Below, one piece after another: positions 1 through 64,000 of a DNA stretch of 64,000 nucleotides; positions within the stretch are counted from its first letter, which is position 1, and each line of letters begins with the position of its first letter. The DNA is from Bacteroidota bacterium (GTDB lineage: Bacteria; Bacteroidota; Bacteroidia; Bacteroidales; VadinHA17). The translations under genes and the position numbers were made by a program. Location of the stretch: assembly GCA_022709665.1 (NCBI GenBank), contig JAKLIJ010000001.1, forward strand, positions 2,131 through 66,130, written 5' to 3'. Under the pieces are notes generated by a model, which worked only from the letters and a program-made list of their open reading frames with translations, did not search any database and was not told where the DNA came from.

Positions 1-791
1 CAAGCATAAACGGCCAGGACTGGACCGATTCCCGGACACTGGCTTGCATGGGAGGCCATCTTCAGGTTTCGGGAATATGCAACGGGAGAATTTACACGGC
101 TTTTAATTATTTTCCGGGAGGTAATATCGACCGTCAGACCAATCTATACCTTTTACACACAGACGATTATGGTAAAACCTGGAAAAACATTGATGAGAAA
201 GTAATCGAAACTCCGGTCAGCAATCCGCTCAATGATGCCCTTGTTAAGAATTATGAGGAAGACGGACGCCTCGTCCATCTTTCGGATATTGATTTTGATG
301 CTGAGGGCAATCCTGTTCTTCTCGTCATACTTTCAGGTGATGAAGGTCCGGGGCCAAAGGGAGGACCAAGGGAATGGATAGTCGTAAGCCGGAAGAACAA
401 TAAGTGGAATTTTTCCAAAGTATGTGAGTCGACTCATAATTTCGACAGGGGAGCCCTTTACATTACCCCGTCTGAATGGAAAATTATTGGTCCCACCGAG
501 CCCGGTCCTTTCAGATACGGGACCGGAGGGGAAGTAGCCATGTGGGTAAGCGCCGACCAGGGTGAAAGCTGGGAAAAAAAGATTGACATAACATCTCAGA
601 GCAGGTTCAATAATTCGTTTGTGAGAAAACCAATGAATCCCTCGAAGGAGTTTTATGCCCTGTGGGCCGATGGAAATCCGACTGAGTTTTCCAGGTCATC
701 GCTTTATTTCACGAACGAAAGCGGGACAAAGGTCAGGATACTTCCCTATGAAATGAAAAGGGATTTCCAGCGGCCGGCGAAGGTCAGATGA
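1..791 (+). CDS. BNR/Asp-box repeat protein, 3' part (5' end lies outside the window)
   Basis: The frame of ORF 48..791 stays open back to base 3, so the gene starts upstream of the window. It has two Asp-box motifs (S/T-x-D-x-G-x-T/S-W): HTDDYGKTW and SADQGESW. Confidence 0.75.
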   Translation, partial: SINGQDWTDSRTLACMGGHLQVSGICNGRIYTAFNYFPGGNIDRQTNLYLLHTDDYGKTWKNIDEKVIETPVSNPLNDALVKNYEEDGRLVHLSDIDFDAEGNPVLLVILSGDEGPGPKGGPREWIVVSRKNNKWNFSKVCESTHNFDRGALYITPSEWKIIGPTEPGPFRYGTGGEVAMWVSADQGESWEKKIDITSQSRFNNSFVRKPMNPSKEFYALWADGNPTEFSRSSLYFTNESGTKVRILPYEMKRDFQRPAKVR

Positions 792-793
792 CC

Positions 794-2152
794 TTATTTC
801 AGCTTATACAATCGTTCTGCATTGTCGTGAAAGATCATTCGCGAAATGGTCTTTGCTTCATCCTCGCTGTAATAGCCTTCACCGACCTTTTCTGACAGTA
901 CATCCGAAACTATGTTCCGGGCCAGGATCAGCTCGCTGTAAACATTCTCGACAGCCATGGCATCGCCTCCGAATGCAATAAGCCGGTTTACAGGAACCAT
1001 CTCGAGCCATTGATTAAGATGGTAGCGGGTGTAGGTGGGGGATACCGACCAGGCCCAGTTCATGTCGATATATACGTTCCTGTAATTCTTGGCAATGGCC
1101 GACAGCTCTCCCCCATAGGGGAAGCTGCCATGGTACAGTACAAAATTGAGGCCCGGATACATGGCAAACACATTTGTAAGGTGTTCCGGATTCGAGTTGT
1201 CTATTATCTTCCCCTTTCCTGCCTGGAGCCCCGTGTGAATGGCAACAGGCATATCATATTTCAAGGCCAGGCTCATCAGATGGTGAAAAAGGTAATCCTG
1301 GAGCGGCTTGGCATCATTCATGGAAATCCTGAAATCCATGTCACCGTTGACCAGAGTCCGGAAAACCTTTTTTGCAGATTCCTTGTCGGCTCTGGCAAAA
1401 TCGAGGGTTCTGTAATAGGCTGCAAAAACCTTTACGGCAACCATTCCTTTCCTGACTTCCTTTTCAAAGGCAAGGGTGAGCGATTTTTCAAGATCCTCGA
1501 GTGAATAAATAGGGTCGAGCTGCTGGATCGCAAGAGAGTCAATGCCAAATTTGGACCTTAATATCAACCAGTTATCGAATCGTTTGACGTATTTGACGTA
1601 ATTGTCCTTTCCAGGCATATAGTTTCCATCCTTGATAAGATACCTGATCCGGCACGAATCAAGAAGGATCCTGTCGAACCAGTTGGTTTCGTATGCTTTC
1701 TTAATCTTATCCGAGAGAGGGCCGACGGTAGAAGCATTGAGGCCGTCGATGCCATAAAGATGTTTTATCCCGTACAGGATTATTCTATTGAAGGAAGTAT
1801 TGAATGAGTTCTGCCACCAAGGTTCAATTATCTTCCATTTTGACGCCGGCGGTAATTCTTCATTGAAAAGTTCATCATACAGGGTGTCGGGCATTCCGGC
1901 TGAGATAAGATCGTCATAACCGTTCTGCAGAAGCAGAAGCGAAAAATCGAGAAAGAAACCGTTGCTCAGCATTTCGGGCCCCACAAGATGCTCATGGGTA
2001 TCTATTATGGAAAGTGTGTCTATGTATTTCCTGATACGCTGCTCGAAACCCGGTACCGGAAGCGGTTTTATCCGCAGCTGAGCCGCTGCAGGGGATGAAG
2101 CAGCAAGGATTAGTAAAATCAGCGGGATCCTATATTTCCTCAGGATAAGCAA
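794..2152 (-). CDS. Secreted metal-dependent amidohydrolase-superfamily (TIM-barrel) protein
   Basis: 452-aa ORF with an N-terminal signal peptide (LILLILAASSPAAAQ). It has an N-terminal IDTHEHL metal-binding HxH motif and later His/Asp positions (AIHTG, LYHGS, FGGDA) typical of the Amidohydro_2 type. The specific substrate is not recognisable. Confidence 0.7.
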   Translation of the reverse strand: MLILRKYRIPLILLILAASSPAAAQLRIKPLPVPGFEQRIRKYIDTLSIIDTHEHLVGPEMLSNGFFLDFSLLLLQNGYDDLISAGMPDTLYDELFNEELPPASKWKIIEPWWQNSFNTSFNRIILYGIKHLYGIDGLNASTVGPLSDKIKKAYETNWFDRILLDSCRIRYLIKDGNYMPGKDNYVKYVKRFDNWLILRSKFGIDSLAIQQLDPIYSLEDLEKSLTLAFEKEVRKGMVAVKVFAAYYRTLDFARADKESAKKVFRTLVNGDMDFRISMNDAKPLQDYLFHHLMSLALKYDMPVAIHTGLQAGKGKIIDNSNPEHLTNVFAMYPGLNFVLYHGSFPYGGELSAIAKNYRNVYIDMNWAWSVSPTYTRYHLNQWLEMVPVNRLIAFGGDAMAVENVYSELILARNIVSDVLSEKVGEGYYSEDEAKTISRMIFHDNAERLYKLK

Positions 2153-2233
2153 TCTGTTTATGACAAAATTTATAGACTGCCAAAGCTGGAGAAATATTCC
2201 TGACTAATTATGTAATTAACTTTATTTAACTAT

Positions 2234-2268
2234 GAAAAAAAACAAGGGGCGATGTACTGCATCGCCCC
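2234..2268 (-). terminator. Rho-independent terminator downstream of susD-like gene
   Basis: 9-bp perfect stem ggggcgatg/catcgcccc (2246-2268), followed on the minus strand by a U-run (A-run 2234-2242 on +). It lies 45 nt after the SusD stop. Confidence 0.7.
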
Positions 2269-2312
2269 TGTCTTTATCAACTTACGCTGTTATCAGCGTA
2301 TAAATGTATCTG

Positions 2313-4085
2313 CTAATAGTCGGAATCCTGTTCGATGATACCTTCCTGCAGGTCAATAACTCCCTGATAGATTGGCCAGTATTCATCTTCGCCGGCTTTG
2401 AATGTGGCGCCCTGCATGAATGTCCTGAACTGAGAGTCGTCTGCAATATATGCATTCAGAGTGGATTCAAGTATTCCCCAGCGCCTCAGGTCGAAGAAAC
2501 GATGGTTCTGGGTAGCAAACTCAAGCCTTGTCTCATTCTGTACTGCAAGAAGTGCATTTGCGGGGGTATCGAAGGGATACTGTCCTGCAACATCCGGATA
2601 GGGCTCAACTACATAGTTGGCTGCCGGCTTGGTCCAGTCGACGACAGGATTTGCCTCGAGATTCTTGGTGCTGGTGCAAAGTCCCATAACAGGTGTGCTG
2701 GTCTTGGCACGGTTACGGATCATATTCACGAGATCCCTTGCCATATCGAGGTCGTTATCAGCAATTGCGCATTCAGCTCTCCAGAGGAGGATGCTGGCAT
2801 AGCGTAATGTCCTGAAGTTCTTGCCATTGTAGAAGCCGCTACCATTCTGGTTAAGAGCCTGTTCTGCCTTGGTGTGCATAAAGAGCTTTGACATGTATGG
2901 GCCGCCGTTGTTCTGTTCACGGATCCAGTCGTTTCCGGGGTGGATGCCCCAGCCAAGGAAGTCGACGCCGCGACGTGCAATAATATGGTCGACGCGTGGG
3001 TCGAGAGGATGATCGGTCGGTGTGAAATCGACATTGCTGCCTTTGCCCATATCGTTGGCAAGGGGATCACGCAGAGCAGGATCAAGGACCGGAAGCCCTT
3101 CAGTTGTTGTCTGATAAGCCTCAAAGAGGTTCTGTGAGGGCTGATAGAATCCCCAGCCGCCGCAGCTGGCCGGACCTTTCTGGTGGAAGTTGCAGCCTGA
3201 ACCGTGTACAGCTGAATGAGCTGTCGCAGTTGTAGTGCACTGAAGTTCGAAGATCGATTCAACGTTGTTCTCGTGAGTCATGTCGAAGTTCCATGAAAAC
3301 TCGGGAGCAAGTGAAAAGACACCGCTGGCAATAATATCATCGAGAAGAGGTTTGGCAGCAGTATACTCTTTCTGGTACATGTGAGCCTGTGCTTTGAATG
3401 CCATGGCAGTATACTTGTTTGCACGACCTTTTTCACCGAGATGCTTTTCAGTCGAAAGGTTGTCTATTGCAAACTGCAGATCGGCTTCGATCTGATCCCA
3501 TCCGGCATCGGTGTTGGGAACTTCCTGGGGAGTGATGTCTCCAAGTTCTTCCTGTGTCTTGATGTAAGGGATCTTTTCGAAGATCTTGTTGGCCTGCATG
3601 TGGAACCAGGCCCTGAGGAATTTGGCTTCACCCTCTATCACCTTGGCCCTTGCTTCCGGGATCTTGTCGCCAGTACCGGCCTGTGTCATCCACAGGAACT
3701 GCAGGGTAACATTGGCACGTGCAACTCCGTCGTAGCAGAGTGTCCATCTTTCATTCAGGTAAGGATTGTTTGGAAGAGCCTCATACCTTTCAAGAAGGTT
3801 GAAGTTGGCCTGGTCGCCGGAAGATGTTCCCTTGTAGGCATCATCAGAACAGCCGCCTGCATAGGTCCAGTCGCTGGTCATTGCACCTCCGAACATAGAA
3901 CTACCATTTTGCATCCTCTCATAGGTCCCTGCAAGAAGAGCTTCAACACCTGCAGGTGTCGGCATTACAACTGCCGATCCGACTCCCGGAGGCTCCTTTG
4001 TAAGGAACTCCTCACTGCAGGAATAAATCATCAGCAAGCTTCCGAAAAGTATCGCGATTGTTAATAGTTTGGTTACTCTTTTCAT
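2313..4085 (-). CDS. SusD/RagB-family nutrient-binding outer-membrane lipoprotein
   Basis: 590 aa with a lipoprotein signal ending in Cys (LLMIYSC). It sits immediately downstream of a SusC-type gene. The SusD-like TPR-rich N-half and the C-terminal '...NHRFFDLRRWG' motif are typical of the RagB/SusD family. Confidence 0.9.
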   Translation of the reverse strand: MKRVTKLLTIAILFGSLLMIYSCSEEFLTKEPPGVGSAVVMPTPAGVEALLAGTYERMQNGSSMFGGAMTSDWTYAGGCSDDAYKGTSSGDQANFNLLERYEALPNNPYLNERWTLCYDGVARANVTLQFLWMTQAGTGDKIPEARAKVIEGEAKFLRAWFHMQANKIFEKIPYIKTQEELGDITPQEVPNTDAGWDQIEADLQFAIDNLSTEKHLGEKGRANKYTAMAFKAQAHMYQKEYTAAKPLLDDIIASGVFSLAPEFSWNFDMTHENNVESIFELQCTTTATAHSAVHGSGCNFHQKGPASCGGWGFYQPSQNLFEAYQTTTEGLPVLDPALRDPLANDMGKGSNVDFTPTDHPLDPRVDHIIARRGVDFLGWGIHPGNDWIREQNNGGPYMSKLFMHTKAEQALNQNGSGFYNGKNFRTLRYASILLWRAECAIADNDLDMARDLVNMIRNRAKTSTPVMGLCTSTKNLEANPVVDWTKPAANYVVEPYPDVAGQYPFDTPANALLAVQNETRLEFATQNHRFFDLRRWGILESTLNAYIADDSQFRTFMQGATFKAGEDEYWPIYQGVIDLQEGIIEQDSDY

Positions 4086-4119
4086 ATTGTCTTATTTTTA
4101 TTATTCATAAAAACTACTG

Positions 4120-7100
4120 TTACAGGCCAAAGGAGATCCCGAAGAGGAACTGCCTTCTTGTAGGCCATGCGCCTGAGTCGATACCCATGTTGATTCCTGC
4201 ACCTGAGATCTCAGGATCGAGGCCCGGATATTTGGTGAGTGTAAACAGGTTGGATCCCTGGAAGTATACCTGAAGCGAGCTGAACTTGTTGTTCAGTAAC
4301 CTGTTGAGGTCATAGCCAACTCTTAAGGTCTTCATACGGAGGAATGAACCATCCTCAAGGAATGCCGTCGAAGGCTCCTGGTGAGGTGTGTCGTTCGAGT
4401 AGATGATAGGCATTGTAGCGTCGGCATTGCTCTTAAGATAAGGACTTCCCCATGATTCATAGAGTCTTCTCTTGCTCTTTCCTGATTCAAACTGGGTGTA
4501 GTCGATGAAACGACTTACATAGTTGACGATTTCGTTACCAACAGATGCATAAAGTGTTGTCATTACAGACAAACCTTTGTAGCCGAAGTTCAGGCTGAGA
4601 CCTGCGGTGAAATCAGGATGAGGTGAACCGATATAGGTACGGTCGTAGGAATTGATAACATTATCAGGAACTCCGTCGGGTCCGCTTACATCCCTGTACT
4701 TGAAGTGACCGGCTTTGTTATAGGTTCCAAATGCAGGAGCCCATTCAGCAGCTTCCTGATCGCTCTGGAAGATACCGTCTACTATGTAACCGTAAAATTC
4801 AGGGAAAGCGTGGCCTGTCTGAGTTCTGGTGTAATACTTCTCACGATAGCCTGAGCCCTGGTAGAAGTCAGTTGCAACATCGGTCAGTTTCGTAAGCTCA
4901 TTCTTGTAATGCGAGAAAACGAAATCGGCGCCGTAATAGAAATCACCATTAAGAGCTGTGTTCGAGTAACCGAGTTCAATGTCGAAACCGGTGTTCTTCA
5001 TCTCACCAATGTTGATGGAAGGCCTTGTAGCGGTACCAAGAACAAGAGGCAGCTGTTTCTGATAGAGCATGTCGCTTGTCTTACGCTGCCATACGTCGAA
5101 TACAAGTGTCCAGTGGTTGAGAAGGGATGCATCGATACCAACGTTGGTAGTTGTTGTGGCTTCCCATTTCACATCGGTGTTACCGAATGTCGACTGGTAA
5201 AATCCAACACTGCTGAAGGTGTTGTTGCTTCCGGTCATGCCGTAGCTGGCGCTTCCTTCACTGTAAGCATACTGAGTGTAGCTGTTGTAGTTACCCATAC
5301 GATCGTTACCCACAGCGCCCCAGCCTGCACGGAGCTTTAATTCATTGAGCCAGCTTTTGGTGGAAGCCATGAAAGCTTCCTCGGTCATCCTCCATCCAAC
5401 AGAGAAGGCAGGGAAAATACCGTATTTTTCTGATCCAAAACGGCTTGAACCGTCACGCCTTACAACTGCCTCAACCATGTACTTGTCGGCATAGGTGTAG
5501 TTTGCACGTCCGAACACCGAGAAAAGACTGTAGGCATTGTTGTCGTCAGAGTTACTTATACCGCGAAGACCAGTATTGAGAGTCATGTAATTGATATCCT
5601 TGAAAGTGTACTGTTGTCTTCCGGCAGTGATATAGGTGTACTCGTTGTTGTAAGCTTCGGTACCTGCGATGACCTTTATATCGTGGTCGCCAGTGACAAG
5701 ACCGTACTCAAGAGTGTTCGTCCAGGTCCAGTTCAGAGCTGTTGCGTTCGTCTTGTTAAAGCTGTCGTAGGTTCCCCTTTCCGCATGTGCCACTTCAACA
5801 AAGCCAAAGTCGCTGGTATTGTAGCCGTAATGGTTGATACCTATAAGGGATTTTGCTGAGAGTCCCTTCATGATGTTGAATTTAACAAAGGTATTGCCGC
5901 TTACGTTCATCTGACGGGTATTATCCCACTGGTTGGACCATGCAAGGAAGGCCGGGTTCTGGGAGTTCCCCATGGCTGTAGGCCTTGATCCTGCGAATGT
6001 GGTACCTGATTCGTCGTAAACAGGAACTGCAGTCGGGATTCTGTATGACCATGATACCAGTGAAGATTCGGAGTTGTCGCCCTGAGCACCACGGTCAGTA
6101 GTGTACTGAATACCAACATTGGCGCCTACGTCGATCCATTTTGCAGGTGTTGCTGTTACATTACCGCGGAAACTGTACCTGTCGAAACTGGTGTGTTTGA
6201 AGATACCTTCTTCATCGGTGTAGCCCAACATAAATGCATAAGTTGCATTCTGAGTACCTCCGGCGATATCGAGGGTGTATTCCTTGTAGGCTGCATTCCT
6301 TGTCGAAGCGCCATAGAAATCAGTTCCGGGACTTGTTTTGGTAATAAGGTAAGTGTCATCACCGTCTTCAGCAGCAATCTTGTTGTCGTACAACGACATG
6401 TCGGTACGTGGGTCGCCGTTCATTGCAGCTGTCGGGAAAATATAATCAGGGATAACAGGACTGGCACCGTTTCCAAACTGCTGATGGCTGTAACCTGTAA
6501 TACCTTTGTTTTTGGCTTCGAGCCAGAGCATGTCTGCCCATTCCTGTGTGTTAAGAAGGTCGTAGAATTTGCCGGGAGAGGTGAATCCCTGCCTTACATT
6601 CACATTCATCTGGACTTTCTGGTTTTTCTTACCGCCCTTGGTGGTTATAAGAACAACACCGTTTGCTGCCCTGGCACCGTAGATCGACTGTGCAGCAGCA
6701 TCCTTAAGAATGGTGATAGTTTCAACATCGTTTGGAGAATAGGAACCTCCGGGTACACCGTCAACAACGTAAAGAGGATTGGCGTCGTTGATGGTCGTCA
6801 TCCCTCGGATCCTGATCGTCGAGCCCTCCCCGGGGGTGTGCTGGTTGAGGATGGTCACACCGGCGATCTTGCCCTGAAGACGGGTGATCGGGTTGGTGGC
6901 AGCGCTCTCTGAAAGTTCAGCAGCCCCGACCTGAGACACCGATCCTGTAAGGGATTTCCTGGCCTGGGTCGAATAACCTACCACAACAATTTCATCGAGT
7001 GCCGATAACATTTCGGCAAGAACTACATCAACCGTGTTAAGTGAACCGACGGTCACATCCTGGCTTGTATAACCGATGAATGAGAACGACAGAACTGAAC

Positions 7101-7368
7101 TTGGTCCTGCAACGGAAAGTGAATAACGTCCGTCGGCATCTGTAATAGCGCCGTTAATGGTGCCTTTTTCCAGAATGTTCACACCCGGCAGAGCAGCTCC
7201 CGCATTGTCGGTAACACGGCCGGTGATCTTCTTCTGCTGCATATCGTCAGGATCAGCGCTTGCAGTAAATGCAGGAAGCGTCCCGAGCAATACCAACACT
7301 GTCAAAAGTTTCATGACAAGCCTTGAACTTGTGCGGAATGAAACAATTCGCATGATTTTTTTCGTCAT
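4120..7368 (-). CDS. SusC/RagA-family TonB-dependent outer-membrane transporter
   Basis: 1082 aa with a signal peptide. It has a carboxypeptidase-regulatory-like N-domain (ITGRVTDNAGAALPGVNILEKGT..TDADGRYSL), a plug region (VVVGYSTQ, ITILKDAAAQSIYGARAANGVVLITTKGG) and a long beta-barrel, and is paired with SusD. The start could be one of the downstream Met codons. Confidence 0.93.
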   Translation of the reverse strand: MTKKIMRIVSFRTSSRLVMKLLTVLVLLGTLPAFTASADPDDMQQKKITGRVTDNAGAALPGVNILEKGTINGAITDADGRYSLSVAGPSSVLSFSFIGYTSQDVTVGSLNTVDVVLAEMLSALDEIVVVGYSTQARKSLTGSVSQVGAAELSESAATNPITRLQGKIAGVTILNQHTPGEGSTIRIRGMTTINDANPLYVVDGVPGGSYSPNDVETITILKDAAAQSIYGARAANGVVLITTKGGKKNQKVQMNVNVRQGFTSPGKFYDLLNTQEWADMLWLEAKNKGITGYSHQQFGNGASPVIPDYIFPTAAMNGDPRTDMSLYDNKIAAEDGDDTYLITKTSPGTDFYGASTRNAAYKEYTLDIAGGTQNATYAFMLGYTDEEGIFKHTSFDRYSFRGNVTATPAKWIDVGANVGIQYTTDRGAQGDNSESSLVSWSYRIPTAVPVYDESGTTFAGSRPTAMGNSQNPAFLAWSNQWDNTRQMNVSGNTFVKFNIMKGLSAKSLIGINHYGYNTSDFGFVEVAHAERGTYDSFNKTNATALNWTWTNTLEYGLVTGDHDIKVIAGTEAYNNEYTYITAGRQQYTFKDINYMTLNTGLRGISNSDDNNAYSLFSVFGRANYTYADKYMVEAVVRRDGSSRFGSEKYGIFPAFSVGWRMTEEAFMASTKSWLNELKLRAGWGAVGNDRMGNYNSYTQYAYSEGSASYGMTGSNNTFSSVGFYQSTFGNTDVKWEATTTTNVGIDASLLNHWTLVFDVWQRKTSDMLYQKQLPLVLGTATRPSINIGEMKNTGFDIELGYSNTALNGDFYYGADFVFSHYKNELTKLTDVATDFYQGSGYREKYYTRTQTGHAFPEFYGYIVDGIFQSDQEAAEWAPAFGTYNKAGHFKYRDVSGPDGVPDNVINSYDRTYIGSPHPDFTAGLSLNFGYKGLSVMTTLYASVGNEIVNYVSRFIDYTQFESGKSKRRLYESWGSPYLKSNADATMPIIYSNDTPHQEPSTAFLEDGSFLRMKTLRVGYDLNRLLNNKFSSLQVYFQGSNLFTLTKYPGLDPEISGAGINMGIDSGAWPTRRQFLFGISFGL

Positions 7369-7678
7369 ACTCTTGAGAAGTTAGTTAGATTAGATAATAA
7401 AAAATTGTCCTAAGTAATATTTACTTAGTGAGTAAAAATAATGGAGTCTGAAACTCCCGCGGAATTTAATAGAAATAAAAGGAGTGCTTCATAGGCTTCA
7501 TGGGTTAGGTATATAGGGTACGCCAAATATAGTCGAAACTCCTGAATTGTATTAAATATGTGAAAATTTTTTTTTGTCGGTTGATAATCAGAAGATAAGA
7601 CTTTGAATGTGGTTCCATTTGCACTGAGTACGCTTGTTTTCCCCGGTAGAATAACTAATTTTCAGCTTTAATTTCATT

Positions 7679-8302
7679 ATGACAGCACAGGTTGTTATTC
7701 TGGCCGACGGATCATTTCCGGTGCACCCGGTACCGCTTCTGTACCTCCGGAAAGCACGACACATAATCTGCTGCGACGGCAGTGCAAATTCCCTTACTTC
7801 AACCGGGCTGGAGGCGGAAGCTGTCGTAGGCGACCTCGATTCAATCGACAGGGACCTTGCTCTAAGATATTCCGACCGGCTCTTCAGAGATCCCGGACAG
7901 GAAACCAACGACCTTACCAAAGCTGTCAGTTGGTGCATTAATAATAATTTTAAGGATATTGTGATCGTCGGAGCCACAGGGAAAAGAGAAGACCATACAA
8001 TAGGTAATATTTCACTCCTCGCTGAATACGCAAGGGAGGTAAGTGTTATAATGGTAACCGATACCGGAACTTTTACCCCGCTCCTTATGAGTTCGTCATT
8101 GAGCTCTTTTCCAGGCCAGCAGGTCTCATTGTTTTCTGTAAGTCCCGAAACCGAAATCAGCAGCACAGGTCTGAAATATGAACTTGAACGCCTCAGGCTC
8201 ACGAACTGGTGGAGAGGTACACTGAATGAGACTGCCGGCGATTCGTTTGAGATCCGGTTCAATGGAGGCCCGGTGATTGTTTATCAAAAGTTCAGGGAGT
8301 AA
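7679..8302 (+). CDS. thiN: Thiamine diphosphokinase
   Basis: 207 aa. The layout matches the thiamine pyrophosphokinase catalytic domain plus B1-binding domain: ..ILADG.., CCDGSAN, VVGDLDSI, DQETNDLTKA, IVGATGKREDH. Confidence 0.8.
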   Translation: MTAQVVILADGSFPVHPVPLLYLRKARHIICCDGSANSLTSTGLEAEAVVGDLDSIDRDLALRYSDRLFRDPGQETNDLTKAVSWCINNNFKDIVIVGATGKREDHTIGNISLLAEYAREVSVIMVTDTGTFTPLLMSSSLSSFPGQQVSLFSVSPETEISSTGLKYELERLRLTNWWRGTLNETAGDSFEIRFNGGPVIVYQKFRE

Positions 8303-8317
8303 CATTCGGACTGTGGG

Positions 8318-8388
8318 TCTTGCAGGTCTTGCAGGTTTTACAGGTCTTGCAGGTTTGGGGACTTGCACGACTTGCACGACTTGCACGA
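8318..8388. repeat. Bipartite 9-bp tandem repeat array: (tcttgcagg)x4 then (cttgcacga)x3
   Basis: Read directly. Units at 8318, 8327, 8336 (variant ttttacagg) and 8345, then an 8-nt linker, then units at 8362, 8371 and 8380. It fills the gap between convergent thiN (stop 8302) and the LuxR-type gene (stop 8398). Confidence 0.95.
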
Positions 8389-8397
8389 CCTTCCTCT

Positions 8398-9333
8398 TTA
8401 AATTTCCTCCTTCACCAGGTTAATAAGCTGCACCCTGCTTCTCACATTGGTCTTGATGTATATATGATGCGTATGGTCTTTCACTGTCTGAAGGCTGATA
8501 AATAGTTTTTCGGATATTTCCTTGTTGCTTAACCCGTTGCAAATTTCTTTAATGACGTCTGTTTCGCGTGGAGATATTTCGTATCTTTTACAGAATCCGG
8601 AGAAAGAATCTGCCGGAACCGTCTCCGAGGAGCCCGGAAAGGCAGGAGAAAGGGTACACCAGCTGAAGTATACCGGAAGAAACAGGTTGCCGGCAAAAAA
8701 ACCAAATATGAAAACTATCCTTACCCACTCACCCGATTCCGGGAAAAGCAGGGGAATACACTGCATCATCATTATTGTGAAAAGGACAGGGGCTATGATC
8801 TTCCTGTCGTGATCATGTATAAACATCTGTCCTTTCCATGGAAAATGAATAAGGTAGGCGGCCAGAAAGTAATGAATCAGGTTCATCACAATATAATATA
8901 TACTCATTACACGACCTGCTCCGATGCCTTTATCCCCTGCAATAAACCATACCAGCAGTACCATAACTGCCAGATTGACCGAAAGAAAAACCACGATGAA
9001 CCAGGTCCTGCCGGTTGAAATACCTGATAGACCTCCTGTAAACCGGATAAGCATGTACCAGGCAAATATCAGAAAGGGCAGGCCAAGAAGCATTGCAATA
9101 TCGAGAAGACGCTGCAACAATTCTGCTGAAACCGACTGGCCGAGAAAAAGACTTAAGGCTGCCTGACCCCATATACCGTAAAATCCGAAAGTGTAAATGA
9201 AAACCTGGAAATAGAGAAGCGGGGCAAAAAGACCGGGGCCATACCGGTCCTTCAGCCTTGTGGCCAGAATTATTCCTGCGGCAGCAGCGCCTGCTGCTGC
9301 AATAAAGAGCAGTAAGAAAACAATACGGATCAT
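8398..9333 (-). CDS. Polytopic membrane protein with C-terminal LuxR/FixJ-type HTH domain
   Basis: 311 aa. The first ~240 aa are strongly hydrophobic (about 7 predicted TM segments by eye). The C-terminus ISPRETDVIKEICNGLSNKEISEKLFISLQTVKDHTHHIYIKTNVRSRVQLINL is a classic LuxR-family HTH. Confidence 0.8.
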   Translation of the reverse strand: MIRIVFLLLFIAAAGAAAAGIILATRLKDRYGPGLFAPLLYFQVFIYTFGFYGIWGQAALSLFLGQSVSAELLQRLLDIAMLLGLPFLIFAWYMLIRFTGGLSGISTGRTWFIVVFLSVNLAVMVLLVWFIAGDKGIGAGRVMSIYYIVMNLIHYFLAAYLIHFPWKGQMFIHDHDRKIIAPVLFTIMMMQCIPLLFPESGEWVRIVFIFGFFAGNLFLPVYFSWCTLSPAFPGSSETVPADSFSGFCKRYEISPRETDVIKEICNGLSNKEISEKLFISLQTVKDHTHHIYIKTNVRSRVQLINLVKEEI

Positions 9334-9631
9334 TCTATAAAGATATTCAGATTATCCGGAATGTTTATCACAATTTTCATAGTCTGAAGGAAAGGGATAT
9401 TCTTATGCAGGAATTATCAGCCAAACGCTGAATTATATGGATATGATTGCTGTGATTGTCATTAATTGAGGGTTCCGGGAAAGTAGTACTACCTAAGTAT
9501 TGTTCCAGACCAAAGTAGGAATCTTGAAAAGTCACTACTATAGTTTGGCTTTCATGTGAGGATGAGGGTTTAAATTTGAACTGATATTCAATTTGAACAA
9601 ATTTTCGAAACTCTCAAATCAATAAGTTAAA

Positions 9632-10390
9632 ATGGAAACGTCTAAGAATTACACACTGGTCCCGACTTTCGGGAACAGTTTCGGAACAGGATTCAGGGTC
9701 ATGTCGGATAATTTTCTCAGATTGCTTCTGGTAACTCTGGTCCTTGTCATACTAACTGCTCCATTCAGCGGCAGCGGTTTCCGATTCGATCCTGAAGACC
9801 TGCCTCATGGCGCTTTCGACTGGGGTAAACTCTTCGGCAATAATCTTCAGAGCCTCTTCGCTGTCGGCGCCCTTGGCATGCTGGGGATCTTTGTCGGACT
9901 GATAGCCCTCGCCTATACTTTCCTGGCTGCCCCTGTAATCTCCTATGGCGGCGATTTTATCTTCGTGGAAGCAGTCAGAGGAAAGAAACCCGATTTTGAA
10001 CTGCTTATAAAGGGATTCTGGACGAACTACTTTTATATTATACTGGCAAACCTGCTGGTTACAGCACTTGTGGTGTTGGGTTTTTTCATGCTTATAGTAC
10101 CGGGAATCATAATCGCATGCAGACTGGTCTTCGTGTCATATATTGTTATGGATAAAAAGCTCGATCCTATTGAAGCTGTCGAACTCAGCTGGAAACTTAC
10201 CCGGGGACACGGATGGAGGATATTCGCAATGGGCATTACTTCATTCTTTATATTCATATTCGGAATGCTGATGCTGATCGTGGGAATACTTCCTGCTATC
10301 ATGTGGATCTCCAGCTCCTTTGCAACGCTCTACCAGTCAGTTCTTATCCAGAAGGAAAAACCGGCTGAGATTCAGGAAGCCGCTGCATAA
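9632..10390 (+). CDS. Hypothetical integral membrane protein
   Basis: 252-aa ORF with several long hydrophobic stretches, followed by a strong terminator. The family is not confidently recognised. Confidence 0.65.
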   Translation: METSKNYTLVPTFGNSFGTGFRVMSDNFLRLLLVTLVLVILTAPFSGSGFRFDPEDLPHGAFDWGKLFGNNLQSLFAVGALGMLGIFVGLIALAYTFLAAPVISYGGDFIFVEAVRGKKPDFELLIKGFWTNYFYIILANLLVTALVVLGFFMLIVPGIIIACRLVFVSYIVMDKKLDPIEAVELSWKLTRGHGWRIFAMGITSFFIFIFGMLMLIVGILPAIMWISSSFATLYQSVLIQKEKPAEIQEAAA

Positions 10391-10420
10391 TAAGCCGCCC
10401 TGAAATCAGTCAGACACTTT

Positions 10421-10454
10421 AAGCCCGGTAAAAAATACCGGGCTTTCTGTTTTC
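10421..10454 (+). terminator. Rho-independent terminator
   Basis: 10-bp perfect stem aagcccggta/taccgggctt with an AAAAA loop, followed by tttctgtttt. It lies 30 nt after the stop at 10390. Confidence 0.85.
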
Positions 10455-10477
10455 ACGGAATAAAAAATCATATTTAT

Positions 10478-10554
10478 GATATTAAAATGATATAGAAAAG
10501 ATATATATATAATATTTAATAGATATTGAAATAATATTATTTAGATATCATCTG
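10478..10554. repeat. Seven consecutive degenerate 11-bp units, each starting RATAT
   Basis: Units read at 10478 gatattaaaat, 10489 gatatagaaaa, 10500 gatatatatat, 10511 aatatttaata, 10522 gatattgaaat, 10533 aatattattta, 10544 gatatcatctg. Confidence 0.85.
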
Positions 10555-10689
10555 GCATGTTTTCTCACACCCTTAGGCCTTCAAGCCATCCGTCTTCTGT
10601 CCGTCGTCTTACGTCTTCCGTCAAAATTCATATTCACCATTTTCAGAAATTTCTTATATTTAAATTTCATCTCACAAAAAACTGATTAC

Positions 10690-11571
10690 ATGAAAAAGAG
10701 GACTATTATCATTGTATTATCCCTGCTGGTTGCTCTGCCGCATTCGCTTGATGCTCAGATCGGCGGGGCGCTGAAAAGCAGGCTTAACAAGGCTATCAAC
10801 AAGGCTGTGGATAACAAGGCGGATTCTGTTGCAAAGGAAAAACAGGATGAGCAGGCTGCTCCCGGACGACCCGGTCTCGGCGGATTGCTCGGAGGCAAGA
10901 CCGACATTCCGCACAGCGATGTTTACAACTTTACAGGCAGGATACATTCGGTGATGGAGAGCTATGACAAGAAGGATGTGACCAGATCCGACTATTTCAC
11001 ATACTACAATGCAAATACGGCAAACGCAGGCATCGAGATAAAAATCCAGAATCCTGACAATAAGCAGGAGTCAATACCCGCCATATTTATTTTCGACAGC
11101 GAAAACAGGGCTTTTATGATCCTGATGGAAGGGGAAGGTTCAAAGACCGGCATAATTTCAACAATACCTGACGAGTCGGAAATGGAAGCTCAGGCAAAGG
11201 ATCCCGGAGGGAAGCCTGAGAAAGCTCCGACCATCACCAGGACAGGTAAAACAAAGGTTATCGCCGGCTATAAATGCGATGAATACAAGGTTGTAGAGGA
11301 GGGAGAGGAAGGTTATTCAATGATCTGGATGACCAATGATGTAAAGATAAAAGCCGACAGGAGGAACTGGGGCAAAACGGGAATGCCCAGTTATTATGGT
11401 TATCCCGGGTTTGAAAATTCCATCATGCTTGGACTTGAAGGATATGACAAGACCGGAAAGATGGAAATGAAAATGGAAACTCAGGAAATAAACGACAATT
11501 TCAGGCACACTATGTCAACTGAAGGTTACTCCTTTATTAAAATGAATTTCGGGCAGGCCGGGAAAAAATAA
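10690..11571 (+). CDS. Secreted protein of unknown function (possibly DUF4412-like)
   Basis: 293 aa with a signal peptide (VLSLLVALPHSLDAQ). The mid/C-terminal part (..VIAGYKCDEYKV..) resembles DUF4412 proteins. This assignment is from memory and not verified. Confidence 0.6.
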   Translation: MKKRTIIIVLSLLVALPHSLDAQIGGALKSRLNKAINKAVDNKADSVAKEKQDEQAAPGRPGLGGLLGGKTDIPHSDVYNFTGRIHSVMESYDKKDVTRSDYFTYYNANTANAGIEIKIQNPDNKQESIPAIFIFDSENRAFMILMEGEGSKTGIISTIPDESEMEAQAKDPGGKPEKAPTITRTGKTKVIAGYKCDEYKVVEEGEEGYSMIWMTNDVKIKADRRNWGKTGMPSYYGYPGFENSIMLGLEGYDKTGKMEMKMETQEINDNFRHTMSTEGYSFIKMNFGQAGKK

Positions 11572-11578
11572 ACTCTGC

Positions 11579-13867
11579 TTAATTTCTGGTTAGTTTTGCA
11601 AAACGGAGGAGAAGCTTCTTTTTACCGTGATTTTGAAAATCAACAGTTGCGGTTGTATTGGGGGCTTCTCCTTCAATCGAAACGACAGTACCGTTTCCAA
11701 ATCGTTCATGACTCACGCTGTCGCCCGTTGAAAGATCGCCTGGGACACCTGAGCTTCCTTCAGAAGAAGAATATGAAGCTTTGGGCGCAGAGATCTTTTT
11801 TAATCTCGACGGGGCAGTGTACCTGACCGGATCCTTAGCGGCAGTGAGGGTTTCAGTTCCGCTTACTTTCGGGCTTTTGGAAAAAGGTTTTCCTCCGGTC
11901 TGCGGATAATCGAGAAATTTTTTATCCATCTCAAGAAGAAACCTGCTTGGACCGCTTCTTTCAAGATTGCCCCATTTGTACCTGTTGAGTGCATAGCTCA
12001 GGGTCGCCATTTTCCCGGCACGTGTCAGGGCAACATAAAAGAGCCGCCTTTCTTCTTCGATCTCCCTCGGGTTCCCTGCTGAAAGAGGCGACGGGAAAAG
12101 GGTGTCTTCCATCCCGGCAATATATACATACCTGAACTCCAGTCCTTTGGCGGAATGCATGGTCATTAGTGTAACCTTGTCGCGGTCCTCCGCCTTCTCA
12201 TTGTCCTGGTCGGTAAGAAGCGATACTGTCGACATGTATGCCTCGAGTGACGCCGGCTCTCCATTGGTCTCAGCTGATTCCGTAAATATCTTTATGCCGT
12301 TGAGAAGCTCTTCAAGGTTCTCATACCTGCTCACCTCCTCCGGCGATTTACCTTCCCTTAACTCCTTTATGATCCCCGATCCCATTGCTATCTCTCGCGC
12401 CTTGGAATAGGCATCGGTGTCTGCCAGATCCTTTCGGAAAGCATTAACAATATCAAGATAGGCCCTGAGTCTTGTGACTGTTCCCTGGTTTAAGCCTGGA
12501 ACTCCCTGGTGGCTTCCGGCAATAACCTGCCAGGCCGATGTTCCGGTTTCGGAGGCCAGTTCGAGTATCCTGTTCACAGTGGTGTCGCCTATCCCTCTTT
12601 TCGGATAATTGATGGTTCTTTTAAAAGCCTCTTCATCTTCGGGATTGATAACCATCCTGAAATAAGCAAGGATGTCCTTTATCTCCTTTCTCTCATAGAA
12701 TGAAAGGCCGCCGTATATCTTATATGGTATGTTCTTCTTTCTCAGAGTCTCCTCAAAGATCCTCGACTGGGCATTGGTACGGTAGAGAATGGCAAAGTCG
12801 GACCAGACAAGCTGGCGGGAGTATTTTTTATCGAAGATGTCAGAGGCTATATTGAATCCTTCTTCCGTGTCGGTCATAGCCTGCATCACCTGGATATTTT
12901 CCCCGGTTTCGTTTTTTGAGAAGACTTTTTTATGGATCTGTCCTTCATTGTTCGCTATCACTGTGTTGGCAGCATTCACTATCGTCTGCGTCGACCTGTA
13001 GTTCTGCTCAAGTTTGAACAGCCTGTATTCGGGATAATCGTTCCTGAATTCCAGGATATTCTCTATTCTGGCTCCCCTGAAAGAGTAAATGCTCTGGGCA
13101 TCGTCGCCCACAACACAGATGTTCCTCCGGGCCGCTGCCAGTTTTCTGACAATCAGGTACTGGCTGTAATTTGTATCCTGGTATTCGTCGACAAGGACGT
13201 AGTGGAATTTTTCCTGGTAGGCTGCAAGAACATCGGGAAAATCCCTGAAAAGTATATTGGTGTTAAGGAGCAGATCGTCAAAATCCATGGCGTTAGCCCT
13301 GAAACACCGGGCGGCATAGGTCCTGTAAATCTCATACATAAGGGGCATCCTGGCCGACTTGTCGTATTCCTGAAGTCCTGAATCGGAAGCATAAATACTG
13401 GCAGTCACAAGATTGTTCTTGGATGCTGATATTCGTGATGCAATGGCCCCAGGCTTGTAAACACTGTCGTCGAGGCTCATTTCCTTTATAATAGCGCGGA
13501 TCAGGCTTTTTGAATCTGAAGAGTCGTAAATTGTGAAGTTTTGCTTGTATCCAAGCCTTGAGCCTTCAGCCCTGAGTATCCTTGCAAAAATTGAATGAAA
13601 GGTCCCCATCCATAAGAACCGGGCCACTTCAGGATCGACCAGAGCGGAGATCCTTTCCCTCATCTCGCCTGCAGCCTTGTTCGTAAACGTGAGAGCCAGT
13701 ATCCTCCATGCCGGAACCTTTTGGTTAAGAAGATGAACTATCCGGTAGGTGAGAACCCTGGTTTTGCCCGATCCGGCGCCGGCGATAACAAGAGCCGGAC
13801 CTTCAGTGTTTATCACTGCAAGCCTCTGAGCTTCATTTAGTTCCTCGAGGTACTTACCTGTCATCAA
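11579..13867 (-). CDS. UvrD/Rep/PcrA-family ATP-dependent DNA helicase
   Basis: 762 aa. Helicase motifs: AGAGSGKTRVLTYRI (Walker A/motif I), LVDEYQDTN (motif II), VGDDAQSIYSFRGA (motif III), MTMHSAKGLEF (motif V/VI region), VALTRA. It has a C-terminal Tudor-like tail. Confidence 0.92.
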   Translation of the reverse strand: MMTGKYLEELNEAQRLAVINTEGPALVIAGAGSGKTRVLTYRIVHLLNQKVPAWRILALTFTNKAAGEMRERISALVDPEVARFLWMGTFHSIFARILRAEGSRLGYKQNFTIYDSSDSKSLIRAIIKEMSLDDSVYKPGAIASRISASKNNLVTASIYASDSGLQEYDKSARMPLMYEIYRTYAARCFRANAMDFDDLLLNTNILFRDFPDVLAAYQEKFHYVLVDEYQDTNYSQYLIVRKLAAARRNICVVGDDAQSIYSFRGARIENILEFRNDYPEYRLFKLEQNYRSTQTIVNAANTVIANNEGQIHKKVFSKNETGENIQVMQAMTDTEEGFNIASDIFDKKYSRQLVWSDFAILYRTNAQSRIFEETLRKKNIPYKIYGGLSFYERKEIKDILAYFRMVINPEDEEAFKRTINYPKRGIGDTTVNRILELASETGTSAWQVIAGSHQGVPGLNQGTVTRLRAYLDIVNAFRKDLADTDAYSKAREIAMGSGIIKELREGKSPEEVSRYENLEELLNGIKIFTESAETNGEPASLEAYMSTVSLLTDQDNEKAEDRDKVTLMTMHSAKGLEFRYVYIAGMEDTLFPSPLSAGNPREIEEERRLFYVALTRAGKMATLSYALNRYKWGNLERSGPSRFLLEMDKKFLDYPQTGGKPFSKSPKVSGTETLTAAKDPVRYTAPSRLKKISAPKASYSSSEGSSGVPGDLSTGDSVSHERFGNGTVVSIEGEAPNTTATVDFQNHGKKKLLLRFAKLTRN

Positions 13868-14083
13868 ACGATTTGGTTACAGCTTAACGGGTTGCGCAAA
13901 TTTAATAAATAGTGCTTCAGGAGGGACTGATGTTGATAACTTGGTTTCCAAACTTATCAACATTATCTTTATACTTGCAGCATGTTATAACAAAGATTCC
14001 GGTATAACGTTATCAGGTTAAACAAGGCGCCTCTCAGAACCTTTTGCATAGTTTCTGAAAAGACTCCGAAAGAAAAACAGCCA

Positions 14084-15313
14084 GTGCGAATAAGGTTATT
14101 TATTGCAGCCATACTGTTATCTTCCGTTGCGACAGGTCAGATCACTGCCCCGGGGATGCATTCGCTTAGGTACACAAGCTATCCTTCAGCTCCTTCCGTA
14201 AAAGATCCCATGTTCTTTTTCTGCAATTCACAGGGAACCTCATCCGCTGCGCTTAATGCCGCCAGCCCCGGAGGTGTGGGGCCATTTACATTTTCCTGGT
14301 TCAGATGGAGCGACGCCACCAGGGGATTTACAGACCCGGTGACATCACAAACCGGCGTTATGAACTCCACGGCTGCAAACCTGACGGAGGGAGGATACCG
14401 GGTGAATATCAGCAACAGTCAGGGCTACAGCACATCACTTACTGCATGGATATTCTACGACAGCTCTCCGGGAGCATCAGCCAGGCTTGCAAACAATACC
14501 TGCGACTACGTAGCGCTCGACGGCGATACTTCTTCGGTTATCAGAAGGTTCTATTACAGGGATCCGGCAAACGGCAGCAACCTGGGACTTAAAAATGAGA
14601 TATCCTTCACTTGGTCATCCGACCCGGAATCGGTAATTCCTTTCCCATCCATCGAACTGAATCCGATCACCTTTACCCCGCCCCTGGAGGATGTAACCTA
14701 CAGGCTCAGGGTAAGCACTCTCGGGTGCGCCACAGAAGCATCATTCTTCTATGAGTCGATCCACGTCAAAGCCGATTTCACGGTAAGCCCTGTTGAAGGG
14801 GAGGCTCCTCTCGAAGTCACTTTAACTGATAAATCAGTAAGGGCAGCCACATACCTTTGGGAATTCGGCGACGATTCAATTTCGACCGAAAAGGACCCGG
14901 GTCCCCATACTTATTATATTCCCGACGAATATTCGGTGAAACTCACGGTTGAAAGCCAGCTTCACTGCATCGATTCGATGAGATTCAATGATATAGTTGT
15001 GGAACCATCGGCTCTGGCCATCCCCAATGTGTTCACTCCCAATGAGGACGGATTAAACGACAGGTTCATGATCGACAAACGGTCCCTCAGATACGTGAGC
15101 GTTGTTGTCTTCAGCCGCGCCGGGATCAAGGTTTATGATTTTCAGGGCGAAGGCCAGATACTTAAGGAGTGGGACGGATGGGACGGAAATGTCGGAAACT
15201 CGTCAGCCAAGGCAAGCCCCGGCGTGTACTACTATATTATAAAAGCCCTCGGCTGGGACGACGTGAAATATGACAGCAAAGAGTACAGAGGGTTTGTTTA
15301 CCTCTACAGATAA
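14084..15313 (+). CDS. Surface protein with PKD domain and T9SS type-B (gliding-motility-associated) C-terminal sorting domain
   Basis: 409 aa with a GTG start and signal peptide. It has a PKD-like segment (APLEVTLTDKS..YLWEFGDD..HTY..YSVKLTV) and a C-terminus IPNVFTPNEDGLNDRF...GVYYYII...GFVYLYR, characteristic of the type-B CTD. Confidence 0.85.
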   Translation: MRIRLFIAAILLSSVATGQITAPGMHSLRYTSYPSAPSVKDPMFFFCNSQGTSSAALNAASPGGVGPFTFSWFRWSDATRGFTDPVTSQTGVMNSTAANLTEGGYRVNISNSQGYSTSLTAWIFYDSSPGASARLANNTCDYVALDGDTSSVIRRFYYRDPANGSNLGLKNEISFTWSSDPESVIPFPSIELNPITFTPPLEDVTYRLRVSTLGCATEASFFYESIHVKADFTVSPVEGEAPLEVTLTDKSVRAATYLWEFGDDSISTEKDPGPHTYYIPDEYSVKLTVESQLHCIDSMRFNDIVVEPSALAIPNVFTPNEDGLNDRFMIDKRSLRYVSVVVFSRAGIKVYDFQGEGQILKEWDGWDGNVGNSSAKASPGVYYYIIKALGWDDVKYDSKEYRGFVYLYR

Positions 15314-15323
15314 TGCTGGCAGA

Positions 15324-15354
15324 CGGTACGAGGCGTGCGGTACGCGGTACGCGG
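15324..15354. repeat. Short 7-bp tandem repeat (cggtacg)
   Basis: cggtacg aggcgtg cggtacg cggtacg cggc, starting 11 nt after the stop at 15313. Confidence 0.8.
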
Positions 15355-15386
15355 CAAATGGGTTCAGGCATAAGCCTTAATCCACC

Positions 15387-15482
15387 GTCATTGCGAGTCC
15401 CTCCTCAGCAGGACGAAACTGACTCCTTAGCCCTTTAATACTACTGTCATTGCGAGTCCCGCATTGGCGGGACGAAGCAATC
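15387..15482. repeat. Two copies of a ~37-nt hairpin element sharing 'gtcattgcgagtcc...ggacgaa'
   Basis: Copy 1 is 15387-15423 and copy 2 is 15446-15482. Copy 2 folds as attgc-ga-gtcccgc-attg-gcgggac-gaa-gcaat. They lie between convergent genes, and are probably a REP-like element or bidirectional terminator. Confidence 0.7.
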
Positions 15483-15498
15483 TTTTGCCCCTAATGCC

Positions 15499-16614
15499 TT
15501 ATATAGTTATCTTCCTCTTCCTTCCTTCAACCTCCCATTCTCCGGTCACCATCCCTTGTTCCGCAACATAAACTTTATTATAGCGGTCGACTGTCGGACA
15601 TATGTGCCAGGGAATACAATAGAGGACATCACCTATGTTCAGTCTTTCTCCTTTTCCTGGTCTGATGACCATATGTTCCTCGTTGTGGGTAACAAATTCG
15701 TAATTATCCATTCCCAGGATTTTTATCCTGGGATGAGGCATCTCGGAAGCCACAGCTTTTGTTCCCAGATCGATGCATACCAGCCCTTCAGCCGGTTTGC
15801 TTATAACCCTTGAAAGCAAAACTGCCGCATGAAGAAACTGAAGGTCGGCAAAGGAGGAACTGTAACCATAATCCCACAGGGTTGTAGTACCCGGACTTAC
15901 TTCCACTCCTTCACGGGCTGCATGAATGGGGAAAGTAGGTGTTCCGCCGGCAATAATCCTCAAACTATGTCCGTCTGACCTAAGCTCCCTTATCATAGGT
16001 TCGACAGTTCTGTAAGCTTCATCGCACATTTGCTTCCTGATCGTATAATCACTCTTATGCAAATGTCCGTCATATACATGGAGTCCCTGAGGATCAATTC
16101 CCGGCAGGCTTTTCAGACTTCTGAACAGCTGAACTGCTTTCGGCCCGGGAGCTATCCCGGTCCTGTTCATTCCATTATTTATATCAATCCATACTCTGGC
16201 AGGAATGCCAGAAGCGACTGACATTTCCGAAAGCCGGGCTGCCACCTCCTCATTATCAAGAAGACAGGAAAAGGACGATCCGGAGTATTTCTCCTGAAGC
16301 TCAAAGAACCTTCTTATATTGGGGCCCACTGGCTGATAGGCCAGCAGTATCTCATCAGGCCCGCATCCGGCTGACATCTCGGCTTCAGCAATGGTGGCGC
16401 ATTTAAACCTGGTGATGCCGTGTTTGATCATCAGTCGGACGATTTCAGGCATCTTGTGAGTTTTGACATGAGACCACAACAGAGATTTATCCTTAACCGA
16501 AGCAATCATTCTTTCAATGTTTTCCACAATTCTTTCAGGATAAACCAGAAGTGCGGGAGAATTGATTTCGTCAGGATTTGATATTCTGAACCATTGATCT
16601 GAATCCTGAATCAT
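15499..16614 (-). CDS. PLP-dependent D-threonine aldolase / D-serine dehydratase-like enzyme (alanine-racemase-fold N-domain)
   Basis: 371 aa. It has PALLVY...I..N...M followed by the HVKTHK PLP-lysine motif, and a C-terminal HEEH..V-type metal/beta-domain typical of the DSD1/D-TA family. Confidence 0.75.
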   Translation of the reverse strand: MIQDSDQWFRISNPDEINSPALLVYPERIVENIERMIASVKDKSLLWSHVKTHKMPEIVRLMIKHGITRFKCATIAEAEMSAGCGPDEILLAYQPVGPNIRRFFELQEKYSGSSFSCLLDNEEVAARLSEMSVASGIPARVWIDINNGMNRTGIAPGPKAVQLFRSLKSLPGIDPQGLHVYDGHLHKSDYTIRKQMCDEAYRTVEPMIRELRSDGHSLRIIAGGTPTFPIHAAREGVEVSPGTTTLWDYGYSSSFADLQFLHAAVLLSRVISKPAEGLVCIDLGTKAVASEMPHPRIKILGMDNYEFVTHNEEHMVIRPGKGERLNIGDVLYCIPWHICPTVDRYNKVYVAEQGMVTGEWEVEGRKRKITI

Positions 16615-16618
16615 CGTG

Positions 16619-17086
16619 TCAGCTTTTAAGTTCGAACACAGCTTCTATTTCCACGGCAATTCCTGAGGGGAGGAACATTCCCACTGCGCTTCTGACTCCA
16701 ATGCCATTGTCAGGTCCGAATACTTCTGCCATCAGTTCGCTGAAGCCGTTTATAACTGCCGGGTGCTGCTCAAATTCCGGAGTGCTGTTAACCATCCCGA
16801 GTGTCTTCACTATCCTGCGGATCCTGTTCAGATCGCCGATATTTGCCTTTATTAATGACAGCATTGCAAGTCCGGCCTGCCTGGCTGCAAACTTTCCTTC
16901 CTCAAGTGTCAGGTTGCCTCCAACCTTTCCCTTTATAAGTGAACCGTCATTTTTGAACGGACCGGTGCCCGAGATATAAAGCAAGTTACCGCAAATCAGA
17001 ACCGGTTTATACACACCCATCGGCTTTGGTGCAGGAGGCAGTTCAAGACCCAGTTCACTGATCATCTTTTCGGGATATTTTTCCAT
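16619..17086 (-). CDS. ridA: RidA/YjgF/UK114-family reactive-intermediate deaminase
   Basis: 155 aa with typical RidA-family size and motifs (..LYISGTGP.., ..RSAVG....LP.GI.VEIE..). It sits 4 nt upstream of the PLP enzyme gene. Confidence 0.8.
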   Translation of the reverse strand: MEKYPEKMISELGLELPPAPKPMGVYKPVLICGNLLYISGTGPFKNDGSLIKGKVGGNLTLEEGKFAARQAGLAMLSLIKANIGDLNRIRRIVKTLGMVNSTPEFEQHPAVINGFSELMAEVFGPDNGIGVRSAVGMFLPSGIAVEIEAVFELKS

Positions 17087-17161
17087 GATTTGAATATAAA
17101 GTGATTTGGTTAAAATTATTTTCTGTAAGGAAATTTAAAATTATCAATTAATTGGAAAATA

Positions 17162-17235
17162 CCCCCTTCCCAACCTTCCCCCAAGGGGGACGGGGCCTGC
17201 AAAGCCTTTCCCCCCTGGGGGAATCGGGAAAGGGG
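17162..17235. repeat. G/C-tract composite hairpin element
   Basis: cccccttccc...cccccaaggggg...ggcctgcaaagcc...cccccctggggg...gggaaaggggg. The outer arms (17163-72 / 17226-35) and two inner C5-6/G5 hairpins can form a multi-branch structure. It starts immediately after the phzF-like stop codon on the minus strand. Confidence 0.75.
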
Positions 17236-17236
17236 G

Positions 17237-18040
17237 TCATGAAACAACCAGTTCCCCCCTGAATATTGTTACCGCCTGTCCCGCAATCTCAACCCTGTCG
17301 CCCCTGAGGGATACCTTTAATATACCTCCGCGTGCCGATACCTGGTGCGACATGAATTCCTTCTTTCCTGTCTTTTTGTTCCAGAAAGCCGCCAGGGCGC
17401 AATGAGCCGAGCCGGTAACCGGATCTTCGTCTATTCCGACAGCGGGGGCAAAACATCTTACTGTGAAGTCAAACCGCGGATCGGAAGACGGAGCTGTTAC
17501 GATAAGATCACCCCACGGAGAATTTTTCAGGGAGGCAAAGTCGGGCTTCAGACTCCTTACTTCTTCTTCACTCCCGAGAAGCACAAAAGCCCAGCCGTGT
17601 GCTGTTCTGTGAAATTCCTCAGGAGTTGCTCCAATATACCTGGCCAGTTCCTCAGGAATCTCATTCTGAACAAGTTCGTATAATGGGAAGTTCATTATTA
17701 TCCATTCATCCGCCAGCCTGATTTCAAGCTTGCCCGCTAAGGATGAAAAAATGATGGTCTCATTTCTTCCAGCCATTCCGGTGGTGAACATGATGTGCGC
17801 AGAGGAAAGAGTTGCGTGTCCGCACAATGGAATTTCAGAAGAGGGGGTGAAATAGCGGATATTCCAGTTGCCGCTGTCCTTCCATATAAAGGCAGTCTCC
17901 GAAAGGTTCATCTCGGCCGCGAAGTTCTGCATCCATTCTCGGGGCATTTCCTTACCCGGGAAACATACCCCTGCCGGATTTCCCCTGAATGGTTCGGTTG
18001 TAAAAGCATCTACCTGGAATATTAATTTATTGTCTTGCAT
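17237..18040 (-). CDS. PhzF-family isomerase-like protein
   Basis: 267 aa. N-terminus ..FQVDAFT..PF.GNPAGV.. with an internal LSETAF and a second-half CGHATL..A and GSAHCAL motif, typical of the PhzF/YddE family. Confidence 0.85.
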   Translation of the reverse strand: MQDNKLIFQVDAFTTEPFRGNPAGVCFPGKEMPREWMQNFAAEMNLSETAFIWKDSGNWNIRYFTPSSEIPLCGHATLSSAHIMFTTGMAGRNETIIFSSLAGKLEIRLADEWIIMNFPLYELVQNEIPEELARYIGATPEEFHRTAHGWAFVLLGSEEEVRSLKPDFASLKNSPWGDLIVTAPSSDPRFDFTVRCFAPAVGIDEDPVTGSAHCALAAFWNKKTGKKEFMSHQVSARGGILKVSLRGDRVEIAGQAVTIFRGELVVS

Positions 18041-18214
18041 GGCATCTTGTTTATTTTCAGCATCAAAGGAATTTCATTATACATCTTTTTGATAAGGTCC
18101 GGACGACTGCTAATAAAAGCCCGCCCTGGAGTGTTGAGGGTAAAATCCCTTTGGCCTTTCGCAGTTCACCGGTAAATTTCGTGCTTTTACGGGATTTATC
18201 AGAAATTTAACGAA

Positions 18215-18242
18215 GAAAACTTTGTAAACTAAAATAGTTTTC
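18215..18242. promoter_or_regulatory. Candidate TetR operator (inverted repeat gaaaact-N14-agttttc)
   Basis: 7-bp perfect inverted repeat ending 27 nt upstream of the TetR start codon, overlapping a TTTG...(c)AtTTTTG promoter-like region. The assignment is purely positional. Confidence 0.25.
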
Positions 18243-18268
18243 TCATTTTTGCCCGTCAATTTTCAAGA

Positions 18269-18886
18269 ATGGATTACAGGCAGAAAATACTCGAGGAAGC
18301 AGCGGAGATGTTCCGGATTTACGGGATAAGGGCAGTGACGATGGATATGCTTGCAGCGAGGATGAGCATTTCGAAAAGGACTATATATGAAGTTTTCCGC
18401 GACAAGGAAGAGCTGCTCAAAGGAGTTCTTAAATGGATGTCGGAAAAGCAGAGCGAAATTCTGATGAAATATTTCAATGAATCGGAAAATGTGATAGAGG
18501 CTGTTTTCAGAATGCTCGACAGGATGTTCGAACACTTCAGGAACATGTCGCCTGCCTTTCGCCTCGATATGAAAAGGATCAAAAGGGAGCTTGGCGACTA
18601 TCACGATATGATGAAGGAGATGCCATACTTTTCAAATAATGCCGAGATTCTTAACAGGGGAATTAAAGAGGGACTTTTCAGGGATGACATAGATGTGGAA
18701 CTGACAAGCCGCCTTATGCTTGATATGCTGAAGATTACGGGTGATCAGGATATGTTGCCTCATGAAAATCAGGATTTTGCAAATTGCGCCAGGGAGTTTT
18801 ACATCAATTACCTTAGGGGTATATCCACACCCAAAGGTCTTGACCTGATAAACAGGTATGATTCCCTTAAGAAATCGGTTAACTAA
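18269..18886 (+). CDS. TetR/AcrR-family transcriptional regulator
   Basis: 205 aa. The N-terminal HTH ILEEAAEMFRIYGIRAVTMDMLAARMSISKRTIYEVFRDKEELL is a TetR_N signature. It lies upstream of the efflux operon. Confidence 0.9.
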   Translation: MDYRQKILEEAAEMFRIYGIRAVTMDMLAARMSISKRTIYEVFRDKEELLKGVLKWMSEKQSEILMKYFNESENVIEAVFRMLDRMFEHFRNMSPAFRLDMKRIKRELGDYHDMMKEMPYFSNNAEILNRGIKEGLFRDDIDVELTSRLMLDMLKITGDQDMLPHENQDFANCAREFYINYLRGISTPKGLDLINRYDSLKKSVN

Positions 18887-19017
18887 ACTGTTATAAGAAA
18901 ACAGATGATTAATATTCAGCTTATGAAACCCGGATTTGAAAAATACACAAGCACGTATGTGTATGATTTTCAGCCATACGGGTTGCATCATAATATTAGA
19001 TTTAAAATTAAATTAGG

Positions 19018-20355
19018 ATGAAACGAAAAATTTTGATTGGAACTGTGTGTTTATTCATGTTGACCGGTACAGCCGTCCTGGCGCAGCCGGATACCGGAGG
19101 TCTGACACTCTCCCTTGGGGAAGCCCAGGAGTATGCCCTTGCCCACAACATGGCAGTTATTAATGCCAGAGCCGATGTGGAGGCTTCAAAAGCAGCTTTA
19201 TGGGAAACTATCTCTGCCGCTCTTCCGCAGGTCAGCGTTTCAGGTACATTTGCTGACAACCTGAAGCTTATGACCACACTTCTGCCCGGTGAGTTCTTCG
19301 GCCAGCCGGGAACAAAAATACCGGTCACCTTCGGAAGCCAGTTCAATACCAGCGCATCGATGGATGCAAGTCTTCTGCTTTTCAACGCCCCGCTTTACAT
19401 AGGAATCGAGACAACAAAGCTGGCTCAGAAGCTTTCACAGCAAAACCTTCAGAAATCAGAGCTGGAAACCAGGGAATCTGTCAGCCTTACATATTTTCTG
19501 ATACTCGTCGCAGAGAAATCAGCCGGTCTCCTGGAGGAAAACCTGGTTAACATGAATGAACTTCTGCGGTCGACAAAGTCGATGTATTCCGCAGGTATGG
19601 CTGAAATGACTGATGTGGACCAGATGCAGATCAATGTGACTATGGTCGAAAACAACAAGAGCACCCTTGAGAGGACTATAGAACTTAATTACAATCTTCT
19701 CAGATTTCAGCTCGGAGTTCCGGCAGCCACTGAAATAAAGCTCACAGAGACTCTCGACGGGCTTACATCCATGATTAATGTTGAGTCGCTCGTATCTCAG
19801 GAATTTGATGTCAGAAAGAATATCGACTTCATGCTTGTAGAGGGTCAGGAAATGATCTCCGAGCTCAACCTCAAATCGCAGAAAGCATCTGTTCTGCCTA
19901 CCCTGGCAGGATTCTACAACTATGGCAAAAACGGTATGGGCGACAAGATCAATGATCAGCAATGGTTTGACAACTCAATGATAGGTCTTAACATTTCGGT
20001 ACCAATATTTGCCAGCGGCCAGAGATATTCAAAAATAAGGCAGGCCCAGATCGGACTTGAAAAAGCAAGGACCACCAGGGAAATGGTTTCTGCACAGCTT
20101 CTTATCCAGGAGAGGCAGCTGAGGTACAATCTTGTCAACGCCAACCTTCAGTACAGCAGCCAGAAAGAAAATGTCGAGGTTTCAAAAAGGGTTTACGAAA
20201 GCACATCCAACAAGTTCAAACAGGGTATGGCTTCGAGCATTGACCTGACACAGGCAAGCAACCAGCTTCTGCAGGCCGAAAGCAGTTATGTTTCAGCCCT
20301 GATGGACCTCCTGCAAAGCAAAGTCGCACTCGACAAACTTTTAAATAATTTGTAA
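19018..20355 (+). CDS. TolC-family outer-membrane efflux protein
   Basis: 445 aa with a signal peptide and duplicated coiled-coil/beta repeats, with typical L..A...A...N......A..D...A motifs. It is the first gene of the efflux operon. Confidence 0.88.
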   Translation: MKRKILIGTVCLFMLTGTAVLAQPDTGGLTLSLGEAQEYALAHNMAVINARADVEASKAALWETISAALPQVSVSGTFADNLKLMTTLLPGEFFGQPGTKIPVTFGSQFNTSASMDASLLLFNAPLYIGIETTKLAQKLSQQNLQKSELETRESVSLTYFLILVAEKSAGLLEENLVNMNELLRSTKSMYSAGMAEMTDVDQMQINVTMVENNKSTLERTIELNYNLLRFQLGVPAATEIKLTETLDGLTSMINVESLVSQEFDVRKNIDFMLVEGQEMISELNLKSQKASVLPTLAGFYNYGKNGMGDKINDQQWFDNSMIGLNISVPIFASGQRYSKIRQAQIGLEKARTTREMVSAQLLIQERQLRYNLVNANLQYSSQKENVEVSKRVYESTSNKFKQGMASSIDLTQASNQLLQAESSYVSALMDLLQSKVALDKLLNNL

Positions 20356-20377
20356 TCACGCAATAACAGACAGAATA

Positions 20378-21430
20378 ATGAACTACTTAAGAACATTTCA
20401 GGTAATCCTTGTATCGGGGCTTGTACTTACAGCCTGTTCGCCCAACAAGACAAATGATCCGGCTGCAGCTTCTGCAACAGAAAAAGCAGCAATCCCGGTA
20501 AGGGTTGAATCCCTTACAAAAACCAAAATAGCCAGGACAATCGATTACACTGCCACTGTGCTTCCCTATGAGGAAGTCAATATGGCGCCGGCAACACCGG
20601 GAAGGATAGAAAAAATATACGTTGAAAACGGCGACAGGGTTAACAAGGGCGATCAGCTGTTCCTTATGGACCGTTCTCAGCTTTACCAGCTGAAACTGCA
20701 GCTTGCCAGCCTGGCAAAAGACCTCTCGAGGCTTGACACCCTTCTTGCTACCGGCAGCGCTAAACAGCAGCAATACGATCAGCTTAAGACTCAGTACGAC
20801 GTCACAAAGACCAACGTGGATTTTATGGAAGAAAATACTCTCCTGAAGGCTCCATTCAGCGGGATTATCACCGGAAAATACTTTGAGGACGGAGAGATAT
20901 ACTCGGGTACACCAACAACCACAACAGGAAGATCGGCTGTTGTGACACTTATGCAGATTAATCCCCTGAAGGTTGAGGTCGCAGTATCCGAACAGTATTA
21001 TCCCCAGGTAAAAAGGGGAATGAAAGCAAGCATAACAGCAGATGTCTACAAGGATGAAGTATTCACAGGAACAGTATTCCGCAAGGCCCCTACGGTAAGT
21101 TCTGTCACCAGATCCTTTATTGCCGAAATAGAGCTTGCCAACAGGAATGAGCTTCTCAAACCCGGAATGTTCGTCAGGGTAGCTATGGACATGGGAGAAG
21201 TCGAGACCTTTGTCGTCCCGGCAGCTGCCGTCCTGCTCCAGGAAGGAACAAACATCCGGTATGTGTACATCGAGGATCAGGGTGTTGCCAAACGGGTTGA
21301 GGTTACTGTCGGAAAAAGATTTGACGACCAGTTGGAGATCATATCAGACAATATATCAGAAGGAAGCAGACTTGTTACTGAAGGCCAGTCGAGGCTGATA
21401 AACGGCGACAAGCTTGAAATTGCACAGTAA
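20378..21430 (+). CDS. Efflux RND transporter periplasmic adaptor (MFP/HlyD family)
   Basis: 350 aa with a lipoprotein-like signal (LVLTAC), a biotinyl-lipoyl-like motif (G.I..I.V.NGD.V.KGD.LF.MD), a coiled-coil and beta-barrel domains. Confidence 0.88.
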   Translation: MNYLRTFQVILVSGLVLTACSPNKTNDPAAASATEKAAIPVRVESLTKTKIARTIDYTATVLPYEEVNMAPATPGRIEKIYVENGDRVNKGDQLFLMDRSQLYQLKLQLASLAKDLSRLDTLLATGSAKQQQYDQLKTQYDVTKTNVDFMEENTLLKAPFSGIITGKYFEDGEIYSGTPTTTTGRSAVVTLMQINPLKVEVAVSEQYYPQVKRGMKASITADVYKDEVFTGTVFRKAPTVSSVTRSFIAEIELANRNELLKPGMFVRVAMDMGEVETFVVPAAAVLLQEGTNIRYVYIEDQGVAKRVEVTVGKRFDDQLEIISDNISEGSRLVTEGQSRLINGDKLEIAQ

Positions 21431-21452
21431 GAAATCAATATAGTAGAAAAAG

Positions 21453-24400
21453 ATGAGTATATACAGTTCATCCGTAAACAGACCGGTTACTACCATCCTG
21501 ATATTCGTCGCGGTGGTTGTTATCGGACTCTATTCACTGACGCAGCTGCCGGTAGACCTTTACCCGGAAATTGAACTTCCCTTCGTGGGTGTCGTAACCA
21601 CCTATCCGGGAACAAGCGCGTCGGATATCGAAACCAATATTACAAGACCGGTGGAGGATGCCCTCAACTCGGTGTCCAATCTGAAAGAGATGACTTCAAC
21701 CTCAAGCGACGGACTGTCGGTGATATTTATGAATTTTGAATACGGCACAAACCTCGATGAAGCAACAAATGATATAAGAAGCAACCTGAGCTTTATTGAG
21801 AGCTATCTTCCCGAAGACTCGGAGAAGCCTACCGTTATGAAATTCAACTCAAGTATGATGCCCATTATTTTCTATGCAATCACTGCGCAGGAAAGTTACA
21901 GGGGCCTTGAGAAAATTCTTGACGAAAAAATCGTAAACCCCCTGAACAGGATCGAAGGAGTCGGATCGGTAAGCCTGGCCGGAGTGCCCGGAAGAAAGGT
22001 CTACATAGATGTTGACCCCAGAAAAATGGAAGCCTATCACCTTACCATTGAACAGATAGGAGGCATACTGGCCGCAGAAAACCTTAATATGCCCGCAGGC
22101 TACATAGAAATGGGCCAGACCGACTATCCCCTGAGAATACAGGGAGAATTCCCGGAGAGCGACATCATAAAGGACATTGTTGTAAGCAGCTATAACGGAA
22201 ACAATGTCTACCTGAAGGATGTGGCCGTGGTGCGCGATACAATCCGCGAAACCAAACTCGATACAAGGGTTAACGGACGCCAGGGGATGACAATGTTTGT
22301 TCAGAAACAGTCGGGAGGAAATACTGTTAAGGTTACAAAGGATATCGAGGAAACTCTTGAGACACTGAAGAATGACCTACCTCCCGATGTGAAGATCGAA
22401 AAAATGTTCGACAGCGCTACATTTATAAAGGATTCAGTAAATAACCTCGCCGAAACCCTGCTTTATGCAGGTATCTTTGTTGTGCTTGTTGTACTGTTCT
22501 TCCTTGGACGATGGAGGGCTACTGTCATAATTATCGTCACCATCCCGATATCACTGGTGGTGGCATTCATCTACCTCTTTGTCACGGGAGAATCGGTCAA
22601 CATAATCTCGCTGACATCTCTTTCGATAGCCATAGGTATGGTTGTCGACGATGCCATTGTGGTACTGGAAAACATCACCAAACACGTGGAAAGGGGAAGC
22701 AGGCCCAGGGAAGCAGCCATCTATGCAACCAATGAGGTGTGGCTTGCTGTTATCGTTTCCACCCTTACTGTTGTGGCTGTTTTCTTCCCTCTGACTTTCG
22801 TGTCGGGACTGACAGGTGTTCTCTTCAAGCAACTCGGAATGCTGGTTACTATCACAATTGTGACCTCCGTTATTGCTGCTATCACCCTTACTCCGACAAT
22901 GAGCGCCCTCATGCTGAAATGGTATCCCATACGCACGGATGCACCTTTCTGGACATACGACGGGAGTATCCGCAAATGGCTCGACTCTTTTGACGGTTTC
23001 TACGAAAGGACAATCCGCTGGGTTCTTCACCATAAGAGATTCACCGTGATCCTGGCAATTGCAATATTTGCAGGGTCAATGCTGCTGTTCACTGTTATCA
23101 ACACCGAGTTCTTCCCCGAGGCCGACCAGTCGCAGATAACTCTTACTGTTGAACTTCAGACAGGCACAAGAGTGGATGAAACATTGAAAACTACCGACAA
23201 GATCGACAAGATACTCCAGGCAAAGTACCCTGAAATAGAACTGCTTTCATCTTCGACAGGAGTTGATGATGAAGGAGGATTCACATCGATGTTCGGCGCC
23301 GGTGGAACTCATGTGATTACCTATTCGTTAAGCCTCGTGGATCCTGAAGACAGGGAGAAAAGCATAACTGACCTCGCAGAGGAGATGAGAGCCGATATGA
23401 AAGGTATACCGGAGATAATAGATTTTACGGTGAGCACATCGGAAAGCATGGGAACATTCGGAAGCAATACCGTGGATGTTGAAATATATGGTTACAATAT
23501 CTCGGAAACCAATATAGTCGCCGAAGACGTTGCAGCAAGGATCAGAAAACTCCCCGGGGCCAAGGATGTGACTATCAGCCGCGATAAGTCAAAACCCGAA
23601 CTTCAGATCATCCTCGATCAGAAAAAGATGATGTCCAACGGACTCAATACTGCCACTGTTTCAACAGCAATCAGGAACAGGGTAGGCGGTATGACCGCTA
23701 CAAGATTGAGGCAGACCGGTGACGAATACGATGTAGTGGTCCGTTTCGAGGAAAAATCAAGACAGACTCTTACCGACATAGAGAATATAGGAATAACGAA
23801 TCCTGCAGGTCAGATCATCAGGCTTGCAGAAATTGCCCAGATTAAGGAATACTGGTCTCCGCCAAGCATCCAGAGGCAAAGAAGGGAAAGGATAGTTACC
23901 GTTTCATTCACACCTTACAAAGAGTCTCTAACCGTCCTTCAGGCTGAAGTCCAGAAAATTATCGACGAAACCACAGTTCCTTATGGCGTAATGGTCCAGA
24001 TCTCCGGAGCTATTGAGGAACAGATGGAAGCATTCATGGATATTGCTTTTCTGATCGTGGTCAGCCTTATCCTGGTTTACCTGGTTATGGCATCACAGTT
24101 CGAATCACTTAAGATGCCGCTTATAATTATGATAGCCATACCTTTCGCATTCTCGGGAGTGGCAATAGCTCTTTTCCTTACAAACACCACCCTTAGCGTA
24201 ATATCTGCCATCGGCGCAGTAATGCTTATCGGTATTGTGGTGAAGAATGCCATTGTGCTTGTTGACTTTATTAACCTGATGAGGGAAAGAGGTCATGAAC
24301 TCTATGAAGCAGTAGAAATATCCGGAAGATCGAGGCTCAGGCCAGTGCTTATGACCACTGCAACCACCATCCTTGGGATGCTCCCGCTTGCACTGAGCAC

Positions 24401-24593
24401 AGGCTCAGGCTCAGAACTCTGGAAACCTATGGGGATTGCAGTTATCGGGGGACTTGTATTTTCTACACTCGTCACCCTGATTATGGTACCCGTTATTTAT
24501 GTCCTCTTCGCCAGAAAAGGCGAACGTAACAGGCAACTGGCGGTTTACTCGGAAATGGATTTCCTCGACGACAGGAACGGAAATACCAGATAG
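21453..24593 (+). CDS. Efflux RND transporter permease subunit (AcrB/CzcA superfamily)
   Basis: 1046 aa with a 12-TM architecture and two large periplasmic loops. It has conserved SIAIGMVVDDAIVVLENI and AIGAVMLIGIVVKNAIVLVDF motifs. Confidence 0.93.
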   Translation: MSIYSSSVNRPVTTILIFVAVVVIGLYSLTQLPVDLYPEIELPFVGVVTTYPGTSASDIETNITRPVEDALNSVSNLKEMTSTSSDGLSVIFMNFEYGTNLDEATNDIRSNLSFIESYLPEDSEKPTVMKFNSSMMPIIFYAITAQESYRGLEKILDEKIVNPLNRIEGVGSVSLAGVPGRKVYIDVDPRKMEAYHLTIEQIGGILAAENLNMPAGYIEMGQTDYPLRIQGEFPESDIIKDIVVSSYNGNNVYLKDVAVVRDTIRETKLDTRVNGRQGMTMFVQKQSGGNTVKVTKDIEETLETLKNDLPPDVKIEKMFDSATFIKDSVNNLAETLLYAGIFVVLVVLFFLGRWRATVIIIVTIPISLVVAFIYLFVTGESVNIISLTSLSIAIGMVVDDAIVVLENITKHVERGSRPREAAIYATNEVWLAVIVSTLTVVAVFFPLTFVSGLTGVLFKQLGMLVTITIVTSVIAAITLTPTMSALMLKWYPIRTDAPFWTYDGSIRKWLDSFDGFYERTIRWVLHHKRFTVILAIAIFAGSMLLFTVINTEFFPEADQSQITLTVELQTGTRVDETLKTTDKIDKILQAKYPEIELLSSSTGVDDEGGFTSMFGAGGTHVITYSLSLVDPEDREKSITDLAEEMRADMKGIPEIIDFTVSTSESMGTFGSNTVDVEIYGYNISETNIVAEDVAARIRKLPGAKDVTISRDKSKPELQIILDQKKMMSNGLNTATVSTAIRNRVGGMTATRLRQTGDEYDVVVRFEEKSRQTLTDIENIGITNPAGQIIRLAEIAQIKEYWSPPSIQRQRRERIVTVSFTPYKESLTVLQAEVQKIIDETTVPYGVMVQISGAIEEQMEAFMDIAFLIVVSLILVYLVMASQFESLKMPLIIMIAIPFAFSGVAIALFLTNTTLSVISAIGAVMLIGIVVKNAIVLVDFINLMRERGHELYEAVEISGRSRLRPVLMTTATTILGMLPLALSTGSGSELWKPMGIAVIGGLVFSTLVTLIMVPVIYVLFARKGERNRQLAVYSEMDFLDDRNGNTR

Positions 24594-24636
24594 TCGGAAA
24601 AGATTGAGTGATAATTAATTGCAAAAAACGTCAGAA

Positions 24637-24930
24637 ATGAAAGCTGTGATGATAATTTTTAACCAGGCACACACCGAAAGAGTGGAGTACCTGTTTGACA
24701 AGCTCGGAATAAAAGGCTATTCACTCTGGGAAGATGTACAGGGAAGAGGCAGCAATACCGGAGTCCCGCACCTGGGAACCCATGCATGGCCCGAAATCAA
24801 CAAGATCGCGATGGCCGTTATGAACGACGACCTTGTTGAAAATGTTCTTTCAGCAGTAAGGAAAATCGATTCCATTAATGAAGAGGTAGGAATCCGCGCC
24901 TTCGTCTGGGATATAAAACAGGAAGTTTAA
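24637..24930 (+). CDS. Small P-II-like, transporter-associated protein (PG0541-like)
   Basis: ATG at 24637 is preferred over the TTG at 24619. The product is 97 aa, MKAVMIIFNQA..VE.L....GI.GYS.W..V.GRGS, a beta-alpha-beta P-II-like pattern, directly following the RND pump as this family usually does. Confidence 0.65.
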   Translation: MKAVMIIFNQAHTERVEYLFDKLGIKGYSLWEDVQGRGSNTGVPHLGTHAWPEINKIAMAVMNDDLVENVLSAVRKIDSINEEVGIRAFVWDIKQEV

Positions 24931-24981
24931 ATAACCTGAAGTGCCCGTTAAGAAATAACGGCACCAACGGAACCACAGAAA

Positions 24982-25018
24982 AGAGGTTGATCTCACTTAA
25001 GGAGACAACCTCTTTTTG
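24982..25018 (+). terminator. Rho-independent terminator of the efflux operon
   Basis: Stem agaggttg/caacctct followed by ttttt. It is preceded by a second hairpin gtgcc(c)gtta-agaaa-taacggcac at 24941-24964. Confidence 0.75.
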
Positions 25019-25207
25019 CTAAAGATACCCCGGATTACAGGGGATAGATTAATAAATTAGAATTATTGTTTGTATACCCCATTTGAAACAGGGGGGTAAC
25101 GAAAAAAATGATAATAATTACATAAAATTATTAAAAATTAAGGGGGTGTTTCCGAAAAAATTGATATTTTTATGCAGAATTTCGTTATCATTTAATAAAA
25201 ATCTGCC

Positions 25208-25888
25208 ATGGGAAGACTGAAATTTTTGACCGGAACTGCATTTCTGCTGCTGATTACAAACTCTTTAGCCGTGAAGGTAAATGCCCAGGAAGATTCAGGC
25301 GGTAAATTCAGTGTCAATGCCGACCTTTTCAGCAGTTATGTCTGGAGAGGGTCAAAACTCGGAAATGGTCCGGCGTTTCAGCCTTCAGTAAGTTTCGGGA
25401 GCGGAGGACTGACAGCAGGAGTGTGGGGTTCCTTTGACGCCGGAGGCTATATGGAGGCTGATCCCTATATTTCCTTTTCATTCCCATTCGGACTGAGCCT
25501 GGGGCTTACGGACTACTACATGCCCGACCTTTCACTTTTCGATATATCCGGGGAAACGGGGAGTCACGGACTGGAACTTAATTTTTGTTTTGAGAAGGGA
25601 AACTTCTCGTTGAGCGCAAACTGCATTGTCAACGAAGCCGGGGGCGCAGGATCGGAGGGAGGCGACCTTTACTTCCAGGCAGGATATGCCTTTAAAAACA
25701 TCAGTGTTTTTGCAGGAGCGGGCGACGGCTGGCATACCACCGACGGGGAATTCAACCTGTGCAACCTGGGACTGGAAGTATTGAAGGAGATTCAGGTGAC
25801 CGACAGGTTCTCAATTCCGGTAACAGGGCAGATCGTGGTCAATCCGGAAAGTGAAAAGCTGTTCGTGGTGGCAGGGATATCCTTCTGA
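25208..25888 (+). CDS. TorF-like putative outer-membrane beta-barrel porin
   Basis: 226 aa with a signal peptide (..AVKVNAQ). The pattern F.V.ADL.S.YVWRG....GPA.QPSV resembles the TorF/Gcw_chp putative porin family, it ends in an aromatic residue (..GISF), and it has an alternating beta-strand pattern. Confidence 0.65.
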   Translation: MGRLKFLTGTAFLLLITNSLAVKVNAQEDSGGKFSVNADLFSSYVWRGSKLGNGPAFQPSVSFGSGGLTAGVWGSFDAGGYMEADPYISFSFPFGLSLGLTDYYMPDLSLFDISGETGSHGLELNFCFEKGNFSLSANCIVNEAGGAGSEGGDLYFQAGYAFKNISVFAGAGDGWHTTDGEFNLCNLGLEVLKEIQVTDRFSIPVTGQIVVNPESEKLFVVAGISF

Positions 25889-25906
25889 AAAGGGCGGATA
25901 AAGAAA

Positions 25907-25928
25907 AACCCGGTCAGATGACCGGGTT
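25907..25928. terminator. Bidirectional hairpin terminator between convergent genes
   Basis: aacccggtc-agat-gaccgggtt with A-rich sequence on the left and T-containing sequence on the right. It lies between the stop at 25888 (+) and the stop at 25947 (-). Confidence 0.6.
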
Positions 25929-25946
25929 CTACCATATTGTTTATTA

Positions 25947-28103
25947 TTATTCTTCCTCTTCTTCTTCTGAGTAAGCCTTGATAACCGACTCCTGAACTTC
26001 GGAAGGTACCTGAGCATATTCTGAAAACTTCATGGTATACATTGCACGCCCTCCTGTAATGGAGCTGAGAGCTGTCGAGTACTTGTTCATCTCGGCCAGC
26101 GGCACTCTTGCCTTGATAACTTCAAGCCTCTTGTGGCTCGACATTCCGATTACCATCCCGCGCCTGCCCTGAAGGTCACTGATCACATCACCCATCCTGT
26201 CGGAAGGAACCATGATCTCAACGTCGTAAATGGGCTCAAGGATCTTTGGCCCGGCATTCTTGAAGGCTGTGCTGAATGCATTTCTCCCTGCAAGCCTGAA
26301 GGAAATTTCGTTGGAGTCGACAGGGTGCATTTTGCCATCATAAACATATACCCGGATATCACGGGCATATGAACCAGTCAATGGGCCAATTTCCATTTTC
26401 TCCATTATACCCTTGAGAATTGCAGGCATAAACCTTGCGTCGATCGATCCTCCGACTATACAGTTGACATAGATAAGCTTGCCGCCCCAGTCGAGGTCGA
26501 TCTCGTCCTTGGCTCTTATGGAAAGCTTTATTTCCTTGTTGCCGAATTTCATCATCGTTAGTTCAGGGCTTCCCTCAGTGTAAGGTTCAATAATAAGATG
26601 AACCTCTCCGAACTGACCTGCTCCGCCCGACTGTTTCTTATGACGGTAATCTGCCTGAGCAGCTTTGGTGATCGTCTCACGGTAAGGTATCCTGGGCGGA
26701 TTGAAATTGGTCGGTATCTTGTAAATGTTGTCAAGGTGCCATTTCATAATATTAAGATGGTATTCACCCTGGCCATGAACTATAATCTGTTTCAGCTCCT
26801 TTGAATATTCAATCTTTATGGTCGGATCTTCGAGATGAATTTTGTTGAGAGCTTCCCCAAGTTTCTCATCATCACTTTCACTCTGAGCCTTGATTGCCGT
26901 ACGGTATTTTGGTTCTGGGAATGGGACACCCTTGTAGGTCCAGTCGTTACCCGGAGCATTGAGAGTGTGGTCGGTCTTTGTATTCTTAAGTTTTACAAAG
27001 GCGCCAATGTCGCCGGTATGAAGCTCAGGAACCCTTGTCCTGTTTTTACCTGCGCATACATAAAGCTGCGACAGCCGCTCCTTCACTCCGTTTGATGTAT
27101 TTACCACGTCGAGGTTTTCTGTTATCTTTCCGGAATAAACCCTGAAATAGTTGATTTCACCGATGTGTTCCTCTATCGACGACTTGAAGACGTAAACGGA
27201 TGCCGGACCGGCAGGATCGGCCTTTATTTCCGATTCCTTGTTGTTTACAGGTGCAGGCATGTCGCTTATGGATGGAGCTTCACTGAGTATGAATTCCATC
27301 AGCCGGTCAACTCCCATATTGTTTTTGGCCGAAATGCAGAAAACAGGGAACAGGTTCCTTGTGAGAAGTCCCCTGGCTATTCCTTTTTTGATTTCTTCTT
27401 CGGAAAGAGAATCGTTGGTGAAAAAAAGCTCCATAAGTGATTCATCGCTTTCGGCAGCTTTTTCAACCAGCGCAGAATGAAGCTCTTCGGCTTTTGAGGA
27501 CTGGTCGGCGGGAATATCAAGCACTTTTGCAACACCGCCCTCCTTCGGGTACTGCAGCATCTTCATCTTAAGCACGTCGATTACTGAATTGAATCCGACA
27601 CCTTCGTTTACAGGATACTGAATAACAACCACATTGTTGCCAAAGCGGTCCTTCATCATCTCAATCGACTTTTCAAAATTGGCCTTTTCATGATCGAGAC
27701 CGTTGACTGCAATTATAAGAGGCTTATGCAGATTCTCGGCATGACGGAAATGGATTTCCGATCCTACCTCAACACCGTTCTGAACATTGATGGTAAGCAC
27801 GGCACAGTCGCTGGCATAAAGTGAGGATATAACACCGCCACTGAAATCATCGAGACCCGGAGTATCGAGTATATTAATTTTCCTGTTCTGGTATTCCGTA
27901 TACATAACGGTTGAAAAAACAGAGTTCCCGTTCTCGTGCTCAATGGGACGATAGTCGGAAACAGTGTTTTTGTTTTCAATAGCGCCTCTTCTTTCGATTA
28001 CTCCTCCATTGAAGAGCATGGCCTCGGCAAGGATAGTCTTGCCCGATCCTGAGTTGCCGATGATCGCAATGCCCTTGATCTGGTCTGTCTGATAGGTTTT
28101 CAT
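25947..28103 (-). CDS. EF-G-like translational GTPase paralog with degenerate G-motifs
   Basis: 718 aa. The P-loop GNSGSGKT is intact, but G3 reads DTPGLDDF (canonical DTPGHVDF) and G4 reads NGLD (canonical NKxD). EF-G domains III-V are recognisable (e.g. ILEPIYDVEIMVPSDRMGDVISDLQGRRGMVIGM). It has an acidic EEEEEE tail. Confidence 0.85.
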   Translation of the reverse strand: MKTYQTDQIKGIAIIGNSGSGKTILAEAMLFNGGVIERRGAIENKNTVSDYRPIEHENGNSVFSTVMYTEYQNRKINILDTPGLDDFSGGVISSLYASDCAVLTINVQNGVEVGSEIHFRHAENLHKPLIIAVNGLDHEKANFEKSIEMMKDRFGNNVVVIQYPVNEGVGFNSVIDVLKMKMLQYPKEGGVAKVLDIPADQSSKAEELHSALVEKAAESDESLMELFFTNDSLSEEEIKKGIARGLLTRNLFPVFCISAKNNMGVDRLMEFILSEAPSISDMPAPVNNKESEIKADPAGPASVYVFKSSIEEHIGEINYFRVYSGKITENLDVVNTSNGVKERLSQLYVCAGKNRTRVPELHTGDIGAFVKLKNTKTDHTLNAPGNDWTYKGVPFPEPKYRTAIKAQSESDDEKLGEALNKIHLEDPTIKIEYSKELKQIIVHGQGEYHLNIMKWHLDNIYKIPTNFNPPRIPYRETITKAAQADYRHKKQSGGAGQFGEVHLIIEPYTEGSPELTMMKFGNKEIKLSIRAKDEIDLDWGGKLIYVNCIVGGSIDARFMPAILKGIMEKMEIGPLTGSYARDIRVYVYDGKMHPVDSNEISFRLAGRNAFSTAFKNAGPKILEPIYDVEIMVPSDRMGDVISDLQGRRGMVIGMSSHKRLEVIKARVPLAEMNKYSTALSSITGGRAMYTMKFSEYAQVPSEVQESVIKAYSEEEEEE

Positions 28104-28437
28104 GTCTGGCTGTATGTTTATTATATTATTATATATTCCTGATTTAGAGTGGGCAAAAATAATAAATTTTTAAAAACCGATTAAGAGAGTGTACATAATT
28201 AAGAAATATTTATTTTCTTTGCAGCAGTTTTTTGAAATGCAGGAGTACCGGTTTTTCTTTCAAGGTAAGTTTACAAAATGAGTATTCTAAGCGGAAAGGT
28301 CGGGAAGGAACCTGTTAATAACTTACATATTTAAGTAAGATATTTCATTTTAGAAGACGTTTGAGATGCCGGTTAATCATGATAACCAGCAGATACAGAT
28401 GTGTATTATGCACCTGATGAAAAAAAGATGATGCTTG

Positions 28438-28470
28438 TTTGTTAATTATTAAATAAAAACAATACCTTTG
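28438..28470 (+). promoter_or_regulatory. Bacteroidetes-type promoter of the ribosomal supercluster (TTTG-N21-TAccTTTG)
   Basis: -33-like TTTG at 28438-41 and -7-like TACCTTTG at 28463-70, about 47 nt upstream of the rpsL ATG. Matches the published Bacteroides consensus TTTG/TAnnTTTG. Confidence 0.5.
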
Positions 28471-28516
28471 CGAACCAATTTTTCAAAGGATTTTAATGTA
28501 AAAACAGTACTATATT

Positions 28517-28891
28517 ATGCCGACAATTCAGCAGTTAGTAAGAAAAGGCAGGAAGCAACTGATATATAAAAGCAAGGCTCCTGCTCTGGATTCTTGTCCC
28601 CAGAGGAGGGGCGTCTGCGTGCGTGTTTACACCACCACCCCCAAGAAACCTAACTCAGCAATGAGGAAGGTGGCCAGGGTAAAGCTTACCAATCAGAAAG
28701 AGGTCAATGCTTATATTCCGGGTGAAGGACATAACCTTCAGGAGCACTCCATTGTTCTTATAAGAGGCGGCAGAGTGAAGGATCTTCCGGGGGTGCGTTA
28801 TCACCTCGTACGTGGAGCACTCGACACATCAGGCGTGAATGGCCGTACGCAGAGAAGGTCAAAGTATGGTGCAAAAAGGCCTAAGAAATAA
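28517..28891 (+). CDS. rpsL: 30S ribosomal protein S12
   Basis: [12 protein letters not shown]..., [14 protein letters not shown], conserved operon position. Confidence 0.98.
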
Positions 28892-28909
28892 CACTTAAAT
28901 AACAAGATC

Positions 28910-29386
28910 ATGAGAAAATCAAAACCAAAGAAGCGGATCATGTTACCTGATCCCAAATACAACGATCCATACGTTACAAGGTTTGTGAACAATCTTATGT
29001 ATAGTGGTAAAAAGAATCTTGCTTTTAAAATCTTCTATGATTCTCTCGACATAATAGCCGATAAATTCAAGAGTGAAGGAAAAACACCGCTTGAGATATT
29101 CAAGCAGGCCCTCGAGAATGTCACACCCCAGGTTGAGGTAAAAGCTCGCAGGGTCGGTGGTGCAACATTCCAGGTTCCGATGGAGATACGCTCCGACAGG
29201 AAAGTAAGCATCAGCATGAAGAACATGATCTCATTCGCCCGCAAGAGAACCGGTCATTCCATGGCCGAGAGGCTCGCTGCTGAGCTGATGGCGGCTTACA
29301 AACTCGAGGGCGGCGCTTACAAGAAAAAAGAGGATACTCACAGAATGGCCGAGGCCAACAAAGCCTTCGCCCATTTCAGATTTTAA
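28910..29386 (+). CDS. rpsG: 30S ribosomal protein S7
   Basis: 158 aa, ..PDPKYND..V.RFVN.LM..GKK..A..I.., follows rpsL. Confidence 0.97.
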
Positions 29387-29413
29387 TTGATTAACAGGGA
29401 AGAGCGGAAACAG

Positions 29414-31516
29414 ATGAACCCCAACCTGAAATATACCAGAAACATCGGAATAATGGCCCATATTGATGCCGGTAAGACTACCACTACAGAACGTATTCTG
29501 TATTATACCGGCAGAACCCACAGGATGGGAGAGGTCCATGACGGGAATGCCCAGATGGACTGGATGATCCAGGAACAGGAAAGGGGAATCACAATTACCT
29601 CAGCCGCCACAACGGCTTTCTGGAAATACAGAGATGAGGACTACAAAGTAAATATTATAGACACTCCGGGCCACGTTGACTTCACTGTCGAAGTAGAACG
29701 TTCCCTGAGAGTGCTCGACGGCGCTGTCGCCGTATTCTGTGCAGTGGGCGGCGTTGAACCTCAGTCCGAGACTGTGTGGAGACAGGCAAATAAATACAGC
29801 GTACCCCGGATAGCCTTCATAAACAAAATGGACCGCACAGGAGCTGATTTCCTGAGCGTGGTTCATGAGATTGATGAAAAGCTGGGAGCAAATCCAATAC
29901 CGGTTCAGATACCTATCGGATCGGAAGAAAATTTCAGAGGAGTTGTCGACCTGATCAGAATGAAGGCAATAATCTGGTACAATTCTGATGCCACCGGAAC
30001 TACATTTGAAATTGAAGACGTCCCTGCAGATATGCTCGCCGAAGCAGGGGAATGGAGGGCAAAACTTATAGAAGCTGTTGCCAGCGTAGATGATACACTG
30101 CTTGCAAGGTATATTGAAGACCACGATTCAATTACTGATGACGAAATAACCGAAGCCCTCAGAGAATCAACTGTGCGCGGTCTGGCTGTCCCGGTGCTTT
30201 GCGGATCGGCATTCAAAAACAAGGGTATACAGAGCCTTCTGAATGCTGTTGTAGCTTTCCTTCCTTCACCGGTCGATATCGGTCCGGTTAAGGGAACTGA
30301 CCCGCGTAATGACAGCGAGGTTATCAGAGAACCTGATGACGAGGCTCCTCTTTCAGCACTTGCCTTCAAGATTGCCACCGATCCCTTCGTTGGAAGACTG
30401 GTGTTCCTGAGAATTTATTCCGGTGTGATGAATGCCGGAGATACTGTTCTCAATACCCGGACAGGCAAGAGGGAAAGAATAAACAGGCTCTTTGAAATGC
30501 ATGCCAACAAGCAGAACCCGAAAGATAAGGTTAGCGCCGGTGACATTTGTGCCGGAGTTGGTTTCAAGGACCTGAAGACCGGCGACACACTGTGCGCAAT
30601 CAACAAACCGGTTATTCTTGAATCGATGGAATTTCCCGAACCAGTTATCGGCGTTGCAGTTGAACCAAAAACACAGGCCGATGTCGACAAGCTTTCAATA
30701 GCGCTCAATAAACTGGCTGAGGAGGATCCGACTTTTCAGGTAAGAATAGATCCCGACAGCGGACAAACTATTATTAACGGAATGGGAGAACTTCACCTGG
30801 AAATACTTATCGACCGGCTTAAGCGCGAATTCAAGGTCGAATGTAACCAGGGAATGCCTCAGGTAGCCTATAAGGAGGCTATCACCACCTCCGCAGAATT
30901 CAGGGAAGTCTTCAGAAAACAAACCGGGGGAAGAGGCAAGTTCGCAGATATCCATGCAACTTTGATGCCGGCTGAGAACGGAACAAGAGGACTTGAATTT
31001 GTAAATGAAATAAAAGGAGGAAATATACCGAAGGAATTCATTCCGTCGGTCGAAAAGGGATTCCGCGAGGCTATGGCGAACGGACCCCTGGCAGGATTCC
31101 CTCTGGAAAATCTTAAAGTGATACTGAGAGACGGTTCATACCATCCGGTCGATTCAGACTCTCTCTCGTTTGAAATAGCCGCCAAACAGGCTTTCAGGAA
31201 GTATGCGGGGAAATGCAACCCGGTGATCCTCGAGCCTATTATGTCGACAGAGGTTATCACACCCGAAGAATATGTGGGAGATGTGATAAGCGATTTCAAC
31301 AGGAGAAGAGGAAAGGTGGAAGGTATGGAATCGAAAGCAGGAGCAAGGGTAGTTAAAGCTAAAGTACCTCTGGCAGAGAAATTTGGTTATGTCACCGTGC
31401 TGCGTACCCTTACTTCCGGAAGAGCAACTTCCACAATGGAGTTCTCTCATTACGAGGAAGTGCCTGCAGAAATAGCAAAGCGTATTGTAGAAATAACCAA
31501 AGGAAAAATTCTTTAA
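29414..31516 (+). CDS. fusA: Elongation factor G (canonical)
   Basis: ATG at 29414 is preferred over the in-frame TTG at 29387. It has [40 protein letters not shown] and [10 protein letters not shown], and lies between rpsG and rpsJ. Confidence 0.97.
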
Positions 31517-31520
31517 AGAA

Positions 31521-31826
31521 ATGAGTCAGAAAATCCGTATCAAACTGAAATCTTATGATCACAACCTGGTGGACAAGTCCGCCGAGAAGATCGTTAAGAC
31601 AGTGAAGTCGACCGGTGCTGTTGTGAGCGGCCCAATTCCGCTTCCTACACATAAAAAGATCTATACCGTCCTTCGTTCTCCCTTTGTGAACAAAAAGGCC
31701 AGGGAGCAGTTCCAGCTTTCAAGCTACAAAAGACTGCTCGACATATACAGCTCAACTCCCAAGACAATTGATGCTCTTATGAAACTTGAGCTTCCCAGCG
31801 GGGTTGAAGTAGAAATAAAAGTGTGA
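31521..31826 (+). CDS. rpsJ: 30S ribosomal protein S10
   Basis: 101 aa, [18 protein letters not shown]..., first gene of the S10 block. Confidence 0.98.
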
Positions 31827-31847
31827 AACCAGTAAAGAATAATAGAG

Positions 31848-32468
31848 ATGCAGGGATTAATAGGAAAAAAGATAGGAATGACTTCCGTCTTCGATGAAGC
31901 CGGAAAGAATATTCCTTGCACTGTGCTCCAGGCAGGCCCGTGCGTGGTTACACAGATAAAGACTAAGGAAAAGGACGGGTATTTCGCTGTTCAGCTGGGT
32001 TTCGACGAAAAAAAGGAAAAACATACAACGAAAGCTGAACTCGGCCATTTCAAAAAAGTCGGAACAAGCCCGAAAAGGAAACTCGTCGAGTTCGACGGAT
32101 TCGATGAAGGACAGTTTAAAGAGGGCGAAGTTCTCACTGCCGGACTTTTCGACAACCAAAACTGGGTAGACGTCCGCGGATGGTCAAAAGGAAAAGGATT
32201 CCAGGGCGTGGTAAGACGTCACGGTTTCGGAGGAGTCGGCGGTCAGACACACGGACAGCATAACAGGGGCAGGGCACCAGGTTCACTGGGCGCATCATCG
32301 TTTCCCTCAAGAGTACTTCCCGGCATGAGAATGGCAGGCCGTATGGGCGGCGCCAAAGTATTCGCCGAAAGCAAAAAAGTGATCAGGATAATGCCTGAAA
32401 ACAATATATTAATAGTAAAGGGATCAGTTCCGGGTCCTAAAGGTGGTTACGTAATAATTACAAAATAA
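31848..32468 (+). CDS. rplC: 50S ribosomal protein L3
   Basis: 206 aa, [15 protein letters not shown].., ..[14 protein letters not shown]. Its stop overlaps the rplD ATG by 1 nt. Confidence 0.98.
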
Positions 32469-33100
32469 TGGAATTAGCGATTCTTAATACCGAAGGCAAG
32501 GAGACCGGAAGGAAAGTCGTTCTTAACGACTCGATTTTCGGCATTAGACCTAATGACCACGCTATTTATCTGGATACAAAACAATTTCTTGCCAATCAGA
32601 GGCAGGGAACACACAAATCCAAACATCGTGGTGAAGTCGCCGGCAGTACCAGGAAGATCAAGAAACAGAAGGGAACAGGTACTGCAAGGGCAGGAAGCCT
32701 TAAGAGTCCTTTGTTTCGCGGAGGAGGCAGAATTTTCGGCCCCGAACCAAGATTCTATGGCTTCAAGCTTAACAAAAAACTTAAGCAGCTTGCCAGAAAA
32801 TCAGCACTTTCCTACAAGGCAACTGCAAATAAAATTATAGTCCTGGAAGACTTCTCATTTGAAGCACCAAAGACAAAGCAAATGATCAGTCTGAACAATA
32901 ACCTGAATATCGGCAATAAAAATTCACTTATTGTTTTACCGGAACAAAATAATAACATATATTTGTCATCCCGAAATGTACAAGGGGTTGAAGTTGTAAC
33001 TGCTCAAGAATTAAGTACTTACAATATCATGAAGGCTTCAACGCTGGTACTTGTGGAGAGTGCAATTGACGTTTTGCAGGCAACTTTTGAAAACATGTAA
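32468..33100 (+). CDS. rplD: 50S ribosomal protein L4
   Basis: 210 aa, ..[37 protein letters not shown]. Confidence 0.97.
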
Positions 33101-33110
33101 TATTTAAGTG

Positions 33111-33401
33111 ATGAATATTCTGCTTAAACCAATAGTGACAGAAAAAATGACGAAAGACGGCGATAAATTCAATCGCTACGGCTTCGTCGTTGACAAGTCG
33201 GCTAACAAGATACAGATCAGAAAGGCGGTTGAAGAGCTTTACGGAGTCACGGTAGAGTCGGTGAATACAATCAGATCCGGTCGTAAAGTCAAGACCAGGA
33301 ACACCAAATCAGGTCTGCTTGTGGGCAAGACGGCAGCTGTTAAAAAAGCTGTGGTCACCCTGGCTGAAGGGAACAAAATAGATTTCTATAGCAACATTTA
33401 G
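33111..33401 (+). CDS. rplW: 50S ribosomal protein L23
   Basis: ATG at 33111 (the track starts at GTG 33108). ..[10 protein letters not shown]....[28 protein letters not shown]. Confidence 0.96.
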
Positions 33402-33409
33402 CAACCAGT

Positions 33410-34234
33410 ATGGCAGTCAGAAAATTAAAACCTGTTACACCAGGTCAGCGACACAAGATCATCAGCGCCTTTGATTCAATAACAAAGGACGCGCCGGAGA
33501 AATCCTTGCTCCGACCGCTAAGAAAATCGGGAGGAAGGAATGTTAACGGCAGAAGGACTATGAGGTACATCGGAGGCGGTCATAAACAGATGTACAGAGT
33601 CATCGATTTCCTCAGGGAAAAAGATGGCATGCATGCAACAGTGAAGGCAATTGAATACGACCCCAACAGATCGTCGAGAATTGCCCTCGTTGTTTATGAG
33701 GATGGAGAGAAAAGGTATATTGTTGCTCCCAACGGACTTAAGGTCGGACAGACTATAGTATCAGGTAAGGATGCTGCTCCGGAAATAGGAAATACATTGT
33801 TTCTGAACGACATCCCGCTCGGAACCGTTGTTCACAACATAGAAATGAAACCCGGAAAAGGCGGCGCCATTGCCAGAAGTGCTGGTACTTTCGCTCAGCT
33901 CTCTGCAAGGGAAGGCAAGTATGCCATTATAAAACTCCCTTCAGGTGAAACAAGAATGGTTCTGACATCATGCCGCGCAACAATTGGAACTGTGTCGAAC
34001 TCCGATCACAACCTCGAGAAATCGGGCAAAGCCGGCCGTTCTCGCTGGCAGGGAAGACGCCCGAGAGTAAGAGGTGTTGTGATGAACCCGGTCGATCACC
34101 CTATGGGAGGTGGTGAAGGAAGGGCTTCGGGAGGTCACCCGCGATCGCGCAGAGGCATTCCGGCCAAAGGTTTCAAAACCCGCGACAGGAAGAAATATTC
34201 TGCAAAGCATATTATTGAAAGAAGGAAAAAATAA
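33410..34234 (+). CDS. rplB: 50S ribosomal protein L2
   Basis: 274 aa, [15 protein letters not shown].., ..[21 protein letters not shown]. Confidence 0.98.
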
Positions 34235-34244
34235 CTGATATACT

Positions 34245-34508
34245 ATGAGCAGATCAATAAAGAAGGGTCCTTTCATTGAGTTCAAAATGGAAAAAAGGGT
34301 CCTTGACATGAACAAGACACAGAAGAAGTCGGTCCTCAAGACATGGTCGAGAAGATCGGTGATCTCGCCCGATTTTGTCGGACATACCATAGCAGTTCAC
34401 AACGGAAATAAATTCATCCCTGTTTACATTACGGAAAACATGGTGGGACATAAACTCGGAGAGTTTGCTCCCACACGTACCTTCAGGGGTCACTCGGGCA
34501 ATAAGTAA
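34245..34508 (+). CDS. rpsS: 30S ribosomal protein S19
   Basis: 87 aa, [10 protein letters not shown]..., ..[32 protein letters not shown]. Confidence 0.98.
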
Positions 34509-34531
34509 TGCAAACTGAAAAACATTGAGAA

Positions 34532-34951
34532 ATGGGTGCAAGAAAAAGAATCAGCGCAGAGAAGAGAAAAGAAGCTGCAAAAGAGAGGTACCAGGCGGTT
34601 CTCAGAAACTGTCCTACCTCACCCCGTAAAATGAGGCTGCTTACCGGGCTTATTAGCGGAATGGAAGTGAACAGAGCTCTCGACGTCCTGAAATTCAGTT
34701 CTCAGGAAGCTTCCAGAAGCCTTGAAAAACTCCTGCTTTCAGCAATAGCTAACTGGCAGGCAAAGAACGAGGGTGCCAGGATAGAGGAAAGCAACCTGTA
34801 CGTAAGCAATATCAACGTCGACGGCGGCCGTGCAATGAAAAGACTCCAGACCGCTCCCCAGGGCAGAGCTTACAGGATCAGAAAAAGATCAAACCATGTG
34901 ACACTGGTGCTCGATAGTATTAACAAGGAAGGTGAAACTGCATCAAAATAA
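34532..34951 (+). CDS. rplV: 50S ribosomal protein L22
   Basis: 139 aa, ..SPRKMRL....I.G..V..AL..L.FS...A......K.L.SAIAN. Confidence 0.96.
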
Positions 34952-34956
34952 TCCAG

Positions 34957-35655
34957 ATGGGACAAAAAGCAAATCCGATAGGTAACAGATTAGGCATCAT
35001 CAAAGGATGGGATTCAAACTGGTATGGAGGAAAAGATTTTTCCGGAAAACTGGTGGAAGACACCAAGATAAGAGAATATCTGAATGCCAGGCTTGCAAAG
35101 GCAAGCATCTCAAAGATAATTATTGAGAGAACCCTCAAGCTTATTACAGTAACCGTTAACACCGCACGACCGGGTATTATTATCGGCAAAGGCGGACAGG
35201 AGGTTGACAAGCTGAAGGAAGAACTCAAGAAGATAACCAGGAAAGAGGTTCAGATCAACATCTTTGAGGTTAAAAGGCCCGAGCTCGACGCCAATATCGT
35301 TGCAAACAACGTAGCCCGCCAGCTGGAAGGAAAGATTTCGTACCGCAGGGCAATAAAAATGTCGATCGCCTCCACCATGAGAATGGGAGCAGAAGGTATT
35401 AAAGTGGTGATTTCAGGTCGTCTGGGAGGAGCCGAAATGGCAAGAACCGAAACCTACAAGGAGGGAAGAATTCCCCTTCACACTCTTCGCGCCGATATAG
35501 ATTATGCACTTGGCGAAGCCCATACAAAGGTAGGCCTGATCGGTATCAAGGTCTGGATATGCAACGGAGAAGTCTACGGAAAAAGAGACCTCAGTCCCAA
35601 TATCGGAGCAAGGAATGCCAAAAGCAAAACGCTTAAAAGGAAAGCAAAGAAGTAA
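34957..35655 (+). CDS. rpsC: 30S ribosomal protein S3
   Basis: 232 aa, [22 protein letters not shown] domain, ..[26 protein letters not shown]. Confidence 0.98.
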
Positions 35656-35693
35656 GCTTCAGTGAGTAGAAAATTTTAAAAGATATTTGAGCC

Positions 35694-36116
35694 ATGTTAC
35701 AACCGAAAAGGACCAAATACAGAAGAGCGCAGAAAGGAAGAATGAAGGGAACAGCCCAGAGAGGCAGTCAGCTTGCTTTCGGATCTTTTGGCATCAAGGC
35801 ACTTGAACAGTGCTGGATTACGGGAAGGCAGCTCGAAGCCGCCCGCCAGGCTGTCACACGTCATATGAAACGTGAAGGCCAGATATGGATCAGGGTATTT
35901 CCCGACAAACCCATTACCAAGAAACCTGCAGAAGTTCGTATGGGTAAAGGAAAAGGATCACCCGAAGGATTTGTTGTGCCCGTTACACCCGGACGAATTC
36001 TTATAGAGGCCGAGGGAGTGCCATTCGATGTCGCAAAAGAAGCCCTCAGGCTTGGAGCACAGAAGCTCCCGATAACAACAAAATTCATTGTCAGGACCGA
36101 TTACGTACAGGAATAA
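35694..36116 (+). CDS. rplP: 50S ribosomal protein L16
   Basis: 140 aa, [27 protein letters not shown]. Confidence 0.98.
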
Positions 36117-36131
36117 AATACGGAGAAAGAG

Positions 36132-36338
36132 ATGAAAATTTCAGAAATAAGGGAATTAAGCACACCGGATCTTATTGAAAGAATAGATACCGAGAAAACC
36201 ATGCTTGTCCGCATGAAGCTTAATCATGCAATTACACCCCTGGACAATCCTCAGAAGATGAAAGAGGTAAAGCTTACCATTTCCCGCCTTCTCACGGAAC
36301 TCCGTTCAAGGGAACTTAATGAAAAATCGAAAATCTAG
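36132..36338 (+). CDS. rpmC: 50S ribosomal protein L29
   Basis: 68 aa, MK..EIRELST.DL...I......L..M......., conserved position between rplP and rpsQ. Confidence 0.93.
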
Positions 36339-36345
36339 TCAGGCA

Positions 36346-36600
36346 ATGGAAAGGAATAACAGAAAGGAACGTACCGGTGTTGTTGTCAGCAACAAGATGG
36401 ACAAGTCGATAGTGGTGGCCATCAAAAGGAAAGTAAAACATCCGATTTATGGCAAGTTCGTAAACAGGACAAAGAAGCTGATGGCTCACGATGAAGAAAA
36501 TACGTGCAACATCGGTGATACGGTCCGGATATCCGAGACCAGACCGTTGAGCAAGAATAAGACATGGAGATTGGTTGAAGTAATTGAAAGAGCGAAGTAG
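36346..36600 (+). CDS. rpsQ: 30S ribosomal protein S17
   Basis: ATG at 36346 ([24 protein letters not shown]..) is preferred. The track ORF start at 36319 would overlap rpmC. Confidence 0.95.
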
Positions 36601-36602
36601 TC

Positions 36603-36968
36603 ATGATACAACAGGAAACCAGGTTAACAGTAGCCGATAACTCCGGAGCAAAAGAAGTTTTGTGCATCCGGGTACTCGGCGGCAGCAAAAAGAGATATGC
36701 CTCCGTTGGAGATACCATCGTTGTCAGCGTTAAAAGCGCCCTCCCTTCAGGCGAAGCAAAAAAGGGAACGGTAAGCAAAGCTGTCGTTGTAAGAACAACC
36801 AAGGAAATACGCCGTGCCGACGGATCATACATCAGATTCGACGACAATGCAGTGGTCCTTCTTAACAACCTGAACGAAGTAAGGGGTACCCGTATCTTCG
36901 GCCCGGTTGCAAGAGAACTGCGCGACAAGTATATGAAAATCGTCTCTCTTGCACCTGAAGTACTTTAA
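36603..36968 (+). CDS. rplN: 50S ribosomal protein L14
   Basis: 121 aa, [27 protein letters not shown]. Confidence 0.98.
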
Positions 36969-36985
36969 TTTTTAAAAGAAGAGCA

Positions 36986-37309
36986 ATGCAGAAGAAGTTA
37001 CATATCAAAAAGGGCGATACGGTTGTTGTCATTTCAGGCGAGTCGAAAGGCCAGAAAGGACGCGTCCTTACTGTTAACAGGGACAAGGACCGTGCAATCG
37101 TCGAGGGCGTGAACACCGTTTCGAAACATACAAAACCTAACGCCAAATCACCCCAGGGCGGAATTCTCAAAAAAGAAGCCCCTATTCACATTTCGAACCT
37201 TATGATTGTTGATCCGGCTTCCGGAAAACCAACCAGGATCGGCAGAAGGCTCAATGATAAAAACAAACTAGTGCGTTATTCAAAAAAATCAGGAGAGGAG
37301 ATCAAGTAA
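36986..37309 (+). CDS. rplX: 50S ribosomal protein L24
   Basis: 107 aa, ..[19 protein letters not shown] motif. Its stop overlaps the rplE ATG. Confidence 0.96.
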
Positions 37310-37860
37310 TGTATACACCTGTTTTGAAAACCAAATATAAGGAAGAGATAGTCCCCGCCTTAATGAAGGAATTCAGCTACTCTACCGTTATGCAGGTCCC
37401 GAGACTGGATAAGATAGTTATTAACCAGGGAGTTGGACAGGCTATTGCCGACAAGAAACTGCTTGAAGCCAGTGTTAAGGAATTAACAGATATTGCCGGA
37501 CAGAAAGCTGTTCAGACTTTTTCCTCAAAGGACATTTCGAATTTTAAGCTCAGGAAAAATATGCCTATCGGCGTAATGGTAACACTTCGCAAAGACAGGA
37601 TGTATGAGTTCCTGGAAAGGCTTATAGCTGTTGCACTACCCAGGATCCGCGACTTCAAGGGCATCAGCTCCAAACTTGACGGAAGAGGAAACTATACTCT
37701 CGGAATTACCGAACAGATAATTTTCCCGGAGATCGACCTCGACAAGGTTACCAAGATCATGGGCCTGCAGATGACTTTCGTCACAACAGCTAATAGCGAC
37801 GAGGAAGCTCTTTCCCTGCTGAAGCATTTCGGATTACCTTTCAAAAACACTAAAAACTGA
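37309..37860 (+). CDS. rplE: 50S ribosomal protein L5
   Basis: 183 aa, ..LK..Y...I.P.L.KEF.Y...MQVP.L.KIV.N.GVG. Confidence 0.97.
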
Positions 37861-37864
37861 TTAT

Positions 37865-38134
37865 ATGGCTAAAGAATCAATGGTAGCCCGCGAAGTAAAA
37901 CGCGCAAAACTGGCTGAAAAATACTCCGCCAAGAGAGCAAAACTGAAAGCTGAAGGAGATTATATCGGACTTAGCCGTCTGCCCAGAAACTCCAATCCGA
38001 TCAGGCAGCGCAACAGGTGCAAGCTCACCGGACGTACAAGAGGTTATATGAGACAGTTCGGAATAAGCAGGATAACATTCAGGGAGATGGCATCCTTCGG
38101 TCTTATTCCGGGAGTAAAGAAAGCCAGCTGGTAA
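37865..38134 (+). CDS. rpsN: 30S ribosomal protein S14 (long, non-zinc form)
   Basis: 89 aa, MAKESM.ARE.KR..L..KY..KR..LK..., ends ..RI.FRE.A..G.IPGV.KASW. It has no CxxC pairs. Confidence 0.96.
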
Positions 38135-38172
38135 TACGGAGAATGAATATTAACTATAAGAAAGAATAAAAG

Positions 38173-38571
38173 ATGACTGATCCCATTGCAGATTTACTGA
38201 CCAGAATCAGAAACGCCATTATGGCTGGTCATAAGGTTGTAGAAGCTCCGGCATCAAATCTTAAAAAGGAGATTGCCAGGATACTTTTCGAAAAAGGCTA
38301 TATCCTGAGCTATAAGGTGGTTGAAGGTGAAAAAGGACAGGGTACCCTTAAGATCGCCCTGAAATACAATCCAAGGAGCAAACAGCCTGCTATAAAGAGG
38401 ATTGAAAGGGCCAGTCGTCCCGGTCTCAGAAAATACAACGGAGCCGACGACCTGCCAAGGGTCCTTAACGGACTGGGGATTGCAATTATCTCCACCTCCA
38501 GAGGTCTTATGACCGACAAAGAGGCCAGAAATGAAAATGTTGGTGGTGAAGTATTATGTTACGTATACTAA
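38173..38571 (+). CDS. rpsH: 30S ribosomal protein S8
   Basis: 132 aa, [15 protein letters not shown]......V..P.S..K..IA.IL..GYI. Confidence 0.98.
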
Positions 38572-38587
38572 ATAGGAGGATATTTTA

Positions 38588-39142
38588 ATGTCACGAATAG
38601 GAAAATTACCTGTAAACCTGCCCAAAGGAGTCAGCGTTGATATCAACGACTCCAATGTGATCAGCGTGAAAGGGCCTCTGGGAGAACTGAAGCAGAGTAT
38701 CGCCAAAGACATAAAGATTGAGGTTGAGAACAATACACTCATTCTTACCAGACCTTCGGAATCGAAGACACATAAATCGCTTCATGGCCTTACCAGAGCC
38801 CTGATAGCAAACATGGTGACCGGCGTTTCGCAGGGCTTCAGAAAAGAACTTGAACTCGTGGGCGTCGGATACCGCGCGGAAGCAAAAGGACAGATGCTTG
38901 AAATGAGCCTTGGCTATTCCCACGATATAATTATGGAAGTTCCCCAAGAGGTGAAGGTGGAAACAAGAACCGAAAGAAGGAGCAACCCCATAATAACACT
39001 TACCTGTACCGACAAACAGCTCATTGGCCACGTTGCAGCCAAAATAAGGTCGCTTCGTCCGCCGGAACCCTACAAGGGCAAGGGAATCAAGTTTGTTGGG
39101 GAACAGATCAGAAGGAAAGCTGGTAAATCAGCTAGTGTATAA
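38588..39142 (+). CDS. rplF: 50S ribosomal protein L6
   Basis: 184 aa, MSRIGK.P...P.GV.V......I.VKGP.GEL. Confidence 0.97.
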   Translation: MSRIGKLPVNLPKGVSVDINDSNVISVKGPLGELKQSIAKDIKIEVENNTLILTRPSESKTHKSLHGLTRALIANMVTGVSQGFRKELELVGVGYRAEAKGQMLEMSLGYSHDIIMEVPQEVKVETRTERRSNPIITLTCTDKQLIGHVAAKIRSLRPPEPYKGKGIKFVGEQIRRKAGKSASV

Positions 39143-39163
39143 AACGGTTAAATAATTATTGAC

Positions 39164-39523
39164 ATGGCTTTAACCAAACTGGAAAAAAGAACCAGGATCC
39201 GAATGAGGATCCGGAAAAAGATAAGCGGCACTGCCGAAACGCCACGCGTAGCAGTATTCCGCAGCAACAAGCAGATCTATGCCCAGGTTATTGACGACAA
39301 CAGCGGAGTTACTCTGCTTTCAGTCAGTTCAAGGGAAAAGGAACTGGCCGGACAAACAGGCATCAAAAAGACTGAACAGGCTAAACTTGTTGGCAAATCA
39401 CTTGCCGCAAAATGTAAGGAAAAAGGCATCGGAAGTGTGGTTTTCGACAGGAGCGGTTATAAATATCACGGTAGAGTAAAATCATTGGCTGATGCAGCCC
39501 GCGAAGGCGGTCTAAAATTCTGA
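39164..39523 (+). CDS. rplR: 50S ribosomal protein L18
   Basis: 119 aa, ..R.R.R.R.K..GTAE.PR..VFRSNK.IYAQ.IDD..G.TL...S., ..FDR.GY.YHGRVK.LAD.AREGGL.F. Confidence 0.97.
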
Positions 39524-39527
39524 TAAT

Positions 39528-40043
39528 ATGGGAAACGGAATAAGAAAAGTAAAAACCAGCGACCTCGAGCTCAAGGACAGGCTTGTTAGCATACAGAGAG
39601 TTACAAAGGTTACAAAAGGAGGACGCACCTTCAGTTTTTCTGCTATTGTTGTCGTGGGAAATGAAGACGGAATAGTCGGTCACGGACTGGGAAAAGCCAG
39701 TGAAGTTACCACTGCAATTTCAAAGGGCATTGAAGATGCAAAGAAAAACCTCATTAAAGTACCGGTCATTCATGGAACCATCCCTCATGAGCAGGTCGCA
39801 AAATTCGGTGGCGCCAAGGTCTTCATCAAACCTGCAACCGAAGGAACAGGAGTAAAAGCCGGAGGCGCTATGCGCGCTGTGCTCGAAAGCGTAGGCGTGA
39901 AGAACGTGCTCGCCAAATCGAAGGGCTCTTCCAATCCCCACAACCTGGTAAAGGCAACCTTCGCAGCTCTCCTTGAGATGCGCGATGCTATAGCTGTTGC
40001 CGAACACAGGGGTGTCAATCTGGAAAAAGTGTTTAACGGATAG
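39528..40043 (+). CDS. rpsE: 30S ribosomal protein S5
   Basis: 171 aa, ..L.....I.RV.KV.KGGR.FSF.A.VVVG...G.VG.G.GKA.EV..AI.K. Confidence 0.97.
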
Positions 40044-40057
40044 TAAAGCAAAGCACA

Positions 40058-40237
40058 ATGGCAAAAATTCGAATAACCCAGGTAAAAAGTAAAAACGGCA
40101 AACCCGAAAGGCAGAAGAGAACTCTCGAAGCCCTGGGAATCCATAAGCTTAACCATAGTGTTGAACATGAAGCCAGCCCCCAGATCCTGGGAATGGTTGA
40201 AAAAGTCCGGCACCTGGTTAAAATTGAGAATATTTAG
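40058..40237 (+). CDS. rpmD: 50S ribosomal protein L30
   Basis: Absent from the ORF track (59 aa, below its cutoff). Translated by hand: MAKIRITQVKSKNGKPERQKRTLEALGIHKLNHSVEHEASPQILGMVEKVRHLVKIENI*. The sequence is L30-like, in the conserved slot between rpsE and rplO. Confidence 0.93.
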   Translation: MAKIRITQVKSKNGKPERQKRTLEALGIHKLNHSVEHEASPQILGMVEKVRHLVKIENI

Positions 40238-40264
40238 GATATTAACGATATTATACTAACAATA

Positions 40265-40711
40265 ATGGATCTAAGTAACTTAAAACCTGCCAAGGGATCA
40301 GTAAAGAAAAGCAAGCGCGTTGGCCGCGGACAGGGTTCCGGAAAAGGCGGTACATCCACCAGGGGACATAAGGGAGCCAAACAGCGTTCAGGATATAAAA
40401 AGAAAATTGGCTTTGAAGGCGGACAAATGCCGCTTCAGAGACGCCTTCCTAAAGGAGGATTCAAAAATATTTCACGGGTTGAATATAAGGCTGTTAACCT
40501 TAGTACCCTGCAGTCACTTGCCGATGCCGGAAACCTTGAGAAAATCGATATCGAAACCCTCAGGGCAGCAGGGCTCGTTTCAAAAAACGACCTTGTAAAA
40601 ATACTGGGCAAGGGCACCCTTGAAAGAAAACTTGAGGTCCATGCCCATTCATTCAGCAAATCAGCAGTAGAAGCAATAGAAGCTCAGAAGGGTACCGTCG
40701 TAAAACTATAA
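40265..40711 (+). CDS. rplO: 50S ribosomal protein L15
   Basis: 148 aa, M.LSNLKPA.GS.K..KR.GRG.GSG.GGTS.RGHKG...RSG. Confidence 0.97.
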   Translation: MDLSNLKPAKGSVKKSKRVGRGQGSGKGGTSTRGHKGAKQRSGYKKKIGFEGGQMPLQRRLPKGGFKNISRVEYKAVNLSTLQSLADAGNLEKIDIETLRAAGLVSKNDLVKILGKGTLERKLEVHAHSFSKSAVEAIEAQKGTVVKL

Positions 40712-40715
40712 GTTC

Positions 40716-42047
40716 ATGAGATTCGTCCAGACCATAAGAAACATTTTCAAGATCGAAGACCTCAGGGCAAGATTAATCTATACACTGGCCATCGTTGCCC
40801 TCTACAGGCTTGGCAAGTATGTAACCCTGCCTGGTATCGATCCATCACAGCTCGGAGCCCTCAAGGCACAGACCTCCCAGGGGCTGATGGGACTTCTTGA
40901 TATGTTCTCGGGAGGAGCCTTTTCACAGGCATCCGTTTTTGCACTGGGTATAATGCCCTATATCTCAGCTTCAATTGTTGTCCAGCTGCTTGGAATAGTA
41001 TTCCCTTATTTCCAGAAACTTCAGAAAGAGGGTGAAAGCGGAAGAAGAAAAATGAACCAGTATACAAGGTACCTCACCGTGGCTATCCTCATTCTTCAGG
41101 CTCCCACTTACCTGGTTAACCTGACTTCACAACTTCCGGCAAGCGCTTTTGTTCTTGAAAACGGATTCTTCTTTAAGCTCTCATCAACTATTATCCTCAC
41201 CGCAGGCACCATGTTCGTGATGTGGCTTGGCGAAAGGATTACAGACAAGGGAATAGGAAACGGTATTTCGCTTATTATTATGATAGGTATCGTGGCACGA
41301 CTGCCCCAGAACTTCATATTCGAAGCAGGAACAAGGATGAATGGAGCTGGTGGCCCGATCGGACTGATTGTCGAAATAGTAATACTTTTCGTTATAATTC
41401 TTGGTACAATCCTGCTGGTTCAGGGAACAAGAAGAGTGCCCGTTCAGTACGCCAGACGTATTGTCGGCAACAAACAGTACGGCGGAGTACGCCAGTATAT
41501 TCCGCTTAAAGTGAATGCAGCCGGTGTTATGCCTATCATCTTTGCCCAGGCTATCATGATGCTTCCCATTATCATTGCCGGCTATTCAAATTCAAGCTCG
41601 GGATTTGTGGTCGCTTTTTCCAATATGTACGGATTCTGGTACAACCTGGTGACAGCTATCCTTATCATACTTTTTACTTATTTCTATACGGCCATCACAA
41701 TCAATCCGGTTCAGATGGCCGAGGATATGAAGAAGAACGGAGGTTTCATTCCCGGAATCAAACCGGGAAGGAAGACGGTTGAGTTTTTCGACACAATAAT
41801 GTCGAGGATCACATTACCGGGCTCCATTTTTCTCGCACTCATTGCAATTCTGCCGGCCATTGCGGTTAAATTTTCCGTAACACCTCAGTTTGCACAGTTT
41901 TTCGGCGGCACTTCCCTTTTGATTCTCGTGGGGGTGGTGCTCGATACGCTTCAGCAGATAGAGAGTCACCTGCTTATGCGTCATTACGACGGTCTTATGA
42001 AATCGGGTCGCGTAAAAGGCAGATCCGGTGCAGTAACGTCGATTTAA
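40716..42047 (+). CDS. secY: Preprotein translocase subunit SecY
   Basis: 443 aa, 10-TM pattern, ..PGIDPS.., ..LGIMPYISASI..QLL, ..ITDKGIGNGISLII. It follows rplO. Confidence 0.97.
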   Translation: MRFVQTIRNIFKIEDLRARLIYTLAIVALYRLGKYVTLPGIDPSQLGALKAQTSQGLMGLLDMFSGGAFSQASVFALGIMPYISASIVVQLLGIVFPYFQKLQKEGESGRRKMNQYTRYLTVAILILQAPTYLVNLTSQLPASAFVLENGFFFKLSSTIILTAGTMFVMWLGERITDKGIGNGISLIIMIGIVARLPQNFIFEAGTRMNGAGGPIGLIVEIVILFVIILGTILLVQGTRRVPVQYARRIVGNKQYGGVRQYIPLKVNAAGVMPIIFAQAIMMLPIIIAGYSNSSSGFVVAFSNMYGFWYNLVTAILIILFTYFYTAITINPVQMAEDMKKNGGFIPGIKPGRKTVEFFDTIMSRITLPGSIFLALIAILPAIAVKFSVTPQFAQFFGGTSLLILVGVVLDTLQQIESHLLMRHYDGLMKSGRVKGRSGAVTSI

Positions 42048-42066
42048 CAAAGTTCAGCGTTCTTTG

Positions 42067-42843
42067 ATGTTGTATTTAAAAACTGATGAAGAGATCGGAT
42101 TGTTGAGGGAAAGCAATTTGCTGGTTTCAAAAACACTTGCGGAACTGGCATCCCTTATCAGACCGGGAATAACCACTCTTTATCTTGACAGTATCGCGGA
42201 GGAATATATCCGGGATAACGGCGGCATCCCCGGCTTTAAGGGATACGGCGGTTTCCCTGCCACCCTCTGCACTTCGGTCAACGAGGAGGTGGTTCATGGA
42301 ATCCCTTCATCCTATGCCCTGAGAGAAGGCGACATTGTGTCGATCGATTGCGGAGTCATTCTCAACGGCTGGTACGGCGACAGCGCCTTTACGTTTGCCG
42401 TGGGAGAAATAGACGAATCAGTCAGACGCCTTATGGATTTCACAAGAGAATCACTCGAGGAAGGTGTCAAAGAAGCTATCGCAGGCAACAGGATCGGAGA
42501 TGTGTCGCGGGCAGTTCAAAACCGGGCCGAAAGCGGAGGCTATTCGGTGGTAAGGGAACTGGTCGGCCATGGTATCGGGAAACGACTTCACGAACCGCCT
42601 GAAGTACCGAATTACGGGAGAAAAGGCACAGGAACAAAGATGGAAAAAGGGCTTGTTATTTGCATTGAACCGATGATCAACCTCGGAAGGAAGGAAACAA
42701 TCCAGATGAGGGACGGATGGACGATAAAAACTATCGACGGCAAACCTTCGGCACACTATGAGTATGCAGTGGCTGTCGACAAAGGAAGAGCAGATGTGTT
42801 AACTACTTTTAAATTAATTGATGAGGTTTTAAATAATTTGTAA
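42067..42843 (+). CDS. map: Type I methionine aminopeptidase
   Basis: ATG at 42067 (the track starts at TTG 42064). Motifs: ..KT.EEI.L.RES., ..VVHGIP., ..D.G....G..GD.A.T., ..VGHGIG...HE.P.VPNY, ..EPM. No adk lies between secY and map. Confidence 0.95.
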
Positions 42844-42847
42844 TCGT

Positions 42848-43066
42848 ATGTCGAAACAAGCATCAATCGAACAGGACGGTACTATCATCGAAGCTCTTTC
42901 AAATGCAATGTTCAGAGTGGAGCTCGAAAACGGACATGTAATAACAGCACATATATCCGGCAAGATGAGGATGCATTACATCAAGATCCTGCCGGGCGAC
43001 AAGGTCAAGGTGGAAATGTCACCTTACGACCTTACAAAAGGAAGAATAACATTCAGGTACAAATAA
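42848..43066 (+). CDS. infA: Translation initiation factor IF-1
   Basis: 72 aa, ..[58 protein letters not shown]. Confidence 0.98.
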
Positions 43067-43082
43067 GAAATATATTAAGATA

Positions 43083-43199
43083 ATGAAAGTAAGAGCATCA
43101 GTCAAAAAGCGCAGCGCCGACTGCAAAATTGTAAGGCGTAAGGGGCGCCTGTATGTAATAAGCAAGAAAAATCCCAAGTATAAACAGAGACAGGGATAA
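43083..43199 (+). CDS. rpmJ: 50S ribosomal protein L36
   Basis: Absent from the ORF track (38 aa). Translated by hand: [38 protein letters not shown]. It lies between infA and rpsM and has a single Cys (non-zinc-ribbon form). Confidence 0.93.
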
Positions 43200-43237
43200 T
43201 TTATTTAATTTTGCAACTCATTTAAGAAAAGTAATAT

Positions 43238-43615
43238 ATGGCACGTATTGTTGGTGTTGATTTACCAAGAAACAAAAGAGGCGAAGTAGGCCTCACCTAT
43301 ATCTATGGAGTGGGGAGAAGCACAGCTCAGAAAGTGCTCGATGAAGCCGGAGTCGACAGGAATGCAAAGGTTTCGGACTGGACTGATGAGCAGATCAATT
43401 CAATCCGCCGGATACTTAATGAAAATTACAAACTCGAGGGAGAACTACGTTCAGAAACCCAGCTGAATATTAAGAGACTTATGGATATAGGCTGTTACCG
43501 CGGTGTCCGTCACAGACTCGGCCTGCCAGTCAGGGGACAGAGCACAAAGAACAATGCCAGAACGCGTAAAGGAAGAAAAAAGACTGTTGCTAATAAGAAA
43601 AAAGCTACTAAATAA
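43238..43615 (+). CDS. rpsM: 30S ribosomal protein S13
   Basis: 125 aa, MARI.GVDLP..KR.E..LTYIYG.G. Confidence 0.98.
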
Positions 43616-43622
43616 ATAGGAT

Positions 43623-44012
43623 ATGGCAAAGAAAACCGGAGCACAGAAGAAGCGGATCGTCAAGGTGGAACCGACGGGTCAGGCTCACGTGCATTCATCA
43701 TTCAACAACATCATCATAAGTCTGACAAACAATTCCGGTCAGGTTATTTCATGGTCGTCAGCAGGAAAGATGGGCTTTAAGGGTTCCAAGAAGAACACGC
43801 CCTATGCAGCTCAGATGGCTTCAGAGGAATGCAGCAAGGTTGCCTATGACCTGGGCCTCAGAAAAGTCAGGGTTTATGTAAAGGGACCAGGAGCAGGCCG
43901 TGAATCAGCAATCAGGTCGATCAGCAATGCAGGTATTGAAGTGACTGAGATCGTCGATGTAACTCCGATGCCTCATAACGGATGCCGCGCACCGGGGAGA
44001 AGAAGAGTTTAA
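43623..44012 (+). CDS. rpsK: 30S ribosomal protein S11
   Basis: 129 aa, ..G.AH.H.SFNN.I...T...G......S.G..GFKGS.K.TP.AAQ., ..D.TP.PHNGCR.P..RRV. Confidence 0.98.
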
Positions 44013-44056
44013 TTTGTGACGCAAGAATAGTTTATTAGTTTTAAAATAATAGCACA

Positions 44057-44665
44057 ATGGCAAGATATACCGGCCCAAAATCAAGAATTGCACGAAAATT
44101 CGGAGAACCGATCTTCGGCCCCGATAAGCATCTCGACAGGAAGAACTTTCCTCCTGGACAGCATGGTATGAACAAGAAAAGAAAAAAGACCTCGGAATAC
44201 GGAATTCAGCTCAGGGAAAAACAAAAAGCCAAATATACCTACGGGGTTCTTGAAAGACAGTTTCACAAGACATTCGACAGGGCTCAGAGAGCAAAAGGCG
44301 TAACCGGTGAGGTTCTTCTTCAGCTTCTCGAAGCACGCCTCGATAACGTGGTCTACCGCCTTGGTGTAGCCCCTACAAGGGCAGCTGCACGTCAACTCGT
44401 TTCTCACAGGCATATAACTGTTAACGGTCTGGTGGTGAACATCCCTTCATTCCAGCTTAAACCTGGCGACATTATCGGAGTACGCGAAAAATCAAAATCA
44501 CTGGAAACAATAGTCGATTCGCTTACTACCAGGAAATATTCAAAACTTTCATGGCTGGAGTGGGACGATGCACAAATGGCAGGTAAGTTCATGTCAGTAC
44601 CTGAACGTTCTGATATTCCTGAAGACATCAGGGAACAGTTAATAGTTGAATTGTATTCGAAATAA
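44057..44665 (+). CDS. rpsD: 30S ribosomal protein S4
   Basis: 202 aa, MARYTGP..R..R.FGE.I., S4 domain ..[24 protein letters not shown]. Confidence 0.98.
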
Positions 44666-44682
44666 TATTTAAGAAAAGTTCT

Positions 44683-45675
44683 ATGGCCATTTTATCATTC
44701 CAGAAGCCCGACAAAGTCATAATGCTGGAAGCCACCGAGAGGTATGGCAAGTTTGAATTCCGTCCTCTTGAACCAGGCTATGGCATTACAGTGGGTAACG
44801 CCCTGAGAAGGATATTACTGTCCTCCCTCGAAGGTTATGCAATAACCACAGTGAAAATTGAAGGCATCGACCATGAGTTTTCAACCATAACAGGTGTCAT
44901 CGAGGATGTTACCGAGATCATACTTAACCTGAAACAGGTCCGCTTCAAACGTACGGTAGAAGATGTTGATCACGAAAAGGTGATGATTAAGGTCACAGGT
45001 CAGGAAGTATTCAAAGCCGGCGCTCTGAACAGCGTTCTGAGCAGTTTCGAGGTTCTTAACCCCGACCAGGTGATACTGAGGATGGAACCCGATGTAAAGC
45101 TCCAGATGGAGCTGACTATCAACAGGGGAAGGGGATATGTCCCGGCTGAGGAAAACCAGCCCGCCGACAGCGAGTTCGGCCTGATAGCGATCGACTCGAT
45201 ATTCACCCCCATCAGGAATGTGAAATATACCGTTGAGAACTTCCGTGTTGAACAAAAGACTGACTATGAGAAGCTTCTGCTTGAGATAGATACCGACGGA
45301 TCAATCCAGCCCAAAGAAGCATTGAAGGAAGCAGCCAAAATTCTTATTTATCACTTCATGCTCTTCTCCGATGAGAAGATCACTCTCGATTCGGATGAGA
45401 AAATGGCAAACGAGGAGTTTGATGAAGAAGTGCTTCACATGCGTCAGCTCCTGAAAACCAAGCTCGTCGACCTCGACCTTTCTGTAAGGGCTCTCAACTG
45501 CCTCAAAGCAGCTGAAGTGGAGTCGCTCGGCGACCTCGTCAAGTTTAATAAGAATGATCTTCTCAAATTCAGGAATTTCGGGAAGAAATCTCTTACCGAA
45601 CTCGACGAACTGCTTGAGTCAATGAGTCTGTCATTCGGAATGGATGTCAGCAAATACAAGTTAGATAAAGATTAA
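44683..45675 (+). CDS. rpoA: DNA-directed RNA polymerase subunit alpha
   Basis: 330 aa, ..F...PLE.GYG.T.GNALRR.LLSSL.G.A...V.I.G..HEF, C-terminal domain ..L.LSVRA.NCLK.A.......L. Confidence 0.98.
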
Positions 45676-45703
45676 GTTGAAACAAGGTTAAGGAGACAGA
45701 GAA

Positions 45704-46246
45704 ATGCGACATCAGAGAGTAATTAATCACCTTGGACGGACAAGCTCACACAGGAAATCAATGATTTCCAATATGGCTTCATCACTCATCCTTCACAAGA
45801 GGATAACGACCACCACAGCAAAGGCTAAAGTACTTAAGACATTTGTGGAACCCCTGATTACTAAATCGAAGGAAGACTCGACACACTCGAGAAGAGTCGT
45901 GTTTGGTTATCTTAAAGATAAAGAAGCAGTTGCCGAACTTTTCAGGGAGATATCACCCAAAATCGCCGACAGGCCGGGAGGTTATACCAGGATACTGAAA
46001 ACCGGAAACAGGATAGGCGACAATGCAGAAATGTGCATTATAGAGCTTGTCGATTTCAATGAAGCCATGCAGGGAGGCGAAGCTGCCAAACCCAAGGCCA
46101 CCAGGAGAAGAAGATCCACAAAGAAAAGCGATACGGAAAAGCCTGATGCAAAAGCCGGAAGGACAACTTCTGCCAAAGCCAGAAAGAACACCAAAGAACC
46201 GAAGGCAAAAGAGAATTCCGGATCCGACACTGACGAAAAGGAATAG
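45704..46246 (+). CDS. rplQ: 50S ribosomal protein L17 with Lys/Glu-rich C-terminal extension
   Basis: 180 aa. MRH....HLGR.S.HRK.M..N.A.SLI.H.RI.TT..KAK.. followed by a ~55-aa basic/acidic low-complexity tail. Confidence 0.96.
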
Positions 46247-46268
46247 CATAATAAATTTTAAAGAGAAG

Positions 46269-46302
46269 GGGATATGGTCATAAGCGGCATATCCCTTTTT
46301 TT
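46269..46302 (+). terminator. Rho-independent terminator ending the ribosomal supercluster
   Basis: Stem gggatatg/catatccc with an 11-nt loop, followed by seven T (46296-46302). Confidence 0.8.
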
Positions 46303-46336
46303 ATATATCTTGCACTATTGTTTAATAAAAAAATAA

Positions 46337-47620
<1,284 letters not shown>

Positions 47621-47642
47621 TAAGAGATAAACTGTTTTTCCG

Positions 47643-47677
47643 ATCCCCTGCAGCCTCCTGCTGCAGGGGATTTTTTT
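47643..47677 (+). terminator. Rho-independent terminator of eno
   Basis: 11-bp stem atcccctgcag/ctgcaggggat with a 7-nt loop, followed by ttttttt. It lies 23 nt after the eno stop. Confidence 0.88.
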
Positions 47678-47830
47678 CTTCTCTTACCTCCGGACCTTGT
47701 TTGCATTGCCCATGGGCAAAAGTAGTATTTAAGCAACCTAATATCTTATTTAATAATTAAACACAGAGTTATTAACAATTGTTGATAACTTATGTTTATA
47801 TCCCGTGTACAACAACAGATATCCTCTACA

Positions 47831-47860
47831 TTGCCATATCATATTCTTAATATATATTTG
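47831..47860 (+). promoter_or_regulatory. Candidate Bacteroidetes-type promoter (aTTG-N19-TATATTTG)
   Basis: TTG at 47831-33 and a TAnnTTTG match TATATTTG at 47853-60, with no ORF downstream for >600 nt. Confidence 0.4.
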
Positions 47861-47864
47861 ATCT

Positions 47865-48360
47865 ATCAGGTGAGCGATAAAAGACTGCTCAAATGATGTG
47901 GAACAGGAAAAGGCTTCTTAGCTGAAGCAAGATCAGGTTCGGTCATACCCTCGGGAATGCACATCAGGAGAGCCGAAGCCCTGGCAAATGAACTCCGGTT
48001 CAGGATACCAGGCAGATCGATGAAACCGGAAACGTTCTTTCAACGATTCAGTCACAGGGCAACAGGTGTAAACGTGCTTCGGCACGTGAATATCTGCAAC
48101 TGGTACAGATCCTCCGGGAAATGACACCAGCAGCCTGAATGACACTTCGTCCCGGAAGTCCAATCGCAAGAAAGGACAAAAGGACAGCCGGAAGGTGACG
48201 CTGTAACAGGCATTACCTGAAAGCCATGGGTTGAAAATCCTGGTCTTGTATCAGGAAGCTCAGCCGGTCAGAATAACAGTAACCTGACGCCGCAAGCGGC
48301 TTCGGTTGCAAACGGTGAATGGGAACTACTCCTCGGAATGGTTCCCATTACTGTTTTATA
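47865..48360 (+). ncRNA. Candidate structured non-coding RNA or long attenuator-type leader (unclassified)
   Basis: It lies in an 857-nt ORF-poor gap. There is a promoter-like element upstream on the + strand and a 3' hairpin GGGAAC(48321-26)/GUUCCC(48341-46) followed by AUUACUGUUUUAUAUAU. Internal hairpins: acgtgc-UUCG-gcacgt 48072-87; ccg-caa-gcggc-UUCG-guugc-aaa-cgg 48290-315 (two G.U pairs that favour the + strand); nested GUCC/GGAC pairs 48149-85; gcuuc/gaagc 47913-28. The boundaries and strand are inferences. Confidence 0.4.
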
Positions 48361-48477
48361 TATATCCTCATTAAAATCCTCCCTGATACCAGCCTTATTC
48401 TTAATCCCCTCTTTTACCCCACAGCCTTGCCTTTTTTTACTTCTTTTAGGTAACTTTGACTCAATTATTCCCAGATT

Positions 48478-50370
48478 ATGCCTTATTCCGGACTGACAGA
48501 TTTTATTGCCCGCCTCGACCATGCCGGTGAACTTCACCGGACAAACGCTTTTGCAGATCCTGTTCTGGAAATAGCCGAAATAACAGACCGGATAGTTAAA
48601 ACCGGGGGCAAAGCGCTCCTGTTTGAAAATAACGGCACCCGTTTCCCCCTTCTGATGAATGCTTACGGTTCAGAAAAGCGGCTGTCGATGGCCCTTGGAA
48701 CCAAAGATATTTCAGAGACCGGACGGGAACTTGAGAAGATCTTCAACATGCTGACCGGCTCCGGCGATTTGAATTCAAAGCGGATAAATTCGCTGCCTCA
48801 CTTGCTGCGGATTGCCGGATATCTTCCTCATAGAACCCGCAAACGGGGAAAATGCCAGCAGATCATCCACAACAAACCCGACCTGTCAATTCTACCGGTA
48901 CTTAAATGCTGGCCGTACGATGGCGGAAGATTCATTACACTGCCGGTGGTGCACACCTGCCATCCTGTTACGGGAAAGACAAATGCCGGAATGTACAGGA
49001 TGCAGGTTTTTGGCCCCGATACCGCCGGTATGCACTGGCACAGGCATAAGACAGGAGCAAACCATTATGAGGAATGGAAGAAGACAGGTAAAAAAATGCC
49101 TGTTTCAGTATCTCTGGGAGGTGATCCCGTGTATGCATATTGTGCAACTGCACCTCTGCCTGAAAATATAAGTGAATACATTCTTGCGGGTTTCCTCAGG
49201 AAAAGGAGGGTGAGACTCGTGAAATGCCTTACTAATGACCTTTATGTCCCGGCCGACGCAGATATTGTTATCGAAGGATATGTAGATCCGGCTGAGCCTC
49301 CCGTCAGGGAAGGTCCTTTTGGCGATCACACCGGCTTTTACAGCCTGGCCGACCTTTACCCGGTTTTTCATGTCACCTGCATCACACACTCGGCCGATGC
49401 CGTATATCCCGCCACTATCGTCGGGATACCACCCCACGAGGACGCATTGCTCGCCATGGCAACCGAGAAGATTTTCCTGTCGCCGATGAAGCTGGCCATT
49501 CAACCCGAAATAGCTGATTTTCACATGCCGGAAGCCGGAGTTGCTCATAACCTGGTTATAGTGAAAATCAACAAGAGCTTCCCCGGTCAGGGGATGAAGG
49601 TAATAAGCTCACTGTCGGGAGCCGGACAGATGATGTTCTCGAAGTACATTGTGGTGGTAAGCGGCGACGTTGACATAAGGAATTACCGGGAGCTGGCAAC
49701 CCATATTTTTGAGAACACAGTGCCGGAAAGGGATTTTGTGTTTACAACGGGACCGATGGATGTTCTGGATCACTCTTCCGATAATTTTTCATTCGGAGGC
49801 AAGGCCGGAGTGGATGCGACGGTAAAACTCCCCGAAGAAAAAGGAGGGATTCAATCATCAGCAGCACCCTCGGAACAGGCCGGCAGTGACCCTGCAACCG
49901 TTCTGAATGCAACCTTCATAAAAGGATTCAGGGAGTACCTGATAGACGGAAGGAATGATCTTCTTCTTGTTGGCGCCAGCCCTTCGGAAGATCCCGGCAG
50001 TGTTCGTAAGATATGCAGGCTTCTGAAGGAGAATTATGACAAGCTGAAATACCTGTTGGTGCTTGTGGTTGACCATACAGTCGACCTGGATGATTTGTAT
50101 ATGGCGGCCTGGCAGGTACTTGGAAATTCCGACCCCAGGAGGGATCATTGTTTTATTGCACCCGGCTCGATCCTGATCGACGGTACCATCAAGGTTTTCC
50201 GAGAGGGCGGATTCCCACGGCAATGGCCTAACGTTGTATGTTCTGACAGGAAAACAATTGATAGTATTGACCAAAAGTGGGATTCCTTTGGATTTGACCG
50301 GTTCATTCCTTCCTTCTCACTCAAATACTCCGGGCTTACAAGAGATGGCGGGGATACCGTATCCATTTAA
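48478..50370 (+). CDS. UbiD-family (menaquinone-biosynthesis-type) decarboxylase with extended C-terminus
   Basis: 630 aa. N-terminus ..L.DFI..L...GEL.R......P.LEI.EI.DR..K.GG.ALLFEN..G...P...N..GS..R.. with central ..GMYR.QV.......MHW..HK.GA.H.., typical of UbiD. The C-terminal ~175 aa extend beyond the usual end of the domain. Confidence 0.85.
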   Translation: MPYSGLTDFIARLDHAGELHRTNAFADPVLEIAEITDRIVKTGGKALLFENNGTRFPLLMNAYGSEKRLSMALGTKDISETGRELEKIFNMLTGSGDLNSKRINSLPHLLRIAGYLPHRTRKRGKCQQIIHNKPDLSILPVLKCWPYDGGRFITLPVVHTCHPVTGKTNAGMYRMQVFGPDTAGMHWHRHKTGANHYEEWKKTGKKMPVSVSLGGDPVYAYCATAPLPENISEYILAGFLRKRRVRLVKCLTNDLYVPADADIVIEGYVDPAEPPVREGPFGDHTGFYSLADLYPVFHVTCITHSADAVYPATIVGIPPHEDALLAMATEKIFLSPMKLAIQPEIADFHMPEAGVAHNLVIVKINKSFPGQGMKVISSLSGAGQMMFSKYIVVVSGDVDIRNYRELATHIFENTVPERDFVFTTGPMDVLDHSSDNFSFGGKAGVDATVKLPEEKGGIQSSAAPSEQAGSDPATVLNATFIKGFREYLIDGRNDLLLVGASPSEDPGSVRKICRLLKENYDKLKYLLVLVVDHTVDLDDLYMAAWQVLGNSDPRRDHCFIAPGSILIDGTIKVFREGGFPRQWPNVVCSDRKTIDSIDQKWDSFGFDRFIPSFSLKYSGLTRDGGDTVSI

Positions 50371-50437
50371 ACCCGGAAGTGTTTCCGGTCCTGATTATAG
50401 AGTAACCTGCCGGTAACAATAATCAGCGCTTATAAAG

Positions 50438-51778
50438 TCAGAGAAGCTGACTTATCTTTTCAACAAGCACAGAAGGCTGAAATGGCTTTGACAGATAATC
50501 GTCAATTCCGGCTGAAAGACACTTTTCCCTGTCGCCGATCATGGCATTTGCAGTTATTGCAATAATAGGCACACGTTTTCCCGAACCGGCTTCCATCTCA
50601 CGGATCTTTTCGGCTGCCATTATTCCGTCCATTACCGGCATAACGATATCCATCAGGATCAGGTCGTAGTCCGATTCCTTCAGTCTGGATAAAGCCTCGC
50701 TGCCGTTCGTGGCTGTGTCGATGCTGCTTACAAGAGGGCTGAGGGTAAGCAGCGTTATCTTCTGGTTAATAAGATTATCTTCTACCAGAAGTATCCTGGC
50801 ATCCTTCATTTGCTTACGGACTCTTTCCTTTTCAACGACAGCCTGGCTTTGCTGATGGCCGGGAAGGATCTGGCCTGAAGCGGGACTGGCAAAAGGCATT
50901 CTTATATTCAGAACTGAAAAATTGTCACCCTGTTCCTGACTGTAGGTTCCTTTTTTTCTGGATATAAGCTTCGAGGCAAGCTGCCCGGACCCGCTTTCAT
51001 GATCAATGAACCTGATCTTTCTGTCGGTCTGTATCCTCAGGTCTATATTGTTTACATGTTCCGACTGTTTTTCCTTCTTCACACTGATGTTTACTTTCAC
51101 AGGCATTCCCGAGCCACGGGCTTCAATGGTATTGAAAATATCGAGAAGGATCTGTTTGATCACAATGGGATCGCCGCTGCATTCATATTCATTATAGTCC
51201 TTTTTACTGAAAATGAAGTCGAGGTTCGCTTTCTCCTTCTGCCTGAAAAGGTCGATTGTATTCTGTATTGTCGAGAGCATGTTGTACCTTATGGGTTTGC
51301 GTGAAATGAAGCTTGTGTTCCCTGCCGATTCCATTGTTAATTCATTAACAATAGTGGCCATGTTGTTTGTTGAGGCGACGAAGGTCTCAACCAGTTCCTT
51401 CTGTTTTTTCTGCAGTTCGGTGTTGAGAAGAAGGTCGGAGATAACTACCAGGTTATTCAGCGGTTCACGTATCCTGTGAGAGAATCCTGAAATAACGTCC
51501 TCTTTCTTTTCGCTTGAGGAAGATGCTTCTTCCATCGATTCCCTGATGGCCCGGAAAAGGGCTCCGGATTTTCTGGAGACAAGTATCACCAGTGTCGCTC
51601 CTGAGATAATAAGTATCCCGGACAGCAGACGGGCGCCGAACGACAGGAGAACAATCGAAAGGATGAGGCAGATAAGAGAGATTATTGAATAAACTTCGAT
51701 CAGGTTCTTTTTCCGGGTAAATTCCTCCCGGGAATATTGAACTCTGTAATCAGCTGAACCATTACCGTTTATTTCCAT
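50438..51778 (-). CDS. Membrane-anchored hybrid sensor histidine kinase / response regulator
   Basis: 446 aa with 2 TM segments near the N-terminus and an H-box [12 protein letters not shown]. The C-terminal receiver is [11 protein letters not shown]...[14 protein letters not shown]...YLSKPF. The ATP-binding-domain G1/G2 boxes are not recognisable. Confidence 0.8.
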
Positions 51779-51931
51779 TGTATTTAGTCAGGTGTATTGC
51801 AGAATTGTGAACACAAATATAATTGATGATAAATATCCATACCATGATATAACGTTACTATGCAGGAAAATCTTATTTTTGTTTTTGTGGTATAATTTTT
51901 GATCCTCGGGATATATAAACCAACGGCCAAT

Positions 51932-52708
51932 ATGAAGACGATAATCAGGGTTTTGCTGATGCTTGCGGTGATTGCTGCCGGCGGAGCCTTTTATCCGGCT
52001 GCCGGGCAGGAAAATAACGGGATGGTCGAATATACCCCCGACTTCCGGTTCAATGACGGCATTTATCTGAATTTTGACCAGGTCAAAACCAACAGTCCGA
52101 TTCCGAAAGCAAAGATACTGACTTCCACAGATTACAATGACAAGGATTTTTTCAAGAATCTGCTGGAATCTGAAAAGATATATTTCTACGACGGAATGGG
52201 AGTCAGGCAGGAAATTGACAAGTCGGAGATGTGGGCATTTGCCAGGAACGGCATACTGTACGTTCAGGTGCAGGGGAATTTCAACAGGATAACTTTTATC
52301 GGAAGTATCTGCCATTTTGTGGCTGATGTGACATCTTACGACAACCGGTATTACTCTCCTTACGGTTATTATGATCCTTACATGTCATATCCCTATTACA
52401 GGTATCCTTACAGCCTCTACAGCCCATATTCCTACGGGAACTACTATTCCCCCTACGGAGGTTATTATTCTCCCTACAGAAATAATATGAGCCGAAATGA
52501 GTTGCGACAGTATCTTATTGATTTCGAGACGGGAAATGTGCTGGAATATGATGTTGAGAATACAGAACTGCTGCTTATGAAGGACCAGGAACTGTACGAG
52601 GAATACATGCATCTCGCAAGAAAAAAGAGAAAGGATTTAATGTTTGTTTACATACGTAAGTTTAACGAAAGGAATCCTCTGTATATTCCGTCAAACCAGG
52701 GACTTTAA
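51932..52708 (+). CDS. Secreted hypothetical protein with Tyr/Pro/Ser-rich low-complexity insert
   Basis: ATG at 51932 (MKTIIRVLLMLAVIAAGGAFYPAAGQ signal peptide) is preferred over the TTG at 51899. The insert is YDNRYYSPYGYYDPYMSYPYYRYPYSLYSPYSYGNYYSPYGGYYSPYR. Confidence 0.7.
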   Translation: MKTIIRVLLMLAVIAAGGAFYPAAGQENNGMVEYTPDFRFNDGIYLNFDQVKTNSPIPKAKILTSTDYNDKDFFKNLLESEKIYFYDGMGVRQEIDKSEMWAFARNGILYVQVQGNFNRITFIGSICHFVADVTSYDNRYYSPYGYYDPYMSYPYYRYPYSLYSPYSYGNYYSPYGGYYSPYRNNMSRNELRQYLIDFETGNVLEYDVENTELLLMKDQELYEEYMHLARKKRKDLMFVYIRKFNERNPLYIPSNQGL

Positions 52709-53554
52709 ATGAAGAAAATTTTTTTGTCGGTTCTGCTGGCAGTATTCTGCGGATTGTTGCCCGGGCAGGCGCCTTTTCCCACAAGCAGCGAAATCAGACA
52801 GTTCATGGCATCAAAGACATGTGTTGTTCTTGAAAGCGGTAACACAGTTTATAATGCCTATATCCGTAAGGCAGTTACAGAGTACTGGACCGTTACTCCT
52901 TACGAATTCATCAGTCTGAGCGATTTTGATTCAAAACGCGCCGATCCTTCCTTTTCCTTCCTGATCCTTACCGAAACACAACCTTCCAACGACAAGTCAG
53001 GATCGTCATATAATTTTTTAAACCTTCTCCAGGGGAAGAATGTCCCTGAGCTTGGAAAAATGCCTGAGATATCTGCAATTCCCCTTTCAGCCGGAGGAGA
53101 GGACGATCTGGAATACGGTTATAAACTGGGTGCAATATTGCTTTTCATGCAGAATCATGCCAGGCTTATTGCTGAAAACCCGGCTATGATAGGCCGGAGG
53201 TTCCTGAGCTATTACAACAGGTTCACCCCCGAGGTAAGGAGCAGGAAGATACTTTCAACTGAAGCAGACCTTTCTTCCGGCCTCGGCTCCATAGATAAAA
53301 TTAAATCAGTCTACCCCTACGATTTCGAAATTGTTTCCGAAGATGATATTGTCAGGGCCATTCGTGAAAAGGCGCCAAATACACTGATCCTTCATAAAGT
53401 GGGCCCCGGTGAGGATGCTGATGCAGGATTTTGCTACAAGATGCTTTTTGGGACCGACGATTCAGGTTTGTACTACTTCGATCAGCACAGGATAGATAAA
53501 AATAATCCCAACGGACTGCTCCCTTCGGACCTGAAGCGTTTTCTCAGACCCTGA
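52709..53554 (+). CDS. Secreted hypothetical protein
   Basis: 281 aa with a signal peptide. Its ATG directly abuts the upstream stop (taaATG at 52706-52711), suggesting translational coupling. No family recognised. Confidence 0.7.
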   Translation: MKKIFLSVLLAVFCGLLPGQAPFPTSSEIRQFMASKTCVVLESGNTVYNAYIRKAVTEYWTVTPYEFISLSDFDSKRADPSFSFLILTETQPSNDKSGSSYNFLNLLQGKNVPELGKMPEISAIPLSAGGEDDLEYGYKLGAILLFMQNHARLIAENPAMIGRRFLSYYNRFTPEVRSRKILSTEADLSSGLGSIDKIKSVYPYDFEIVSEDDIVRAIREKAPNTLILHKVGPGEDADAGFCYKMLFGTDDSGLYYFDQHRIDKNNPNGLLPSDLKRFLRP

Positions 53555-53601
53555 AATGCAGCAACCACTCAGTAAAAGCGTCTTTTAGAAAAAGAATTAT
53601 C

Positions 53602-53958
53602 ATGAAAGATATAAGAGAACTGTCGGAAAGCGAAAGGAACTGGGCAATGCTTTGCCATCTGGCAGCTTTTGCCGGATATTTTTTCCCTTTCGGAGGCATA
53701 CTTGGACCGCTCATCTGCTGGCTGTCTAAAAAGGATGAGTCGCAATGGGTGAACTTCAACGGGAAACAGGCCCTGAATTTCCAGCTTTCAATTCTGTTAT
53801 ACATGGTCCTTGCAGTTCCTCTCTGCTTCATTATTGTGGGTATTCCCATTCTGATATTCCTCGGCTTCCTCGAAGTGATATGTATTGTCATAGCAAGCGT
53901 TAAAGCATCAAAAGGCGAAGAATTCAGGTATCCTCTGAATATCCCTTTCATTCAGTAA
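53602..53958 (+). CDS. DUF4870-like small membrane protein
   Basis: 118 aa. The pattern ..SE.ERNWAMLCHLAAFAG.......GPLI.WL.KKDES..V...GK.ALNFQLS followed by 2 further TM segments matches the DUF4870 pattern as I recall it. Confidence 0.75.
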   Translation: MKDIRELSESERNWAMLCHLAAFAGYFFPFGGILGPLICWLSKKDESQWVNFNGKQALNFQLSILLYMVLAVPLCFIIVGIPILIFLGFLEVICIVIASVKASKGEEFRYPLNIPFIQ

Positions 53959-54029
53959 TATTTTTGTGAAGGACAAGGTTTGTCAGGTCAGAAATTTGTA
54001 TATTTCTAATCTGATTAACCTGTTCCGTC

Positions 54030-54893
54030 ATGAAGAAAGACAATAAGGAAAAGAAGACCAGGGTAGAGGTTTTCGAAAAGAAGGATCTCTATCACGACAT
54101 CAAGGCTGAGAAGCATGAGAAGATGGGGAATACCGAGTACCTGAAAGAACTCAGGAACCTCGAGATCGAGCTTGTCAAGCTTCAGGAATGGGTGAAAGCC
54201 AACAGGCTCAAGGTTGTTGCTGTTTTTGAAGGCCGTGATGCTGCAGGCAAGGGTGGTGTCATAAAAACCATTGCAGGCTGCCTGAATCCAAGAATCTGTC
54301 GGATCGTAGCTCTCGGTGTACCCACGGAAAAAGAAAAGTCACAGTGGTATTTCCAGAGATATGTATCTGAGCTTCCCTCAGGAGGCGAGATAGTCCTGTT
54401 CGACAGGAGCTGGTACAACAGGGCAGGAGTTGAAAAGGTGATGGGCTTCTGCACGGACGAGGAATATGAAGAGTTCCTCCGCTCGTGCCCGGAGTTTGAG
54501 AGAATGCTTATCAGGTCGGGAATTATATTGATCAAGTACTGGTTCTCCATAAGCGACAAGGAACAGGAAAAGAGGTTCCAGGACAGGATAAAGGACCCCA
54601 CAAAGCGCTGGAAGATAAGCCAGATGGATGTGGAATCGCGCGAAAAATGGGTAGAATATTCAATGGCCAAGGACAAGATGTTCTCATACACCGATACCCG
54701 CCAGTCGCCCTGGTTTGTAGTTCCGGCTGACGACAAGAGAAGAGCCAGACTGAACTGCATTGACCACCTGCTCTCGATGATCCCATATAAAGATCTTACT
54801 CAGAAATCAATCAAGCTTCCTCCCCTGAAACATGAGGTGGCCTATGTAAGACCACCTATTACCGAACAGAATTTCGTTCCGGAGAAGTACTAG
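54030..54893 (+). CDS. Polyphosphate kinase 2 family protein
   Basis: 287 aa, ..[13 protein letters not shown] (Walker A), ..[16 protein letters not shown], ..WF..S..EQ..RF. These are PPK2 signatures. Confidence 0.9.
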
Positions 54894-54899
54894 GAATTG

Positions 54900-55096
54900 T
54901 CGTGCAGTCGTGCAGTCGTGCAGTCGTGCAGTCATGGAGTCATGCAGGGACCGCAAGACCGCAAGACCGCAAGACCGCAGGACCGAAGGACCGCAAGACC
55001 GCAGGACCGAAGGACCGCAAGACCGCAGGACCGAAGGACCGCAAGACCGCAGGACCGAAGGACCGCAAGACCGCAAGACTGCAAGACCGCACGACC
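54900..55096. repeat. Bipartite 8-bp tandem repeat array: (tcgtgcag)x6 then (gaccgcaa)x18 with a 24-bp higher-order unit
   Basis: Read directly. Units run every 8 nt from 54900 to 54947 (the last two are tcatggag and tcatgcag) and from 54949 to 55092. Units 3-14 of the second block form (gaccgcaa gaccgcag gaccgaag)x4. Confidence 0.97.
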
Positions 55097-55153
55097 TTCA
55101 TGTCTTTCCCCTTTTTTTTCCTACTTTTGCCTTTTGTCTTTTATCTTAATAAA

Positions 55154-56515
55154 ATGAAGCCTTCAATCCCAAAAGGAACCCGCGACTTTTCACCTGAAGA
55201 GATGATGAAACGGGACAGCATTTTTGAGACTATCAAAAAGGTTTTCAGGTACTATGGATACCAGCCGATCGAGACTCCCGCAATGGAAAACCTGTCGACC
55301 CTTCTCGGAAAATACGGGGAAGAAGGTGACAAGCTTCTGTTCAGGATTCTCAACTCAGGGGATTTCCTTTCAGGTTTAAGTGACGAGCAACTTCTTGGAA
55401 GAGAGGTAAATAAGTTATCCTTAAGCATGTGCGAACGGGGACTCAGGTATGACCTCACAGTGCCATTCGCACGTTATGTAGTTCAGCATCGTGATGATAT
55501 TGTGTTTCCGTTCAAGAGGTACCAGATACAACCGGTATGGAGGGCCGACCGGCCCCAGAAGGGAAGATACCGTGAATTCACCCAGTGCGACGCCGATGTA
55601 ATAGGCAGCGATTCCCTTCTCAATGAATATGAACTGATAAGGATCATCGATGATATCTTCAGGGATCTGGGAATAGCCATCGTGATCAAGATCAACAACA
55701 GGAAGATACTGTCGGGCATTGCTGAGATAATAGGCGAATCGGGAAGGATCACCGATATCACTGTTGCGATCGATAAACTTGAAAAAATCGGGATAGATGC
55801 AGTAAATGAGGAGCTTAAGGATAAGGGTGTGTCATCTGAAGCCATCGGCAGGTTGCAGCCTATTCTGAAGCTTAAGGGAAGCACTGAGGAAAAGCTGTCG
55901 GAGCTTGAAACAACCCTTTCAGCATCGGAGGCAGGGCTTAAGGGAATTGAGGAAATGAGGAAGCTTTTCTCTTACATTGCATCTACGCCTCTGACGGCAA
56001 TGAATGAACTTGACCTTACGCTTGCAAGGGGGCTGAATTATTACACCGGGGCCATCATTGAAGTCAAGGCCCGTGATGCAAGCATTGGAAGCATATGCGG
56101 CGGCGGGCGCTATGATAACCTTACGGGAGTTTTCGGCCTGGAGGGAGTCTCGGGAGTGGGCGTCTCGTTCGGAGCCGACCGGATTTATGATGTAATGACT
56201 CAGCTTAATCTGTTCAGCGCCAGTGATGTGGTTCAGACAAAAGTAATGATAGTCAATTTCGGCGAATATGAGGCCGGATATGCCCTGAAAATAAGAAGTA
56301 GTCTGATTGAGAACGGGATAAGCGCCGAAGTCTACCCTGATGCTGCCAAACTGAAAAAACAGATGTCGTATGCCGATTCAAGGAGAATACCATATATTAT
56401 TCTGGCTGGGGATGAAGAGATTAAAGGCAGCATGGTAACACTTAAGACAATGTCGACAGGAGAGCAGAAATTGATGAGTGTTGATGAAGTGGTTGATCTC
56501 CTGCTGAAGGTCTGA
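55154..56515 (+). CDS. hisS: Histidine--tRNA ligase
   Basis: ATG at 55154 gives [17 protein letters not shown].., the normal HisRS N-terminus. It has class II motifs (..FRY....[16 protein letters not shown].., ..GGGRYD.L) and a C-terminal anticodon-binding domain. The 84 upstream in-frame codons of the track ORF are repeat DNA. Confidence 0.93.
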
Positions 56516-56556
56516 TATATTACTTAAATTTGCATCTGTAATAAAAATATAATCTG

Positions 56557-57654
56557 ATGGCTCTGCAATGCGGCATAATAGGGATCACAAATACCGGCAA
56601 GACAACGATCTTTAACTGTATCTCAAATACCAAAGGTGAAACCAATGCTTACGCATTCAGCGCCACAAAATCGAACATCGGAGTAATCCAGGTGCCCGAC
56701 CCGAGACTGTTTGAGCTTGAAAAGCATCAGACCACGGAAAAGATAGTTCATACCACCGTTGAGATAGTAGATATACCCGGACTTACCAAAGGATCTAACA
56801 AGGGAGAGGGTGTGGGAAACAAGTTTCTGGGCGATATCCGCAACACCGATGCACTGATCCATGTTCTGAGATGTTTCGACGATGAGGCGCTGCCTCATAT
56901 CGACGGATCAGTCGATCCGGTCAGGGATATGGAGACCATCGACTTTGAGCTGCAGGTGAAGGACCTCGAATCGGTGGAAAAGAAACTTCAGCGCCTCGAA
57001 AAACTTATCAGGGCAGGCGACAAGGATGCCAAAAGGGGAGTGGAGGTTCTCGAAAAATACAGGGACCATATTGGGAATTTTCAGAATGCACGCACTCTTG
57101 AAATCAAGGAGGAGGACAGGAAACATATCGACGACCTCTTCCTGCTTACCATGAAACCTGTAATGTATGTCTGCAATGTCGACGGCAAATCAGCCGTCAC
57201 GGGAAACAAGCATGTCGAAAAGGTAATGGAAGCACTTAAGGGGGCTGATGCTGAGGTAATAGTTGTCGCCGGAGCCGTCGAGGCTGAGATAGCCGAGCTT
57301 GAAAGTGAAGCCGACAGACTGGAGTTTCTGAAGGATGCAGGTCTCAGTGAGCCCGGTGTCGACAAGATGGTAAGAGCAGCTTACCGGATGCTCAACCTGC
57401 AGACATTCTTTACCGTGGGTCCGAAGGAAATAAGGGCATGGACCATCAGGAAGGGAATGACGGCTCCCCAGGCGGCCGGAGTGATCCACAGCGACCTCGA
57501 ACGGGGTTTTATCAGGGCCGAAGTGATGAAATACAGCGACTTTGTAACTCTGGGTTCCGAACATGCATGCAAGGAAGCAGGCAGATTCTTTATTGAAGGG
57601 AAAAATTACATAGTTGAAGACGGTGATATCCTCCATATTAGGTTCAATGTCTAA
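56557..57654 (+). CDS. ychF: Redox-regulated ATPase YchF (Obg-family)
   Basis: 365 aa, ..GI.G..N.GKTT.FN, ..E.VDI.GL..G...GEG.GN.FL..IR..DA..HV.R.F, C-terminal TGS domain ..A.T...G..AP.AAG.IHSD.E.GFIRAEV. Confidence 0.93.
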   Translation: MALQCGIIGITNTGKTTIFNCISNTKGETNAYAFSATKSNIGVIQVPDPRLFELEKHQTTEKIVHTTVEIVDIPGLTKGSNKGEGVGNKFLGDIRNTDALIHVLRCFDDEALPHIDGSVDPVRDMETIDFELQVKDLESVEKKLQRLEKLIRAGDKDAKRGVEVLEKYRDHIGNFQNARTLEIKEEDRKHIDDLFLLTMKPVMYVCNVDGKSAVTGNKHVEKVMEALKGADAEVIVVAGAVEAEIAELESEADRLEFLKDAGLSEPGVDKMVRAAYRMLNLQTFFTVGPKEIRAWTIRKGMTAPQAAGVIHSDLERGFIRAEVMKYSDFVTLGSEHACKEAGRFFIEGKNYIVEDGDILHIRFNV

Positions 57655-57662
57655 ACTCGTGA

Positions 57663-59363
57663 ATGTCAAGAAAATCACTGATAATAACTGTTTTACTTTC
57701 ACTCCTGGCAGGCAGGGGATACTCACAGATCATATCGGATAATGGTAAGCTTCTGAAGACTGTCGCCGAAAGGGGACAGGCAGAGGTTGTTATTAAAGTA
57801 AGAGGATTTGATGACATCCGCAGGCTGTCGCGCGATTATTCTATACGATCAGCCGGCGAAAATGAGGTCAGCCTGCTTCTGTCGCCGCTTACAGCCGGAC
57901 TTTTTGTTTCTGAAGGGCGAAGCTACCTGTTGAGAGAAGAACCGGTCATCAAGGGAGAAAGGACTGCGGTCAGCATGGCTGAGGCAATGGAATGGGACAC
58001 TTACCCGACCTTTACCCAGTATGATTCCATTTTGCGTTCGTTTGCTTCACTCTATCCTTCACTCTGCAGGCTCGATACTATTGGAATGTCAGTCAACGGG
58101 AAGGCGGTATTTGTTCTTAAAATATCCGATAACTGCCAGACCGACGAACCGGAGCCTGAAGTATTCTATTCTTCATCAATCCACGGCGACGAGACCGGTG
58201 GTTTTATACTGATGCTCCGACTGGCAGATTATCTTCTCCGGAATTACGGCGCCGGCAACAGGGTGACCAGCCTTGTCGACAACCTTGAGATATGGATCAA
58301 TCCCCTGGCAAATCCCGACGGGACATACAGGAACGGAGATGCGATAAGCTCACCGGTAAGGTTTAATGCTGCAGGCTATGATCTCAACCGTAACTTTCCC
58401 GATCCTGAAGGACCGCAAGTCACCCGGCAAAAGGAGACTGTCGACATGATGAGATTCATGTCGGAACGCCGCTTTGTATTATCGGCTAATTTCCATTCGG
58501 GTGAGGAGGTCGTAAACTATCCCTGGGACCGATGGCCGTACGAACATGCCGACGAGGACTGGTTTTACACTATAAGCAGGGAATGGGCGGATACAGTTCA
58601 CCTTCACTCCCAGGCAGGATATATGGATTACCTCGACAACGGGGTCACAAGAGGCTACAACTGGTATCCCATAAACGGGGGAAGGCAGGACTATGTTACT
58701 TACAACCTTCATGGCCGGGAAGTAACTGTCGAACTGGATGAGGATTACATTACCCCGGCCTCGGAGCTCGACGACCTGTGGGAATCCAATTACAGGTCGA
58801 TGCTCGGCTATCTTGAAAACGCTCTTTACGGCATACGGGGAATAGTCACAGACAAGTACACCGGCAAACCGGTTCCCGCATCCGTCTCTGTAGATGGTCA
58901 TGATAAGGACAATTCACATGTGCTTTGCGATACTGCGACTGGAGTCTTCACCCGCCTTATTTCTGAAGGCCTCTACAACCTTAAACTATCTGCATCAGGA
59001 TACAGGGATACTGTAATCAGTAGTGTAAATGTTGTTGAAGGCGTACAGACAGGGATTGACATACAGATGACTCCGCTGGTGAAACCTCCCGATCCGGAAA
59101 AAATCCTTACCCCATTCTTCTATCCCAATCCCTGCCGCGGCGAGGTGAATGTCTTTCTGCCCGAAGGTCTGGACGGAACCGTGGATGTCAGGGTATTTGA
59201 TTTGTCGGGGAGACTGGTCTTAAGGTCAGTGGCTGAAATGGTTGAGAATGAACCGTTGAAACTCGTTCTGAGCGGCCTGGGCGAAGGAGAGTACATTATT
59301 CTGTTCACCGGATTGTCGACTGGCCGTTCGGCAACCGGAAAGGTCGTTATAGTAATGTTATAA
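57663..59363 (+). CDS. M14-family zinc carboxypeptidase with T9SS (type-A) C-terminal sorting domain
   Basis: 566 aa with a signal peptide. It has ..SSIHGDETGG (HxxE zinc site), ..NRNFPD.., ..ANFHSGEEVVNYPWD, and a C-terminal ~80 aa ..FYPNPC.GEVNV......V.V.D..GR.V, typical of the Por secretion tail. Confidence 0.85.
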   Translation: MSRKSLIITVLLSLLAGRGYSQIISDNGKLLKTVAERGQAEVVIKVRGFDDIRRLSRDYSIRSAGENEVSLLLSPLTAGLFVSEGRSYLLREEPVIKGERTAVSMAEAMEWDTYPTFTQYDSILRSFASLYPSLCRLDTIGMSVNGKAVFVLKISDNCQTDEPEPEVFYSSSIHGDETGGFILMLRLADYLLRNYGAGNRVTSLVDNLEIWINPLANPDGTYRNGDAISSPVRFNAAGYDLNRNFPDPEGPQVTRQKETVDMMRFMSERRFVLSANFHSGEEVVNYPWDRWPYEHADEDWFYTISREWADTVHLHSQAGYMDYLDNGVTRGYNWYPINGGRQDYVTYNLHGREVTVELDEDYITPASELDDLWESNYRSMLGYLENALYGIRGIVTDKYTGKPVPASVSVDGHDKDNSHVLCDTATGVFTRLISEGLYNLKLSASGYRDTVISSVNVVEGVQTGIDIQMTPLVKPPDPEKILTPFFYPNPCRGEVNVFLPEGLDGTVDVRVFDLSGRLVLRSVAEMVENEPLKLVLSGLGEGEYIILFTGLSTGRSATGKVVIVML

Positions 59364-59451
59364 CATTGTTATAACATGCTTTTTTATCATGTTTTGTTTC
59401 GTATCGCGAAAAGATTATTTTTGAGGTTTTCATAAAGAAGTGGAGAAGGAT

Positions 59452-61107
59452 ATGACAGGAAAGAAGCTTATTGCAGTTTTGGTGGTTTTATCGGGTTTTC
59501 TGAGGGTGACGGGCCAGGGGGCATATCTTCCCCCCGACAAACCGTCGCTTATAATAGGAATTGTTGTCGAACAGCTGAGGTTCGATCAGATAGAAAGGTT
59601 GAGGGACAAGTTTTCTGAAAACGGGATCAAGAGGATGATAAATGAAGGCACCTTCTTCAGGAATGCTGCCTATGACTACATGCTCACCCAGTCGGCCCCC
59701 GGTTTTTCAACGATTGCCACCGGAACCGAACCCGCATATCATGGCATTACTTCAGATAACTGGTATGTTCCGCTTAAAAATGAGTTTATTTACTGTACCA
59801 GGGATATAAGTGTCAATCCCGTCGGAGGCAGCTACGAGTCGGGGCTCCATTCCCCCTTGAACCTGAATGCATCTACTTTTGCAGATGAACTCAAGACAGC
59901 CACAGGGAAAATATCGAAGGTTTTCTCGGTGGGAGTGAAGGAGCAATCGGCCATTCTAACTGCCGGCCATTCTGCCGACGGCGTGTTCTGGTACGACAAT
60001 ACAACGGGAGGGTGGATGTCGTCGACATATTACATGGCTTCGCTTCCCTCGTGGGTAAACGATTTCAATGCCATGAAACGCCAGGAAACCTGGCTCAACT
60101 CTTCATGGACTCTGTTATTGGATCAACAGGCTTATTCAGCATGCCTGCCTGATTCCAACAAGTTCGAGAAAGGATTCAACGGATTGAACTACTTTCCCTA
60201 TGACCTTAACAAACTGAGCAAGCCGGCCGGAAGGAATGCAGCCCGGAATAATGCCTTCCTCAGGGAGACACCGTTTGCAGACGCCCTTACTACTGATTTT
60301 GCGATAAAGCTGATAGAGAAGGAGGAACTTGGGAAGGACGATGTTCCCGATTTCCTTTCAATAAGTTATTCATCGACTGATTACATCGGTCACAGGTTCG
60401 GGCCTTCTTCTGTTGAGACTGCCGATGCAATCCTGAGGCTTGACAGAAACATTGAGTCTCTTCTGAATTATCTGAATGACAATCTGGGCAAAAGGAATGT
60501 TCTTGTCTATTTCACTTCGGCCCATGGTGTTGCGGAGGTTCCTGCGGTAATGGCCGATAACAGGGTCCCATCGGGGTATTTCAGGCAGAACCAGGCTCTC
60601 CAGCTTCTGAGAAGTTATCTGAACGCAGTTTACGGAGAAGGTGATTGGGTAAGAGGCTTTTCTGAAAAGCAGATATTTCTGAACAGGACTCTGATAGAAG
60701 ATGCAAGAATGCAGATCGAGGACGTACAGAAAAAGACAGCAAGGTTCCTCACCCAGTTCACGGGTGTGGCATCAGCTTATCCCTATTATGCCTTTGAAGC
60801 CAACGACTTCGGTAACGGGCACCTTAAAAGAATAATAAACAACTTCAGCGCCCAGCGTTCGGGCGATGTGATTGTTACGCTTCAGCCCGGCTGGGTGGAA
60901 ATTGACGACGATCATCTGACCGGCCATAACTCACCTTATGAATATGATTGTCATGTTCCGCTGATCTGGTACGGCTGGACGGTAAACAGATCGACTGTGA
61001 TGAGAAAGGTCAACCTGACTGATGTTGCAGCTACTCTATCCTCGCTGTGCAGGATACCCTATCCCAACGCCTGCACCGGAGAGCCCATGCCTGAACTGTT
61101 CAGATAG
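59452..61107 (+). CDS. Alkaline-phosphatase-superfamily phosphatase/phosphodiesterase (PafA-like)
   Basis: ATG at 59452 (the track starts at GTG 59440), with a signal peptide. The N-terminal ..LIIGIVVEQLRFDQ.. resembles the PafA/NPP metal-site strand, with ..ISYSSTDYIGHRFGP.. and ..GHNSPYEYD.HVPL.. metal ligands. The PafA assignment is from memory. Confidence 0.7.
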   Translation: MTGKKLIAVLVVLSGFLRVTGQGAYLPPDKPSLIIGIVVEQLRFDQIERLRDKFSENGIKRMINEGTFFRNAAYDYMLTQSAPGFSTIATGTEPAYHGITSDNWYVPLKNEFIYCTRDISVNPVGGSYESGLHSPLNLNASTFADELKTATGKISKVFSVGVKEQSAILTAGHSADGVFWYDNTTGGWMSSTYYMASLPSWVNDFNAMKRQETWLNSSWTLLLDQQAYSACLPDSNKFEKGFNGLNYFPYDLNKLSKPAGRNAARNNAFLRETPFADALTTDFAIKLIEKEELGKDDVPDFLSISYSSTDYIGHRFGPSSVETADAILRLDRNIESLLNYLNDNLGKRNVLVYFTSAHGVAEVPAVMADNRVPSGYFRQNQALQLLRSYLNAVYGEGDWVRGFSEKQIFLNRTLIEDARMQIEDVQKKTARFLTQFTGVASAYPYYAFEANDFGNGHLKRIINNFSAQRSGDVIVTLQPGWVEIDDDHLTGHNSPYEYDCHVPLIWYGWTVNRSTVMRKVNLTDVAATLSSLCRIPYPNACTGEPMPELFR

Positions 61108-61828
61108 CTTGCCTGGCGGAATCTCTTTCGGCGCATGCTTCCTCAAGCAGGCCGGGATTTTTTTCACATCCGTTCCCCAGAATTACCAGGTTGGCTCCGG
61201 CTTTGAAGGCAGCGGCAATTTCTCCACGTGTTTTTATTCCGCCTCCGACCGCTATGGGCACTGATACATTTTCCCTGACTGCGGTTATTATCCCGGCAGG
61301 AACCGGATGAAAGGCGCCGCTGCCGGCTTCGAGATAGATCATTTTCAGGCCGAGCATTTCCCCGGCCATGGCAGTGGCTACCACTAGTTCAGTCTTGTCG
61401 GAAGGAATGGCTTCCGTCTGACTGATATATTCCACAGATGTTTTCTTTCCGCATCCGACAAGTATATATCCCACTGAAATAAGCTTTTCCCTGGCATCCC
61501 TAAGGAAAGGAGAAGCTATTACATGATTTCCTATGAGAAGCTCCGGATTCCTTCCTGATATCAATGAAAGAAGAAGGATGGCGTCGGCTTTAAGGCTGAG
61601 CTGGAGAAGGTTTCCCGGAAAAAGGACAACAGGTATCCTGCACTGGTTTTTTACCGACTCTATCAGGGTATCTATGCTGCTGAAGGTAAGACTTCCTCCG
61701 ACCAGAATATAGTCTGTGCCGGATCCGGATGCTATCTGAAGTATCCTTTTAAGGTCTTTTCCGGAAGTCTTGTCGGGATCGAGAAGAAGGGCTATACTCT
61801 TCTTCCCCGGGAAATCATCCTTTATCAT
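61100..61828 (-). CDS. Geranylgeranylglyceryl-phosphate synthase family (PcrB/GGGPS) prenyltransferase
   Basis: 242 aa, ..LLDPDK.., ..D.ILVGGS., ..PVVLFPGN., ..ISGRNPE.LIG., ..MIYLEAGSGA., ..VGGGI. These are GGGPS/PcrB family signatures. Confidence 0.85.
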   Translation of the reverse strand: MIKDDFPGKKSIALLLDPDKTSGKDLKRILQIASGSGTDYILVGGSLTFSSIDTLIESVKNQCRIPVVLFPGNLLQLSLKADAILLLSLISGRNPELLIGNHVIASPFLRDAREKLISVGYILVGCGKKTSVEYISQTEAIPSDKTELVVATAMAGEMLGLKMIYLEAGSGAFHPVPAGIITAVRENVSVPIAVGGGIKTRGEIAAAFKAGANLVILGNGCEKNPGLLEEACAERDSARQAI

Positions 61829-62462
61829 AATTCTTTTTGGTCCAGACTATTGTGTAATTATCATATCTAGTATAGAAGAGATCGAAGGTGTCATTAATCT
61901 TTTTTGTCTTCACACTTCCTCTTATCTCTCCCGATTCCTTCACATCGAAGGGTTCGATGGTAATATTCTTTTTAATGCTTATTCCTTCCTTGTCGCAGAT
62001 CTTGTAAATAGCTTCTTTTGCACACCAGTGAAGGTAGAGATGGTAAACCCGCCTTTCGGGTTCTCTTGTTATTTTTTCCTTCCTGTTAACGAATTTGAAG
62101 GCGATACGCCCGATGTTTGTGCTCATGTGTTCAAGGTCAATGCCAACTTTCTCATTGGAACTGAGCAGTATTGCAGTGAGTTTGTTGGAATGGGAGATAC
62201 TTATGAATCTTGATCCGTCGCTCAGGAAGGGCTTGTTGTTCTTGTTGTAAACTATCCTGGCATCCCTGCCCAGCAGCTCGGCCAGAAGGGCTCTGACACT
62301 CAGAAATTCAAGTTTTCTCGAAGTGCTCGAAAAAGCCTTGTATTTCTTTTTGTCAATAAGGTCGAGATCGACCATGCCGAGCAGGGTGTCGATGTCCTCC
62401 TCAATCTTCCATACACCCAGTATAGTGTACTCATTCAGGTAATGTTTAGAAATACATCCCAT
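61815..62462 (-). CDS. 4'-phosphopantetheinyl transferase (Sfp-type)
   Basis: 215 aa, ..ISISHS....A.., ..VGIDLE.M.., ..WCAKEAIYK. These are PPTase motifs 2 and 3. Its 3' end overlaps the GGGPS-family start by 14 nt. Confidence 0.8.
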   Translation of the reverse strand: MGCISKHYLNEYTILGVWKIEEDIDTLLGMVDLDLIDKKKYKAFSSTSRKLEFLSVRALLAELLGRDARIVYNKNNKPFLSDGSRFISISHSNKLTAILLSSNEKVGIDLEHMSTNIGRIAFKFVNRKEKITREPERRVYHLYLHWCAKEAIYKICDKEGISIKKNITIEPFDVKESGEIRGSVKTKKINDTFDLFYTRYDNYTIVWTKKNYDKG

Positions 62463-62477
62463 CAGTTGTCCGAGAGT

Positions 62478-63092
62478 TTACTTCCTTTTCCATTCCAGGG
62501 TTTCAATCAGATGCACTACATCTTCCCTGAAAAAATCAATTACAGGGGCCAGCGAATCGGCATTCGGTTCGGATTCAAAATAAAGCGAACCCCTGAGATA
62601 GTGTTCGGCGCTGTCAGTTACATAAAACTGAACAGCGGTTGCCGTATTGCCTTTAAGGTCGTAAAATATGCCGAAGATCCTTTTTTCCGGGTCAATAATG
62701 ACCTGCTCGTTTATCGCATCTGCTTTTGTTATATGGTTTTTGACGTTCATGGTGTAAGTCTGTTCGACAAGTTCTTCAAGATCACCGCGAACATCCTTGT
62801 ATGTAAGGTGAAGGCTTGCCCTGTATCCCGGAAATTCTATGTTGAACCAGCCCTGCTCGGGGTTTCCGGAATTGGTCGAAATGACACCGTACTTCGGGTA
62901 TTCGAATTTTAATGGCAGCTTCAGGCTGTCATCCATCCCGCTGAATACGACGTATCCTTTGGCAGGAAGATCGATCCTGAAATAAGCTCTTGGTTTTGGA
63001 ACAGGAGCTTTTCTGCATCCGGAAAGTCCTGAAACCACTGTAAGTATAAGAAAAAGAACTATCCTACTCTTTATTTGTCCTGGCATGATCAT
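62478..63092 (-). CDS. gldD: Gliding motility lipoprotein GldD
   Basis: 204 aa with a lipoprotein signal (..VSGLSGC). PKPRAYFRIDLP.KGY.. is typical of GldD, and it sits immediately downstream of gldE as in Flavobacterium. Confidence 0.8.
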   Translation of the reverse strand: MIMPGQIKSRIVLFLILTVVSGLSGCRKAPVPKPRAYFRIDLPAKGYVVFSGMDDSLKLPLKFEYPKYGVISTNSGNPEQGWFNIEFPGYRASLHLTYKDVRGDLEELVEQTYTMNVKNHITKADAINEQVIIDPEKRIFGIFYDLKGNTATAVQFYVTDSAEHYLRGSLYFESEPNADSLAPVIDFFREDVVHLIETLEWKRK

Positions 63093-64000
63093 CAGTTATT
63101 TTAACACGGATCTCCTTAATCCTTCTCTTGTCGGCCGACTCTATCCTGAATTCAAAGTTCCCGTAATTAACTACCTGCCCCTTCTGGGGGATTTCTCCCG
63201 TGAGCTCGAGAATCAATCCGGCAAGTGTTTCGGATTCTCCGCGTACATCCTTGAAAGGATCATCCCCTACATTTATTATCTTGAAAAAATCGTTCAGAAG
63301 GATTTTCCCCTCACAAACATAGGTTGTTTCATCTATCTGCCTGAACATTGTTTCATCTTCATCGCTTTCGTCGGTGATCTCACCCACTATCTCCTCCAAA
63401 ACATCCTCCAGGGTTATTATCCCCGATGTGCCTCCGTATTCGTCGATAACAACCGCCATGTGAATTTTTCTCTTCTGGAATTCCTTGAGAAGTTCGTTGA
63501 TCTTTTTTGTTTCGGGCACAAAATGCACCGGCCTCATTAGCGATTGCCACCTGAAAGAATCAGGATTGTTTATGTAAGGCAGAATATCCTTGGCGTAGAG
63601 TATGCCGCTTACAGAGTCGAACGATCCCGAATACACGGGGATCCTTGAGAAACCTGATTCGATGATGGTCGACTTTAATCTGCCGAATCCCGATTTGATG
63701 TTGATTGCCGTCACATCTATTCTCGGGCACATTATCTCGCTGACGTTAATATTGCCGAAATTGACAATGCCCTTAAGTATCTTCTCATCCTCTTTTATCT
63801 CGTCCGGTGAAAGCTCCAGAGCTTCAGAAAGGTCTCCCATGTTTATGTTGGTCTGCCTGTGCGCTGCTCTTTTTTTGACATAGGAGGAGAAGTTAAGAAC
63901 TGAGGTCACAGGGCTCAGGAACTTCATGAGGAAAGAAAGCGGTAAGGCTATGAAAAGAGAAATGGACAGGTGCTTTCTGGTCGCGAAAAACAGAGGTATG
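63064..64000 (-). CDS. gldE: Gliding-motility-associated protein GldE (CBS-pair + CorC/HlyC domains), 3' part; N-terminus outside window
   Basis: The frame stays open from 63927 to the window end (hand translation upstream: ..IPLFFATRKHLSISLFIALPLSFLMKF..). It has a CBS pair (..V.EIM.PR.D......) and a C-terminal transporter-associated domain (..F.....D.RRI..I.V.). The gldE-gldD arrangement supports the call. Confidence 0.8.
   Translation of the reverse strand, partial: IPLFFATRKHLSISLFIALPLSFLMKFLSPVTSVLNFSSYVKKRAAHRQTNINMGDLSEALELSPDEIKEDEKILKGIVNFGNINVSEIMCPRIDVTAINIKSGFGRLKSTIIESGFSRIPVYSGSFDSVSGILYAKDILPYINNPDSFRWQSLMRPVHFVPETKKINELLKEFQKRKIHMAVVIDEYGGTSGIITLEDVLEEIVGEITDESDEDETMFRQIDETTYVCEGKILLNDFFKIINVGDDPFKDVRGESETLAGLILELTGEIPQKGQVVNYGNFEFRIESADKRRIKEIRVKITDDHARTNKE

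Follow-up and report, generated by a model that had tools for sequence, protein, structure and literature searches.

The gap between eno and a UbiD-family gene, in the 64,000-nt stretch of DNA analysed here (the window), encodes, with a probability that we put at roughly 0.8, a stand-alone, highly structured non-coding RNA of about 495 nt belonging to a family outside Rfam 15. The original prediction had noted a structured non-coding region between the two genes, and that observation is confirmed. Of the two identities offered for it, the one supported is a free-standing RNA of an unrecognised class: promoter and terminator are conserved, the pairing covaries among 90 non-redundant homologues, and nothing in Rfam 15 matches. 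The promoter and the terminator are the RNA's own and are kept together with it, as expected of an independent RNA gene, and its base pairs are maintained by compensatory substitution beyond controls, as expected of a structured RNA. The gene and the elements around it are as follows.

47642–47672, + strand: intrinsic terminator of eno, a 13-bp stem with a T run, found by terminator scan, outside the RNA
47768–47789, no strand assigned: palindrome GTTATTAACAATTGTTGATAAC, 20–22 bp, about 95 nt upstream of the RNA start
47793–47813, + strand: second upstream element TGTTTATATCCCGTGTACAAC, seen directly in homologous upstream sequences
47831–47860, + strand: Bacteroidetes-type promoter, with the −33 TTG (47831–47833), N19 and the −7 box TATATTTG (47853–47860)
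47864–48357, + strand: RNA gene, about 495 nt, from nhmmer and BLAST homology, alignment A1, consensus folds and covariation
48451–48458, + strand: −7 box of UbiD, TAACTTTG, 19 nt before the ATG at 48478

The 5' and 3' ends of the RNA are predicted from the promoter box and the terminator U tail, respectively. As described originally, GC content is normal in the core, and the DNA to its left is AT-rich. The start given for the feature holds only in part, as the conserved unit reaches further upstream, to about 47768. On the right, the G-poor pyrimidine tract at 48361–48450 is real in this genome (GC skew −0.67) but is not conserved in homologues, and it is not part of the RNA feature. The + strand folds with an MFE of −184 kcal/mol (z = −7.3 against shuffles), more strongly than the minus strand (z = −4.1 against shuffles). 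Moreover, the consensus fold contains G.U pairs, either invariant or frequent, that would become A.C on the opposite strand, and the + strand is therefore the RNA strand.

Homologues were found in 13 GTDB Bacteroidales species and on at least 120 metagenome contigs, the latter selected by the pattern GCCRGYCANAATAACAGTARYCYGR, taken from the segment 48266–48287. Every contig selected in this way (at least 120) carries the whole RNA, and nhmmer recovered every one of these copies. Together they yield 90 non-redundant full-length copies of 281–618 nt. Across species the RNA retains 70–83% nucleotide identity, while the corresponding UbiD proteins are just 54–65% identical. Judging by the sequences recovered, the family is widespread in environmental and digester Bacteroidales.

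When 13 genomes were folded with RNAalifold, 106 pairs were obtained, 45 of them compensatory. On each of five measures, all 500 shuffles fell short of the real alignment, and the fraction of paired cells is 95.8%, compared with 27–42% when the partners were slid. Refolded, the 90-sequence keep-length alignment yielded a poorer structure, as its variable regions misalign; the 13-genome structure was therefore scored on new sequences instead. On 77 independent sequences, 92.7% of cells were paired (26–41% in the slid controls) and 64 of the 106 pairs showed compensatory changes. The fold of the main clade (67 sequences) comprises 140 pairs, with 94.9% paired. Mutual information computed over all column pairs left the top non-nested pairs scattered and clade-like, with no run of adjacent pairs, and we therefore claim no pseudoknot. 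A pairing between the invariant AAUAACAGUA and the terminator tail UUAYUGUUUU was considered and set aside: the two are complementary here, but their variation is one-sided.

From 5' to 3', the RNA is built of these parts.

47866–47882, + strand: 5' strand of H1, UCAGGU (47866–47871, pairing with 48282–48287), then the invariant junction GAGCGAUAAAAG
47883–47973, + strand: 5' strand of H2 (47883–47886, pairing with 48266–48269) and the 5' domain
47975–48148, + strand: middle domain, closed by H8 (47975–47978 with 48145–48148), from the main-clade fold of 67 sequences
48149–48265, + strand: three further branches of the central junction (H13, H15/16 and H17)
48266–48287, + strand: 3' strand of H2, GGUC, then the invariant junction AGAAUAACAGUA and the 3' strand of H1, ACCUGA
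48288–48317, + strand: 3' hairpin with a UUCG loop, outside the closing helix; 11 pairs, most of them compensatory
48318–48357, + strand: terminator hairpin AAUGGGAACUA...UGGUUCCCAUU (48318–48349) and tail ACUGUUUU

The pairs of H1 vary as UA/CG/UG, AU/GC and GC/GU/AU, with no unpaired cell at five of the six, and the junction GAGCGAUAAAAG that follows does not vary in alignment A1. H3 and H4 lie in the 5' domain, together with a long hairpin with a conserved CUUAnnUGA loop (47913–47928) and a UUCG-type hairpin (47944–47959), and helices 3–7 are 90–100% paired, with compensatory changes. The middle domain consists of a hairpin at 47980–48012, a GAUCG...CGAUU hairpin with the conserved GGAAACGUUCUUUCA (48015–48048), and a sub-domain of two hairpins, one with a cUUCGg loop (48074–48085) and one at 48100–48130. 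This domain is partly or wholly missing in family members of 281–408 nt (L015–L017, L092 and others) and is, on this pattern of loss, dispensable. Beyond it come H13, a GUCC/GGAC helix with a variable tip (48149–48185), H15/16, a hairpin with conserved GGAAGG and UGUAACAGG (48187–48224), and H17, a GGGUUG/CAGCC helix with a variable tip (48229–48265). H2, H3, H8, H13, H15/16 and H17 are predicted to meet in a six-way junction with linkers of 0–4 nt. The four hairpins picked out by eye in the original prediction (47913–47928, 48072–48087, 48149–48185 and 48290–48315) are all helices of the consensus fold. Compensatory changes are seen directly in the last three, and they are also found in the 5' domain, in which the first one sits.

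In this architecture, H1 closes the molecule by pairing the 5' end with a site that lies about 70 nt before the 3' end. Inside H1 come an invariant A-rich internal loop (GAGCGAUAAAAG opposite AGAAUAACAGUA) and then the compact multi-helix junction, whose peripheral domains can be lost or expanded to give members of 281–618 nt. The GGGAAC/GUUCCC hairpin and U tail, proposed as a terminator or attenuator, are present and nearly invariant, and they are kept in all full-length members. In A1, 8 of the 13 pairs of the stem never vary, and its GGG/CCC is invariant in 77 further sequences. This near-invariance across the family suggests a role for the stem beyond termination.

At the other end of the gene, TTG and TAnnTTTG form the established consensus of Bacteroidetes promoters. 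The promoter match proposed upstream of the RNA, TTG-N19-TATATTTG, is indeed present: of 101 distinct homologous upstream regions, 96 have a TAnnTTTG box at this position, and a generic sigma-70 scan also marks 47831–47858. Further upstream, the palindrome, whose motif can also be written TTAACAATTGTTAA, has a single match in the 64-kb window and none in shuffles. Most homologous upstream regions retain it, even where the genomic context is unrelated. The loci fetched, 1.53 Mb of DNA that comes mostly from around RNA copies rather than from whole genomes, contain 89 matches with at most two mismatches, all of them 40–160 nt upstream of an RNA copy. The palindrome is thus a candidate operator, at which a dimeric transcription factor specific to the RNA gene would bind. 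None of the FNR/CRP, Rex, Zur or LacI-type sites considered fits it. The second element, TGTTTATATCCCGTGTACAAC, resembles a direct repeat GTTnA-N7-GTTnA, takes the form GGTTGAT-N4-GGTTGAT or TGTGAAC-N5-GTTCACA in divergent members, and is possibly a site for another regulator. On these motifs, expression of the RNA is probably under the control of a specific DNA-binding regulator, and a dedicated operator at the promoter suggests regulated rather than housekeeping expression.

The neighbouring genes appear to be transcribed separately. Since eno has its own terminator, its transcript is separate from the RNA gene. On the other side, a TAnnTTTG box lies within the last 70 nt of the RNA-UbiD spacer in 67 of 91 distinct spacers (7% in shuffled ones), at a median distance of 20 nt from the start codon. 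This sequence signal points to a promoter of UbiD's own, and with such a −7 box UbiD would not rely on the RNA promoter.

These observations bear on the second identity that had been proposed, a very long cis leader (attenuator or riboswitch) of UbiD, whose fold would sense a signal and choose between termination at 48318–48357 and read-through; we consider it improbable. A UbiD gene does follow the RNA in the main clade (about 90 loci), always on the same strand. There is also a strong terminator 120 nt before the UbiD ATG, with a stem sequence as unusually conserved as would be expected for alternative pairing, and the main-clade RNA is like known attenuators and riboswitch leaders in being structured and in ending with an intrinsic terminator shortly before a gene on the same strand. 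Unlike them, however, it has no obligatory downstream gene: about 25 divergent members have no UbiD downstream or nearby, L139, L172, L093 and L181 are followed by a gene on the opposite strand, and sister Bacteroidales have eno-UbiD gaps of 78–160 nt without the RNA. The RNA-UbiD spacer is unconserved, ranging from 27 to 455 nt; the downstream gene has the promoter signal described above; and the roughly 430 nt that precede the terminator are far above any known aptamer. Inspection of the alignments revealed no conserved antiterminator partner for either arm of the terminator. GUUCUU at 48035–48040 was the single candidate; it belongs to the middle domain, and minimal members lack it while retaining the terminator. 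The proposed leader is therefore unsupported. At the same time, with UbiD constantly on the same strand in the main clade, read-through remains conceivable there, and the RNA may have some functional coupling to UbiD in those genomes.

It is very unlikely that the free-standing RNA is a highly divergent version of a known one (RNase P, tmRNA, 6S, SRP, OLE, GOLLD, ROOL, raiA or HEARO/omega RNA) missed by the Rfam models. By analogy, its size range of 280–620 nt, 5'-3' closing helix, A-rich invariant junctions and modular peripheral domains would suit such an RNA. Against this, a scan of the whole window with the 4227 families of Rfam 15 at gathering thresholds gave no match in the RNA, the outcome that the original check for a known family had left to be seen. 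Likewise, cmscan of 47500–48600 with permissive filters had no match to the RNA at E values up to 10, and ten loci with divergent members were empty at E up to 1. Weak Rfam matches in this region are confined to the eno terminator hairpin. ARAGORN found no tRNA or tmRNA in the window, and the P4 strands of RNase P (GGAAAGUCC ... ACAGAAnCCGGCUUA) are missing from the family consensus; the absence of RNase P and tmRNA signatures that had been reported from inspection thus stands. We also considered GGAAGUCC at 48155–48162 as a P4 element and rejected it, as it sits in a variable hairpin tip and is unconserved in homologues. With regard to HEARO/omega-type RNAs, no IscB, TnpB or reverse-transcriptase gene is adjacent to the RNA in more than 100 loci. 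In the literature searched we found no description of the RNA, including by searches with its invariant sequence strings.

We give equally little credence to the idea that the RNA is a component or remnant of a mobile element, with the palindrome as its recombination site. The stretch from palindrome to terminator is a discrete module of about 600 bp, present or absent between eno and UbiD and occurring in several unrelated contexts; an IS110-like transposase (read from sequence, not scanned against a family library) follows the copy L175, and L099 has an extra partial 3' copy of the RNA. However, this IS110-like case is the only transposase or integrase found adjacent, the position is fixed in the main clade (about 90 loci), and the RNA is single-copy per locus. 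BLAST of the RNA against plasmid and phage collections gave no match, and the palindrome stands at a fixed distance from the conserved promoter, as an operator would.

Finally, a decayed protein-coding or small-protein gene with incidental structure is scarcely credible: family members do contain stop-free stretches of 49–165 aa, mostly on the minus strand, and ORFs of 78 and 89 aa are present on the minus strand of the window, but 47621–48477 lacks a credible ORF, as had been claimed (its six longest have no Pfam match at E up to 1), the median stop-free stretch of 96 aa is only slightly above the shuffled median of 78 aa, column variability is equal over codon phases (0.197, 0.197 and 0.195), 141 of 155 gap runs have lengths not divisible by three, entire domains come and go among members, and the pairs covary as given above.

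A free-standing structured RNA with its own promoter and terminator invites comparison with the large RNAs already known from bacteria. OLE RNA (RF01071) is perhaps the most instructive: it is likewise large (about 500–600 nt), multi-domain and strongly covarying, it comes from a mostly anaerobic lineage, it is present as one chromosomal copy, in a conserved neighbourhood with isoprenoid/quinone-related genes, and its function, too, could not be deduced from sequence. The two share no sequence or CM similarity, however, and the present RNA belongs to Bacteroidota rather than Bacillota, has no adjacent OapA-like partner gene (nor is any other partner protein gene consistently adjacent to it) and, unlike the operon-embedded OLE, has its own promoter with a dedicated palindrome. 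ROOL and GOLLD (RF03087, RF01998) resemble it in being ornate, with a conserved core and a variable periphery, mainly metagenomic and of unknown function; they differ in that there is no CM match and that the present RNA has no association with phage or tRNA genes. ROOL and GOLLD assemble into RNA-only multimers (PMC12286853), and by analogy this is one possible mode for the present RNA. The raiA RNA is abundant, structured and free-standing; it has a promoter and a terminator of its own and lies near a neighbouring gene without regulating it (PMC12968392). The raiA motif (RF03072) is thus similar in being free-standing, in having its own promoter and terminator and in its unknown function, but is about 200 nt long and comes from Bacillota and Actinomycetota, and its CM has no match here. 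RNase P type A (RF00010) shares the size range, the 5'-3' closing helix, the invariant purine-rich junction strands and the dispensable peripheral helices; here the differences are that neither RF00010 nor RF00011 matches even at E = 10, that the P4 consensus is missing, and that the promoter of the present RNA carries a dedicated candidate operator.

As for expression, transcription would start a few bases after the −33/−7 promoter and end at the RNA's own hairpin-plus-U terminator. Two RNA-virus contigs of metatranscriptome type, from IMG samples 3300037613 and 3300037736, carry sense fragments of the RNA fused on at the 5' side. These fusions are probably cDNA chimeras, and they give a hint that the RNA is abundant. 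A search of viral contigs for ones starting at the transcription start, with the 5' pattern GRTGAGCGATAAAAGRC, produced 11 matches, all due to chance. The RNA would act in trans through its three-dimensional fold: it may form the core of a ribonucleoprotein, bind a ligand or protein, self-assemble or be catalytic. Antisense pairing and a role as a cis leader are both unlikely. On balance, we lean towards an undescribed class of large ornate RNA, with the standing of OLE, ROOL, GOLLD or raiA and specific to anaerobic environmental Bacteroidales, that would combine a compact multi-helix core with a promoter under a dedicated regulator and serve as a ribozyme, RNP core or self-assembling RNA in a process with which no RNA has yet been connected.

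To our knowledge, few large structured RNAs exist in bacteria beyond the ribosome, RNase P, tmRNA and self-splicing introns, and each new class (OLE, GOLLD, ROOL, raiA) has started work on RNA architecture and on unknown biochemistry. The present family is well suited to such follow-up, with at least 90 diverse sequences, a natural minimal version of 281 nt, clean gene boundaries and a clear secondary structure that includes a compact multi-way junction. Control of a UbiD-family decarboxylase by a giant leader in these bacteria is a false lead that is now removed, and the dedicated promoter element should lead to the regulator, and hence to the condition in which the RNA is needed.

The interval between eno and the UbiD-family gene holds no credible ORF on inspection, as had been noticed at the outset, and none of its six longest ORFs matches Pfam at E up to 1; the GC profile computed here also agrees with the one first described. 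Within it lies a predicted structured non-coding RNA of ~495 nt (below, the RNA), whose parts and surroundings are listed here.

Features of the eno–UbiD interval (window coordinates; the RNA and its helices on the plus strand, helices as in the predicted consensus fold)
47620, 3' end of eno
47642-47672, strong terminator of eno itself
47768-47789, perfect or near-perfect palindrome GTTATTAACAATTGTTGATAAC / GTTATTAACAATTGTTRATAAC upstream of the RNA
47793-47813, second upstream element, apparently a direct repeat
47853-60, TAnnTTTG box directly before the predicted RNA start
47866-71 with 48282-87, H1, closing the molecule
between H1 and H2, invariant A-rich internal loop
47883-86 with 48266-69, H2, opening into a predicted six-way junction (linkers 0-4 nt)
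47887-47973, 5' domain, junction branch
47975-48148, middle domain, junction branch
48149-85, H13, junction branch
48187-48224, H15/16, junction branch
48229-65, H17, junction branch
48288-48317, UUCG hairpin, outside H1
48318-48357, terminator, outside H1
48451-58, predicted UbiD -7 box TAACTTTG
48478, start of the UbiD-family gene

The UbiD protein of the window is the same on 24 near-identical metagenome contigs, with identical gene order. Near-identical contigs (L001-L004) give three start calls for rplQ (L17; 45704-46246) of 157, 161 and 180 aa, so that its true start is uncertain.

Scanning the UbiD protein against one genome per GTDB species yielded 80 loci. BLASTN and nhmmer found the stretch from ~47768 to 48365 conserved upstream of UbiD in 12, every one a Bacteroidales MAG and some with the label Rikenellaceae. 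Nucleotide identity of the RNA is 70-83% in nine of the 12, the other three (L015-L017) matching in segments only, while the adjoining UbiD proteins are 54-65% identical across the same species; the non-coding stretch, conserved more strongly than the protein encoded next to it, is under its own selection. An alignment of 13 RNA sequences from GTDB Bacteroidales genomes shows invariant single-stranded blocks (GAGCGAUAAAAG, CUUAnnUGA and AAUAACAGUA) plus a AAUGGGAAC/GUUCCCAUU hairpin, and between them helices whose two strands change in step, with entire domains kept in some members and missing from others. Taken from the best-conserved block, a degenerate pattern, GCCRGYCANAATAACAGTARYCYGR, matched at least 120 contigs of a metagenome collection, whose names show activated sludge and one Tara Oceans sample among the sources, and nhmmer found the RNA in 120 of the 120 contigs listed. 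After collapse at 96% identity there were at least 90 full-length members of 281-618 nt. Many metagenome contigs (for example L096, L177, L112, L118, L161, L171 and L179) have one of their ends at the RNA or within it, the pattern expected where assemblies break at a sequence common to co-occurring species, as at rRNA genes. On contig L099 a full copy (646-1202) is preceded by a partial copy of the 3' half (299-494) with a terminator-like hairpin, which looks like a local duplication.

The plus strand of 47860-48360 folds with an MFE of -184 kcal/mol (z = -7.3 against dinucleotide shuffles, vs -4.1 for the minus strand). RNAalifold on the 13-sequence alignment gave 106 pairs, 45 of them with compensatory changes; none of 500 column shuffles matched the observed value on any of five measures, and 95.8% of cells were paired vs 27-42% with partners slid by 1-3 columns. 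Because this structure came from the very sequences it was scored on, we scored it independently on 77 non-redundant metagenome sequences, added to the alignment by sequence only with no structure used: 92.7% of 7,992 cells were paired vs 26-41% in slid controls, and 64 of the 106 pairs were compensatory, each type occurring in at least two sequences. A separate fold of 67 main-clade sequences (140 pairs, 94.9% paired, 61 compensatory) also resolved the middle domain. Several G.U pairs are invariant or frequent, among them 14/447 (G.U in all 77 sequences) and 394/430 (U.G in 60 of them); they would mismatch on the other strand, so the RNA is that of the plus strand. Each hairpin listed in the original prediction turned out to be a helix of this consensus architecture. 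The middle domain is partly absent in members of ~405 nt and wholly absent in L017 (330 nt), L092 (281-284 nt) lacks both it and H13, and some members are enlarged to 530-618 nt.

TAnnTTTG is the established Bacteroidetes -7 consensus, and the promoter proposed earlier holds up in this box, which is kept in 96 of the 101 distinct homologous upstream regions among the matches listed. The hairpin and U tail previously read as a terminator are likewise present in all full-length members, suggesting that the RNA is its own transcription unit, with predicted promoter and terminator. Conservation extends upstream well past the core promoter, the palindrome and second element accompanying the RNA even amid entirely different flanking genes. 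All 89 palindrome matches (≤2 mismatches) sit 40-160 nt upstream of a copy of the RNA, with none elsewhere in the 1.53 Mb of fetched DNA, a sample biased toward surroundings of the RNA. The palindrome may thus be an operator bound by a regulator that serves this gene alone, and we know of no operator consensus that fits it; promoter elements dedicated in this way suggest that expression is conditional, not housekeeping.

The alternative raised originally, that the region is a long cis-regulatory leader or attenuator of UbiD, draws on the gene order rplQ-eno-RNA-UbiD on one strand, found at most loci among the matches listed (five have rplQ-RNA-UbiD). About 25 divergent members among the same matches, however, have neither usual neighbour. 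Judging from ORF translations, the upstream gene is presumably citrate synthase in L119 and L181, and the downstream gene arginyl-tRNA synthetase on the opposite strand in L139 and L172 and acetyl-CoA transferase in L115; several further loci have the downstream gene on the opposite strand. Directly downstream of the divergent copy in L175 (450-1772) is what we take to be an IS110-like transposase, the sole mobile-element gene adjoining any of more than 130 copies. Conversely, in 11 other Bacteroidales among the 80 genome loci (L018-L022, L024, L033, L036-L038, L042) eno stands directly before UbiD, mostly with rplQ upstream, and the gap of 78-160 nt contains no RNA, vs 711-1731 nt where it is present. 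The adjacency therefore either predates the RNA or is independent of it, with UbiD ending the ribosomal-protein/rpoA cluster in the Bacteroidales, and the RNA and its promoter region together make up a discrete module some 600 bp long. The spacer between RNA and UbiD is unconserved (27 to 455 nt, unrelated in sequence among relatives); the almost G-free pyrimidine tract seen earlier (48361-48450) does exist, but as part of this spacer rather than of the RNA, and is specific to the window's organism. UbiD also has a predicted box of its own: 67 of the 91 distinct spacers listed carry TAnnTTTG a median 20 nt before its start, vs 7% of shuffled spacers. By context and predicted signals, then, the reading as a UbiD leader or attenuator is not supported.

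Nor does it match a described family. Rfam 15 gave no match at gathering thresholds in the whole 64-kb window, only weak matches at E up to 10 in 47500-48600, all at the eno terminator, and nothing in the RNA at E up to 1 in ten loci with divergent members. ARAGORN found no tRNA or tmRNA, and RNase P P4 strings are absent from the family consensus, GGAAGUCC occurring in the window within a variable hairpin tip; this agrees with the early impression of no RNase P or tmRNA signature. Plasmid and phage collections contained no match, and literature searches, including the invariant strings, found no relevant description; within Rfam and the literature searched the family is undescribed. A protein-coding gene, intact or decayed, is the weakest reading: column variability is equal across the three codon phases (0.197, 0.197, 0.195), 141 of 155 gap runs in the 13-sequence alignment are not multiples of three, and longest stop-free stretches are in slight excess (median 96 aa vs 78 aa in shuffled sequences), indicating that the region is not coding.

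A pattern from the 3' part of the RNA matched two IMG/VR contigs, one with a dicistrovirus-type capsid polyprotein (Dicistro_VP4, Rhv domains) and the other with a tombusvirus p33-like ORF; because both encode RNA-virus proteins, they must stem from RNA-derived data. Sense fragments of different RNA subtypes (L207:1790-2071 and L208:2770-3259, both minus strand) are fused to the 5' side of the virus contigs, that in L207 stopping just before the terminator hairpin and that in L208 inside the 3' UUCG hairpin. Real capture is unlikely, as two unrelated eukaryote-type viruses would both have had to take up a Bacteroidales RNA; the simpler reading, and the probable one, is template switching in cDNA synthesis or a chimera made in assembly with an RNA that is abundant. 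If they are chimeras, they would be indirect evidence for transcription in the predicted sense and for abundance of the RNA in those samples.

The comparisons thus describe a conserved, independently signalled and strongly structured predicted RNA gene. Covariation in independent sequences, its own promoter and terminator signals and its varied contexts favour the free-standing RNA originally offered as one option, and we put the probability of a stand-alone structured RNA gene at about 0.8. Such an RNA would act in trans via its fold, because its conserved nucleotides belong to the junctions and loops of a compact core of several helices rather than to an accessible antisense stretch, members can do without its peripheral domains, it has no linked target gene, and the stem of the terminator keeps its sequence, which hints at a contact with a protein or a tertiary one. 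It may serve as the core of a ribonucleoprotein, sense a ligand or a protein, act as a ribozyme, or self-assemble as an RNA of the ROOL/GOLLD/OLE kind. That the class is both undescribed and functionally distinct is somewhat better than an even bet, and the RNA most likely represents a new class of large bacterial non-coding RNA.
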